Positions 1 to 64,000 of a DNA stretch of 64,000 nucleotides are shown in pieces; the stretch's first letter is position 1, and each line of letters begins with the position of its first letter. Source of the stretch: Chiloscyllium plagiosum (lineage: Eukaryota); assembly GCF_004010195.1 (NCBI RefSeq), contig NC_057719.1, forward strand, positions 29,240,822 through 29,304,821, given 5' to 3'. The translations under genes were made by a program, and so were the position numbers. A model generated the notes under the pieces. That model had not been told where the DNA came from, ran no database searches, and saw only the letters and a list, made by a program, of their open reading frames with translations.

Positions 1-205
1 ACATTTTCTTACCATGCCTTGCTTTTTTTTCTCTATTTTTGAAAGCAAAGTGATGAAAATTGTTCAGTGTGCTAATTGGATTATCACATAATGTGATTTT
101 CAATTTATTACATTATGATAGATTTAACCATGCCACATACGTTCCAATGTCTTTGGACTGTTGAAAACAATAATCATTTTCATACACTTCTTCCCCCTTT
201 TTTAG

Positions 206-318
206 GCACTGATTGGACTAAAATCTATGAATAGCGACCTCGAAAAGACCATTAATGACACACCTGTTTTTCCACGAACACCTGAACAGGTTGAGCTAGG
301 ACAAAAGGAATTTGGAAT
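206..318 (+). CDS. SIX6OS1: SIX6OS1/C14orf39-like internal coding exon (ALIGLKSMNSDLEKTINDTPVFPRTPEQVELGQKEFG); 3' boundary uncertain
   Basis: Pyrimidine tract and tttag acceptor ending at 205; only one open frame. FPRTP resembles recalled human FPRTS/FPKTP. Donor AT|GTAAAT (318/319) gives phase 2, matching the exon at 1062; alternative donor CAG|GTTGAG at 289/290 is phase 0. Confidence 0.65.
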
Positions 319-1061
319 GTAAATATATGATTACTGAGACAAGTTGTTATGGATTAGAAATTATGTTTATCTTAGAAAAGAGTAAATTTAAAACATTTAA
401 GTGTCTTTTTTAAAGTGGCAGACATTATTTGCCCAATTGTTCTGCATATTTGAAAACTAGGTGTAAACCTGCCCTGAAGAGAAACAGTCTCTGGACAAAT
501 TTTCACTTTGAAAAGGTCCCCCAATGGACATGCTATTTCTTTAAGGAATAATAGTCCAGGAAAATTAATATTCCATGTATTGGCCTAATATGTATGTGGA
601 TCGATATTTAATTTTGCTGAGTGATACTCCTGTGAAGAGTCTTGGGATTTTTTTTGCATGAAGTCAGTATATAAAGTTATTTTCTCCACAACTGTTGATT
701 ATTGCCCTATTTTGAAGCAGATTTCAGCTCAGTTCTTTCAGATGCTGGCAGAATATCAATTCTATTCACTCTGACTCCTTTAGGATGGTTCATTGCATTA
801 TTCTTTTGTTGTTATTCATCTTAAATTGGTGTGATGCAGCACAGCTGTTGGTCCTTGCTAAAATGATAGGCTTTCCCTCTACTATCTGACTAGTGGCTCT
901 TACTTATGATTTCACAACTGAATTATCATCACAGTACTCAGCAGAATAAATTACAAGCTTCTATTCCCATTATCCATTTTGGCCAGGTTTGTAGCATCTT
1001 GTCATGCCTATGTTGTTTCTATGAAGGAAATGCTACAATTTAAATTTTATCTTTGCATTAG

Positions 1062-1197
1062 GAATTCTAACTTATCCATTGGGAAAACAGCATCAAAGTC
1101 ACCTGGGTTTTGTTTCTTGAATACTTCCACGCCCAAATCCACTGAATTTAATTTATTTGGAAAAACAGCATTCGACTTAAGCAACACCCCAGAGCAG
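1062..1197 (+). CDS. SIX6OS1: SIX6OS1/C14orf39-like coding exon (NSNLSIGKTASKSPGFCFLNTSTPKSTEFNLFGKTAFDLSNTPEQ)
   Basis: Acceptor ttttatctttgcattag; donor CAG|GTAAAA. Peptide parallels recalled human ESPGLSFLMSYTSRSPGLNLFDSSVFDTEISSDQ. Confidence 0.85.
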
Positions 1198-2018
1198 GTA
1201 AAAGTTTATTTTTAACATTGTCATAGCACTTTGATATTTACCAATTTGGCAGAAGAGACTTTGGCATAATTTATGCTTTTTCATACTTAGGATGTGGCAT
1301 CACTGGTTAGGCCAGCATTTGTTCCCCATTCCTAATTGCCCTTGAGAAGGTGATGTTGAGCTGCTTTCGTGAACTGGTGTAGCCTACCTGATGATATAAA
1401 TGTTTTTGATAGAGTTCAAGCATGTACTTTTTACTCTGAGTTTTATTTCAACTATTCACTGACTGAAAGTTTTCCAACTTTCTGACTGACTAATTTTTAT
1501 ACACTTTTTAAAAGTTAACTAATTAGTTTACAATATCTGTTGCCTTATTACCTTTAACTCCGAGATATTTAGCATCCCATTAACAAATCAGATATGAACA
1601 ACAGGTGCATCCACAATGCTGTTAAGTAGAGAGTTCAAAGATGTTGACTCAGTGAAAGAGTAGTGATACAGTTCCAAGACAGGCTGATGTGTGGCTGGGA
1701 GGGGAACTTGCATCAGTGTTCCAATGTATATCCTGTCATTGTCCTATTAAGTAGTAGAAAGCACAGATTTAAAATGCAGTGCATCTTGCAGATGGTACAC
1801 ACTGCTGCCACTATGCATCAGTGGTAGAAGGACTGAATGTTAAAATAATAATTTGGGTGCTAATCAATTATGCTGTTTTGTGTCGAGCTTAGGGTGCTGT
1901 CAAACTTCTTGAATGTCATTTTAGCTCAACTCATACAGCAAGTGGAGAATATTCCAATACTTCCTGACTTGTGCTTCATAGATGATGGAGTAGTTTTGAG
2001 GAGTAAAGATGCTAGTTA

Positions 2019-2245
2019 GGATTCTGGGTAATCCAAAATGGAGGATGGAAAAGTTTTTGGCTGTAACAGCTGCTCTTTTTTTTGAGGTATTTTAGGTGTT
2101 GGAAGTGATTTCTTCGAATTCCAGGAACAGCAATTACTGTTTTATATGCTGTTGCATTGTTTTGGAACTTTGGAAAAAAAGTCAAACAACAGCAGTTTTG
2201 AAAGGGAGAAGTACAGACAAAGGAAGCACATGGTGAGGTCAGTGC

Positions 2246-2282
<37 letters not shown>

Positions 2283-5200
2283 TGACACCACAGTGTACCC
2301 TGCACAGTTACTGCCTTTGCTGTTTGAATTCATATATCACTGGCCATCGGAGCGCGTCTGGAAAAATTCTCAAACAGTGAAATTCGCAACTGATCATGGA
2401 GGAACTGTTTGGGTGAAGTTCACAGCATAGAAACAGATAAGCGAATTGTTTTAAGTGTGGGCTACAGAGAGTCTGCAGTCGTGAGTAGAGTGGGTTCTTT
2501 CTTGATAATATTTTTCTTGAGATTTGTCTCTTGATTAAACTTAAAATATAAGCCATAACTATTGATTTAACCTGGGTAGTGTTTTGTAGAGGAATAAGAC
2601 GGTGTTATTTTCTGGGTCTGTAGATTGTGAAGGAGCAAAAATGGCCTTTAGTAGAGTGATATGCACTTCTTATCAGATGTGGGAGTTTAAAGGGAGTTTA
2701 AGGGTTACTGTGGATTATGTCTGCAATAAATGTTGTTGGCTGTGAATCCTATCAGATCAAATGGATTGGATAGACAGTTAGAGGCAATGAGGAATTTGCA
2801 ACAGCAACAGCATAATTATGTCAGTTATAGGAAGGGGGCAAGTCTCAAATACAGTCACACTCCAGGAAAGGTAAGAGAGGTAGGCAGCTAGTGCAGGAGT
2901 CTTCTGTGGCTATCCCCATTTCAAACAAGTATGCTGTTTTGGAAAATGTAGGGTGTGATCGATTCACAGGGGAATGTAGCACAAACAGCCAAGTTTCTGG
3001 TACTGAGACTGGCTCTGACGCAATGAGGGGTACATCGGGTTCCAAGAAGTCAATTGTGTTAGGGGACTCTCTAATCTGAGGTACAGGCAAACGTTTGTGT
3101 GACCAGCAGTGAAAAGTCAGAATGGTGTGTTGCTTCCTTGGTGCCAGGATCAAGGATGTCTCAGAGAGTGTGCAGAATGTTCTCAAGGGGAGAGGGGCGA
3201 GCAGGAGGTCACTGTCCACATTGAAACCAACAACATAGGAAGGGAAAAGGTTAAGATTCTGAAGAGACATTACAGAGAGTTAGGTAGGAATTTAAAAAGG
3301 AGGTCCTCGAGAGTAGTATTATCTGGATTCCTCCCGGTGCTACGAGCTAGTGAGGGCAGGAATAGGAGGACAGAGCAGATGAATGCATGGCTGAGGAGCT
3401 GGTGTATGGGTGAAGGATTCACATTTTTAGATCATTGGAAGCTCTTTTGGGGTAGAGGTGACCTGTACAAGAAGGACGGATTGCACCAAAATTGGAAGGG
3501 GACTAATATACTGGCAGGGAGATTTGCTAGAGCTGCTCAGTAGGATTTAACCTAGTAAGGTGGGGGGGGTTGGGACCCAGGGACATAGTGAGGAAAGAGA
3601 TCAATCTGAGACAGGTACAATTGAGAACAGAAGCGAATCAGTCAGGGCAAGCAGGGATAAGATAGGACTAATAAATTAAACTGCATTTTTTTCAATGTAA
3701 GGGGACTAACGGGGAAGGCAGATGAACTCAGGGCATGGTTAGGAACATGGGATTGGGATATCATAGCAATTACATAAACATGGCTCAGGGATGGACCAGA
3801 CTGGCAACTTAATGTTCCAGGTTACAAATGCTTCAGGAAGGATAGAAAGCGTGGCAAGAGAGGAGGGGGAGTGGTGTTTTTGATAAGGAATAGCATTACA
3901 GCTGTACTGAGGGAGGATATTCCTGGAAATACATTCAAGGAAGTTATTTGGGTGGAACTGAGAAATAAGAAAGGGATGATCACCTCATTGGGATTGTATT
4001 ATAGACCCCCTAATAGTCAGAGGGAAATTGAGAAACAAACTTGTAAGGAGATCTCAACTATCTGTAAGAATAATAGGTAGTTATGGTAGGGAATTTTAAC
4101 TTTCCAAACATAGACTGGGACTGCCATAGTATTAAGGGTTTAGATGGAGAGGAATTTGTTAAGTGTGTACAAGAAAATGTTCTGATTCAGTATGTGTATG
4201 TACCGACTAGAGAAGGTGCAAAACTTCTTGGGAAATAAGGCAGGACAGGTGACTGAGGTGTCAGTGGGGGAGCACTTTGGGGTCAGCAACCATAATTCTA
4301 CTAGATTTAAAATAGTGATGGAAAAGAATAGACTAGATCTAAAAGTTGAAGTTCTAAATTGGACAAAGGCCAATTTTGACGGTATTAGGCAAGAACTTTC
4401 AAAAGCTGACTGGGGGCAGATGTTCGCAGGTAAAGGGATGACTGAAAAATGGGAAGCCTTCAGAAATAAGATAACAAGAAACCAGAGAAAGTATATTCCT
4501 GTCAGGGTGAAAGGAAAGGCTGTTAGGTGTAGGTAATGCTGATGACTAAAGAAATTGAGGGTTTGGTTAAGAAAAAGAAGGTATAGACAGGATAGATCAG
4601 GATAGATCGAGTGAATCCTTAAAGTATAAAGGCAGTAGGAGTATACTTAAGAGGGAAATCAGGAGGGCAAAAAGGGGACATGAGATAGCTTTGGCAAATA
4701 GAATTAAGAAGAATCCAAAGGGCTTTTACAAATACATGAAGGACAAAAGGGTAACAAGGGAGAGAATAGGGCCCTTCAAAGATCAGCAAGGTGGCCTTTG
4801 TGTGGAGCCGCAGAAAAGGGAGAGGTATTAAACGAGTATTTTGCATCAGTATTTACTGTGGAAAAGGATCTGGAAAATATAGACTGTAGGGAAATAGATG
4901 GTGACACTTGAAAAATGTCCATATTTCAGAGGAGGAAGTGCTGGATGTCTTGAAACACGTAAAGGTGGATACATCCCCAGAACCTGATCAGGTGTACTCT
5001 AGAACTCTGTGGGAAGCTAGTGAAGTGATCACTGGGCCTCTTGCTGAGATATTTGTATCATCGATAGTCACAGGTGAGGTGCCGGAAGACTGGAGGTTGG
5101 CTAATGTGGTGTCACTGTTTAAGAAGGATGGTAAGGATAAGCGAGGGAACTATAGACCAGTAAGCCTGATGTCGCTGGTGGGCAAGTTGTTGGATGGAAT

Positions 5201-6500
5201 CCTGAGGGACAGGATATACATGTATTTGAAAAGGCTAGGACTGATTAGATATGGTCAACATTGCTTTGTGCGTGGGAAATCATGTCTCACAAACTTGATT
5301 GAGTTTTTTGAAAAAGTAACAAAGAGGATTGATAAGGGCAGAGCGGTAGATGTGATCTATATGGACTTCAGTAAAGCGTTTGACCAGGTTCCCCATGAGA
5401 GACTGATTAACAAGGTTAGATCTCACTGAATACAAGGAGAACTAGCCATTTGGATGCAGAACTGGCTCAAAGGTAGAAGACAGAGGGTGGTGGTGGAGGG
5501 TTGTTTTTCAGACTGGAGGCTTGTGACCAATGGAGTGCCACCAGGATCGGTGCTGGGTCCTCTACTTTTTGTCATTTATATAAATGATTTGGATGTGAGT
5601 GTAAGAGGTATAGTTATGCAAATGACACCAAAATTGAGGTGTAGTGACAATGAAGAAGGTTACCTCAGACTACAACAGGATCTTGACCACATGGACTAAT
5701 GGACTAAGAAGTGGCAGATGGAGTTGAATTCAGATAAATGAGAGGTGCTGCATTTTGGGAAAGCAAATCTTAGCAGGACTTATACACTTAATGGTAAGGT
5801 CCTAGGGAATGTTGATGAACAAAGAGACCTTGGAGTGCGGGTTCATAACTCCTTGAAAGTGGAGTCGCAGGTAGATAGGATAGTGAAGAAGGCGTTTGGT
5901 ATGCTTTCCTTTATTGGTCAGAGTATTGATTACAGGAGTTGGGAAGTCATGTTGCAGCTGAACAGGACATTGGTTAGGCCACTGTTGGAATATTGCGTGC
6001 AATTCTGGTCTCCTTCCTATTGGAAAGATGTTGTGAAACTTGAAAGGGTTCAGAAAAGATTTACAAGGATGTTGCCAGGGTTGGAGAGGCTGAACAGGCT
6101 GGGGCTGTTTTCCTTGGAGCGCCGGAGACTGAAGGGTGTCCTTATAGAGGTTTACATGATTGAGGGGAATGGATCGGATAAATAGCCAAAGTATTTTCCG
6201 TGGGTCGGTGAGTCCAGAACTAGAGGGTGTAGGTTTAGGGTGAAAGGGGAAAGATATAAGGACAACATTTTCACACAGAGAGTGGTAATGTACGGAATGA
6301 ACTGCCATAGGAAGTGGTGAGGGCTGGTACAATTGCAACATTTAAAAGGCATTTGGATAGGTATATGAGTAAGAAGGGTTTGGAGGGATATGGGCTGGTT
6401 ACTGGTAGGTGGGACTAGATTGGGTTGGGATATCTGGTTGGCATGGACGGGTTGGACCGAAGGGTCTGTTTCCATGCTGTAGATCTCTACGACTCTATGA
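2019..6500 (+). mobile_element. Near full-length CR1 LINE (5'UTR, ORF1 with GDSL/SGNH esterase, ORF2 APE endonuclease + RT), disabled
   Basis: ORF1 from ATG 2641 with IVLGDSLI and KKDGLH motifs; ORF2 motifs YYRPPNS, NYRPVSL, GKSCLTNLIEFF, YMDFSKAFD, GSVLGPLLF, LEYCVQFWSP; 3' tail ctctacgactctatga; many stops and frameshifts. Confidence 0.95.
2248..2279 (+). repeat. (GA)16 microsatellite in CR1 5'UTR
   Basis: Read directly from the sequence. Confidence 0.95.
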
Positions 6501-6599
6501 CTTGCTGTAGAATTCCCAGTTTCTGACTTGCTTTTCTGGTCATGGAAGTATATAGTTGGTCCATTCCAGTTTCCAGTCAGGATGTTATGATGTGGGGAT

Positions 6600-6820
6600 G
6601 CCAGTGTTGCACTGGGATAAACAAAGTCAGAAGTCACACAACATCAGGTTATAGTCCAAAAGGTGTATTTGAAATCACAACCACTCAAAGTGCTGCTCCT
6701 TAATCAGGTGAAGCCACCTGAGTAGATTTCACCTGATGAAGGAGAAGCAGTCTGAAAGCTTGTGATTTCAAATAAACCTGTTGGACTATAACCTGGTATC
6801 ATGTTTTTTCTGACTTTTCC
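6600..6820. mobile_element. Hairpin Penelope-related non-autonomous element (family A)
   Basis: Inverted arms aaagtcagaa...caggttatagtccaa / ttggactataacctgg...ttctgactttt around a ctgatgaagg...gaaagctt core; related fragments at 12268-12315 and 42655-42759. Confidence 0.65.
6729..6765 (+). ncRNA. Minimal type I hammerhead ribozyme motif (Penelope-type), weak stem II
   Basis: UCAC-CUGAUGA-A-GGA(gaagcag)UCU-GAAA-GC-UU-GUGA: stem I UCAC/GUGA, conserved core, palindromic AGCU at stem III. Confidence 0.55.
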
Positions 6821-7164
6821 CACTAGGGTATTGATAGTGGGGATTCAACGATAATAATTCCATTGAATGTCCAGGGGCTATGGTTGGATTCTGTCTTGTT
6901 GGAGACGATTGTTACATAGTACATGTACAAGTATGTTGCGAGGGCCCATAGTCTTTGCAGTATCCACTGCCTACAGCTGTCTCTTGACATCATATGGAAT
7001 GATTCCAACTGGCCAAAAATATTTGATGCTGGGATCTCAGAAACAGATCACAATGGATCATCCACATGGCATATTTAGCTAAGGATGCCAGTGCTTCAGC
7101 ACTGTCTTTGTACTAATGTGCTGATGTCCCCCATCATTGAGTATTGCCCATCACCGTTCATGGT

Positions 7165-7365
7165 TGATTAGTTTATTGTCACGTGTACAGAGGTGCAGTA
7201 AAAGCTTTATTTACAAGCAGATCTTAGTAAACAAGGATGTACAGATCAACAAGACTTAGACAGAGGCATGCAGGTTACATTGCACAGGGTGCATGCTAGA
7301 CGAGATCAATGTTAGCGAGATCAGCATTATTTGAGGCTAGAGAGTCCATTCATCAGTCTGAACAG
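7165..7365 (-). mobile_element. Rex1/Babar-like LINE 3' tail fragment
   Basis: tttattgtcacgtgtacagagg...aaagcttt is the reverse complement of the tail at 61780-61815. Confidence 0.6.
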
Positions 7366-7637
7366 GTTATGGGAATTGCTTGGATTTGTCTTTTCCATGC
7401 TGCTTGAAATTTATTTAGTATTTGTTATAGCTTTCACCAGGTCATCATCTGAGTTCTAGATATATCTGGCACTGGTATAGGCTATTTATTGAGCTATTTA
7501 TTGAACCAGGATTGATACCTGGCTTGGTGGTAGTATTAGAGTGAAGGATATGTTGGGCACTGAGTTTACAGGTTGTAGTTGATATTCCATCTCACTGGGA
7601 TGTTGCACTGGAAATCAAGCCCCACTATTCACAGAAT

Positions 7638-8462
7638 TGTCACAAATGTTAATGCTTTTAAAATGTATACAAAGATTCCCCAATTCACTGGACTTTCAGA
7701 CCCAGGTTGACAGAAAGCATGGACTATGTTCCTGTGCTTAATAAAATTACTATTTATTACAAATAATTGAATACTAGCTATGGGCAAACAATTATGAACC
7801 ATAGGCAAATAACTGCATTAAGTTAAAACTCTAATCCCCTTATAAATTCTGTCACAGACACAGTCAGGACAAAATGGATATTATGGATGGAAAGACTTGG
7901 AAGATAGTTCAGGAGTTTCTGTTCACACAGTTTGCTGAGATGATTGTCGTGATTCTTCTGCTATTCTCAGTCATCCTTCTCCAGATGCTTCTATTGGTTT
8001 GCAAGAGTGAGGAGGTGATTGGTTCTCTTATAAAAGGTCTGTGGGTTATCAAATAAAAGTCATAGCTTGCAGCAACTGCTAAAGGAAAACAATCTGTTTC
8101 CCTTCAGACTTAAAGTGGATTTTAGTGCAGAGAATTGAGAGGACTACCGAACTGGTGGAGTTCCGATAGCTCCTGTGTATCTTGATTATGGCCTCAAGCT
8201 GTTTGGCTGCCCAAGAACCAATTATATAGTTGTTGGAAGGCAATAGGCCTTTGTCAACAATAACTAGTCACTAGTCCACAGAGTAACCAACTACTTCCAA
8301 CTGTGCACAAACATTCAGTTCCAGTTCATCTGCAATCACATTTCAACACTGCTCAATTAAGCAGTTGTGTAAATGGTGCTTATAAACATGCAGCAAGCCT
8401 ACTGTTGTTATTTCAGTCCACAATTTAAAAATATAAAAAAATAAAAGGGCATGGAATTTACA
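7638..8462. mobile_element. Possible solo LTR interrupting the old LINE
   Basis: About 820-bp non-LINE block starting TGTCAC and ending TTTACA; no second copy seen. Confidence 0.3.
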
Positions 8463-8934
8463 TTGAATATAGCTTGCCACTCCTGATGGCTACAGTGCTT
8501 TGTGGGTGCCTAGTTTTGAGCTGTCTGTTTGAAATCTATCCCATTTAGCAGGTTGTAATGCCACACAACATGTTTTGAGGATTGCCTGCCACAGGCCCAG
8601 TTTATCAGCTATGTCCTTTAGGAGTTGGCCAGATCAGCCAGTAGCAGTGCTAATTAGCCATCCTTGATAATGGACATTGTGGTTTCTTCCATCCACATCA
8701 CATTTTGGACTCTTAAGACCTTCAGTATGTCCTCAAATTGGTGTTCAACATGGAGCAGAACTGATTTATCAGTTGAGCCGGGACAGTAGGTAAAATCAGG
8801 AGGAAGGTTCCTTGCCCATACTTCATCTGATGGCAAGAGATTTCATGGGATCTAGAATTAATGTTGAGGATTCCCTGAGCAATTTCTTCCAACTGCAATC
8901 TTCTTTGGGTCTATTCTGCTGATGGAACACGAGA

Positions 8935-9500
8935 TTTTGATTTATTATTGTTGCATGTACCTAGGTTACAAAGTGCAATAAAGTAATAGAACAGAGCAAA
9001 GAACACAATGTCAGGGCTGCAGATAACGTGCTCGGAGAATGAAATCATCATTAAATTTAAAATTTGGGTGGTTCATTCAGAAGTCTATTAAAACCAGGTG
9101 CACAGCAATCTCTCAATTTTCTTTGGAAGGTAAGTCTAACTTTTAAGGTCATCCATCTTGTTTTCCATGGCTTGGACATTTGCAAGGAATATGCTGGGGA
9201 GGGAGACTTGAAACCCTGCAGTTTCAGTCTGACCTGCAGTCCAGCATATCTCCCATGTTTCCTGGGTAGTCGATCTTGTGTGTCAGTGAGGAAAGTTTGC
9301 TCCTCCAGAAGGTAAGTGTATGCTCTTGATGGTGTCCTGGGCACCAGTCTCAGCCTTAAATGTTCTGGGGTGTCTTGTGGCTAGTTCAGTTGGGCCTTCT
9401 CAATATTGGGTCAACATTTTCCTTGTTCCAGCACTGATCAAGCCTTAGTTCCGGGTTTCCCTGAGGTTGGGCCTGCGAGAGGCAAGAAGGCCTCTTAGCT
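8935..9500 (-). mobile_element. Internally deleted Rex1/Babar-like LINE
   Basis: Minus-strand ORF 9057-9344: N-terminal-type LQVRLK...RLTFQRKLRDCC joined directly to C-terminal-type NRLLNEP, followed by an AATAAA-containing tail. Confidence 0.6.
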
Positions 9501-9520
9501 TGTAGTTTCCAGCTACTATC

Positions 9521-9610
9521 AGTTCTGAAGAAGTCATTGGACTCAAAATGTTAACTTTGCTTTCTGTCCCCAGATGCTGTCAGATCTGCTGAGTTTATTG
9601 AGCAATTTAT
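9521..9610 (+). mobile_element. Penelope-related short element fragment with degenerate hammerhead core
   Basis: AGTT-CTGAAGA-A-GTC(attg)GAC-tcAAAA-TG-TT-AACT then ...cagatgctg.cagatctgctgag; related to 51635-51866. Confidence 0.5.
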
Positions 9611-9945
9611 GTAGTAATCCGGAGACTCGGGCAAATGCTCCGGTTTCAAATGCCACCTTGGTTTTTGGAAATCTGGAATAAAAAGCTAGCTTAGTAGCAA
9701 CCATGTAACCGTTGTTAATTGTTGTAAAAGCCCAACTGATTCACTTGCCTTTAGGGAAGGATGTTTTGCTTGTCATCCTTCTCTGGTCTTCCTTACATGT
9801 GACTCCAGTCCCACAGGTTGACTCTTAACTGTCCTCTCGAATGGTCTTAACAAGCTAGTCAGTTCAAGTGACAATTAAAGTTGGGCAATAAATGCTGGCC
9901 AACCAGTGATGCCCACATCCCATGAACAAATGTAGGGAAAAAAAT
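9611..9945 (+). mobile_element. SINE sharing its 3' tail with the old CR1-clade LINE
   Basis: Core ...cctttagggaagg...acatgtgactccag...gttgactcttaactg; tail gggcaataaatgctggcc...gatgcccacatcccatg then A-rich end; second copy at 16975-17245 (-). Confidence 0.7.
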
Positions 9946-10377
9946 ACAAGTTATCTAGAAATCAGTACAGAAGAAGCTGGAAAACATTCAGCACGCCAGG
10001 TGATATCACTGACTAGCTTTTCAAAGACACCTGGTTCACAACCACTCAAAGATGTCATGCACCATGGTTTGATTGGGAAATCAAGTGTACCATGACTTAA
10101 AAATGTAATTTCCATTCCCCCATACCAGCTCACAACCTTACCTTTCCCCAATACCCTCTCATACCTTCCATGCCAACCCATATTTCCACTGATACATAAA
10201 TGGTCTCCATGCCAATCCATGTTCTCTACTCAACCCCAACTCCACTTGTATCCACCATGCAAGCTCATAGCATTTCCGTACTCTTGTCCTGAGCCAATTA
10301 GCTCAATATTAACAAAGATGTGTATGAAAATACTTAAAAACCTCTTTCATAATTTTTTGAAAGTAATTACAGATCCA

Positions 10378-11205
10378 ACAATCCTATAAGAGTATTAATG
10401 AGCTAGACATTTTTCTGTATCAATAACAAAAACTATAGAAATGAATATTGAGGTAGTGTCAAAATAGATCACAGAATAAATGTACCAAAACAATCCTATA
10501 AAAGTATTAATGAGCTAGACAATTTTATGTATCAATATAAAATTTGGCTGATGGAATTTAACGTGAGCAAGTGCGAGGTCTTGCACTTTGGCAAAAAGAA
10601 TAAAAGCATAGACTACTTTCTAAATGGTGAGAAAATTAATAAAGCCAAAGCACAAAGGAATCTGGGAGTGCTAGTCGAGGATTCTCTAAAGGTAAACATG
10701 CAGGTTGAGTCCATGATTAAGAAAGCGAATGCAATGTTGTCTCTTATCTCAAGAGGGTTGGAATATAAAAGCAGAAATGTACTACTAAGACTTTATAAAG
10801 CTCTGGTTAGGCCCCATTTGGAGTACTGTGTCCAGTTTTGGTCCCCACACCTCAGGAAGGACATACTGGCACTGGAACGTGTCCAGCGGAGATTCACACG
10901 GATGATCCCTGGAATGACAGGTCTAACATTCTACAACTCAATGAAAATGTCTTCAAGGCCGAGATTGATAGATTCTTGTTGTCTCGAGGAATTAAGGGCT
11001 ACGGGGAGAACGCTGGTAAGTGGAGCTGAAATGCGCATCAGCCATGATTGAATGGCGGAGTGGACTCGATGGGCCGAATGGCCTTACTTCCACTCCTATG
11101 TCTTATGGTCTTATGGTCTTAATATCAAAAACTATAAGAAAATTACACCTCTTTACCTTGTGTAAGTAATCAGTGAGCCAGTGTAAAAATAGATCACAGA
11201 ATAAA
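10378..11205 (+). repeat. ~113-bp tandem duplication whose second copy is split by a CR1 insertion
   Basis: caatcctata.a.agtattaatgagctagaca at about 10378 and 10491; gtgt.aaaatagatcacagaataaa at 10457 and 11181. Confidence 0.75.
10539..11120 (+). mobile_element. 5'-truncated CR1 with AATAT TSD and internal deletion
   Basis: FNVSKCEVLHFG...LVRPHLEYCVQFWSP...RRFTRMIPG; (cttatggt)n tail; AATAT at 10534-10538 and 11121-11125. Confidence 0.92.
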
Positions 11206-11489
11206 AAAGCTTGTTAAATTGTCAGTAAAATAATGTGAGCCTACTTTAATAAAGCAAAGTTTTTATGGAAATCTAGACTCTCAACCAAACCCCACTATGT
11301 ATGCTTGTGAGAATGCCATTTTGAAGTCCGTATGTACAATAGTAACAATATTCTCTTTATCTACCTTCTCTGCTACATCTTCAAAAAACCCGAGCAAGTT
11401 AGTTAAATGCAGTTTGTTCTTAATAAATCCATGCTAGCTTTCCTTCATTGCCCAAGAGACTGTTAATTGTATCATGCATGCCTTTAGTT

Positions 11490-11730
11490 ATCACAAAGTG
11501 CTTTCCAGGCAGTGAAGCACTTTTCCAAAGTAATAATGTAGGAAATACACGGCAATATCCTTAGCAGATCATCTAGTGTTTAGATGTTGGTTGGGACATA
11601 AATACTGACTAGGACACCTGAGATAATAATACTGCTCTCTTTTGAAAACTGCTGAGATATTTTGCTGTTACTCAGAGGGAAGTTGAAGCCATATTTAAGC
11701 ATTACATTTAAAACTTAAAAGTAATAGTCC
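11490..11730 (-). mobile_element. Degenerate Deu-domain SINE (SacSINE1/AmnSINE1-like)
   Basis: caaagtgcttt...aatgtaggaaa...gatgttggttg..ataaata..ggacacc...ctgctctc matches my recollection of the reverse-complement Deu domain. Confidence 0.55.
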
Positions 11731-12319
11731 TTGACTAAACAACACAACCATATACAAGGGTTGAGAATCTGTTTAACTGAGCCATGACAGATGCATTCTG
11801 CTACCATACTACCCCGTAAATAAGGAGGAAGATTGTGATGATGCACCGGATCTATTAAAAGATTTCTAATGAAATTAGGTATGACATGAGTTACATAGTT
11901 TTGCAGGCTGCAGCAAAAATAAGAACAGAAAGGAGATCTGAGAAGCTGCTGCCAGATTTCTTACTGTTATCTGGAAGTCCTGCTACAGAATGTGAGGGAC
12001 TACAGTGTGGCGATCATACCAAGGATAGGAAGTGGATCACATTCAATTATGTGGGTGGAAGTGACCAAGTAGGTTGGCAATGAAAGTATGATTTCTCCAA
12101 CTGTGAGACAGGGCCCCAAGTTGGCCCAAGATCTTTGATAGAGAAGAAAGGTAAATAGTATATCAATTCCCTAATACTTGTATCATCCTTTTGCCTTTCA
12201 CACTCATGCCATAGTCACCATGAATAAACATCGTTTTATTCCTTCTCTCTGCATTTGTCACTATAACATGGAGGTGCTGGTGTTGGACTGGGGTGGACAA
12301 AGTTAGAAATCACATGGTG

Positions 12320-15300
12320 GGGGATCCAACATGGTGGTGATCTAGGAAGATCGCGTTGCCGAGCTCCACACCACATCGCAAGTGGGATAAAGTCCTGACC
12401 CGCCCTACCCGGACCACCACAATAAGGTCGTGGAGTCCCAGGAAACTGCCAGAGAGCAACTTACCTTGGTCATCCAAGGATGCCGAAGAGGGAGGAGGTA
12501 TGTCTGAGGCTGAGCCTGTGGCCCAGCCTGCAGGATCCTCAGACTCAATTTCTTACCAGGTCCTGATGAAGGAGTTTGCGAGATGTTGGGCAAGTAGATA
12601 GAGAAGCTGGGCCCGATCTCTATCATGCTGTAGAAACGCAAACAGCCACTGGGAGACCTGAAGAAAAGGACGGATGAGGTAGAACACAGAGTTGCAATGG
12701 TGGAAGCTGATACCGGTTCCTCTAAGGATAGGATCCAGGCCCTGGAGACGAAGGTCCGTAATTTGCTTGACCAGGTTGATAACCTCAAAAACAGGGACAG
12801 GAGAAAAAATATTTGCATTGTCTGTCTGCCGGAGGATAAGAAAGGTGAGCGGCCAGTGGAATTTATTGAGGACTGGTTGCCGAAATTCCTTAACTTGGAG
12901 GCTGGAATGAGAAGCTTGAAGATTGAGAGGGCTCACCGGGTCACAATGCAGAGGTTAGGTCTGAACTAGCATCCTTGTCATATCTTGGTGCGGTTTCATC
13001 TCTATAGAGATAAGGAGAGAATCGTGGAAGCTTCCAGAATCCAGGGGAAGGATTCGAAGGCCTTACTTTACGAGGGCTCTAAGATCATGTTCTTCAAGGA
13101 CTTCTTGGTAGCAGTGATCTCGAAAAAAAAACATCCTATGACACTGTCAAGAGAAGATTGAGGGAGCCCGGGATCCAGTACTCTCTGAAGTATCTGGCAG
13201 TGCTCCGGTTCACCTTAGATGGATCTGTACATCTCTTTGATACATCGGAGAAGGCAAGACACTTTGTGGACAAATTAACTTAATCTGAACAATTTAGTAT
13301 GTACAAATTTAGTGTTGTTTGGGTATGTCTCTACTTTACTTTTTAAAAAAAGAGAGCAAGTTCGGTCGAGGCTTTCTTTTCCTATTTCTTTTATTGCTAA
13401 TAATCTGGTCTAACCATGCTCGGAGGCAGTTGGGATGTGTACTTTCAATTTCTAAGTTAAGTTATACCAAAGGATGGATGAGGTACTTGCCTTTTTTGTT
13501 CAAAGTTTCTTTATTAACATTGTTATTTTATGGTGTATTTTCTTTCTTTTCTGATTGTGTTTGAGGTGCGGCTCTAGCTAGGAGGAGAGAAATGGTTGGG
13601 ATGGCTAGATGCCTACTTACAGGCAGTTTATGCCTGGTTCAGGTATTTAAATGACCTGGCTGCAGTACTGGCAGCGGGATGGGAAGTAGGGCTTTGAGAT
13701 ATGTAGCTGCCCCCTTTGGGCAGGAGGTGAGTTCCCCTATTCAGAGCCTTTGGCACTTTATATGTTGGTTTGCTTTTTGGTTTTTGTTGTATATAATCTT
13801 TGATAGTTTTGGTGGTTGTTAGCTGTAGTGGTTTTAGTTTATGTAGTTTTTATGTTTGATGGATCTTGCAACACTAAGCCTCGACAATTTGTAATTTGAG
13901 GTTCTCCTCTTTGGAATCTAAATGTTACTGCAGAAGGTTATGGCTAATGACTTGATTAGATGGTGTAGATGGAATATCAAGGGGAGTCACTCACCAATTA
14001 AGAGGAAAAAGGTACTCTGGAGTCTGAGAAAGGAAAAAGTGGATATTGCTTTATTACAAGAGACACACTTGAATGATGGGGAATCTTTGAAACTACAACA
14101 GAATAGCTTCAATTGGGTTGATTTTTCATCATTTAATACCAGAAGTAGGGGAGTGGCTATATTGGTTAGGAGGAATTTCCCATTTAAGTTACTAGAGTTT
14201 GTTAAAGACACACATGAGAAGTTTGTAATCCTCAAAATCCTGAAAAATGGACAAGAATATGGTGTTTTAAATGTTTATTGCCCTCCGGCCCATCCCCTCA
14301 AATTTCTGGTAGATGCATTCTCTAAATTGATCAGTCTCAAGTCCTGACATATTATTATAGGAGGAGATTTTATTGTCTTAAGGATACCACGGTTGACAAG
14401 TTGCCCAAAGCCCCCCCCCCCCCCCCCTGATATCTTCTGTACAAACTAAACAATTAGTGGATCTGTGTGTGGAGTTAGGGTTGGTGGACGTTGAGAGGCA
14501 TCTCCACCTACAGGCAGGAATTTTACGTTTTTTTCCAATCCACACTGATGTCAAACTAGGATTGATTTTTCTGACTCCCCCCGGCAACCCTAGACTTGGT
14601 GGCATCTTGTACGATTGCTAAAATTACCATCTCTGATCATGCTCCAGTGTACGTGTTAGTTAAGATTAAGGATGCTATAGTGGGCCTGAGGCACTGACGA
14701 ATGGATCCCTTTATCCTTAAGGATGTGGAGTTTGTGGAGTACTTCTCAGGAATTTAGAGCGTTCCTAGACATTTAATTCAGGCTCGTTTAGTAGCCCATC
14801 CATCCTTTGGGAAACTGCCAAAGCCTATACCAGAGGGTTAGTTGTTTCCTACTCTGCCAGTAGGAAGTGACAGAAGGGCGAGCAGCAGCGTCTCTTCAAA
14901 ATACAGTTGAAGGCAGCCAAGAAGGCTTACTTTGATAGGCCCTTGTTGGCCAAGTAACAGAGGATTACGATGCTGTGGTCTGAATTGAATTCCGTGCTCA
15001 TGCAGACAGCAAAGAAGGAGCTTACTTTCGCAAAACAAAGGTTATATGAGCATGATGACAAGCTGGGCAAGTACCTAGCATATCTCACCAGGAAAAGGAG
15101 TGCCTCTCAAGCCATTACATTGATTAGGGAAGGGTCTGGGAACCTAACATGGGATTCCAAAAAGATTAATGTGGCATTCCAGAGATTTTATTCTGAATTA
15201 TACAGATCTGAGGATTGTGAGGAGGGGAGGGCCAAATTGGAACACTTTTTCGAGGACCTGGAGCTCTCAGGTGTGACCCCCGAACAAGAGTCTTTTCTTA

Positions 15301-16932
15301 ATGCCTGCTTATTAGAGCAAGAGGTGCAGGAGGCTGTAAAGCAGCTTCAGAATGGAAAGGCACGCGGTCCTGATGGACTTCCTAGTGAATTCGATAAGGA
15401 ATTTATAAGCATATTGTCAGGCTCGATGCTCAATATGCTTAATGACTCGTACAGTCATGATCTTCTCCCGCCATCTCTAAAAGAGGCCAATAGTTTGCTT
15501 ATTCTTACAAAAAGGAAGGTCCCAGAGGACTATGCTTCTTTCAGGCCCATTTCATTCATAAATGATGACTTTAAAATCCTCTCCAAGACTCTCGGCTTTA
15601 AGGCTGGAAACTGTGTTATTTTTTATTTGTTATAGAGGACGAGATGGGCTTCATAAAGGGCCGCAGATCCTCCGATATTGTTAGGAGGCTGCTTAATGTA
15701 ATCCAAGCATGTCATCAACAGTCAATACAGGGATTGGTGATTTCTCTAGATGCAGAGAATGCATTTAACCGAGTTGAGTGGCCTTTTTTATACTCTAGAG
15801 CAGTTTGACTTGGCCAAAGCCTTTATAAGATGGGTAAAGGTTCTCTACAGTGAATCTCTCGCTGTGGTCATCACCAATGGGGTACGATTCAGCAATTTTA
15901 GCATTTTTAGGGGCAGCTGACAGGGCTGTCCCCTTTCGCCATTGCTTTTTACATTGGTGATTGAACTATTGGCAAAGGCTATTCGTAGGATCCCAATATA
16001 TTGGCTCCTGAAGTGGGGTCAAAATTACATAAGATTTCATTGTACACAGACGATGTCCTTGTTTCTTTATCAAACCCAGCAGTTTTGGTGCCTCGTCTGA
16101 TACAATGCATCAGCTTGTTTGACACCTTTTCAGGGTACAAGATTAATTTTGCAATATCAGAGGCTATGCCTATGGATGGCTTTACAAAGGTGCCAAATCT
16201 TGAGAGCAAATCTCGATTCCCCCTTGAGTGGTCATAGAGGGGGTTTATGTATTTGGGCATATTCATCACTCCGGTTCTTGACTGGTTGTTTAAAGCTAAG
16301 ATTTACAAGGATGTTGCCAGGGTTGGAGGATTTGAGCTACAGGGAGAGGCTGAACAGGCTGGGACTGTTTTCCCTGGAGCGTCAAGGCTGAGAGGTGACC
16401 TTATAGAGGTTTGCAAAATTATGAGGGGCATGGATAGGGTAAATAGACAAAGTCTTTTCCCTGGGGTTGAGGAGTCCAGAACTAGAGGGCATGGGTTTAG
16501 GGTGAGAGGGGAAAGATATAAAAGAGACCTCCGAGGCAACTTTTTCATGCAAAGGATGGTACGTGTATGGAATGAGCTGCCAGAGGATGTGGTGGAGGCT
16601 GGTACAATTGCAACATTTAAGAGGCATTTGGATGGGTATATGAATAGGAGGGGTTTGGAGGGATATAGGCCGGGTGCTAGCAGGTGGGACTAGATTGGGT
16701 TGGGATACCTGGTCGGCATGGACAGGTTGGACCGAAGGGTCTGTTTCCATGCTGTACATCTCTATGACTCTAAGACCTTCAAAGATGGGAGGTGCTTCTG
16801 ATTTCATGGTTAGGTCGGATAGGGCTTATTAAGATGAATATTCTCCCTCGTTTGTACTCTGTATGGATGCTCCCCCTAATTTTCGATAAGCAAATGTTCA
16901 GGAGACTGAATGGCTGGTTCAGCTCTTTTAGT
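12320..16932 (+). mobile_element. L1-clade LINE (ORF1 + ORF2 EN/RT), 3'-incomplete, disabled
   Basis: ORF1 NRDRRKNICIVCLPE...KIERAHR; ORF2 WNIKG...IALLQETHL, GKARGPDGLP, FRPISFIN.DFKILSK, QGCPLSPLLF, SLYTDDVL. Confidence 0.93.
16298..16771 (+). mobile_element. Young CR1 3' fragment nested in L1 ORF2
   Basis: RFTRMLPGLEDLSYRERLNRLGLFSLE...; tail ctctatgactct; L1 sequence resumes at about 16772. Confidence 0.92.
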
Positions 16933-16974
16933 TGGCCTGTTAATATTTTATCCTAACAATTGTCAAGACTTCAT

Positions 16975-17245
16975 TCAGTTAAAAGTCAACCTCATTGCTG
17001 TGGGTCCAGAGTTACTTGTAGGGTAGGCCAGGTAAGAATATCATATTTCCTTCCCCAAAGAACTTTAGTAAACCGGATGTGCATTTATGACAATGGTTAC
17101 ATCAGACTACTTTTAATTCCAGAATTTTGTTGATTTTAATTTTCACTATCTGTACAGTAAGCTTCAAACTCATACCCCCAGAATATGAGTCTTGATGTCT
17201 AGACTACTAGCCCATTGACATTACCACTACATTAATACCTCCCTC
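16975..17245 (-). mobile_element. SINE (same family as 9611-9945) between 42-bp direct repeats
   Basis: Reverse-complement similarity to 9620-9830; repeats at 16933-16974 and 17256-17297. Confidence 0.65.
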
Positions 17246-17679
17246 CGTCAGTTTGTGGCCTGTTAATACTTTCTCTTAACAACTGTCAAGACTTCATAAA
17301 TTTCATCTGTGCTCTATCTTGAAATTTAGATATATGTTTTCAGCTCTTTGAATTTTACAATCGTAAAACGTACTTCAATTTATATAGGCAGCATCTTTGA
17401 CATTTGGATTAATCAAACTATTTGTCTTAAACTACATAAATAATGACATTTGCAAATATTCCAAAATGTCTGTGTAAACAGTCAAAGAACTACTTTCTTT
17501 ATGCTTTTTTGGAAAGTTTAGAAAAGAAGGTCAGATGGATTCCTGACAGAAAGTTGCATTATAAGACAGAATGTTTACTTCCAATTTTCCAGTTTGTTTG
17601 GCTGCAATATACTTATTATATTTATTAATATTATATTTGAGATTTTTATATGCTTAATAATTATTTATCAACATTTCAG

Positions 17680-17742
17680 ATGACTGACAATCAAATGTCT
17701 GCTAATCAGTTTGAGTTTTCAAGTTTGTTCTTCAAGAAAACG
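17680..17742 (+). CDS. Candidate additional 63-nt phase 0/0 exon (MTDNQMSANQFEFSSLFFKKT)
   Basis: acatttcag acceptor, ACG|GTAAAA donor, 21 open codons; frame-neutral between flanking exons; lies in non-repeat AT-rich sequence. No homologous segment recalled in the human protein. Confidence 0.5.
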
Positions 17743-18074
17743 GTAAAAATTAATGCTGTTAAAAAGTTTAATAACAAGTTGGCTGATGCTCAAGCACTTG
17801 TTTATAGCATTTATGGACATTGACGTTTCCTGCTAATGATTTGGTGTAGGTAAAAATAGTTTTGCAGGTTATGTGCAGGGTTTTAAGAAAATATTAGTAA
17901 TATGGATAATAACTATTTCATTAGCTATAGGTGGATTCAAATCCAGGCTCCAGAAGTGGAAGAACTAGGGTACTTAGTCCCTGTAAGAGACATTTTCAAA
18001 ATAAATTTTATAGAAAAAAAATGTAATTGCAATTGGTGCAATCTACCACTGGTTGATTTTGACCTAAAACAGTA

Positions 18075-18255
18075 GATTTTCAGAAGTCTTTAATGAAGTC
18101 CCCCATAGGAGGTTAGTAGGCACAGTTATAGCTCATAGGGTAGGGGATAGTATATTGGCATGAATCAAGAATTGTTTGCAGACAGGAAACAGTGAGAGCA
18201 AATAAATAGATCTATTTCTGAGTGGCAGGCAGTGACTATTGTGGTACCACAAGTA
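18075..18255 (+). mobile_element. Degraded CR1 RT fragment
   Basis: gattttcagaag.cttt.atgaagtcccc...ggcaggcagtgacta.tgtggtaccaca (DFQKAFDKVP to GVPQG region). Confidence 0.7.
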
Positions 18256-18269
18256 TGGTTTGTCCATTC

Positions 18270-18630
18270 TATGTGTATATTCAAGTCACCCATGATTACA
18301 GTTGTGCCCTTATTGCATGTTTGTTTCTTGTTTAGTGCCTTCCCTTACTACAATTTGGGGGATCTATAGATAACCTCCAACAACATTTTCTGCACTTTTG
18401 TGTTTCTTATCTCCACACATACAGATTCCACATCACAATTCTTCAAGCTGATATCCTTCTTCACTATTGCATTGATTTACTCTTCTACTAATAATGCTGC
18501 TCCATTCCTTTCATAACTGACTATCCTTTCTAAATAGTGAATACCCCTGAAAGTTCAGTACCCATTCTTAGATACCCTGAAACCAGTTCTCTGTAAACAC
18601 AACTATATCATAACAGTTTATATCTGCGTA
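18270..18630 (-). mobile_element. Degraded CR1 endonuclease fragment
   Basis: Resembles 38300-38490 (cacacatacagattc, gtctata) on the same strand. Confidence 0.5.
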
Positions 18631-19366
18631 TACTGAAGGAGGTACAAAGCCTAATGTTTTGACGGGAAGGATAAAAACTGTTACTTAGCCAAAATATCGT
18701 AAGTTCAGCTTGAACATTTAGACATCAAGGGATAGATTTTCTCACAGGCTTTGGATCCCCAATGTTGGGACCAAGTGGTTGTCCCGAGCCAGCATTTGTC
18801 AACAGGAAACGTGATGTCACATTCCTCAAGGTGGTGGCCTCCTATATGTCCACCTCGACTATCTGGTTGAGGACAGTGGGAAGACTCTTGATGCTGTCAA
18901 ACCAATCAGAGGGTCTTTATATTAGTTATGTTCTTATTGGAACAGAGAAGATTTTCTTGTAGTGCTTACTGTTTGAAAGGATCAAAAGTAGGGAATAGAA
19001 ATAAATTAATTCCAGTAACCATGGACTCTAGATTGAGGGAAGGTAAGAATAAGCATAGAACTTTAAGAATTAAGAGCAGAAAGTAATTTTTAAAACTAAG
19101 GACCATGGTGCCATAGAGTGCATTCTCAGAGTTAGTGAGGTAGGATAATTTCAATTTTTAAGAATAGATTGAAAGCAAATAAAATAACTGAAGAAATTTG
19201 TACAAAGAACATAGAAGTAAAACTAAGACGATTGTTTTCCTGGAAAATAAAAACTAACATTGGCAGATATGGTCAAACAGCATGTTTTGTATGAATGCTA
19301 TGTAATTTTACTATATATTACTAAGTCTATGTAAAAATATAATCTTGCCTTTCTGTTTATTTTTAG

Positions 19367-19427
19367 CCTGAAAAGGGTAATTCAGCTAACATAACAAGCA
19401 ATCTTCTGTCATCACAAAAAGATATTG
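19367..19427 (+). CDS. SIX6OS1: SIX6OS1/C14orf39-like penultimate coding exon (PEKGNSANITSNLLSSQKDI-G)
   Basis: Strong acceptor ctttctgtttatttttag; peptide parallels recalled human ...NLNPLSSEQEIG; ends phase 1 at G|GCAAGT (GC donor), in frame with the last exon. Confidence 0.8.
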
Positions 19428-19775
19428 GCAAGTATTCTGAGCTCTGAAAATTCCAGTTTACAATCTTAGTCATCTGTAAAAGATTCTTACTTGTACACAA
19501 AAATCACATGCCTGCCCCATTATTTCACAGCTGAAGTCAGGACCTTTCCTGATCTAAGGTAGCTTCTTTCTCGAAATCAAGATGTTCCCACATACCCCTT
19601 CTTATTGTTTCTATCCTGGCCAGCAGTATTTTACTGTGTAAAATTATGCTGCACCTGCTGGCGATCTGTCTCTTCCCATCTATTTTGAATGGACAATCTT
19701 TATTTCTTTTGATTGAATTTATCTTGTAACTCACATTATAATAAAATATATATCAGAAAATTATCATTTGATCAC

Positions 19776-20432
19776 TGAAAGTGGAGTTGCAGGTAGATAG
19801 GATAGTGAAGAAGGTGTTTGGTATACTTCCCTGTTTTGGTCAGTGCTTTGAGTATAGGAGTTGGGAGGTCATGTTTCAGCTGTACAGGACATTGATTGCA
19901 CCACTTTCAGAATACTGTATGCAGTTCTGGTCTCTCAGCTATGGTAAAGATGTTGTGAAACAACAGAAAAGATTTTCAAGGATCTTGCCGGGTTTGTAGG
20001 GTTTGAGCTATAGGGAAAGGTTGAATAGACTGGAGCTATTTTCCCTGGAGCGTCGGAGGCTGAGGGGTGACTTTATAGAGATTTATAAAATCATGAGTGG
20101 CATGGATAAGCTAAATAGACAAGGTCTTTTTCCTGCAGTGGGGGAGTCCAAAACTAGAGAACATAGGTTTAAGGTAGAGGGGAAAGATTTAAAAGGGACC
20201 TAAGGGGCAACATTTTCATACAGGGTGCTGCATGTATGGAATGAGTTGCCAAAGGAAGTGGTGGAGGCCGGTATAGTTACAATATTTAAAAGGCATCTGG
20301 ATGGGTATATGAATAGGAATGGTTGGGAGGGATATGGGCCAAATGCTGGCAAATGGGACTAGGTTTATTTACCATATGTAGTGGGCATGGACGAGTTGGA
20401 CTGAAGGGTCTGTTTCTGTGCTGTATATCTCT
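19776..20432 (+). mobile_element. 5'-truncated CR1
   Basis: QVDRIVKKVFG...EYCMQFWS...LFSLERRRLRGD; same 3'UTR as 6400-6500. Confidence 0.93.
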
Positions 20433-20439
20433 CTCAATA

Positions 20440-21173
20440 TATGAATTGGATTTTAAAATAGAGGCGGATGGACTTTGATTTACTCTGTGGAAGTGACTTT
20501 TTTTTTAAAAGCTCAGAAGGTTGTATGGAACAGTGACCTAATTACATCATTTTGAAGAAAACATACAACTTCAGTCAAGTGCCTGTGGTGTTAATAGATG
20601 GAGTACATCTACTCCTGAGTTTACCAATGGACCAGAGGCCATTTGACTTCAGAAGGGAGAACAGTTTCCTCCAAGTATGAGAATCAGGTTTTAGTCTAGT
20701 GGAACTAGTCACCATAACTGAAGTGTTTTTATTTCATGAAGCTTCTGAGCCAGGAGAGTTTGTTAGAACTGAAAAAGTTTAGGTCATCAAAATTATGAAA
20801 CATTCATGCCAGCTGACTTGAAAAATAACTAATATTGTTTCCGCAGTCCAAAGAAAAGAAACTGAGAGATGTCAGTTGGTTAAGAATTAAAGAGTTGAGA
20901 TCAGAGTAATATTTCTCTGGAATTGACTATCTGTAAAGGGATAGTGTGAGGAAACAGGTTGAAACTTTGTTTTGTTGTTTGTTTTAAGTTGTATTTTAAA
21001 TGTACTTTTTTTCTGTTGTCTAATAAATTTATGTTCTGTTAAAGAACATTGCAATCTCATATGAATATAATTCTGTAACTAACCATCATGACAATCCTAT
21101 AATCTGTCAAGTCAAGTCAGGCTTTGTTCTGGAATCCAACTTATCCAGTACTATTATCTGTTGGATCATAGCA
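20440..21173 (+). mobile_element. Probable solo LTR
   Basis: AATAAA at about 21022; 3' end ...acttatccagta...ggatcatagca resembles recalled shark Gypsy LTR ends; 5' boundary unclear. Confidence 0.4.
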
Positions 21174-21208
21174 ATGTGCCAAAATATTGATATACTTTAG
21201 TAAAATAT

Positions 21209-22863
21209 ATGTGGAACCACAGAAGGTGGTATTTTGGGTCAGTATATCCCATGGAGAAAGACGTGGAAGGTAGGGAATTCGGACCAAACAAATAGCGATG
21301 TCTTGAAAAGAGTCCACATTAAAAAAGAGCAGGTGCTGAAGGTCTTAAACACATAAACTGGATAAATCCCTGGGAGCTGATCAAGTGTACTCTAAGACAT
21401 TGTAGGAAGCTAGGGAAGAAATCATGTGGTCCTTAGCAGAGATATTTGTATAACCGAAAGCCATGGATGAGATGCAGAAGACTAGGGGATGGCTAATGCT
21501 GTGTCATTATTTAAGAAAGGCTGCAAAGAAAAGGCAGGGAACTACAGACTGGTGAACCTAACGTCAATGGTGGGTAAGTTGTTGGAGGGGATTCTGAGAG
21601 AGAGGAAATACCTGCTTTTGAAAGGCAAAGACTCCATTAGGGATAGTCAGCATGGCTTTGTGCATGGGAAATCGTGTCTCACAAATTTGATTGAGCTATT
21701 TGCAGATATGAACAAGAAGATAGATGAAGGCAGAGCAGTAGACCAGCAGTCAACCTGTACTTTAGCAAGGCCTTCAGCAACATTCTGTATGGCAGACTGG
21801 TTAGTAAGGTTAGATCACATAGTATTAGGTGAGCTAGCCAATTGGATACAAAATTGGCTTGTAGGAGACAGTGACCAGTGGTGTGCTGCAATGATCTGTG
21901 CCATGTCCACTGCTGTTCATCATTTATATAAACAATTTGGATGACAATATAGGAAGCATGGTTAGTAAGTTTGAAGGTGAACTGAAATTGGTTGTAATGT
22001 GGACAATGAAGAAGGTTATCTGTGAGTGCATCGGGATCTCGATCAACTGGACAAGTGGACTGAGGAATGGCAAATGGAGTTTAATTCAGATAAACGCGAA
22101 GTGTTGTGTTTAGTAAGACAAACCAGGGGCAGCACCTACACAGTTAATGGTAAGGCTCTGGGCATGTTTCTCAAACAGAGAGATATGGGAGTGCGGGTAC
22201 ATAGTTCTTTAGAAGTAAACTCATAGGTAGTCAGGGTGGTGATAAAAACATTTAGCACACCTGCGTTCATTGGTCAGAGCATTGAGTACAGAAGTTGTGA
22301 CATCATATTACAGCTGTCCAAGACACTGATGTGGTCACGTTGGACTACTGCATATAGTTCTGGTCATCCTGCTATAGGAAGGATATTATGAAACTGGAAA
22401 GGGTGCAAAAAAGATTTACAAGGATGTTACTGGGACTGGAAGGTTTGAGTTGTAAGTAGAGGCTAGATAGGCTAGGACTTTCTTCTCTGGAGCATTGGAG
22501 GCTGAAGGGTGGCCTTACAGAAATTAATAAAATCATGAGAGGCATGAATAAAGTATATAGCCAAGGGAAGGAGAGACCAAAACTAAAGGGCATAGATTTA
22601 AGGTGAGAGGGGAAAAACTTAAAAGGGGCCTGAAGAGCAACTTTTGCACACAGAAATTGGTGTGTATATGGAATGAGCTGCCAGAGGAAGTTGTAGAGGC
22701 GAGTATAATTACGACATTTAAAAGACATTTGGATTGGTACACGGATAGGACAGATTTAGAGGGAAATGGGCCAAATGCAGGCAAATGGGGCTACTTCAGT
22801 TTTGGCCTGGATGATTTGGGTGGAAGAGTCTGTTTTCATGCTGTATGTCTCCAAGACTATGAC
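21209..22863 (+). mobile_element. 5'-truncated CR1 ending about 30 nt upstream of the terminal-exon acceptor
   Basis: GNYRLVNLTS, QHGFVHGKSCLTNLIE, WNELPEEVVEA; tail ...gactatgac. Confidence 0.92.
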
Positions 22864-22892
22864 ATTATAAAGTTTTATTTTGGTTTTTACAG

Positions 22893-23050
22893 GTATGGAC
22901 AGTCCATCAAATGGTCAGCCATTCACATTTTCCTTCCAATCTGATATGTCTTCAAATAATTTTGGAAACAGCAAAGATGAATTCAGTTTTGGTTTCTCAT
23001 TTGGACAGGATCAGAAATCATCTCAACCAGGTCTTTTCAAATTCTTTTAA
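22893..23050 (+). CDS. SIX6OS1: SIX6OS1/C14orf39-like terminal coding exon (GMDSPSNGQPFTFSFQSDMSSNNFGNSKDEFSFGFSFGQDQKSSQPGLFKFF*)
   Basis: Acceptor ttttggtttttacag; open to TAA 23048-23050. Matches recalled human C-terminus GFTFSFPSD...FGAGKDDFSFPFSFGQGQ...QFTFF. Confidence 0.88.
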
Positions 23051-23161
23051 GTGCAGATGTCCTTTGTCTTTTGAATCCAATTAGCAATAACAAATGGAAG
23101 ATCAAAAATATTTATTTTCTTGATTTGGAGACTGAATTATAATATTTTTCTGGTTAGTCTG

Positions 23162-23167
23162 AATAAA
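23162..23167 (+). promoter_or_regulatory. Candidate polyadenylation signal of the SIX6OS1-like gene
   Basis: First AATAAA after the stop codon (about 110 nt downstream), followed by T/GT-rich sequence. Confidence 0.55.
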
Positions 23168-24032
23168 ATAATAGTAATGTGATTTTATATTAGTTTTTCA
23201 TTTTAAAAATGGGTTGCAAATGCAAAGGTTATTTCAACAGTCAATGTTGTATCACCTGAAATACCTCTTAATGTTAGATCAGAAATGTGTGGCTACTGAA
23301 CTGAAGATCCCGAACATAAGTTAACTAGTAGACATTTAGAGTTGTCTCAGTTTAAAGTATTGTTATTTCACCAGTTGTATTTAATGCATATCCAGCTGGC
23401 ATAAACTGTTCTGTTATTTTACATAAATATAAAAAAAGCTATTGTACAGCAAAATTACTTGTTTTTTTTTCCAGTTTAATACTAGTCTGTGGAAGTGCAA
23501 TACAGCTGACATTTCTGCTAATTGTTAGCTTAAAGGCAGAATTGACTGATAATGTAGAAACTCTGTAAGCACATTTTTTTCAGTTATTGCGTAAGTGTAT
23601 TAAATTATATGATGCTGTTGCTTGATATGATCTTGAAGCCACTTGGTATTCTAAAATATTGAGTGTGTTAATAGTGATATAAAATGAATTCTGCATTGTT
23701 CTTTTTTATTTGAGAGATTATAATAATTTAGCACTAAATTGCAAAAATCTTGTTATAGAAATTTAGGTTTCTTCATTCAATTCACTAAATTCTTTGAATA
23801 TTATAAAGCATCATGATTGACATGCAAATTGATTAAAAAGAAAAACTAAACATAATATAAACGTCAAACATAAAATGTAATCTGGGAGAATTTTCATAGT
23901 CCGTGAACAATATCAGCCATGGATAGGCAGTTAGGAAAATTTGGCAAGAATGGAGAAATTAGATTCTCAATTCGAAGAAAAAGTGTTCAATTTTCCGCAT
24001 AAAGTTTCAATGACTAATTGAGAATCTCACTA

Positions 24033-24207
24033 CAGAACAACCTCGATTTATGCCAACATCAATTATCCGAATTTCAGATTATCAGAACAAGATCTGAACA
24101 ACCTGTAAAAACACTATCCATTATCTGAATAATCCATTATCCGAACTCTCAGTTATCCAAATAAAATACTCCCCGCCCATCTCATTTGGATAATCGAGGT
24201 TGTTCTG
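24033..24207. mobile_element. Tc1/mariner (pogo/Tigger-like) MITE
   Basis: Perfect 16-bp TIRs CAGAACAACCTCGATT / AATCGAGGTTGTTCTG flanked by TA on both sides; internal ttatccgaa-like repeats. Confidence 0.88.
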
Positions 24208-24349
24208 TAATGAGTTACATGGGGCCTATTTGTACACATGCAAATCCCATTATTACCTAATCTCACTTCATTGATGTGCAGGTTGCTATTTTTCAAGGCA
24301 ATGTAGAGAAACTAGGTGGATCGATTTCTGACATAGAAGTCTGAGCAAT

Positions 24350-24800
24350 TCCCTGGCAGCTGCTTCTCACTGGTGCCTTCTCCAGGCATTCATTTTAGCC
24401 AGTATTCTCCAACCTCTGGTGGGGCACCACGTGGGCAGTGACCACCTGCACCCTTCATTCATGGAGGTTTGTATCTGCCAATCATCCGTCTTATTGCATA
24501 ATCATGGCACATCTTGCACTCATATATAATACAGTTTGTCACATCAATACTGCATATTGAAGCTCATTGACAGTTATGTTGTCATGCTGCTGCCAGGCCA
24601 CTTTGCACACAGTGTGGAAGTTTGACTCTTAACTCCGGATGGCACAAGTTTCAGTTCAAAAATAGATGCTTTATTTTTGGATAGCCAACAAGAGATTATG
24701 GGTGACACCAAAGGGGTTATGTAGCCTTCTTGTGCTGCCACCCTTCGATGAATCCCTGCTCTACACACGAAAGCAGTATGTTTTATAGGAATAATACAGA
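24350..24800 (-). mobile_element. Decayed PIF/Harbinger transposase relic
   Basis: 24609-24581 reads CAKWPGSS plus a frameshifted HD (Harbinger A[RK]WPGSxHD motif). Confidence 0.4.
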
Positions 24801-25235
24801 GGTCTACAAGTCACTTGGCTGATTGCTGTTACATTGTCTAAGGCAGGTAATTACAATTTTACGATGCCCGGTGATTGCTGACTTCCTGTAACAAATAGCG
24901 AATGGTTTACAGAAACTGGTTATTGTATTCTTCACAGTCAAATGTTGATGGGTAAAGATTTATACAGAAGGACTTAGTTCTGTTCTTATTGTTGGTTTCA
25001 CATGCCCTTGTTAATAGGTAGGGGAAGGATGATAATGGAAACAGGAGGCAGTTAATAAGGTTATGACCAAGGCTATCAGTCTTGTCCAGGGAGGATAAAC
25101 ACCTTTGCCTGAGATTGGAAGTGAAATCCACATGTATGGCTCCAGAGGAGTCTGTCCTCTTGGAGTCGGCAAGCCCCCCTACTGTGATGTCCATCTCATT
25201 CTGTAAGAGGGCAGGCATGCAATTGATACTGCAGT

Positions 25236-27208
25236 GAGTCAGAGAGTCACAGAATCATAGAGATGTAGAGCACGGAAACAGACCCTTCTGTCCAACCCAT
25301 CCATGCTGACTAGATATCCCAACCCAATCTAGTCCGACTTGCCTGCACCCGGCTCACATCCCTTCCAAACCCATCCAAATGCCCTTTAAATGTTGCAATT
25401 GTACTAGCCTCCACCACTTCCTCTGGCAGCTCATTCCACACACTCTTTATATCTTTCCCCTCTCACCTAAACCTATGCCCTCCAGTTCTGGACTCCCCCA
25501 CCCCAGGGAACATACTTTGTCTATTTATCCTATCCATGCTCCTCCTAATTTTGTAAACCTCAATAAGGTCACCCCTCAGCCTCCGATGCTCCAGGGAAAA
25601 CAACCCCAGTCTGTTCAACCTCTCCCTATAGCTCAATATCGCCAACCCTGGCAAGATCCTTGTGAATCTTTTCTGAACTCTTTCAAGTTCCACAACATCT
25701 TTCTGATAGGAAGGAGACCAGAATTGCACACAATATTCCAAACATGACCTCCCAACTCCTGTACTCAATACTCTGACCAATAAAGGAAAGCGTACCAAAC
25801 ACCACCTTCACTATCCTATCCACCTGCGACTTCACTATCAAGGAGCTATAAACCTGCACTCCAAGGTCTCTTTGTTCCACAACAAACCCCCAGGGCCTTA
25901 TCATTAAGTATATGAGCTCTGCTAAGATTTGCTTTCCCAAAATGCAGCACCTCACATTTATCTGAATTCATCTGCCACTTCTCAGCCCATTGACCCATCT
26001 GATCAAGATCCTGTTGTAATCTGAGGTAACCTTCTTCGTTGTCCACTACACCTCCAATTTTGGCGTCATCTGCAAACTTACTAACCATACCACTTATGCT
26101 CACATCCAAATCGTTTATATAAATGACAAAAAGTAGTGGATCCAGCACCGATCCTTGTGGCACTCCACTGGTCACAGGCCTCCAGTCTGAAAAACAACCC
26201 TCCACCACCACCCACTGTCTTTTACCTTCGAGCCAAATGGCTATTCTCCCTGTATTCCGTGAGATATAACCTTGCTAACCAGTCTCACATGGGGAACCTT
26301 GTCGAATGCCTTACTGAAATCCATATAGATCACATCTACTGCTCTGCCCTCATCAATCCTCTTTGTTACTTCTTCAAAAAACTCAATCAAGTTTGTGAGA
26401 CATGATTTCCCAAACACAAAGCCAGATTGACTATCCCTAAACAGTCCTTGCCTTTCCAAATACTTGTACATCCTGTCCCTCAGGATTCCAACCAACAACT
26501 TGCCCACCACCGATGTCAGGCTGACTGGTCTATGATTCCCTGGCTTGTCCTTACCACCTTTCTTAAGCAGTGGCATCACGTTAGCCAATCTCCAGTCTTC
26601 CAGCACCTCGCCTGTGACTATTGACGACACAAATATCTCAGCAAGAGGCCCAGCAATCACTTCCCTAGCTTCCCACAGTGTTCTAGGGTACCCCTGATCA
26701 TATCCTGGGGATTTATACAATTTGATGCGTTTCAAGACATCCAGCACTTCCTCTTCTGGAATATGGACATTTTTCAAGATGTCACCATCTAATTCCCTAC
26801 ATTCTATATCTTCCAAGACCTTTTACACAGGATATACTGATGCAAAATACTCGTTTAGTATCTCCCCCATTTTCTGCGGCTCTATACAAAAGCCGCCATG
26901 CTGATCTTTGAGGGGCCCTATTATCTCCCTGGTTACCCTTTTGTCCTCAATGTATTTGTAAAAACCCTTTGGATTTTCCTTAAGTTTATCTGCCAAAGCT
27001 ATCTCATGTCCCCTTTTTGCCTTCCTGATTTACCTCTTAAGTATACTCCGACTGCCTTCTAAAGATTCACTCTATCTATCCTGTCAATACGTGACACTTG
27101 CTTCCTTCTTTTTCTTGACCAAACCCTCAATTTCTTTAGTTATCCAGCACTCCCTATACTTAGCAGCCTTTCCTTTCACCGTAACAGGAATATATTTTCT
27201 CTGGACTC
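25236..27208 (-). mobile_element. 5'-truncated CR1 (RT)
   Basis: HRPVSLTSVVGK, YMDFSKAFDKVPH, GVPQGSVL, KFADD; 8-nt tail repeats at 25236-25265. Confidence 0.95.
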
Positions 27209-27599
27209 ATGAATTCCCAATATATCACGATAAGCAAGTAAAAATGGAACTTATTCTTTTGTGGCTCTCTAACTTCCTCAACAGGAGCATATATTCATCT
27301 TTGTGTATGGAAACATGATGTATCTTTGGGCTCATGGCTTGCTTTCTTAGTGCTACTAATTTTTCACACACAATACTTAGATGCTCACTGAATCTGTGCC
27401 CTGCCTTGCCTTTTTACATTTATTACTTCATTCAGAACTTTCAAGCTCTTGGTAATTATCTATTTGCCTTGTTTTTAGGTGCAAGCAGAAAACTAGCAAG
27501 TTTGTCATAATTCCCACTAATGATTAAGTAAGGAGTAGAAATGTTGCTGTATGGGACCATTCTATGTCAAAGTCACACCTACACCATGAGTCAGTAGCT

Positions 27600-28660
27600 T
27601 ACACAGCACAGTGTCAGCGGTTCCATAGTATTGTGGTTTGGGAATGAGGACGTGGCCAGGAGGCCGCGGTCAGTCCTGCAGGTCGAGTTCAACCAATCAG
27701 GAACTACACACAAACCAGCCGCATATTTGATCTATCATACATTTGGATTCGTTAATCCACGTTGACCAGGGATTGGGCCATGGTATATCATGGAAGTCTG
27801 TTCCCTGAAAGTCAAGTGAGTTATCAGGGATGATTGCTGTGGATTATTGCGATTGAAGACAATCTGCTGGAATTCAGAGTAGACACTAACTGTGAACAGA
27901 GCTAACCTAATACCCAAGGATGGGAGACAATAGATCAGTGGAAGGTATGGGGTACCAAGGCAGTGTTGTCATTGAAGGTTACCACCATTTGAAGGGATGA
28001 GCATACATAACAAAGTTTGCACTTTAGCAGAATAGTATCAAGATGAGATTCTCATGTTGGACAAATCTGGAGATTCCTTGCTATACACTGTAGATAGAGT
28101 GTGCTGCACTATCCTTGCAAACTTTGCTGTTGTCAACAGGAAAAGGCCAAAGAGGGGAAGTGATGGACAATGAGGAGTTGTGAGAGCAGCAACATTCTTC
28201 TGATGAGGAAGATGAGGACATGGATCAGGTGGAACATCACCTTCACCATGTTGGAGCACAACAGTGTCAGGCACAACATGTCTGTCAAGACTTATTTGAT
28301 AATCTCTTCCAATGCAATGGAGTTGGCTGAAATCATCATTCATTGAGAGTATTAATGCTAGAAAGGAAGCAGTCCCTGTTTGTTCCCAAATGAAAATGCA
28401 CATTATCAGTTTGTTCTTTCTTCACTCTTTCAGTAAAGAGAGGGTGCGAGGTAGCAGAGAGAAGATGATGGCACTGACCCTTGTGGCGTGCAAAATGTCT
28501 TTGACCTTCTTCCTGTGTTGTGTAGGTGACACTTTAAAAGTGGACAGACAGGACTTGGTGCTACGGTCACCACGGTTTGTCCATAGGAAAGAGTACAATC
28601 CTCCAGTTCACTAGCCAATCCAGTGGATCTCCAGGTTCCTGACAGCAAAGTGAGTGTAAT
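27600..28660. mobile_element. Decayed Harbinger element: transposase remnant (+) converging on Myb/SANT-like remnant (-)
   Basis: + strand: QG*LL..LKT at about 27825 and KMRFS/LDKSGDSLLYTVDRVCC at 28040-28107. - strand: FAVRNLE, RRIVLFP and TQHRKKVKDILHATR|gtcagt at 28650-28473. Confidence 0.55.
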
Positions 28661-28779
28661 GTATCTCTATTGACCAATACCTGTGTGAGTTTTCACAAAC
28701 ATGAGATGTAAAACGCAGTTCTTTCCTTTCAGCATTTGAAAAAGTGCGCAGCTGTGTTTTTAAGTATGACACTGAAGCA

Positions 28780-28940
28780 TGAGTGCAGGAGACAGAGGAT
28801 TAATAGTAGAGGGTTGCTTTTCAGACTGGAGGCCCGTGACTTGTGGTGTGCCACAAGTATCGGTGCTGGGACTGCTACTTTTCAGAATTCATATAAAAGA
28901 TTTCATATAAATATAGGAGTCTTGGTTAGTAAGTTTGCTT
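28780..28940 (+). mobile_element. CR1 RT fragment
   Basis: ttttcagactggaggcccgtgac..gtggtgtgccacaag.atcggtgctggg; gttagtaagtttgc. Confidence 0.75.
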
Positions 28941-28974
28941 GGGGGTGTTTGGAACACACATTCTTTCCCTTCTA

Positions 28975-31545
28975 AGGCATATGCCTGCCTGTCAAGTTCT
29001 CTCAGTGATCCTTAGTGGTCTTCCCTGCTATTAGCACATCATCTAGATAAATAGACCTTGTAAAATGTTCTTCATCATCTTTTGAAAAATTCCACAGGCA
29101 GATGATAGCCCCAGTGGCAGTCTGTTTTATTGGTACAAGCTCTTATGAGTATTAATTGTAGCATACTTCTGGGAATTCTCTTCTAACTGCAATTGCAAGT
29201 ATATATGGCTCATACCCAGCTTTGAGAAGCTCAGCGTCCCTGTCATTTTTGCATGTATAAATCCTCTATGCGAGGATTTGGGTGTTCATCCAGCTGCAAA
29301 AATAGATTTACCATTCGTTTAAAATCCCCCCAAAGGTGAACCGACCCATTGGGCTTCACAGTTGGTACAATTGGTGCTACCCATTCTGCAAACTGGACTG
29401 GTTTGAAGATTCCTTCTGGTTTCTGCCTCTACTTGTGCCCTTAAAACAAATTGTACTGGAAGGACTTTGCAGCATTGTGGAATTGATTCCTGATCAATAT
29501 GCAAGGTGGCTCCATTGATAGTCCCTAGACTTTCTTGAAATTCTTTTGGGCAGATAATTTGGACTTCACTCAGGCAGCCATTTTATATTTGAAAAATAGC
29601 CAAACTAGGTGAATCTTTATCAACCAATTCTGCCCCATCAAGCTTTAGTCCGAGCCTATTACTACAATCATTGGTAACTAAACCAGCTCCTTTTCATAAC
29701 ACACTAGAACCGTAGTTGTGCACTGAATCTGTAAAGGTTCCCTGTAGAAGTTCTCAGTCTAGCTGAGGTCTTGTGCATACTTACGGGTTGGAGTCCAGAG
29801 CAAATTTTGTTAAAGACTGGTTTTGCGTTTACTGAAATGGCCTCACTGATACTGACTTCCATTAGAACCAGTTAACCATTTAACCAGATATTTATTTTGA
29901 TTATATCTGGTTTAGATGTTGCTAAACAATTTAACTGTTTCAATGCAGACGTAAGTGGACTTTCCAAGGTGTGCATTCTCCAGGATGCCAACCTATGAGT
30001 TCTCTTACACAATTTAGGTCTAGTGGTACTCTTCTGCTGTCTCAAGGTTGCAGTAACTACAATAGCTCCCTGGCCTGGATCCTAAGAAAATGTTAACCGT
30101 TTGGCTGAAGCTTGGCTTTATTTTGGGATTTTACTTTGGACTGACCTAGAGTCCCTCTGTTGCTCTGTGTGATGCCGTGCAATTGCCTTCACTCAAATGG
30201 TGTTCCCCAAGCTCAGTCAAACTTGCAAGGGTTTCCACTTCCATCAGAATACCCTGCAACTCATATTCTCCACTTGCCACAATTTTCCAATGATAAAGCC
30301 TATTGTGTGCCTGTTTGAAATCCAGTCGGGCTTTGGTTAGTAGGCACATTTGCATGGTTACATCATTAATCCCACATACCAAATAGTCTGTCAGCATCTC
30401 ATTAAAGGTTAAACTAAATTCCCATGTCTCTGCTAGTCATCTTAACCCAGTCAAAAATCCTGATATGGATTCCCTTTGTTCTCGAATTACTGAGTAAAAC
30501 CGATTGTACCTCAGAATTAGAGGAGGCTTGGGGTTGTAATATGCCTTAATTAAATCTGTCAATTCTTGAAAGGGAAAGTTAGGCGCCTAATAAAGGAAAA
30601 AGCTTTGGTTCCACAAGCTGTCAGGTGAACTACTTGTTGCTTTTCATCTGCCCCAATGTCATTTGCCCAGACAAAATAAAACATACTTTGCACATACTGG
30701 GCCCAGTCATTGATGGCAAGATTGAACGAATGAAGCTTCCCAAATTATGCCATGATGCCATAAGTGCTTAGCCTAACTCAAAGACAACTGTTGAGAGCCA
30801 ATTCCTTCAGGAGCATGCTATTCTCTTGTTGCTCATTAAGTAACTTCATTGAGGCCAGTATCCCATCACTATGTCACCCTTTATTTACATGTGGAGAGTC
30901 TTTCACACTAATCCAGCTCTCTCAGAGCCAGCTCTCAGAGTGAACAGGATGTCTGACACTCCTCTTTCTTTATTTCTCTATAAAATCCCCACACTGCCAC
31001 CTCACTGCGGTAGTGCTTATTTTTCCCCTGCACCCAATTGTGTATGCAGGTGTGAAATTCAGTGACACTTTTCTTTTTATAACCTCTGATACTCCTGTTT
31101 ATATTTTTTTTCCTTTTTTTATTTTATTTACCCCCGCACTGCCACCTAACTGCGGTAGTGCTTATTTTCCCCCCGCACCCATGTGTGTGTGCAGGTGTGA
31201 GACTCAGTGATACTCATCTTTTTTTTGAGTGAAATAATGGAACAGATGTGCTTGCTGTGTGAAATAACACCACAGAGACCAGCATCCCATCACCAAGTCA
31301 CCTTTTATTTACATGTGGAAAGCCCTTGACACTGATCTAACTCCCTCAGAGCCAGCTCTCAGAGTGAACAGAACCTCTGACCCTCTTATTTTTTAAATTT
31401 TTTTGATTACCCCCACACTACCGCCTAACTGCGGTAGTGCTTATTTTTTCCCCAGCACCCTTGCGTGTGTGCAGGTGTGAGACTCAGTGACACTCCTCTT
31501 TCTATCTGTCAGCAAGGGTTCCCTGATTAACAGCCCCAATGAGGG
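28975..31545 (-). mobile_element. Ty3/Gypsy LTR retrotransposon 5' part (rearranged LTR, gag, protease, start of RT), decayed
   Basis: gag LTDYLVCGINDVTMQ..LL...LDFKQA (ORF 30146-30397); protease-like WLNG*LVLMEVS near 29890-29850; LTR segment present at 30838-30965 and 31260-31385. Confidence 0.8.
30987..31497 (-). repeat. Three copies of an ~80-90-bp hairpin-containing unit within the LTR region
   Basis: Units at about 30987-31070, 31131-31215 and 31410-31497 (ccc.cact.cc.cct.actgcggtagtgcttatttt...gcaggtgtga.a.tcagtga.act). Confidence 0.85.
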
Positions 31546-32353
31546 TAAGTATTTTCAATGCTTGTTGTAATTCAAGATTCTGGATATTTTGTGGCATCTA
31601 CTAATGTGGATAAAATGTTAATAAATTAAATCGTAGTTAATAATTTAATACAGTTAAAGTTCTCTATGAACTATGAAATGTATAAAATAATTTAAAAAGT
31701 TTGCATAAGAGTTCTTCAGCAGTAGAATTTTTAAAATATATGTAAAACAACAAATTTTATTGGATATGCTTCTGCCTAAAGCAATCTGTGGAATAATTTT
31801 AATAGTACTGAGGACCAATTCATCCTTTTCACCAATCTGTATAAAATGAAGATTAGATTTTTGTTGTACTGCAAATGATTGAATCGTTTAGCTGGGAAAT
31901 GCACTAATGGGTTTACATAGGTGATTGGATTTTGCTATCTGTTCAATGAAGATCATATTGTGCTATTAAGCCAACCTTTCACAGAGGGGCTGCTAAGAAA
32001 TAAACTGAAAATGAATTGCTTTTGTTGCATCGACATACTCAATTGTCACGAAAAAGGCGAACTGCACCTTGGGACAAGCATTGTAAGGCAAATTTATAAT
32101 TAGTTTAAATTGAGGAAAACACATTCTGCTCCAAACCCCAAATAGCTTATTGAATGAGAATGGCAAACTAAAGAATATTGCATCCTGAATTTGTGCATGC
32201 AAATGATTGCAAGGCAGAAATCTTCAAACACGATTCAGTTTGATGATGTGCTGTATTAAATTTTGCATAATCTGGAGGTCATCGAAGGTAAATGAGGGAC
32301 AGGAGATAACTCAACTCAATAATTGAGTCTGGAATGACGGTAGATTTTAATAG

Positions 32354-32565
32354 TCAAAAAATGTGGTGCTGGAAAAGCAAAGCAGGTCAGGCAGCATCCG
32401 GGGAGCAGGAGAGTTGATGTCTCGGGCATAAGCCCTTCATCAGGAATGGGCTTATGCCCAAAACATGACTCTCCTGCTCCTTGGATGCTGCCTGACCTGC
32501 TGTACTTTTCCAGCATCACACTTTTTGACTCTGATCTCCAGATCTGCAGGCCTCACTTTCTCCTA
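32354..32565. mobile_element. Hairpin Penelope-related non-autonomous element (family B) with 14-bp TSD
   Basis: Inverted arms around gcccttcatcaggaatgggc; GTAGATTTTAATAG at 32340-32353 and 32566-32579. Confidence 0.85.
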
Positions 32566-33194
32566 GTAGATTTTAATAGATAGGCTAAAGTGGAAATCAT
32601 TGTTTTGTACAGGATATAAGGTCCTAAACTGATCATAACCAAATGCTGAGATTGCTGTCACTCTGTTCCAACCAGATGGTGACCAGGGAGCTGGATGAAG
32701 TCGCAAGGAAATAAAATGTTGTGAAGGTGATGAAGGTCGCATAGTCATGCATTGTTGGAATAAGCTATTGGTCAAATACAGAATTCTTTTTTTCAATAAC
32801 ACCCTTTAAAAAGTTGAAGTCCCAAAATTCTAAACTTAACCCAAGAAAAGAGAAAAGACTTTGAGCAGACACATTTGATCATAAATATCTCCAGGCTAGT
32901 TCCAAGTACCAAATGAAATCATGGCAGTGGTGAGTGTTGGGGAGAGGAGTTGGGGAGGTGGTTGTTTGTGGGGAGTGCAGGATTGATAGGAGGGTGGTTA
33001 CGAGTTTCCAAAAAAGTGGTCAGGTGGCAATAGCTTGGGAGGATAGAGAAAGTCAATGGGAGGAACAGTGTACCTAGGACTTGGCTATGCAATACCAATA
33101 AGTTAAATTATTTCACCAGTGTTCCTATGGTAGGACTCCTAATTCAGATGACGCAGCTTAGGATCACCTATGACCTCAATACTCTTTTGAACAT

Positions 33195-33408
33195 ATTACA
33201 TAAGAACATATAAAATAGAAGCAGGAGCAGGCCATCTGGCCCCATCAAGCCAGCTCCGCCATTCAGTAAGATCATGGCTGATCTTTTTGTGGACTCAGCT
33301 TCACTTAACTGCCTGCACACCATAACCCTTAATTCCTTTATTGTTCAAAATCTATCTTTGTCTTAAAAACATTCAACAAAGTAGCTTCAACTGCTTCACT
33401 GGGCAGGG
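33195..33408 (-). mobile_element. CR1 3' tail fragment
   Basis: cataagaacata...gcaggccatctggccc...ccattcagtaagatcatggctgatc; similar to 36206-36400. Confidence 0.75.
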
Positions 33409-34528
33409 GTCAGAGGCACAGCTGCTGCAGGAAGGAAGGCAGTGGTGTGTTCCCCAAGGTTAGTGCAGGGGTCTGGCTGGGTGGGGCAGGGACTGGGCTC
33501 AGAGACTCCCGGGCCAGGTGTTGCAGGGCTAGGACCAGGCAGTGATGTCCCAGGGGTTTCTGTAATGGGGCGGGGGCTGGACGTGGGGTCAGGGGCACGG
33601 CAGAGCAGGGATCAGTTATGGATTCGGGGGGTTGGGGTCAGGGTTCCTGTGCCAGGGTGACTCTGGCACAGCCACAGGGGCATTGTCGTGCCAGGGTGGG
33701 GCGTGTTGAGGGTCTATTTTGGGCGAAGATGATGGGGTAGTCTCCATGGGGGCGGGTTTGGCACGTTGGGTTTTCTTTTGTGCCTTCTGTCTGGCCGCAT
33801 GCTCACCCCCTCCCTGCCAGAGGCCGAGGCACTAGGAGCCTCTGGCTTAACCCCTGCTGCTGGAGCTTGTGGTGTTGACTTCGGGGGAGGGGGAGTAGGT
33901 GTGGTGGCGCCACACTCAGCCATTGTCGTGGGCTAAGCCTTCTGGGTAGGGCAGTTCTTTCTTATTTGCCCCACCTCATGGCACAGGTGACACCACATGC
34001 CATCCAGAAGATGCGGTAGGCCACGCCCTCGTGGAGGAGGGTAAATGAGCCTTACGTGACCTCCTCCCGGGCTAGGCAAATGAACACCTGGTGTCGGAAG
34101 GAGTATATATGCCAGAGGGCAGGTTCCTTCAGACCGAGTAGGAGCAGTTGGACACCTGACCGGATTTCCCCAGAGTTTGAAGGTGGGGGAGAAGGGGCTC
34201 ACTGACAATGAAGGGCGGGACATTGGAAATCACAGCCCTCTGGGCCGTGACCTCCAAAGGGTTGACGGGTAAGTGTGTCCCGCCCACAGTGAGCCCCCTC
34301 TCCCTGACTAGGTGGACTGCCTGCTCGGTCCTGAGGAAAAATACGGCCTTCCCATATTTTCTGGCTGCAGCAACATGGCTAGTGGGCTGACCACATTAGC
34401 CATGGCCTTACTGCAGCTCTCAATGGTCATGTTCGGGTGGGAGTAGGCCTTGACCCCCAGACGTTTAGTCAAGTGCCTGAAGGGGTCGGGGTTGCAGCGG
34501 GGGCTGTAGCAGCCAAGCCTAAGGCAGC

Positions 34529-34643
34529 TGAAAAATCTGTTGATGAAAAAGCGCAGCAGGTCAGGCAGCATCCAAGGAGCAGGAGAGTCGACATTTACAT
34601 ATTTTTCAGCTCTGATCTCCAGCATCTGCAGTCCTCACTTTCT
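34529..34643. mobile_element. Family B short element inserted in Tx1 ORF1, 16-bp flanking repeat
   Basis: CCAAGCCTAAGGCAGC at 34513-34528 and 34644-34659; body matches 32354-32565. Confidence 0.85.
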
Positions 34644-34952
34644 CCAAGCCTAAGGCAGCGGTCACCCCAGCATAGGTGCGACTGGGGCTTGCTTTTTTGG
34701 GGCTCACCATGCTGTGCTGTTGGGTGTTAATGGAGTAGGCCCCAGGAAACAGCTGTAGCTTTGAGTCCACGTGGGGTCCCAGGCAGCAGCAGCAGTGGAA
34801 GCAGGTCTCTGGTTGCAGAAGTGGAGGTCTTGGAAGAGGCCCAAGGCAAGTGCCAGGCAGCAGTAGTGGAGACAGGCCTCAAGTAGCAGCAGGTAGGGTC
34901 CAGGGACCAGCAATTGGAGTGGGCCCCAGGCAGCAGCAACACACCCTTTTTT

Positions 34953-35208
34953 TTAGATTAGATTAGATTAGATTACATTACAGCGTGGAAACAGGCCCTT
35001 CGGCCCAACAAGTCCACACCGACCCGCCGAAGCGCAACCCACCCATACCCCTACATTTACCCCTTACCTAACACTATGGGAAACTTAGCATGGCCAATTC
35101 ACCTGACCTGCACATCTTTGGACTGTGGGAGGAAACCGGAGCACCCGAAGGAAACCCACGCAGACACGGGGAGAATGTGCAAACTCCACAGTCTGAGGTG
35201 GGAATTGA
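34953..35208 (-). mobile_element. HE1-type V-SINE (5'-truncated)
   Basis: (ttaga)n tail, gtggaaacaggcccttcggccc, and V-domain ggaggaaaccggagcacccg..ggaaacccacgcagacacggggagaatgtgcaaactccaca. Confidence 0.9.
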
Positions 35209-35324
35209 CTTAGGTGAGGCTCTGGCAGCAGCAGTGGAGGTAGGCCTCAGGCAGCAGCAGCAGTTAGGACAGCTGTGGGCAAGGCCCGGGCTGTAGCACC
35301 AGAAGCAGGCCCAGGACTCAGAAC

Positions 35325-35377
35325 CTTCTTCTTTTTCTTCTTCTCCTTCTCCTTCTCCTTCTCCTTCTTCTCCTTCT
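35325..35377. repeat. (TTC/TTCTCC)n pyrimidine microsatellite abutting the gap
   Basis: Read directly from the sequence. Confidence 0.9.
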
Positions 35378-35877
35378 NNNNNNNNNNNNNNNNNNNNNNN
35401 NNNNNNNNNNNNNNNNNNNNNNNNNNNNNNNNNNNNNNNNNNNNNNNNNNNNNNNNNNNNNNNNNNNNNNNNNNNNNNNNNNNNNNNNNNNNNNNNNNNN
35501 NNNNNNNNNNNNNNNNNNNNNNNNNNNNNNNNNNNNNNNNNNNNNNNNNNNNNNNNNNNNNNNNNNNNNNNNNNNNNNNNNNNNNNNNNNNNNNNNNNNN
35601 NNNNNNNNNNNNNNNNNNNNNNNNNNNNNNNNNNNNNNNNNNNNNNNNNNNNNNNNNNNNNNNNNNNNNNNNNNNNNNNNNNNNNNNNNNNNNNNNNNNN
35701 NNNNNNNNNNNNNNNNNNNNNNNNNNNNNNNNNNNNNNNNNNNNNNNNNNNNNNNNNNNNNNNNNNNNNNNNNNNNNNNNNNNNNNNNNNNNNNNNNNNN
35801 NNNNNNNNNNNNNNNNNNNNNNNNNNNNNNNNNNNNNNNNNNNNNNNNNNNNNNNNNNNNNNNNNNNNNNNNNNNNN
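35378..35877. other. Assembly gap (500 N)
   Basis: Run of exactly 500 n; true size unknown. Confidence 0.99.
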
Positions 35878-36205
35878 ATTGAAAAATATTAAATGCTGAG
35901 GTATCTTGAACTGGAGGATGTGGAAGGGATGTTTCCTTTCGTGGGCGAATTTAAAACTAAGTCAACCATTTAAGGCAGAGATGAAGATTTTTCCTTTCTC
36001 ATAGAGAGTTGTGAGTTTTTAGAATTCCCTTCATCAAAAGGCAGTAGATGCAAAATCTTTAAGTATATTTAAGGCAGAGGTAGAAAGCTTTTTAATTACG
36101 AGGGAATTGAAAAATATTGGAGGTATGCAGCAATGAAGAATTGAGGTTAAAAAAAGATCATCCTTGAATTTTATTAAGAGGCAGAGCAGGCTTGAAGGCT
36201 GAGTG
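35878..36205 (+). mobile_element. Degraded CR1 3' end
   Basis: gatgtggaagggatgtttcct...gagttgtgagt....ggaattcc...tatttaaggcagaggtaga. Confidence 0.65.
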
Positions 36206-36684
36206 ACCATAAGACATAGGAACTCAAATTAGGCCATTCAACTCATTGAGTCTACTGTGCCATTCCACCATGGCGGATATGTTTCTCAACCCCATTCTCC
36301 CACTTTCTCCCCATAACCCTTGATCCCCTTGATATTCATGAACCTATCTATCTCAGTCTTAAATATATTCAATGACACGGCCTCCACAGCCTTCTGTGGT
36401 AATGAATTCCATATATTCACCGCTCTCTGGCTGAAGATGTTTCTCCTTATCTCTGTTCTAAAAGGTCTTCCCTTTACTTTAAGACTGTGCCCTCGGATCC
36501 TAGTCTCTCCTACTAATCTTAGAATCCCTAGTGTGGAAACAGGCCCGTCAACTCAACAATTCCACACCGACCCTCTGAAGAGTCACCCATCCAGACCCAT
36601 TCCCCTACTCTATTACTCTACATTTACCCCTGACTAATGCACCTAACCCCCACATCCCTGAACACCATGGCCAATTTATCATAG

Positions 36685-36807
36685 GAGAAAGTGAGGACTG
36701 CAGATGCTGGAGGTCGGAGCTGAAAATGTGTTGCTGAAATGCGCAGCAGGTCAGGCAGCATCCAAGGAGCTAAAGAATCGACGTTTCGGGCATGAGCCCT
36801 TCTTCAG
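36685..36807 (-). mobile_element. Family B short element nested in HE1, 12-bp TSD
   Basis: AATTTATCATAG at 36673-36684 and 36808-36819. Confidence 0.88.
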
Positions 36808-36811
36808 AATT
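36776..36811 (-). ncRNA. Minimal type I hammerhead ribozyme motif (Penelope-type), apparently intact
   Basis: Minus strand AAUU-CUGAAGA-A-GGGC(UCAU)GCCC-GAAA-CG-UC|GAUU: full core, 4-bp GC stem II, palindromic ACGU, stem I AAUU/GAUU. Confidence 0.65.
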
Positions 36812-39800
36812 TATCATAGCCAATTCACCTAATCTGCACATCTTTGGACAGTGGAAGGAAACCAAAGCGCCTGGAAGAAACCCACGCAGACACGCGGAAA
36901 ATGTGCAAACTCCACACAGACAGTCGCCTGAGGCTGGCATTGAACCCAGGTCCCTTGCGCTGTGAGGCAGCAGTGCTAACTACTGATCCATCGTGCTGTC
37001 CCAAAACGTCTTCACAATATCTACTCTGTCCAGGCCATTAAGTATTCTGTTCATTCCTTCTAAACTCCATTGAGACCCAGTGTCCTCAAATGTTCCTCAT
37101 ATGTTAAGCTTTTCATTCCTGGGGCCATTCTTGTAAACCTCCTCTGAACATATTCCAGGGCCAGTACATCCTTCCTGAGATATGGGGCCCAAAACTGCAC
37201 ACAATACTCCAAATATGATCTGACCAGAGCTATATAGAGCCTCAGAAATACATCTCTGCTTTTATATGCAAGTCCTCTCAAAATAAATGCCATCATAGCA
37301 TTTGCCTTCCTTACTACTGACTCAACCTGAAAGTTTCCCTTTAGAGAATCCTGGACTAGAACTCCCAAATCTCTTTGCACTTCAGACTTCTGAATTTTCT
37401 TCCCATTTAAAAAATAGTCCGTGCTTCTATTCTTTCTACCAAAGTGCATGATCTCACATTTTGTCACGTTGTACTCCATTTGCCACTTCCTCACCCATTC
37501 TCTTCTGTCCAAATCCTTCTGCAGCCTTCCCACCTCCTCAATGCTACCTGTCTCTCTACCTATCTTTGTATCATCTGCAAGGTCAGCCAGAATGCCCTCA
37601 GTTCCTTTATCTAGATCGTTAATGTATAAAGTGAAATGTTGTGGTTCCAACACTGAGCCTTGCATTTGTCACCAGCTGCCATCCTGAGAAAGACCCTTTT
37701 ATCCATACTCTCTGCTTTCTGCCAGACAGCCAAGCATCTATCAATGCTTGTACCTTGCTTTTGAAACCATGGGCCCTTACTTTACTCAGTAGCCTCCCAT
37801 GTAGCACCTTGTCAAAGGCCTTCTTGAAGTTCAGGTAGATAACATGAATTGGCTCTCCTTGGTCCAACCTGCTGATTACTTCCTCAAAGAATTCTAGCAG
37901 ATTTGTCAGGCATGGCCTCCCCTTGATGAAACCGTGCTGATCTTTTGCCCTATTTTACCATATACTTCCAAGTATTCAGAAATCTCATCCTTCACAATGG
38001 ATTCTAGGATCTTACCCATGACAGAGGTTAGGCTAAATGGTCTGTAATTTTCTGTCTTTTACCTTATTCCTTTTTTGCATAGGGGTGTTATCTATTTTGA
38101 TGACTGCCTCGTAAGGATTCCTTCACCTTGAGCTCCCTTAATCAAGTCTGCCTCATTACATAACACTAAATCCAGTATTGCCTGTTCCCTAGTCCTCTCC
38201 ACCACAGGCTGCTCCAAAAAGCCATTACACATGCTCCACAAAGCTCCATAGACATTCCACTTACTCATTTTCTTGCAATCCACTACCAATCTGATTTTCC
38301 CAGTCCAACTGTGTATTGAAACCCCTCATGATCACTGTAACTTTGTCTTTCCTACACATCCTTTCTATCTTCTGGTGTATCTTGCACCCCAGCTCCTGAC
38401 TATTTTTTAGAGGCCTGTACATAACTCCAACGATAGATTTTTTTTTACCTTCGCAGTTCCTCAATTATACCCACACAGATTCTACACCATCTGACTCTAA
38501 TTCATTTCTTACAATTAATTTTAATTTTGTTCCTTGTTCATATGTTGATAAGGATGTGGAAACACTTAAAAATAAATAGGGTCTGTGTTTCCTGACTGTT
38601 ATTGCTTCCATTGTTAACTAAATCTATTTTAAAAGTGATAATGATTTACTTTAAAAACCTTTAGCATAACAACCTTACATCCTAATGCATCACCCCAGAG
38701 GTACAGTAAACAATAACGTCACCTGACCAATCTCATTCTGAAAGTTGAAAATGAATTTGAGATGCTGTTAATGAGTGGGCAAAATTTTGGCTCTACTATA
38801 GATCCAAACTAAAAAAAAGCTTCATTTGGAAATTTGACTACAGTAGCATTACACTATTACACTTTTAAGTATATAAAACAATTTTCTGTGGTTTTGTCAG
38901 TGACCTTTTAAACAGATGATATAGTTTTTGATTCAGGTCTTTTCATTTATCTGTACTTTCGATATCATTGATTCTCCTGCAACAACTACAAGTATGCCCA
39001 TATTTGTGTACATTAAGTTACTATCTTCACAATAATGACATATAACTGATTATAGTCCTAAGATATTGGTGAAAAAAATCTTTGCTATTAATAAATTCAT
39101 TTTAATGTTTATTGTTCAGTGTACAAAGTTTATTTGATCTGCTGTTATCATTAACTGTTTTTATAAAAGTTACGCCACTTAAATAAGCTGCTTATCTGCA
39201 TTAATAAACACCATAAAAATTGTATAATGTGTATTGATAGAATTAAAATGCGGAGATTTGTTAGTAAATGTACATTATACTGAAGCAACATTTGAAATTA
39301 TACCCTAATACTCATTTAAATTAAATCTCAGATAAATAATTAATATAGAAGACTGGCAACAGCTGATTTGTCATAGTTGCTTCTTGGTCATGTTTTATAT
39401 TTGATGGCACGAGAGATGACATGAGTCAAAAACAATCAAAGTCCTCATTCCTGGTGGAGAGACCTTGCCCTAATATTCTGTGACTCACACCCAGGTTGTT
39501 CTCAGCTCTACTGCTCTGCTTCCAGACACATCACTTACAGTGAATCTGATGTGAACAACTTGCTGAGAAATTGCCTCATGGCATGTTGCTTCCCTGACCC
39601 AGTACCTTGCCCATTTGAGTAGGGTTTGATTTAAAGAGTGCATGATGCTCTTTTCTGGTGAGCTGTTTAACCCTGCAGCCTTTACAATACTAAAGTTGAA
39701 TTTTGTGAATTGTCATTATGGCTGTAAAGCAGCTTACTGAAACGATTAAATCCAGAAGTAAGGGATGCTGCCTACTATTAATCTAGTCAGCTATTTGTGA

Positions 39801-42654
39801 TTTGTTTTGAAATCACTTAATTGAGTTAGAGCATTGCCACCTGTTATCCACTAAATGTGAATAACCTGTACATTACACACACAGCTGGTTAAATTAAAGC
39901 TACAGTAAACTTAAAAATCAGAAGCAAGCTTTGTGTATCTGATGTGACCTTAATATTTGTGTGATTTCAGACTCTTACTGGTTTCATTTTACTTAATTTA
40001 GATGTTTGATATTCAGTTGTTTATTTCACAAATAGTCAAATTATCTATTAATGCAACCTAAATGCACTTCTGCAGTCTAAATAGCAGTAGTTAATAGCTT
40101 TGCTGCTGAAAATTAATTTGAAATTATTCAGTGATTCTATTTTGAATTAAGAACTTATTCATAAAATAAATTCACTATATAAGAGAGAATTATTACTTCC
40201 ACTGCTATTTTCTGGGACGTGATTTTATATATATTGGTGTATTTTACTAAACTTAAGGAAACTTAAGGAATAAATGCCTTGCTCATCTTTTATTGAGTTT
40301 GTCACTCTCTACTCCATCCACTGTACATTTCCTTTTGAAACTGAACTCTATTCCAAGTACTACAGTAGTTCTATTAATCAAAACAACATGTTAACAGAAC
40401 TAAAATACAGGTAAACAAAAATGTTTAATATCATCACAAGATGTAATAGAAGTATTACATCTGTCTTCATAATCATTTAGGCTTATGCTTTTTATTTAGC
40501 TATATTGATTTATTGATATTAAGGGTACCAGAGAATTTAATGCCTTCAATATGTAAAGTTAAACATAATTAATAAAAAGTGAATCTCTAGCATAATAGTG
40601 GTCTTTAATATATGTGGACTTAATAAAATAATGCTACTTTCTTTCAGTGAACATTCAAGCAGGTAATGTAGTTACAGCAAATATACTGCCAGCTTTTCTT
40701 TTCTCAACTTCCATCTAATTAAGTCATTTTCTTTTAGTTACTATCACATATAATTTGGACCTGGTCCTGATTTATACCACCCGATTCAGACATCAGATAA
40801 CTATCAGAAGTCATGATATTTGTGAATTTAATTCAAATTAGTTACAATACCGTAGGGAAGGAATTTCTGGAGTGTATATAGGATGGTTTTCTGAACCAAT
40901 ATGTCAAGGAACCAACTAGTGAACAAGCTGTTGTAGACAGAGTATTATGAAATGAGAAAGCAATGTTGTGAGACATTCCTTAGGGATGAGCAACCATAAT
41001 GTGACAGAACTCTTTGCCAAGATAGAGAGTGAGATTATTGATACTGAGGCCAGGGTCTTGAATCTTAATAAGGGAATCTATGATGATATGAGGCATGAGT
41101 TAGCTATGATGGATTGTGAAATATTATTTAAAGGAATAACAGTGGCTATGCAATGGCAAAGTTTCAAAGAGCAAATAGGTGAAATATAAAAATGGTTTAT
41201 TACTGGCTGGTGTAAGAGTGCAAAGAGAACAATGGTTATACCATGACTTCTGAGTGATATTAGAGATGTTATTAGATGCAAAAAACACATTGGCAAGAAT
41301 AAACAACAGACTCAAGGATTCGGACCAGTTTCGAAGTCAGCAAGGTAAGACCAAGGGATTGATTAAGAAGGAGAAAATAGGGTACAAGAATAAGATTGCA
41401 TTGAACACAAGAACTGACTGTAAAAGTTTCTTCCGGTACACAGAGAAAAAGATTGGTGAAAACTAATAAAGTTCCCTTACAATAAGAAATGGGGGAACTT
41501 ATAATGGTGAACTAAATTCAGACTTTGCTTTGTCTTCACAAAGAAAGACACAAATATGGTACAAGAAATGATGAGGAACACAGGGTTTAGTGAGTAGGAG
41601 AAACTGAAGCAAGTCTGTATTCGGGGAGAAATGATATTGGAGAAATTGACAGGATTCAAGGCTAGTAAATCCTGAGCGCCTGATAATCTACATTCCAAAG
41701 CACAAGAGGATTTCAAAATAGTGGATTGGAGGATAGCTAATGTAACCCCATTATTTAACAAGGGAGTTGGAGAGAAAACCTGGAATTATAGTCCAGTGAG
41801 ACTGATGTTGGCATTGGGAAAGTTGCTAGAGTCCATTATCAAAGATGCTATAGCAGAGTACTTAGAAAACAATAGTAGAGTCAGACTGTCAGCATAGATT
41901 TAGAGTGAACCATGCTTGACAAATCTATTGGAATTCTTCAAGGATGTGACAAGTACAGTTGATCAAGGGATCCAATGGTTTATTTGGACTTTCAGAAGGC
42001 TTTTGACAAAGTCCAATTTCAGAGATTATTGTGTAAAACTAAAGCGAATGGACTGGGGTGTGGGGTGTGGGCGGGGGGCAGTGTATTGTGATTGATACAA
42101 AATTGATTAGTGGACAGGAAATTAAAAGTTCTCCTGAATGGCAGGCAGTGACTAATGGGGTAACGCAGGGATCAGTGTTAGAAACCCAGCTAGTCATAAT
42201 ACATATAATGATTTTGATGAGGGAACTATATATAACATCACAAAATTTGGTGATGACAATACTGGGTGGAAGGGTGAGCCATAATGAGAATAGAGATGTT
42301 GCTGTCTGATATGGACAGGCTAAGTGATTGGGCAAATGCATATCAGATGCATTATAATGCAAATAAATGTGAGGTTATCAACTTTGGTAGTAAAAATAAG
42401 AAGGCAGATTATTATTTAAATGGCTGTAGAATTGAAAGAAGGAATGTTCAATGAGATCTGGGTGTCCTCATGCACCAGTTGCCAAAAGTAAGCACACAGG
42501 TGCAGCAGGTAGAAAATAAGGCAAACTGTCTGTTGGCCTTCATAGCAAAAGGATTTGACTACAGGAACAAAGATGTCTTGCTGCAATTAAACAGAGTATT
42601 GGTGGGATCACATCTGGAATATTGTGAACAGATTTTGTCTCCTTACCTGAGGAA

Positions 42655-42759
42655 ACTATTATGTGGAGGTGCTGGTGTTGGACTGGGGTGGACAAAGTCA
42701 AAAAACAAATGACATTGGTTTACTTGAAACCGCAAGCTTTCAGAGCTCCTGCTCCTTTG
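42655..42759. mobile_element. Family A short element fragment in CR1, 14-bp TSD
   Basis: CCTTA(C/T)CTGAGGAA at 42641-42654 and 42760-42773; ggaggtgctggtgttggactggggtggacaaagt also occurs at about 12270. Confidence 0.75.
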
Positions 42760-42817
42760 CCTTATCTGAGGAAGGATGTTCTTTCTATAGAAGGTTTAAC
42801 AAATTGATTCCTGGGAT

Positions 42818-43087
42818 AGCAATGTTGTGAGACATTCCTTAGGGATGAGCAACCATAATGTGACAGAACTCTTTGCCAAGATAGAGAGTGAGATTATTGA
42901 TACTGAGACCAGGGTCTTGAATCTTAATAAGGGAATCTATGATGATATGAGGTATCAGTTAGCTATGATGGATTGTGAAATATTATTGAAAGGAATAACA
43001 GTGGCTATGCAATGGCAAAGTTTCAAAGAGCAAATAGGTGAAATACAAAAATGGTTTATTACTGGCTGGTGTAAGAATGCAAAGAGA
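42818..43087 (+). repeat. 270-bp near-identical copy of 40959-41228
   Basis: Offset 1859 bp; 6 mismatches counted by eye. Confidence 0.95.
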
Positions 43088-43431
43088 GACTGATGTCTAA
43101 GGAAAGGTTATGTTGGTTCTGATTGATTCTTTGAAGTTTAGAAGATTGAGGCGGGTTTTCATAGAAACCTGTAAAATTCTGACAGGTTAGATGTAGGGAG
43201 GATGTGATGGAGTCTAGGACCAGGGATTGTAGTTTAATGAATGGCAAAGCAGGTTTGAGAGATTAAATGGCTTATTCCTGCTCCTACCTTCTATGTTTAA
43301 ATGTTTATATTTCATAGAACCATGAGCATAGGTAGAGGACTAGCAAATTAATAGAATTTTGCTTAAATGGTGTTGGAAACTGATGTCCTTTTAAATCTAC
43401 AATGTTCATATTGCATGTATGGTATTTCTTC

Positions 43432-44101
43432 TGTTGTATGAAACCTTATTTAACTGAATAAACAAATGTCTAACAGGAACCACACTGTCCTATTATGAAT
43501 GCAATGTTTTCAAAAATAACAAGGTTTTGTTCTTTAAAGGAATGAAAACTAACTTTCAAATGGAAGTGGGCAAGGGGACAATGGTCATTCTGACTTCATG
43601 AGTGGCCATGATCATTGGTCAAGAAGATTTAGTCAGAAAATTGATACAGTATACATGACCAGCTCCCAAAATAAAGTATATTAACAGAGATAGGATGTGA
43701 CAGACGGTTGCAAGCAAGGGGATCTGGGGAAATGAACTACCATCTTCTAGGAACAAGACCAGGAGTTCCCTTACATCAGCCTATGGGAAGAACAAATACA
43801 AACACATGACTTCAAAATCACTGTCCTGCTTCTTCATTCTACAGAACAGATTTAGTATCAATGAAATGGTATCATCTGTCCTAATTCTTCATTCTACAGT
43901 ATAGATTTAGTATCAATGAAATGGTATCATCTGTTAGGGTCATATATTTTCTTTGCCTAACTAACTGATCTATTATGTTGAAACTGCTGCAACTTAGAAA
44001 ACTCAATAAACTATCAGAAAAGGCTACAGGTTGTTTACTGCTAATATTAGATAACTGTGATTATGAACTCCCAAAATCAATAGTGGTATCAGGAGTGGGA
44101 T
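43432..44101 (+). mobile_element. LTR followed by a tRNA-Leu-type primer binding site
   Basis: Diverged direct copy at 50163-50712; AATAAA near 44005; PBS TGGTATCAGGAGTGGGAT at 44084-44101; internal 55-bp tandem duplication 43821-43930. Confidence 0.65.
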
Positions 44102-45164
44102 TTCACAGAAATCAAAGGTTTGTTTTGAGAAGCTGGAAGCAGCAGTCTAAGATCGTACTTAAATGTGTGTTGAGTAATTTCTATACAAACCAATGGCCTT
44201 TGCGTATGCTAGACTGTGATTGCTAGAAAGCTTGATTGTGAAAACTGGACTAGCTGGAGCAAAAGGTACACTAGAAATTACTGAAGAATGCGAAGGAGAT
44301 TATGCGTGTACTTTTTGATAGACTTTTTAGAAAGCTTGAGAAGGGTAAGATTCGCATATAAAAAAATGTTCAGAATAAACTGACCTACAGTGCCCATATA
44401 TGCAGCTACAACAGAATAGAAAATTCAAGGAGTCGAGGAAACAAGTTACAAACGGAATGTTACAGCTTATACACTTAGTGAAGACAGGAAATAGAAGTGT
44501 GTAATGAGGGGGGCAGGCTACAAAAAATGGTAGAGAAAACATTGGAACAAGACAGTTATTAGCAGAAGATACGATATTGTTAGGGAACTAGATGATGCAA
44601 GAGGCATTCTGAGAGAATTAATTTGACAATTTTTTCTGAAGCAGACCACATTCCTTATATAGCCAAAATATTAAAAAATCTTCAGTTGAAAATTCATCAA
44701 TAAATACCAGTGATAGCTGCTGTTTCTGCTAGTAGACTAAATGGCGTTGACATTAGCAAGAGTTGTTTTCCTGGTGATCTCTGGACTTATTGGGATAGTT
44801 AAAGTGAAAACAATTGTTCGTTGACTCTCTTGTGCAGTGAAGCAAAGCCTGCATGTGTCATCATAAGAACCATGGCGAAAACTGAGCAAAGGGAGTTGGA
44901 GAGAGAAGCGTCATTGTAGTTAGAGGATATCACAACCACGTGTAGACCCCTGGTACCAGCTGAGGTTAAGGACTTTAAGGAAGAATTAGGTATTATAATA
45001 GATATTAGTTCCTATATCCTTCCCCTCATTTGAAAATGGATACTGTTTAGAATCTTACACCCAGAAATAAGAATGATGATTTTAAACAAGCCCTCTTAGT
45101 CGTTTGCTCTGTACTGGGAAATTATGGCAAAAAGCCTGTGTAGGAAATTAGATGGGGACGTAAG

Positions 45165-48100
45165 AAAGGCATTGGCATAAGGACAGCTGGGTTACAGTCA
45201 GGTGAGGGAAAGGGAACTGACGGTCAGAGCAGGGATCCCCTGTGGCTGTTCCCTTCAGCAATAAGTATACCATTTTGGATACTGCTGGTGGGGACAGCCT
45301 ACCAGGGGTAAGCCATAGTTGTCAGGTCTTTGGCACTGTGGCTCAGAAGGGAAGGAGGAAAATAGAAAAGCGCTAGTAGTAGGGGACTCAATAGTTAGAT
45401 GGATTGACAGGAGATTTTGTGGTCAGGAATGGGACTCCCGGAAGGCATGTTGCCTCCCCGGTGCCAGGGTCCAGGATGTCACCGATCGGGTTTACAAGGT
45501 TCTGAAGGGAGGAGGGTGAGCACCCAGAAATCGTGGTACATATTGGCACCAATGATATAGCCAGGAAAGGGATTGAGGATCTGAAAAGTGACTACAGAGA
45601 GTTAGGTTGGAAGCTGAAGAGCCGGACAAGTAGTGATCTCAGGGTTATTACCGGTGCCGCGAGATAGTGAGATGAGGAACAGTCAGCGAATGCAGCTTAA
45701 CACGTAGCTGCAAGGCTAGTGCAGGAGGGAGGGCTTCAGATACCTAGACCATTGGGATACCTTCTGGGGAAGGTGGGACCTGTACGTGAAGGACGGGTTG
45801 CACCTGAACTGGAGGGCACAAATGTCCTGGTGGGAGATTTGCTCATGTGATTCGGGACGGTAAAAACTAGTTTGGCATGGGGGTGGGAATCAGAGCCACA
45901 TGTCTGAGTGGGGGCCAGTTGCAGTCGGGACAGTGACAGGATGTATTAAATCTATCAGGAAGGTATCTCATGCGTTGAAACAAAGGGATCGGTCAAAGTG
46001 TGTCTGCTTTAATGCAAGGAGTGTCCGAAATAAGAGTGACGAACTTAGAGCATGGATCAGTACTTGGGGCTACGATGTTGTGGCCATAACGGAGATGTGG
46101 GTTCCACAGGTGCAGGAATGGTTGCTTGATATTCCAGGGTTTAGAATGTTTAAAAAGAACAGGGAGGGTGGAAAGAGAGGAGGGGGTGTAGCATTGCTAA
46201 TCAGAGAGTGCATCACAGCTACAGAAACGAAGGTTGTTGAGGAAGGTTTGTCTATTGAGTCAGTATGGGTGGAAGTTAGGAACAGCAAGGGAACAGCCAC
46301 TGCATTGGAGGTTTTCTACAGACCATCTAATAGCAGTAGAGAGATTGAAGATCTCATAGGCAGCCAGATTCTGGAAGAATGCAGAAGTAGCACGGTTGTT
46401 GTTATGGGTGATTTCAACTTTCCCGATATCGACTGGAACCTCCTAAGTGCAGATGGTTTGGATGGAGCCATTTTTGTCAGGTGTGTTCAGGAGGGGTTCC
46501 TTACTCAGTATCTAGACAGACCGACGAGGGGAGATGCCATTTTGGATTTAGTGCTCAGCAATGAGCCAGGACAGGTGTCAGATCTCACGGTGGGAGAGCA
46601 CTTTGGTGAAAGTGATCACAACTGCCTCACATTTAGCGTACCCTTGGAGTGGGAAAGGAGCAGTTACCAAGGGAAGATATTTAATTGGGGAAATGGAAAT
46701 TATGACGTTATCAGACAGGAGTTGGGAAGTATAGACTGGGGGCAATTGTTTCACAGAAAGGGCACAGCAGACATGTGGAGACTATTTAAGGATAGATTGT
46801 TGCAAGTGATGCACAAATTTGTTCCTCTGAGGCAGGTAAGACGGGGCAAGCTTAAGGAACCTTGGATGACAAGAACAGAATTTCTTGTCAAAAGGAAGAA
46901 GGCCGCTTACGTAAGATGGAGGAAGCAAGGATCTAGCACAGCTTTTGAGGATTACAGGTTTGCTAGAAAGGAGCTCAGAAATGGACTGAGAAGAGCCAGG
47001 AGGGGGCACAAAAAAAGCTTGGCAAGAAGGATTATGGAGAACCCAAAGGCATATTACTCATATGTGAGGAATAAGAGAATGATCTGGGAGAAGGTAGGGC
47101 TGATCAGGGATAGCGGAGGGAACTTGTGCGTGGAGTCTGAGCAGACAGGGGAAGCCCTAAATGAGTTTTTTGCTTCGGTTTTCACCAAGGAAAGGGACCT
47201 TGTTGTGAATGAGAACTTAGAGGAGCTGGGATACAGTCTTGACCAGATCAAGATTGATGAAGTTGATGTGCTAGAAATTTTGGAAAACATTAAGCCCCCA
47301 GGGCCAGACCAGATTTATCCTAGGCTGCTCTGGGAAGCGAGAAAGGAGGTTGCTAAGCCACAAGCAAGGATATTTGCCTCCTTCCTCTCCACACAAGTCG
47401 TACCAGAGGATTGGAAGGAGGCGAATGTTGTTCCTCTTTTCAAGAAGGGTAATAGGGAAATCCCTGGCAATTACAGGCCAGTCAGTCTTACATCTGTGGT
47501 CAGCAAAGTTTTGGAAAGAATTATGAGGGATAGGATTTATGACTATTTGGCAAAACATAGTGTGATTAAAAGCAGTCAGCATGGCTTTGAGAGGGGCAGG
47601 TCATGCCTCACAAATCTTATTGAGTTCTTTGAAGAGGTGTCAAGTCAGGTCGATGATGGTCGAGCAGTGGATGTGGTGGATATGGACTTCAGCAAGCATT
47701 TGATAAGGTTCCCCATGGTAGGCTCATTCATAAAGTCAGGAAGTATGGGATACAGGGAGATTTGGCGACCTGGATTCAGAATTGGCTGGCTGACAGAAGG
47801 CAGAGAGTGGTTGTGGATGGAAAGTATTCTGCCTGGAGATCAGTGTTGAATGGGGTCCCACAGGGCTCTGTTCTTGGGTCTCTGCTCTTTGTAGTTTTTG
47901 TAAGTGACTTGGATGAGGTTGAGGGGTGGGTTAGTAAATTTGCAGATGACACAAAGGTTGGAGGTGTCGTCGATAGTATAAAGGGCTACAGTAGGCTGCA
48001 GCACAACATAGACAGGATGCAGAGCTAGGCTGAAAAATGACAGTTGGAGTTCAACCTGGATTAATGCAATGTGATGCATTTTGGAAGGTCGAACTCAAAT

Positions 48101-48839
48101 GCTGAATGTAGAATTAAAGATTTTTGGCAGTGTGGAGGAACAGAGAGATCTGGGTGTGCAAGTACATAGATCCCTCAAAGTTGCCACCCAAGTGGATAGG
48201 GTTGTTAAGAAAGCATATGGTGTTTTGGCTTTCATTAACAGGGGGATTGAGTTTAAGAGCAGCAAGGCTTTGCTGCAGCTCTACAAGTCCCTGGTGAGAC
48301 CACACTTGGAATATTGTGTCCAGTTCTGGTCGCCCTACTATAGGAAAGATATAGAGGGTTTGGAGAGGGTGCAAAGAAGGTTTACAAGGATGCTGCCTGG
48401 ACTGGAGGGCTTGCCTTATGAAGAAAGGTTGAATAAGCACGGACGTTTCCCTCTGGAGAGGAGGAGGAAGAGAGGAGATCTGATTGCGGTGTACAAAATA
48501 ATGAGTGGAATAGATAGAATCAATAGCCAGAGACTTTTCCCCAGGGCAGGATTGAATGGTACGAGGAGTCAGTTTGAAGATATTAGGAGGAAGGTATAAA
48601 GGAGCTGTCAGAGGTAGATTCTTTACGCAGAGAGTTGTGAATGCATAGAATGCGTTGCCAGCTGTGGTGGTGGAAGCAGAGTCATTGGGGACATTTAAGC
48701 GACTGCTAGACATGCACATGGACAGCAGTGAGTTGAGGGGTGCGTAGGTTAAGTTACTATATTTTACATTAGGATTAAACCTCAGCACAACATCATGGGC
48801 CAAAGGGCCTGTTCTGTGCTGTACTTTTCTATGTTCTAT
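45165..48839 (+). mobile_element. Relatively young CR1 LINE (ORF1 esterase remnant, 649-codon open ORF2 segment)
   Basis: ALVVGDSIVR and KDGLHLN in ORF1; ORF 45900-47849 with FNARSVRNK, VMGDFNFP, SDHN, NYRPVSLTS; frameshift after MDFSK; KFADD; tail ttctatgttctat. Confidence 0.96.
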
Positions 48840-49188
48840 AACATCACCGCACCGTGAGTAAGTATCTCCAGGCAGGATAAGGCACCTAAGGTCATCTCTC
48901 AATTTGTCCACCCGATACCTCTTCTATTTCTAAATGTCAGATCAATCCTAGACACTCTGATTAAAAAGGTCCAGCCGAACAGAAAAGTAGAAGAGATTCA
49001 AAAGCAACGAGAGTGGCAGTGGAGTAGGATCTTCTAGCCAGAGCTTATTCACTCCGCCCATTCTTCTTCATTCCTTCTTTCTCTTCTTCCACTTAATGCT
49101 TCTTTTTCACTCTTCTCCTTTTCTTCTCTTTGACTCCCAGCCTCCAATCACGATTCCTAGCCCTCTGATGACAATTCCGATTCCAATT

Positions 49189-49526
49189 ATAGAATCCCTA
49201 CAATGTGGAAGCAGGCCATTAGGCCCATCGAGTCCACGAACCCAAAGAGCATCCCACCCAGACCCACCCCCTTACCTTATCCCTATAACACAGCATTTCC
49301 CATAGCTAATACATCTAGCCTACATATCCCGGGACAACATGAGAAATTTAGCATAACCAATCAACCCAACCTGCGCATCTTTGGACTGTGGAAAGAAACC
49401 AGTGCACCCGGAGGAAACTCACACAGACATGGGGAGAATGTTTAAGCTCCACACAGGCACTCGTCCAAAGGTGGGTCCCTGGCACTGTGAGGCAGGAGTG
49501 CTAACAACTGAGCTACCATACCGCCC
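49189..49526 (-). mobile_element. HE1-type V-SINE
   Basis: Same organisation as 36518-37002. Confidence 0.88.
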
Positions 49527-49679
49527 CATTCCTGGCTTCCAACGACGATTCTCACCCTCTGGCGAACAATGGCTCCCAGCCTCTGACAATGACTCCCAGC
49601 CTCTTTGGAGAATATTGGCCACTTTCAGAAGTGTCCTGTCGGCCAGTGAAAGGCACTGCCCAACACTGAGCTGTTTATC

Positions 49680-50155
49680 TGCACTCCACTGCAGGCAATC
49701 TAAGGCCAAGTAGCAGTGCCTGGTCTCCAGTCACCTTGGCCCCCTTTGCCACTGGACCAAAACCTAGTGCTAATAAGCCCTTATAGTAGCCAGTGTGCAA
49801 CAGTTTCCCCACATTAAAAGAACTTTCACACAGACACAGGCACCTTCCACATCCTCAGGATGAAATTTGGGACCTGGAACGTCAGGACCCTTATGAACAG
49901 TCCTGCCAGTGACAGAGTGGAATGCCACACTTCCATCGTTGCCCAGTAACTCAGCTTTGATATTTACATGGCTGCCTTGAGTGAAACCCAGTGAGCAGAG
50001 AAAGGACAGTTCAAAGAGAAAGGTAGTTGCTACATCTTTTTCTGGAAAGGCACGGCCATAGAAGAGTGCCACATTCATGGACTTGGCTTTGCCATCTAAA
50101 ATGAACTGGTGAACTAACTCAAAGACTCCCCCTGCGGAATAAATGAATACCTCAT
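49680..50155 (+). mobile_element. RTE-clade LINE 5' fragment (endonuclease N-terminus)
   Basis: From ATG 49859: MKFGTWNVRTLM...AALSET...YIFFWKG...HGLGFAI...GINEYL. Confidence 0.82.
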
Positions 50156-50162
50156 TTAACAG

Positions 50163-50712
50163 TGTTACAGTAATATTTAGCTTTCCTAAGCATAAACAAA
50201 TGATTTGTCAGGGAGCACACTATGCTCTTATAAATGCGATGTTTTCAGAAATGAGAAGGTTTTGTTCATAGAAGGAATGGAAATTAACTTTCAGGTTGAA
50301 GTGGGCAAGGTACAGTGGTCATCCTCACTTCAGAAGTAGCTACCGATGATCATTGCTGAGAGGTTTAGATATGTAAATGACACAGCATTGAGGGCCAGAC
50401 CCAAAAATAAAGTATGTCAACAGGAATTGGTAGAGAGAAAAGATTACGAGTGACAGGGCCCACGGAAACGAACTACTATATTCTTGGGACAAGACCAAGA
50501 GTTTCCCTACATCAGCCTGAGGGAAGAACAAAAGCAAAGTCAAAATCATCCAGTTGCTGTTCCTCCATTCTACAGGACAGATTCAGGATCAGTGAAGAAA
50601 TCTCATCTGTCATGGTTATACACTTTCTTTGCCTAATTAAAAAATATATCATATCTAAACTGCTGCTTCTTAGTAAACTCAATAGGCTATCAGAAAAGAT
50701 TACAAGTTGTTG
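50163..50712 (+). mobile_element. Second, diverged copy of the LTR at 43432-44081
   Basis: Shared blocks ataaacaaatg, aaggttttgttc, gaagtgggcaagg, acaagacca.gagtt, catcagcct..gggaagaacaaa, tttctttgcctaa, aaactcaata..ctatcagaaaag. Confidence 0.7.
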
Positions 50713-50727
50713 AACTTTCTATATGAG

Positions 50728-50896
50728 TAGATTAGATTAGATTACTTACAGTGTGGAAACAAGCCCTTCAGCCCAACAAGTCCACACCGACCCTCCGTAA
50801 AGCAACCCACCCAGACCCATTCCCCTACATTTACCCCTTCACCTAACACTACGGGCAATTTAGCATGGCCGATTCACCTAACCTGCACATCTTTTG
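50728..50896 (-). mobile_element. HE1-type SINE 3' half
   Basis: (ttaga)n tail and cccaacaagtccacaccgaccctccg. Confidence 0.88.
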
Positions 50897-50919
50897 CACA
50901 TATCAGGAAACTCTAATCA

Positions 50920-51550
50920 CAAACCAAGAGGGGCATTTTCTGGACCTGTGACTAATGGAGTAACAAAAGGATATGCATTCGGGCAACAAATCTTTACAGT
51001 ATATAGTGATGACTTGGATGACAGAAGTGAATGTACCACCATTAAGTTTGTGGGTGACACAAAAATAATTAGAAATCTAAGTGATGAGAGTGTCACAGTG
51101 CAGATGCAGAGAAACAGATTAAATGTAGGGGTCAAAAACTTGACTGTTTGAATGTATCGTGGGTAAATATGAGATTATACACTTTGGAAAAAAATCAATA
51201 TTATTTAAATAGGAAGGAATATCGAAAGCTATAGCACAGAAATATATGAGAGTCCTAGTGCATGAGACACAAGGATCTAGCATCCCATTCAAGATGTATT
51301 AAGAAGGCAAATGGAGTGTTGTCCATTATTTTAAAGGAAATGGAATACAAAAATAGGGAGGTCTTGTTAAAGCTATAGAAGGCAATAGTAAGACCCCCAT
51401 CTAGAATAATGTGAACAATTTTGGCCATCTTATCTAAGGAAATCTACACTGGCATTGGAAGCAGTCCAGACATGGTTCACTAGATTGATTCCAGATACGG
51501 AGGGATATTTTTCTGTTTGGAGGTTTACTGGGTTGAGCCTGTACTCTCAG
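50920..51550 (+). mobile_element. Old CR1 RT/C-terminal fragment
   Basis: PVTNGVTKG...KFVGDTKI; EAVQTWFTRLIP. Confidence 0.75.
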
Positions 51551-51634
51551 CCTGTGCCCAAACAATCCCTTCCTTTGTTTCATTTCAGGAGAAAGCATCT
51601 GACAATAAGGAAAAGAAAGCCAAGAAAGGTAGAG

Positions 51635-51866
51635 AAGTCAAAAATAGAAATCGCTGAAAAGCTCAGCAGCTCTGACAGCATCTGTGGGGAGAAATCTGAG
51701 TTAACATTTGAGATCAAGTGACCCTCAGATCAGAAGGAAGGGTTAGTCGACCAAAACGTTAACTTTGATTTCTCTCCACAGATACTGTCAGAGCTGCTGA
51801 GCTGTTCCAGCAATTTTTATTTTTGTCTCTGAATTACAGCATTTGCAGTTCTTTCAGTTTTTATAC
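51635..51866. mobile_element. Hairpin Penelope-related element (older variant)
   Basis: Inverted arms ctcagcagctctgacagcatctgtgg / ccacagatactgtcagagctgctgag; AGGTAGA on both flanks. Confidence 0.7.
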
Positions 51867-52239
51867 AGGTAGACGGGTACCTGACATTTGTCTCCTCAAG
51901 GACAGAGTCCATGCCTTTGTGGTAGAGGATCTGGATAATTAATGTGGTGATGTCATGCCTCGCATATCCTGGTAACCAACTAGGACTCATTGTTAAGTGC
52001 TATGCTGTCTTTCTGTTCATATGCTGTCATGTCTACCCCTATTTTACAATCATTTTCTCTCTTATCTCCTGAGCATCTACTCAGTCTCTACCATGAAGAA
52101 ACATGTGCTACTTCACCTCTGAAGTTCAAGCTACAGATCTTTTAGAGGAAGCTATCTGTTGAATCCACGACCACCTCAGATACTAGTATCTAAGTGGGAA
52201 TGTTACCTTGATTAGAGTTGATAGTGCACTTTAGTAAAG

Positions 52240-52326
52240 AACTTATGCTCAAAACGTCAACTCTCCTGCTCCTCGGATGCTGCCTGACCAGCTGTGCTTT
52301 TCCAGGACCACACGTTTTGACTCTGA
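52240..52326 (+). mobile_element. Family B short element fragment
   Basis: aaacgtcaactctcctgctcctcggatgctgcctgacc matches 32460-32530. Confidence 0.75.
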
Positions 52327-55300
52327 GCACATCATTATCATGTCTTCACAGCTAACCACTGGAGAATGTCCCATGTCACTGGGACACAGTGGACTGCCAG
52401 AGACCAGGAACCCAGGCATATGCCATCATGTTGGCAAACTGATTTGAAAGGTGAGGAGTCCACTAATGCTCTCTTTCCTGTAATAAAAATAGAAAGAGCT
52501 GGAGAAATTGAATGGATGTCACAACATTTGTGGAGAAAGAAACTGATTTAATGTTTTGGCTCCCATGAGTCCTCTTTGGAGCTTTACATTTCTGCAAAAA
52601 AAAAACCCAGATATGACCATCTCGAGGAGACATCATATGGCTCTTGTTGGCCCTTATGAAAGAACTTGCTTCATCACAAATATGCTAATATTGGGCACAG
52701 TGTTCCGATCACCATCTTGAAACCTAGTGCCACTGACACATTTTCTTCTTCATGTCGCTCCCTGGAAGTGGTGTGATTCTCTGCCATTTTTGCCTCATCA
52801 TGAAGGTACCTTTGGTTCGAAACTCTGATATGAGCCTGCTCTACATCTTCTGAAGGTTGTTGTTGGTACTGGGCATCTAGATGTGTGTATTTTTCATCCA
52901 TTCATGTGAATGCTCTTAGTGACCTTAACCTCTGTGTCTGGATCCATTGAAGATGGTTCCAATGAGCCTATGTGAGCAATAACAAAAACAAAGCAGCTCT
53001 TCAATAAAGTGATCACTGAGCAGTCACAGCTCACATAATTAAGATTTGAACAGCATCATCAAAACATTAGGCTATGGATGCTTTCATAGGGAGAGCAATG
53101 GGATGATTCTACCTGCACATCACTGACTTGAATCAGATATAATCTGGGGAAGCAATGTAGCATGCATGTAACCAAAGGCAATGTTCTTGTGTAACCTCCC
53201 GTTACACAAGAAAGGCAATGTTGCATTTTATAGTTCAAGAGTGAAGTAAGCAGCACCAGCATCTTGTGTGAGCTACAGAACCTTGGAAGGAGATTGTAAC
53301 TTTCGCAGCTAAGGGGAATCTTTACAGCTCACTTGACATTACTTGCCTTTCACAACCATTAGTAGTAAATCTGTGAATGTTGAATGGTGTGTTCAGGATT
53401 GCTTGTGGCCAAGGATGTTTAATTGACACATAAGTTAATGCATGAGGTGCACATACATGATTTAAGCAGTAACAAAAATCTTTACCTGTAGTGTGTGAGT
53501 GCCTGTTTAATACTATTGTCTGCTGAAGGACCCCACATTGCACAAAAGTGAAATCTACTTCTTTAGGGGAACAAAACACTGTCTTCATCTATACTTGGTG
53601 TGGTGGCTGTCATTTTCTATTTCAATTGCACACTTGTGATTTGGATGAGGATGGAAGGCAACATTTTTATGTGAGTCACAGGCTCAGCCTCTCAATGTAG
53701 GTTACCTCCCCCTTGAACCTGAATCTCTCTTTCTGATTTATTGACCCCAATCCTCCCCATGTTCCCACCCAACATTTTTATTTCACTGCTCATCGTTTCC
53801 ATTTTACCTCCTGAGTCCTGACATTTAGATTAGTTATGCCAAACATGCACTAACCCCTGCCCCAACCTCCAACAAAACTAGTGCAGTGTGACTGCTAATG
53901 ATAACTACTCCACAGTACTTCTCACTGTCTCATGCTCTATCATCTCCCATGCTTGAATCTCCTCCCTTCACAATTACTATACTTTCTTCAATCCAGCCTA
54001 AATCCCCACATTTGACTTCTATGGTATCTCCAGCACAACACTGGCCCTAGATAACTCTCCTTGACTTTCTGACTGATCTCCCTGACGAATTTGAAAGTAA
54101 TGATTGATGCCTGGCCATACCTTTGACTGATCCCTGTGCATCTTCCTGACTGCCACCACTAAGCCCCCTATTGGTGGCACTGGACCTACAGGATCAGCCA
54201 TGGTCCACTCCCTGGGTAGGAGTGTTACAGAGCCCTTGATTCTGATTGGCCCAAGTGTCCAAATGACTATTTGCAAGCACTTTAACTGAGATTGAACATA
54301 CTGTGCTGGTACTTCTGACTGAAGATAATGTCCCTTGGCTCAACTGAGGACCACTCCCCTTCGATTTTGAGATGACTATTTGGTTGAAGCACATTGTGTG
54401 TTTGAAACGTAAGTTTGCAGTGACATTAATGTAACAAAGTGCCATTCGGTGATATGTCCACTCTATTTACCGATCACTGCTGACAACTATGATAAGCTTT
54501 GTCTCTTTGTGAATGCGCAACAGAAGTACTGTGACGTTATAAATTCTGAATGAGATCATAGTGCAAAAAGGCAAGACAGAGTTGCTGACAGAATCCAAGT
54601 AGGTGCAAGGTGTGTGAGCAATAAGAGCAAACTTTGAGCCCTGAGTTGCATACTGGTCCAACCAGGAGATGAGTGCCTGTATCTGTGCAAAGTGTCCTGG
54701 GAGAAGGATTAAAATATAAGGTCATCATGCTTCAAACTCCAATGCAAAAGCAGTTAACTGCATTTTAACTGAATCAGATATGTACCATGATGACACCTAT
54801 GGACAAGAATGTAGGCAATTGCTGCTCGTGGAGTATATCCTGAGATGCGGGGAATGTTGACCAAGATGGGGACCCAGAAGAGCAACTGGCAAGCTGGAGC
54901 AGCCAGGGACCTGCTCTGACCACCATGTTGGGAATTTTTGCCATTTAGTTTTGCTTTGTTACATGGGAAAATAGTGATGACATATACGGAAAAAAGGTAA
55001 TAATAAATGCAGGAAATTAGGTCGCTTGCCTCTCATTAACAACATTGCTGACTCACCATTAAAACCACAGGTGAAAAACTGGACTTTTCTTTCTCAATTT
55101 CACTTCACTACAACTTCCCAAATGACATGGCATGGTCAGTGTTGTTCAGGGTCTGAGAGAATTGAGTTCATAATCTCTAAAGTAAAAAACACTAAAAATT
55201 CCAGGATTAAACTTATTTCCAAGATCTAAAATTATAAAGATGTTTATTTCATACATCTATGATCACATAGTATTGCTTGAAATAATGGCTAACTCTCTGA

Positions 55301-56623
55301 ACACTTAAACTGAACAGCAAATATTAACATCGTACCATTGCTGACGACTGACAATGCATTTCTCCTCGAACACATGCATGGTCTGACAGCCAAACAACAA
55401 AGTACAATTGTAACACTGGCACTGTGAAGTGATTTGAAACTCATTGCTTCAGTCTCCCGGTTAAGCTGCATTTGAAGAGGTGATGTAAAATACAGTAATT
55501 ATAGGAATTATTCTCAAAGATAAAATTAAGTATGCTAATTAATTTACGCTAGTATTTTGAAATCTGTTTCCACGTTTCTAGTCATCATAGTAAACTCAAC
55601 TTATTCTTAATTCTCCTTAATTTTCTAGAAATCTCTTTATGTAAATAATTTACTGACCTTGAATTTGTATTCCTATTGCCATTAGCATTTGAGAGCAGAT
55701 TTAGCTCCAGCAGTGATTTATATTTGGGGAAGGAGACGTACTGCCAGTTTACATTTTCCATACCATGTTAACAGCCAGCAGTAATGGTTAGTGGTAGAGT
55801 TGTTAAGAACCAATTAAATCAATAACTAAGAGACAGAATGATGGGGCCAACCCCCGGCCCCCACAAGTAATTTTTTATCAGATTGGGTTCAAGTTAAAGA
55901 TAAAAACACTATGGTGTAAAAATTGGTTGAGTATTGTGCCCATTTATCAGACATAAAATAGATACAAAGCAGACCAAATTAGCACTGGTATGGTCTGTTC
56001 CCATTCTACACAAGCATTGGCCCAGCTGCTAAAATTATGGGGCATTTTTCTAGTCATTAATGATGGACTAACCCTTCCTCCCCTCCAACTAAAGCAATTC
56101 TTTACAAAATTCTGCAGAAATCTGAAGTAGTAATTCACATGTCATAGTAATGTACATCAGGGGACTGTCCAAATAATAATTGTTAAATTTTTTTAAATTG
56201 CAAAGGAAAAAATATAAATATTTCCATTATTGACTTGGATTTTTGCTGCATTGGGACTACTCAAGAATCATTTAAAAATGCTGGGTTTGACTCAGATGTG
56301 AAAATTCTGTACTCATTTGTGGCTGATACCCCATTTACAGTTTGAAAAAGGAGTGGGCAGGAGTAGCATAGGCAGGAAACCTGAATACACTCAGTCATGT
56401 GAAATTAATTTTGAGTTCAAACAAATCACAAAGGCCGTCACCTGCAGAATAGAAGCCATAATTTTATGGAGGTGACCTAAATGCTCATGAGAGCTGATTT
56501 ATGGTCAGTTTAAGTATTATTATCTGAAATTATTTAAATTCCCGCCCTTAAAGAAAGTGGGGTGTAACACGCTGCTGTTAAAATAAAGACACCTGCTGCT
56601 AGACTGCTTTGATTGACAGTAGG

Positions 56624-56921
56624 CAAAAGGGAGGACTGCAGATGCTGAAAACCAGAGTTTAGATTAGAGTAGATTGACAGTAGGTCAGCCTACAATCTAA
56701 AGAGTCAAGAGTGTGGTGCTGTAAAAGCACAGCAGGTCAGGCAGCATCTGAGGAGCAGGAGAATCGACATTTCAGGCAAAAGCCTGATGAAGGGCTTTTG
56801 CCTGAAACATCGATTCTCCTGCTCCTCGGATGCTGCCTGACCTGCTGTGCTTTTCCAGCACCACACTCTTGACTCTAATCTCCAGCATCTGCAGTCCTAC
56901 AATTCTGCAGTCCTACTTTCA
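56624..56921. mobile_element. Two adjacent family B insertions, each with its own TSD
   Basis: GATTGACAGTAGG at 56611-56623 and 56672-56684; CCTACAAT(C/T)TAAAGAGTC at 56689-56706 and 56922-56939; hairpin with CTGATGA-A-GGGC-TTTT-GCCT-GAAA-CA-TC at 56784-56811. Confidence 0.85.
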
Positions 56922-59860
56922 CCTACAATTTAAAGAGTCTATCCCTGCAGTTTAAAGAGTCCTCATAACTGATATTTCTCAAGTGTGGGTTGTTATAGCT
57001 ATACACATTGGTTGAATCTCAATATATGAAAACTATTTAGCAGGGAATTATCTTCACATTTTTATCAACAGTTTTAAGAATTTTTTGAAGGATTAGCTGA
57101 ACTTGATATGATTAATGAAAAGAAATTTGTATTTATAACAAGTTGACTACTTCATTGAATTTACATATTTTACAATGGGTTTGTTGCATGAAAATTTTAT
57201 TCCAAATGCAATTGTGTGAGTGCAAACTCTCAGATTATTAGAATTCTAATTATTTTATTTCCACATGGCTCTCAAGTCTGCCATGGTGGATTTTGATGAG
57301 TGAATAAGGAGAGAATATGGGGGAACATGAAGGTACTGTGGAGATATGAAGGGACATGGAGGTTATATGTGTAAATGAAGGCATGGCAGCCCACAGATGT
57401 TATGGGGTGTACGAGGATGCATAGAAGTGACATGAGGTGATGGTTTGTGGTATGAAGGACTATGGTTGAATGACAAAACAGCCTTTAATACAACAGGATT
57501 AAAGTCTCTGATAACTGAGGTACCCTCTAACTAGCCCATCTCAGCAATTACCCATCCCTGAGGCCACTACCTTTAGAGGTAACTGGACTGATTCTATCCT
57601 GTCCCTAACTCCTCATAATGAATCTCTGGTGGGTAACACTCCTTTTAAAGAAGATAGGTTGGCTAATTTCAAGAAGCTTTGTAATTTGACATTTCCACTT
57701 TTTCTATGAAATATAGCTCTGTGTTTACAAAGTTTCCAGTCCAGTTAGAATATAGCTATGGGATAATGAATTACTGCACAGAATGACTACAGCTATGTTT
57801 AGAGTTGAGTGGCACATAATTGTACTGGACTTTAGATTGTATCAGCATTTGTTGTCACTCAGCCTTCGATTACCTCAGAATTGTATTGAAAAGCTATGTT
57901 CAGAGGAAAATGATAAGTGGTCCATCAATTTGATGAAAGCATTGAGCATGTTCGTAGCTGGCTTGTTTACTTACAAATATATAATTTTTGGTGTTGTGAT
58001 CTGCAAGATTGTGGTTCCAGTTCAGGAAGGTAGAATTAGGCTAGATAGATTTTTGGGATACTATCATAAACATGATTCTTCGGTTTTGTAAATTTTCTAT
58101 GATACTATTCAGCAAATATGCATAACATGAATGTCCAATATTCTGACCTAATTAAGAATCCTCTCCCATGAAAACTCTGAGTATATTCATGTGGGCACCT
58201 CTTACAGCTCTGCCTGATGCACACATTCTTTTGTACTCAATGCACTAACAAATATTTATTCTTTCATGGTGCCTTGGAAAATTTCCAGTGCTCAGGTCTT
58301 TTCTTCCTCTGATTAGATTGAACATAGTTCTCTTCTAGCAGTGATGATTGTTGACATGATAATGGAGTATGATCTTCCTGATTCTCCTCCAACACCCTAT
58401 TTAATTGACTTAACGAATATCTGCTCTGTTCTGTTATAAATGCACCTCAGGTTAGGTATTGCAATACATCTAAAACTAATACATTTAATGGAAATATATA
58501 ACCTAGGCTTATAGCACAGGACACCATTGAGGTTGAAAACAGGAAAGAAAGTTAAATACATAAAGAAATAATACTTAAGTCATGCTGAACCTCTATTGTT
58601 GTAAACCAAGTATTTCCCCAGTTTTAAGATGATGAATTAGGAGGTAATGGAATGAATCTTGGTACATATCAGAGTATACCATAGTTAATAGGGTCACTGT
58701 TAGACGCTCAGTTACTATTATGAGTTATAAGCAGTAACATTAAATTATATCCAGAGGCCTTTAATATTAAACAAGTACATTACTCAATTTTTCCAATATC
58801 ATTTTTAATTTTGCAGTTATGAATTATTTTTGTACAATCTCTTGCTTTCAGTTTTTTTGCAAGTACAATGCACTCTAAAGTAATTTCGCAAATGTCTTTG
58901 TTGCCTATCTTCATTATTATTTCCATGATGTAATGCAATAATTCATTTTTTTATTTTTTGTGGTGAAATTTGAATAAACTACAAATGTACATATTTAATC
59001 ATAATGGGAAAAGTATTTGATAACAGCAGATCTTGGCTACACCTATATTTTTAATTATTGTTGGAAATATTATGGCCATTCATTTATTTTTGGTACACAC
59101 AAGTTATCAAACATATGTCTGACTACATGCTGAGAAATGTAAAAATTCCTTTAAAAAGGAAAGAAATTAGAGTGGTACATTGTCCTACTTCCTGTCAGAG
59201 TTAATTATTTTTAAAGTAAAATATTGGCATAAGATTAGATTATGAGTTGACTTTATGTTCTCTGTCTTCGGTAACTCATGCTTAAGGCCACAATGATGTT
59301 TTTGACAATTCACTGCTGCTGGCTCAGTGATTTCATCCAGTATTTCAAAAACAGCTACAGGACAACTTCCTGGGAACAGATATAAAGTGACAGTTCATAG
59401 ACACTATTTTCCAAATACTGTACATGCACTCTAGTAAAATTTATGTTTGGGTTAAAAGTTTAATAGACTATACTGACATAAACCATAATTTTATTAGATT
59501 AACTTTTCTAATAATGTGTATAAGTATGATGGGTGAAATCCCTTTTTGAGAGTCAGATTACTAGCAATGCAGAATTATGTACCAAAAAACCAATCAGACA
59601 AAATTACATATTTCAATTTCACATCTCATACTTCACATTTAAAGCTAAGTTAAATTGAAAAGAGTATTAACAATGGTTTATATCCTGTAAATTCCTTTCA
59701 ATTCTATTGTAACCTATGGACAAGACATCCAAATGATCTGAATATGATGAACTGTAATTTAATTATGCTATTGCATTTTACTGTTATTTATTTGACTAAT
59801 TTTTAATCTTTTTCATGATTAGCAAATATATGAAGTAATACTGCTAAGGCAAGTATTCTT

Positions 59861-60812
59861 TAGTGATAGTCATAGAGATGTACAGCACGGAAACAGACCT
59901 TTCGGTCCAACGCATCCAAACTGACCAGATATCCTAAACAAATATTTGCCAGCACTTGCACCATATCCCCCTAAACCCTTCTTATTCATATACCCATCCA
60001 GATGCTCTTTAAATGTTGTAATTGTACCAGCCTTCACCACCTCCTCTGGCAACTCACTCAATACATGGAAAACTGTGCGAGAAAAATTTGTCCCTTAGGT
60101 CCCTTTTAAATTTTTCCCTTCTCATCCTAAATCAATATCCACTAGTTCAATACTTTCTCACCCCAGGGAAAAGACCTTGTCTATTTACCTTGTCCATGAC
60201 CCCATGATTTTATAAACCTTCATAAGGTCACCCCTCAGCCTCTGATGCTCCATGGAAAACAGCCCCTGCCTATTCAGCCTCTACCTAAAGGTAATATCCT
60301 CCAACTCGGACAACAGCCTTGTAAATCTTTTCTGAATTCTCCCACATTTCACAACATCCTTCTGATTGAAGGAATACAAGAATTGCACACAATATTCCAA
60401 AAGTGGCCTAAGCAATGCCCTGTACAACCGCAACATGACCTCCCAACTCCTATGCTCGATGCTCTGATCAGTAAAGGAAAGCATACCAAATGCCTTCTTC
60501 ACTATCCTATCTACCTGCAACTCCACTTTTAAGGAAGTATGAACCTGTACTCCAAGGCCTCTTTGTCCAGCAACATTCCCCAGGACTTTACCATTAAGTA
60601 TAAGTTGTGTCCTGATTTGCCTTTCCAAAATGCAGCACCCCACAACTCCATCTGCCTCGGCCCATTGGCCCATCTGATCAAGATTCCATTGTACCCTGAG
60701 GTACACCTGTAGTAGACCTCCAATGTTGGTGTCATCTGCAAATGTACTAACTGTACCACCTATGTGCACATCCAAATCATTTATATGAATGACTAAAACC
60801 AGTGGACCCAGC
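59861..60812 (-). mobile_element. 5'-truncated CR1
   Basis: LGPLVLVIHINDLD...FADD...QVDRIVKKAFG...LEYCVQF; tail agtcatagagatg. Confidence 0.92.
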
Positions 60813-61109
60813 AACATGAGCATAAACAAAATAGAGAATTTCTTTAAAGAAAAACACATATCATTCAGGCCTAATTTTGTTTGCCAGTTTTCCTAGAAAA
60901 TGTACCAAATATGTATTATTGGTACTTGGAATTGCTGGTGGTCACAAGAAGAAGATAAACCCCTAAATTTATTTTTTATAAAGGAATTCGTTATTTTGTT
61001 ACATTTTGGCACACAAATAAATCTCTCCCATAAGGAACAATATAATAACTATAATAACCAAAGCAATTTTTAATGCTACATAATTTCTAAGCATTATGCA
61101 TTTTTATAT

Positions 61110-62180
61110 TATGGAATATGGACATTGCATTTATTACCCATCCCAAAATGCCTTGTGAAGGTGGTGGTAAGCTACCTTCTTAAACTGCTTCAGTCCGTTT
61201 GGTATAGATACGCACAAAATGTTGTAAATAAGTGATTTTCAGGATCTTGACCCACAAGATCATTGGAGGAACAGTGATGTTTTTCCAGATCTGAATGGTA
61301 TGTAAATTGGAGAAAGATTCAGAGGAGCTGGTGTCCCTGCGTACCTATTGCCCTTGTCCTTCCAGATGTTAGGGGTTATGGGTTTGAAAAGTGCTATCTA
61401 CACCTTGGAGAATATCTGCAGTGCATCTTGGAGATGGCGCTGACTGTTGCTACTGTGCATTGGTAATGGGGGGAATGGATATTCCCAACCCTCCAACCAT
61501 GAACTCCATATATATGGTTCACAGCCATGAAAGGCTGCGAACATCATCAAAGACTCATCGTACCCTGGTAATGATCTCCTACAACCTCTTCCATCAGGCA
61601 GAAGGTACAGAAGCCTAAACACACGGACCAACAGGTTCAAGAACAGCTTCTTCCCAGCCATTATTAAACTGATGAGTGGAATCTATAGCCTCAATAAGAA
61701 ATGTCACCTGTATGTCTCTAAGTATTTTTGATCTATACATCTTTGCTTACTATGATCTGCCTATACTGCTCATACACAAAGCTTTTCACTGTACTTCAGT
61801 ACACATGACAATAAATAAATGATTCATTCAATGTGTGGATGTGGTGCCAAACAAGCAGGCTGCTTTGTTCTGGATGGTGTCACATTTCTTAAGCTTTGCT
61901 ACTGGATCTACACTCAAACAGACGAATTTTCCATCACACTCCTGGCTTACGTCTTGTAGATGGTGGTGAGGCTTGGATAGTCAGGAGGTGAAATATTTGT
62001 TGCAGAATTCCTAGTCTCTGACCTGTTCTTGTAGCCACAATATTTATATGGCTACGTAGTTCAGTTTCTGATCATGGATGTCAATAGTGGGGATTCAGTG
62101 ACAGTAATGTCAAGGGTGATAGTTCTCTCCTGTTGGAGATGGTCAATAACTGGCACTTGTATAGTGTGAATGTTACTTAT
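61110..62180 (-). mobile_element. Old CR1-clade LINE 3' part (same family as 1290-8900)
   Basis: gcatttattacccatccc...gccttgtgaaggtggtgg; collinear with 1290-2018 plus 6501-6910. Confidence 0.7.
61478..61830 (+). mobile_element. Rex1/Babar-like LINE 3' end nested in the old LINE
   Basis: AANIIKDSSYPGNDLLQPLPSGRRYRSLNTRTNRFKNSFFPAIIKLM; tail acatgacaataaataaatgattcattc. Confidence 0.82.
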
Positions 62181-62199
62181 ACAAGAGGACCTTCAACAG

Positions 62200-62630
62200 C
62201 ATTAGGAGTTTAGTTATGGGGATCAGGTCTTCAGTTAAATGGATGAATTGAAGCAATTGGAATTACTCTGTTTAAAGAAGAGATCCAAGAGAGGAGATTT
62301 GATGGAGATGTTCAAAGTCATGAGGGATCAGGACAAAGTAGATAGGGAGAAATGATTTGCAATTGGAAGGATCAAGAACCAGAGGACACTGATTTAAAAT
62401 AATTGACAAATAAACCTGAGGCAGCATGAGGAAAAGCTTTTTTAATGCAGCATTAAGTTAGGACTAGAAAAATACTACCAAAGGTTGTGGTGCAAGCAAA
62501 GGAAATTGGATAATTATCAGAAAAGAAAATAAGCTGCAAGGCTATGGAAAAAAAAGAGTGGGACAAGCACAGACATAATAGCCAATTGGCCTCTTGTGTT
62601 GTAACTATTCACTGTTTCTTGTGATTCTAT
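62200..62630 (+). mobile_element. Degraded CR1 3' end
   Basis: agaggagatttgatggagatgttcaaagtcatgagg...agaaccagaggacac..atttaaaataattg; tail tgtgattctat. Confidence 0.7.
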
Positions 62631-63470
62631 AGCCTGCATTTATTAAACTTCATCAATTTCCATCTCCCCATCACCAGCAATACCTCCTGCATTCTTGCTG
62701 TTACCTTCAAAGCTATTGCTTCATGCAGTCCTAAAGTTTAATGTTCCTCCTTCAATTGTAGTTTTTTTGGTGCTTGTTATATGCAATTTTTTAGGCTGTA
62801 ATGTGAAAGCGGAGTTAAACAAAAGTGATTGGCAATTCATATCACATATTCTCATTGGTTTCAGATTGACAAGAAAAGAAACAGACCGTCCAGCCTAACG
62901 AATCAGTGTCAGTGTTTATGCTCCATTTGAACCACCTCTCATCTTAACTTCATCCCTCTGTTCATTGTTCTCTCATTAGCTTATCCAACCTCCACTTTAA
63001 CATTTCTATACTACTTGTCTCAAAACACTCCCCATAGCAGTAAATACTCCATTCTTACAACTTTCTGAATAAAGAGGTGTCTTCTGAGTTCCCTATTTGT
63101 TATCATGGTGACCATAATTTAGCAGAGAGGAAGAAAATCCTGTACTCCTGCCCATAATCTCATCAAAGATGATTCTCATGCCCTGTTCCATGTACCTAAA
63201 GACCTAACGATATGCAGGTTGAAAATCACACTGGTCAGTGCTCAAATCCATGAAATTTCATGCCAAAAACTCATGACCCTGTGTAGAAGTCTTGGTTAAA
63301 TAGAGGGACAGCCAATGGCAATAAGAACAAGCCTTCTAGTTTATTCTGTAAAAAGCTTTCACATTTTAGAAATCCACATTAGCCAACTTTCAGCTTTTTA
63401 TCTCCAGGAGAAGAGGGACCTTCTTGATGCAAATAATCTTGCAAATGTTGGTATCGTGACAGTAAATTAG

Positions 63471-64000
63471 ACCATAAGAATATTCAAAGTAGGAACAAGA
63501 GTAGGCTCTTTGGCTCATTGTTCTATCATTCAGCAGAATCATGGCTAATCTGACATTCCTCACTGCTATTTTCTTGCTGTTTCCCCATAATCCTTGTTTC
63601 CCTTATTGATCAAGAATCTATCACAATCTTAAATTTACAAAATCACTCTGCTCCCACAATTCCCTGTGACAAGGAGTCCTGAACACTGTCAGAGAGAAAT
63701 TCCTCCACATCTCAATTTTAAATTGGCACCCCTTAATTCTGATACAATGCCATGTGATCCTGGGCCTTCTCATGAAGGGAAACATTCTCTCAGCATTACC
63801 CCATCAAGCCTCTTAAGAGTCCTCCATGTTTCAATGTGGTCACCTCTCATTCTTCTAAACTCTGATGAGTAGAGTCCCAAAGTGTTTAATCTTTGCTCAA
63901 AAGACAATCTTCCATACCTGGGTTCATTCTAGTGTGCCTTCCTTTAACCGCCTTCAATGAAATTTTATATTTCCTTAAATACGGGGACCAAAACTGCTCA
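63471..64000 (-). mobile_element. CR1 3' end (continues beyond window)
   Basis: accataagaa tail; cacctctcattcttctaaactc; ggggaccaaaactgc (reverse complement of QFWSP). Confidence 0.82.

Follow-up and report, generated by a model that had tools for sequence, protein, structure and literature searches.

The locus at 36673-36819 of the 64,000-nucleotide stretch of Chiloscyllium plagiosum DNA analysed here (the window) raises the question of whether an apparently intact hammerhead ribozyme in a short, duplication-flanked insert is a working ribozyme, a small element in its own right or the remnant of a larger one. The minus strand of 36811-36776 reads AAUU CUGAAGA A GGGC UCAU GCCC GAAA CG UC GAUU, identical in every letter to the reading given in a preliminary description of this DNA, which had also assigned the motif to the minimal type I hammerheads of Penelope-like elements (PLEs). 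This assignment stands, since all core bases are intact and the motif agrees with the consensus for PLE minimal hammerheads in the accessible part of Fig. S3 of PMC4209133 (CUGANGAH-G..C-GAAA-palindrome-UH), including the extra base after A9, the G10.1-C11.1 pair and the palindrome. Helix II has 4 bp (GGGC/GCCC) and helix III is absent, the palindromic positions 15.2-16.2 being represented by ACGU at 36784-36781. Helix I comprises 4 bp, one of them G-U, with a 5' strand that comes from the target. Cleavage is predicted after C17, between 36780 and 36779, where it had been placed before. Loop II contains an ATG, at a position like that of the ORF start of the anole element; it is followed by a stop after seven codons in the focal copy and is found in some sister copies only.

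Table 1. Positions in the window of the hammerhead, the insert, its hosts and its relatives.
Feature	Positions	Strand	Remarks
LINE 3' arm left of the SINE	36200..36513	-	mapped to an uninterrupted LINE copy
Host SINE, likely tRNA-derived	36514..37012	-	by comparison with window copies
LINE arm right of the SINE, with RT-domain frame	37013..37668	-	scattered matches on to ~38050
Left TSD copy, AATTTATCATAG	36673..36684	+	12 bp; homologous 12-mer single in three other SINE copies
Right TSD copy, AATTTATCATAG	36808..36819	+	12 bp
Insert	36685..36807	-	123 bp; 5' end exactly at C3 of the hammerhead core; likely 5'-truncated PLE end (pseudo-LTR + tail)
33-nt 3' extension (tail)	36685..36717	-	on one arm only in window inverted pairs
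Helix I 5' strand AAUU, target-derived	36808..36811	-	U-G, U-A, A-U, A-U with 36779-36776
Core CUGAAGA and extra A ahead of helix II	36800..36807	-	fits consensus CUGANGAH (PMC4209133, accessible part of Fig. S3)
Helix II GGGC-UCAU-GCCC, closing pair G10.1-C11.1	36788..36799	-	predicted pair probabilities 0.96-1.0
GAAA box, palindromic CG and UC	36780..36787	-	ACGU dimer helix III; predicted cut 36780/36779
UUCUUUAG strand, predicted 8-bp pairing with the core	36770..36777	-	pairs with 36807-36800
Family-1 head-to-head inverted pair	32352..32565	.	tail on one arm; 14-bp duplication (32340, 32566); cores broken
Family-1 short inverted pair	34526..34645	.	tail on one arm; 16-bp direct repeat (34513, 34644, microhomology included)
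Truncated family copy	52234..52326	+	G12 -> A
Family-1 inverted pair	56700..56898	.	plus arm: CUGANGA, GAAA and UC kept; C11.1 -> U, palindrome broken, helix I 1 bp

The direct repeat AATTTATCATAG is perfect over 12 bp and not extendable, and 123 bp separate its two copies, so that the insert and the duplication described before were both recovered by direct measurement. The SINE copies at ~35082, 49345 and 50857 of the window contain the homologous 12-mer once each, and the sequence to the right of the insert is colinear with three other SINE copies; the repeat is therefore a real target duplication. Because the 12-mer belongs to these SINE copies, helix I takes its AAUU from the SINE. The target ends in AATT at the 5' junction. 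Starting as it does at C3, the insert lacks the native 5' strand of helix I, for which the SINE substitutes, in agreement with the target origin proposed for this strand. The first three bases of the duplication (CTA, minus strand) are also the element's own continuation in copy 32444, and the strict target duplication at 36673-36684/36808-36819 may thus be 9-12 bp. At the other end, the insert extends ~95 nt downstream of the predicted cut site, where the tail is located.

The nesting of the insert in a SINE, and of the SINE in a LINE, was likewise borne out by the other SINE copies and by an uninterrupted LINE copy, in which the arm edges 36513 and 37013 correspond to 6204 and 6202. The LINE frame flanking the SINE gives a weak RVT_1 match (E 2e-4, under Pfam's cut-off) and is 71% identical over 129 residues to another LINE frame in the window; a more complete one, with APE and RT, lies at 45864-47846. 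We take the interrupted LINE to be a CR1. Upstream of the hammerhead and on its strand, the SINE has what we assume to be an A-box-like (36990-36980) and a B-box-like (36946-36936) motif, and a run of four T is found between the B box and the insert. A crude exon scan returned six candidates and no convincing host gene. The host SINE itself is presumably an HE1-type element. HE1 is a tRNA-derived SINE of elasmobranchs (PMC2911107).

A profile built on seven window copies and run over the 64-kb window gave 11 copies including the focal one, seven of family 1, three of a second family and one of a third, which together with two further tail pieces make up ~1.8% of the window. The copies form three family-1 inverted pairs and one second-family pair, the focal copy being solo; those at 34526..34645 belong, as judged by eye, to the subfamily closest to it. 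In the family-1 pairs one arm ends near ...GACT or ...CAGCT and its partner continues (by 33 nt in the focal copy). Among eight family-1 ends compared, four carry this tail and four stop before it, and one additional insert consists of the tail only. The target-site duplication measures 12 bp at the focal copy and 14 and 16 bp at sister insertions, with no clear duplication at the 52234 copy. Inverted pairs, a tail on one arm, 5' truncation and duplications of 12, 14 and 16 bp are hallmarks of PLEs. In the available sections of the literature, an optional tail of 30-40 bp is found next to a truncated copy in inverse orientation (PMC8557442), and a rotifer paper gives 8-10 bp for the duplications and 31 bp for the tail, with pLTRs that are inverted (PMC3846280). 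By eye, none of the 36 stop-to-stop frames of at least 120 aa in the window, four of them Pfam-scanned, was recognised as a PLE ORF, and the assignment to PLEs is for this reason drawn from architecture and motif, not from coding homology.

The insert is thus, with high probability, a young 5'-truncated end of a hammerhead-bearing PLE, probably written into the SINE by TPRT, whose intact motif is likely an inherited passenger and is predicted not to cleave alone. Such a truncated end accounts for it better than an independent family of short retroelements; the preliminary description had called it a short retroelement. From the PLE literature, the following course of events can be proposed. 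A PLE GIY-YIG endonuclease would nick an AT-rich site. The reverse transcriptase would start from the end of the tail, where 3 nt of microhomology perhaps served as primer, and would stop at C3; once joined to the target AATT, the copy would have a helix I of 4 bp to which the SINE contributes a part. The copy would be intact because it is young, and its CpG sites would be expected to decay as in its neighbours. In the master element, the motif would most likely act as a dimeric or protein-assisted ribozyme on a tandem precursor RNA. Parts of the published work on the anole PLE describe an endonuclease that prefers ATT, reverse transcription from two start sites that lie downstream of the hammerhead and so define the tail, and insertion in vitro for which the hammerhead is dispensable (PMC11167929). 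Most of the motifs covered in the consulted part of PMC4209133 are also single and dispersed, and probably derive from truncated PLEs.

The focal copy looks young by its perfect duplication and its CpG observed/expected ratio of 0.62; the ratio is 0.0-0.34 for four other copies of the family and 0.23 for the window. Among the ten other copies, CUGANGA is kept in three, GAAA in two and both with UH in one, the complete motif in none, and G12 is a G in only three; the losses fall mostly at the three CpG sites of the motif. The preliminary description had proposed to judge its reading by preferential conservation of the core, and among the window copies such conservation is absent: the two full-block family-1 copies match the focal motif block at 27/32 and 26/32 positions, against 26/27 and 24/27 downstream. 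This absence is a matter of post-insertion decay and no argument against selection in the master element; in this small sample, inserted copies appear to decay neutrally. Over the 11 window copies, several of whose 5' arms are junction sequence, a covariation score of 0.225 was reached in 2/500 shuffles (best slid control, 0.127). Two-sided pair changes did not exceed shuffles (183/500; 11 copies, with helix I columns that mix junction and native sequence).

The alternative that survives best, unlikely as it is, sees in the 123 bp a full-length copy rather than a random truncation. Its source would be a non-autonomous derivative of a PLE (a mini-element, or a retrozyme-like monomer) whose RNA template starts at the front of the hammerhead and is represented in full by these 123 bp. 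The 5' ends of the copies, judged by eye, favour this alternative: all 11 begin no further upstream of C3 than ~4-5 nt, the majority of them at -4 to ~+9. So does the description of pLTR-derived monomeric non-LTR retrozymes, including in one chondrichthyan genome, in the available part of a preprint (bioRxiv 10.64898/2026.07.22.740005). However, no copy starts at the cleavage site (+28; 0/11), as a cleaved unit would, and other pieces start at ~+21 or within the tail region, while inverted pairs with an optional tail are what ordinary PLE insertion leaves, according to the consulted sections of PMC8557442 and PMC3846280. There is no tandem arrangement at the locus, and the 64 kb contain no other complete motif and so no tandem intact hammerhead units; being a single unit with one motif and not tandem, the insert falls outside the definition of an active retrozyme in the preprint. 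Since no copy starts at the cut site, cleavage does not make the 5' ends of the copies. As the source of the 5' end of the insert itself, it was rejected because the insert holds the whole upstream half of the motif. That the 5' ends cluster at the motif may reflect either a template RNA that starts there or a reverse transcriptase that stops there.

A more far-reaching proposal, which we regard as very improbable, gives the host a systematic part: copies would stop at the front edge of the core, an ATT-site endonuclease would choose the target, and the host would supply the missing strand of helix I, so that functional hammerheads would be restored across the junctions of many thousands of insertions, the focal one being driven by Pol III from the SINE. 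Of all 4-mers in the window, 3.5% could give a helix I of 4 bp and 6.8% one of 3 bp. For a truncated PLE, a target-derived helix I of 4 bp is therefore a mild coincidence (3.5% of window 4-mers), and an endonuclease favouring ATT would, by analogy, lift the odds of it. The sister copy at 32443 hints at AUUC as the native upstream sequence, an uncertain indication in view of the abutting inverted partner of that arm. If the native strand was AUUC, the ATT of the target would also look like junction microhomology, although this too is uncertain.

That the focal copy is an active ribozyme in vivo, transcribed from the SINE promoter or by read-through, with a helix I completed by the target and cleaving in trans with a family transcript or with help from a PLE protein, seems to us very doubtful. 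The core bases, helix II, the palindrome and the 4-bp helix I are all intact, and partners may be abundant, as the family and related families occupy ~1.8% of the window. The A-box-like and B-box-like motifs upstream on the same strand make transcription of the hammerhead from the SINE possible, yet the run of four T may end Pol III transcription before the insert. The predictions on folding also stand against activity. The monomer adopts the hammerhead fold with predicted probabilities of 0.018, 0.003, 0.0008, 0.015 and 0.0009 at 36, 50, 101, 166 and 476 nt, respectively. In three of the four contexts long enough to contain it, an 8-bp helix with the UUCUUUAG strand is predicted to trap the core with a probability of 0.7-0.98 (~0.2 in the 166-nt context); bases 36773-36771 of that strand differ from all six other family-1 copies, and these three private bases are predicted to help form the trapping helix.

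Dimerization is predicted to offer little relief. The double-hammerhead dimer is calculated at -11.5 to -12.9 kcal/mol, whereas the best dimers reach -22.4 to -47.7, and two free monomers are predicted to be more stable than it by 5-23 kcal/mol. The two nearest downstream partners on the same strand, 2.2 and 4.4 kb away, are damaged, and the predicted trans sites are mismatched and worth only -1.7 and +2.7 kcal/mol. Two sister copies likewise bury most of the core in their predicted folds. Because these cores are buried too, and the folding had no active natural hammerhead as a control, the energy model may undervalue all minimal hammerheads. Experiments reported elsewhere stand against activity: in the consulted part of PMC4209133 a lone S. 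mansoni minimal hammerhead did not cleave and its dimers cleaved at a low level, the anole hammerhead needed the protein of its element (PMC11167929), and of nine Xenopus dimers one cleaved and eight did not (bioRxiv 10.64898/2026.07.22.740005). In the available sections of the anole paper, no ends of RNA-seq reads were found at the cleavage site of the element (PMC11167929). Cleavage by the focal copy is doubtful because lone minimal hammerheads failed, the fold is improbable, the core is trapped and the partners are damaged; in these models it probably does not cut itself. Of the possible self-cleavage put forward in the preliminary description, the likelihood is therefore not supported, given a fold probability of 0.0008-0.018, the 8-bp trap, damaged partners and the inactivity of the published lone motif.

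The bare CUGANGA..GAAA pattern occurs eight times in the window against 5.46 expected and, not being enriched, is uninformative alone. A descriptor requiring a helix II of at least 4 bp and GAAA-NN-UH has two matches in the window (the focal site and 56784); the same descriptor gave one match in 13/300 dinucleotide shuffles and two in 0/300. The full descriptor (helix I of at least 3 bp, helix II of at least 4 bp, GAAA-NN-UH) matches the focal site only, and none of 300 dinucleotide shuffles. An Rfam search of 35500-38000 at E up to 10 returned four matches, no hammerhead among them. In the second window family the same core is enclosed by a different helix I of 4 bp (AGUU/AACU). A chance resemblance to a hammerhead, in a repeat that is unrelated, has in its favour only the Rfam result and the lack of enrichment of the bare pattern, and it can be set aside almost completely in view of the shuffles, of the second family, and of an extra base after A9, a G10.1-C11.1 pair and a palindrome that lie outside any descriptor and fit the published consensus (PMC4209133, accessible part).

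Beyond the window, a 22-nt degenerate motif had no matches in metagenome contigs and none in viral contigs. A 20-nt motif was found at 17 metagenome and nine prokaryote-genome loci; these 26 were rejected as family copies and are attributed to chance because BLAST matches cover only 20-30 nt around the motif and none reaches the window at E 1e-5. Among the 24 sequencing runs listed, 20 contain part of the stretch and two at least half of its words; none of those listed as containing it is an RNA run, which speaks neither for nor against transcription. A search of the literature on sharks and cartilaginous fish, with most subscription journals and Repbase outside its scope, found no description of the family. 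The minimal hammerhead is of a kind described in 2014, and the focal copy is an ordinary one; most likely, the insert exemplifies, in a well-preserved state, a motif and a type of insertion that were described between 2013 and 2024. Its use is as a clean, young specimen in which both junctions can be read. Two of the possibilities considered above would, if true, be of wider interest, namely that the target systematically completes helix I, which would bear on the role of PLE hammerheads, and that the clustered 5' ends mark the true start of the PLE template. Both would matter because the role of these hammerheads in retrotransposition is still open (consulted parts of PMC8557442 and PMC11167929).

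Compared with the PLE minimal hammerheads of Cervera and De la Pena (2014, PMC4209133), as far as the accessible material goes, the focal motif has the same architecture: CUGANGA, the extra base, a helix II closed by G-C, GAAA, a 2-nt palindrome, UH and a short helix I. The Acropora row of their Fig. S3 also combines a 4-bp helix II led by GGGC with CG UC, and the 4 bp of the focal helix II, against 7-8 bp in S. mansoni, are matched in several rows. The part of the alignment examined has no shark row. The focal copy differs from these motifs in that the 5' strand of its helix I is host SINE and the insert starts at C3. With the endonuclease-positive PLE units described in the available parts of PMC3846280, PMC8557442 and PMC11167929, the window family shares 5' truncation, an optional tail (33 nt), head-to-head inverted pairs, insertion with target-site duplication into AT-rich sequence that ends in ATT, and a 3' end ~95 nt past the cut site. 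In contrast to these units, the focal copy has no attached ORF by which a clade such as Poseidon or Neptune could be assigned; the duplications (12-16 bp) slightly exceed those of the rotifer paper (8-10 bp; PMC3846280). Like the non-LTR retrozymes of the preprint, of which dispersed monomers are described (bioRxiv 10.64898/2026.07.22.740005, available part), the insert is non-coding, related to pLTRs and equipped with a type I hammerhead. A loose precedent for a retroelement ribozyme that spans the junction between element and target is given by the HDV-like ribozymes of R2, which, in the consulted sections of PMC3774820, cut in the upstream 28S target sequence. They belong to another ribozyme class, act at the fixed target of R2 and have been shown to cleave, in contrast to the single junction described here with its putative ribozyme.

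The 5' ends of all 11 family copies in the window, which comprise the focal copy and its 10 relatives, are clustered from about -4 to +9 around C3, the first base of the hammerhead core, and none of the 11 begins at the predicted cleavage site (+28). Three neighbouring bases (36771-36773) are found in the focal copy alone, two of which raise the complementarity to the core CUGAAGAA; these private bases could be a subfamily variant, or they could have been templated by a hairpin.

The tail, an optional 3' extension of family-1 ends, also occurs alone, as a 48-bp insert (56624-56671) that is flanked by 13-bp direct repeats (56611 and 56672) and lies a short way to the left of the head-to-head, inverted family-1 pair at 56700-56898. 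About 800 bp to the left of the focal insert there is an assembly gap of 500 N (35378-35877), preceded by a (CTT/CTCCTT)n run. A 276-bp direct duplication with 97% identity (40953-41228 and 42812-43087) is also present, as is an open LINE frame of 661 aa on the plus strand (45864-47849), with matches to AP-endonuclease and RT; this LINE copy is fairly young. By eye, a purine-rich stretch of 40 nt (51589-51628, plus strand) has a GT after it and, before it, a pyrimidine tract that ends with CAG. It is possibly a small exon belonging to a host gene on the plus strand, in which case it would read EKASDNKEKKAKK, and it was not among the candidates of the exon scan.

Related families in the window
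Feature	Position	Strand	nhmmer E
Second family, copy	9521-9612	+	
Second family, inverted pair	51648-51850		
Likely third family, decayed copy	52499-52572	-	0.002

The second family has the same hammerhead core as the focal family, with a different helix II, and none of its three copies has an unbroken GAAA box. Its cleavage site reads CG/UU, helix I of the copy at 9521 being formed by 4 bp (AGUU/AACU). Downstream, a GATGCTG..GA.CTGCTG block is common to both families.
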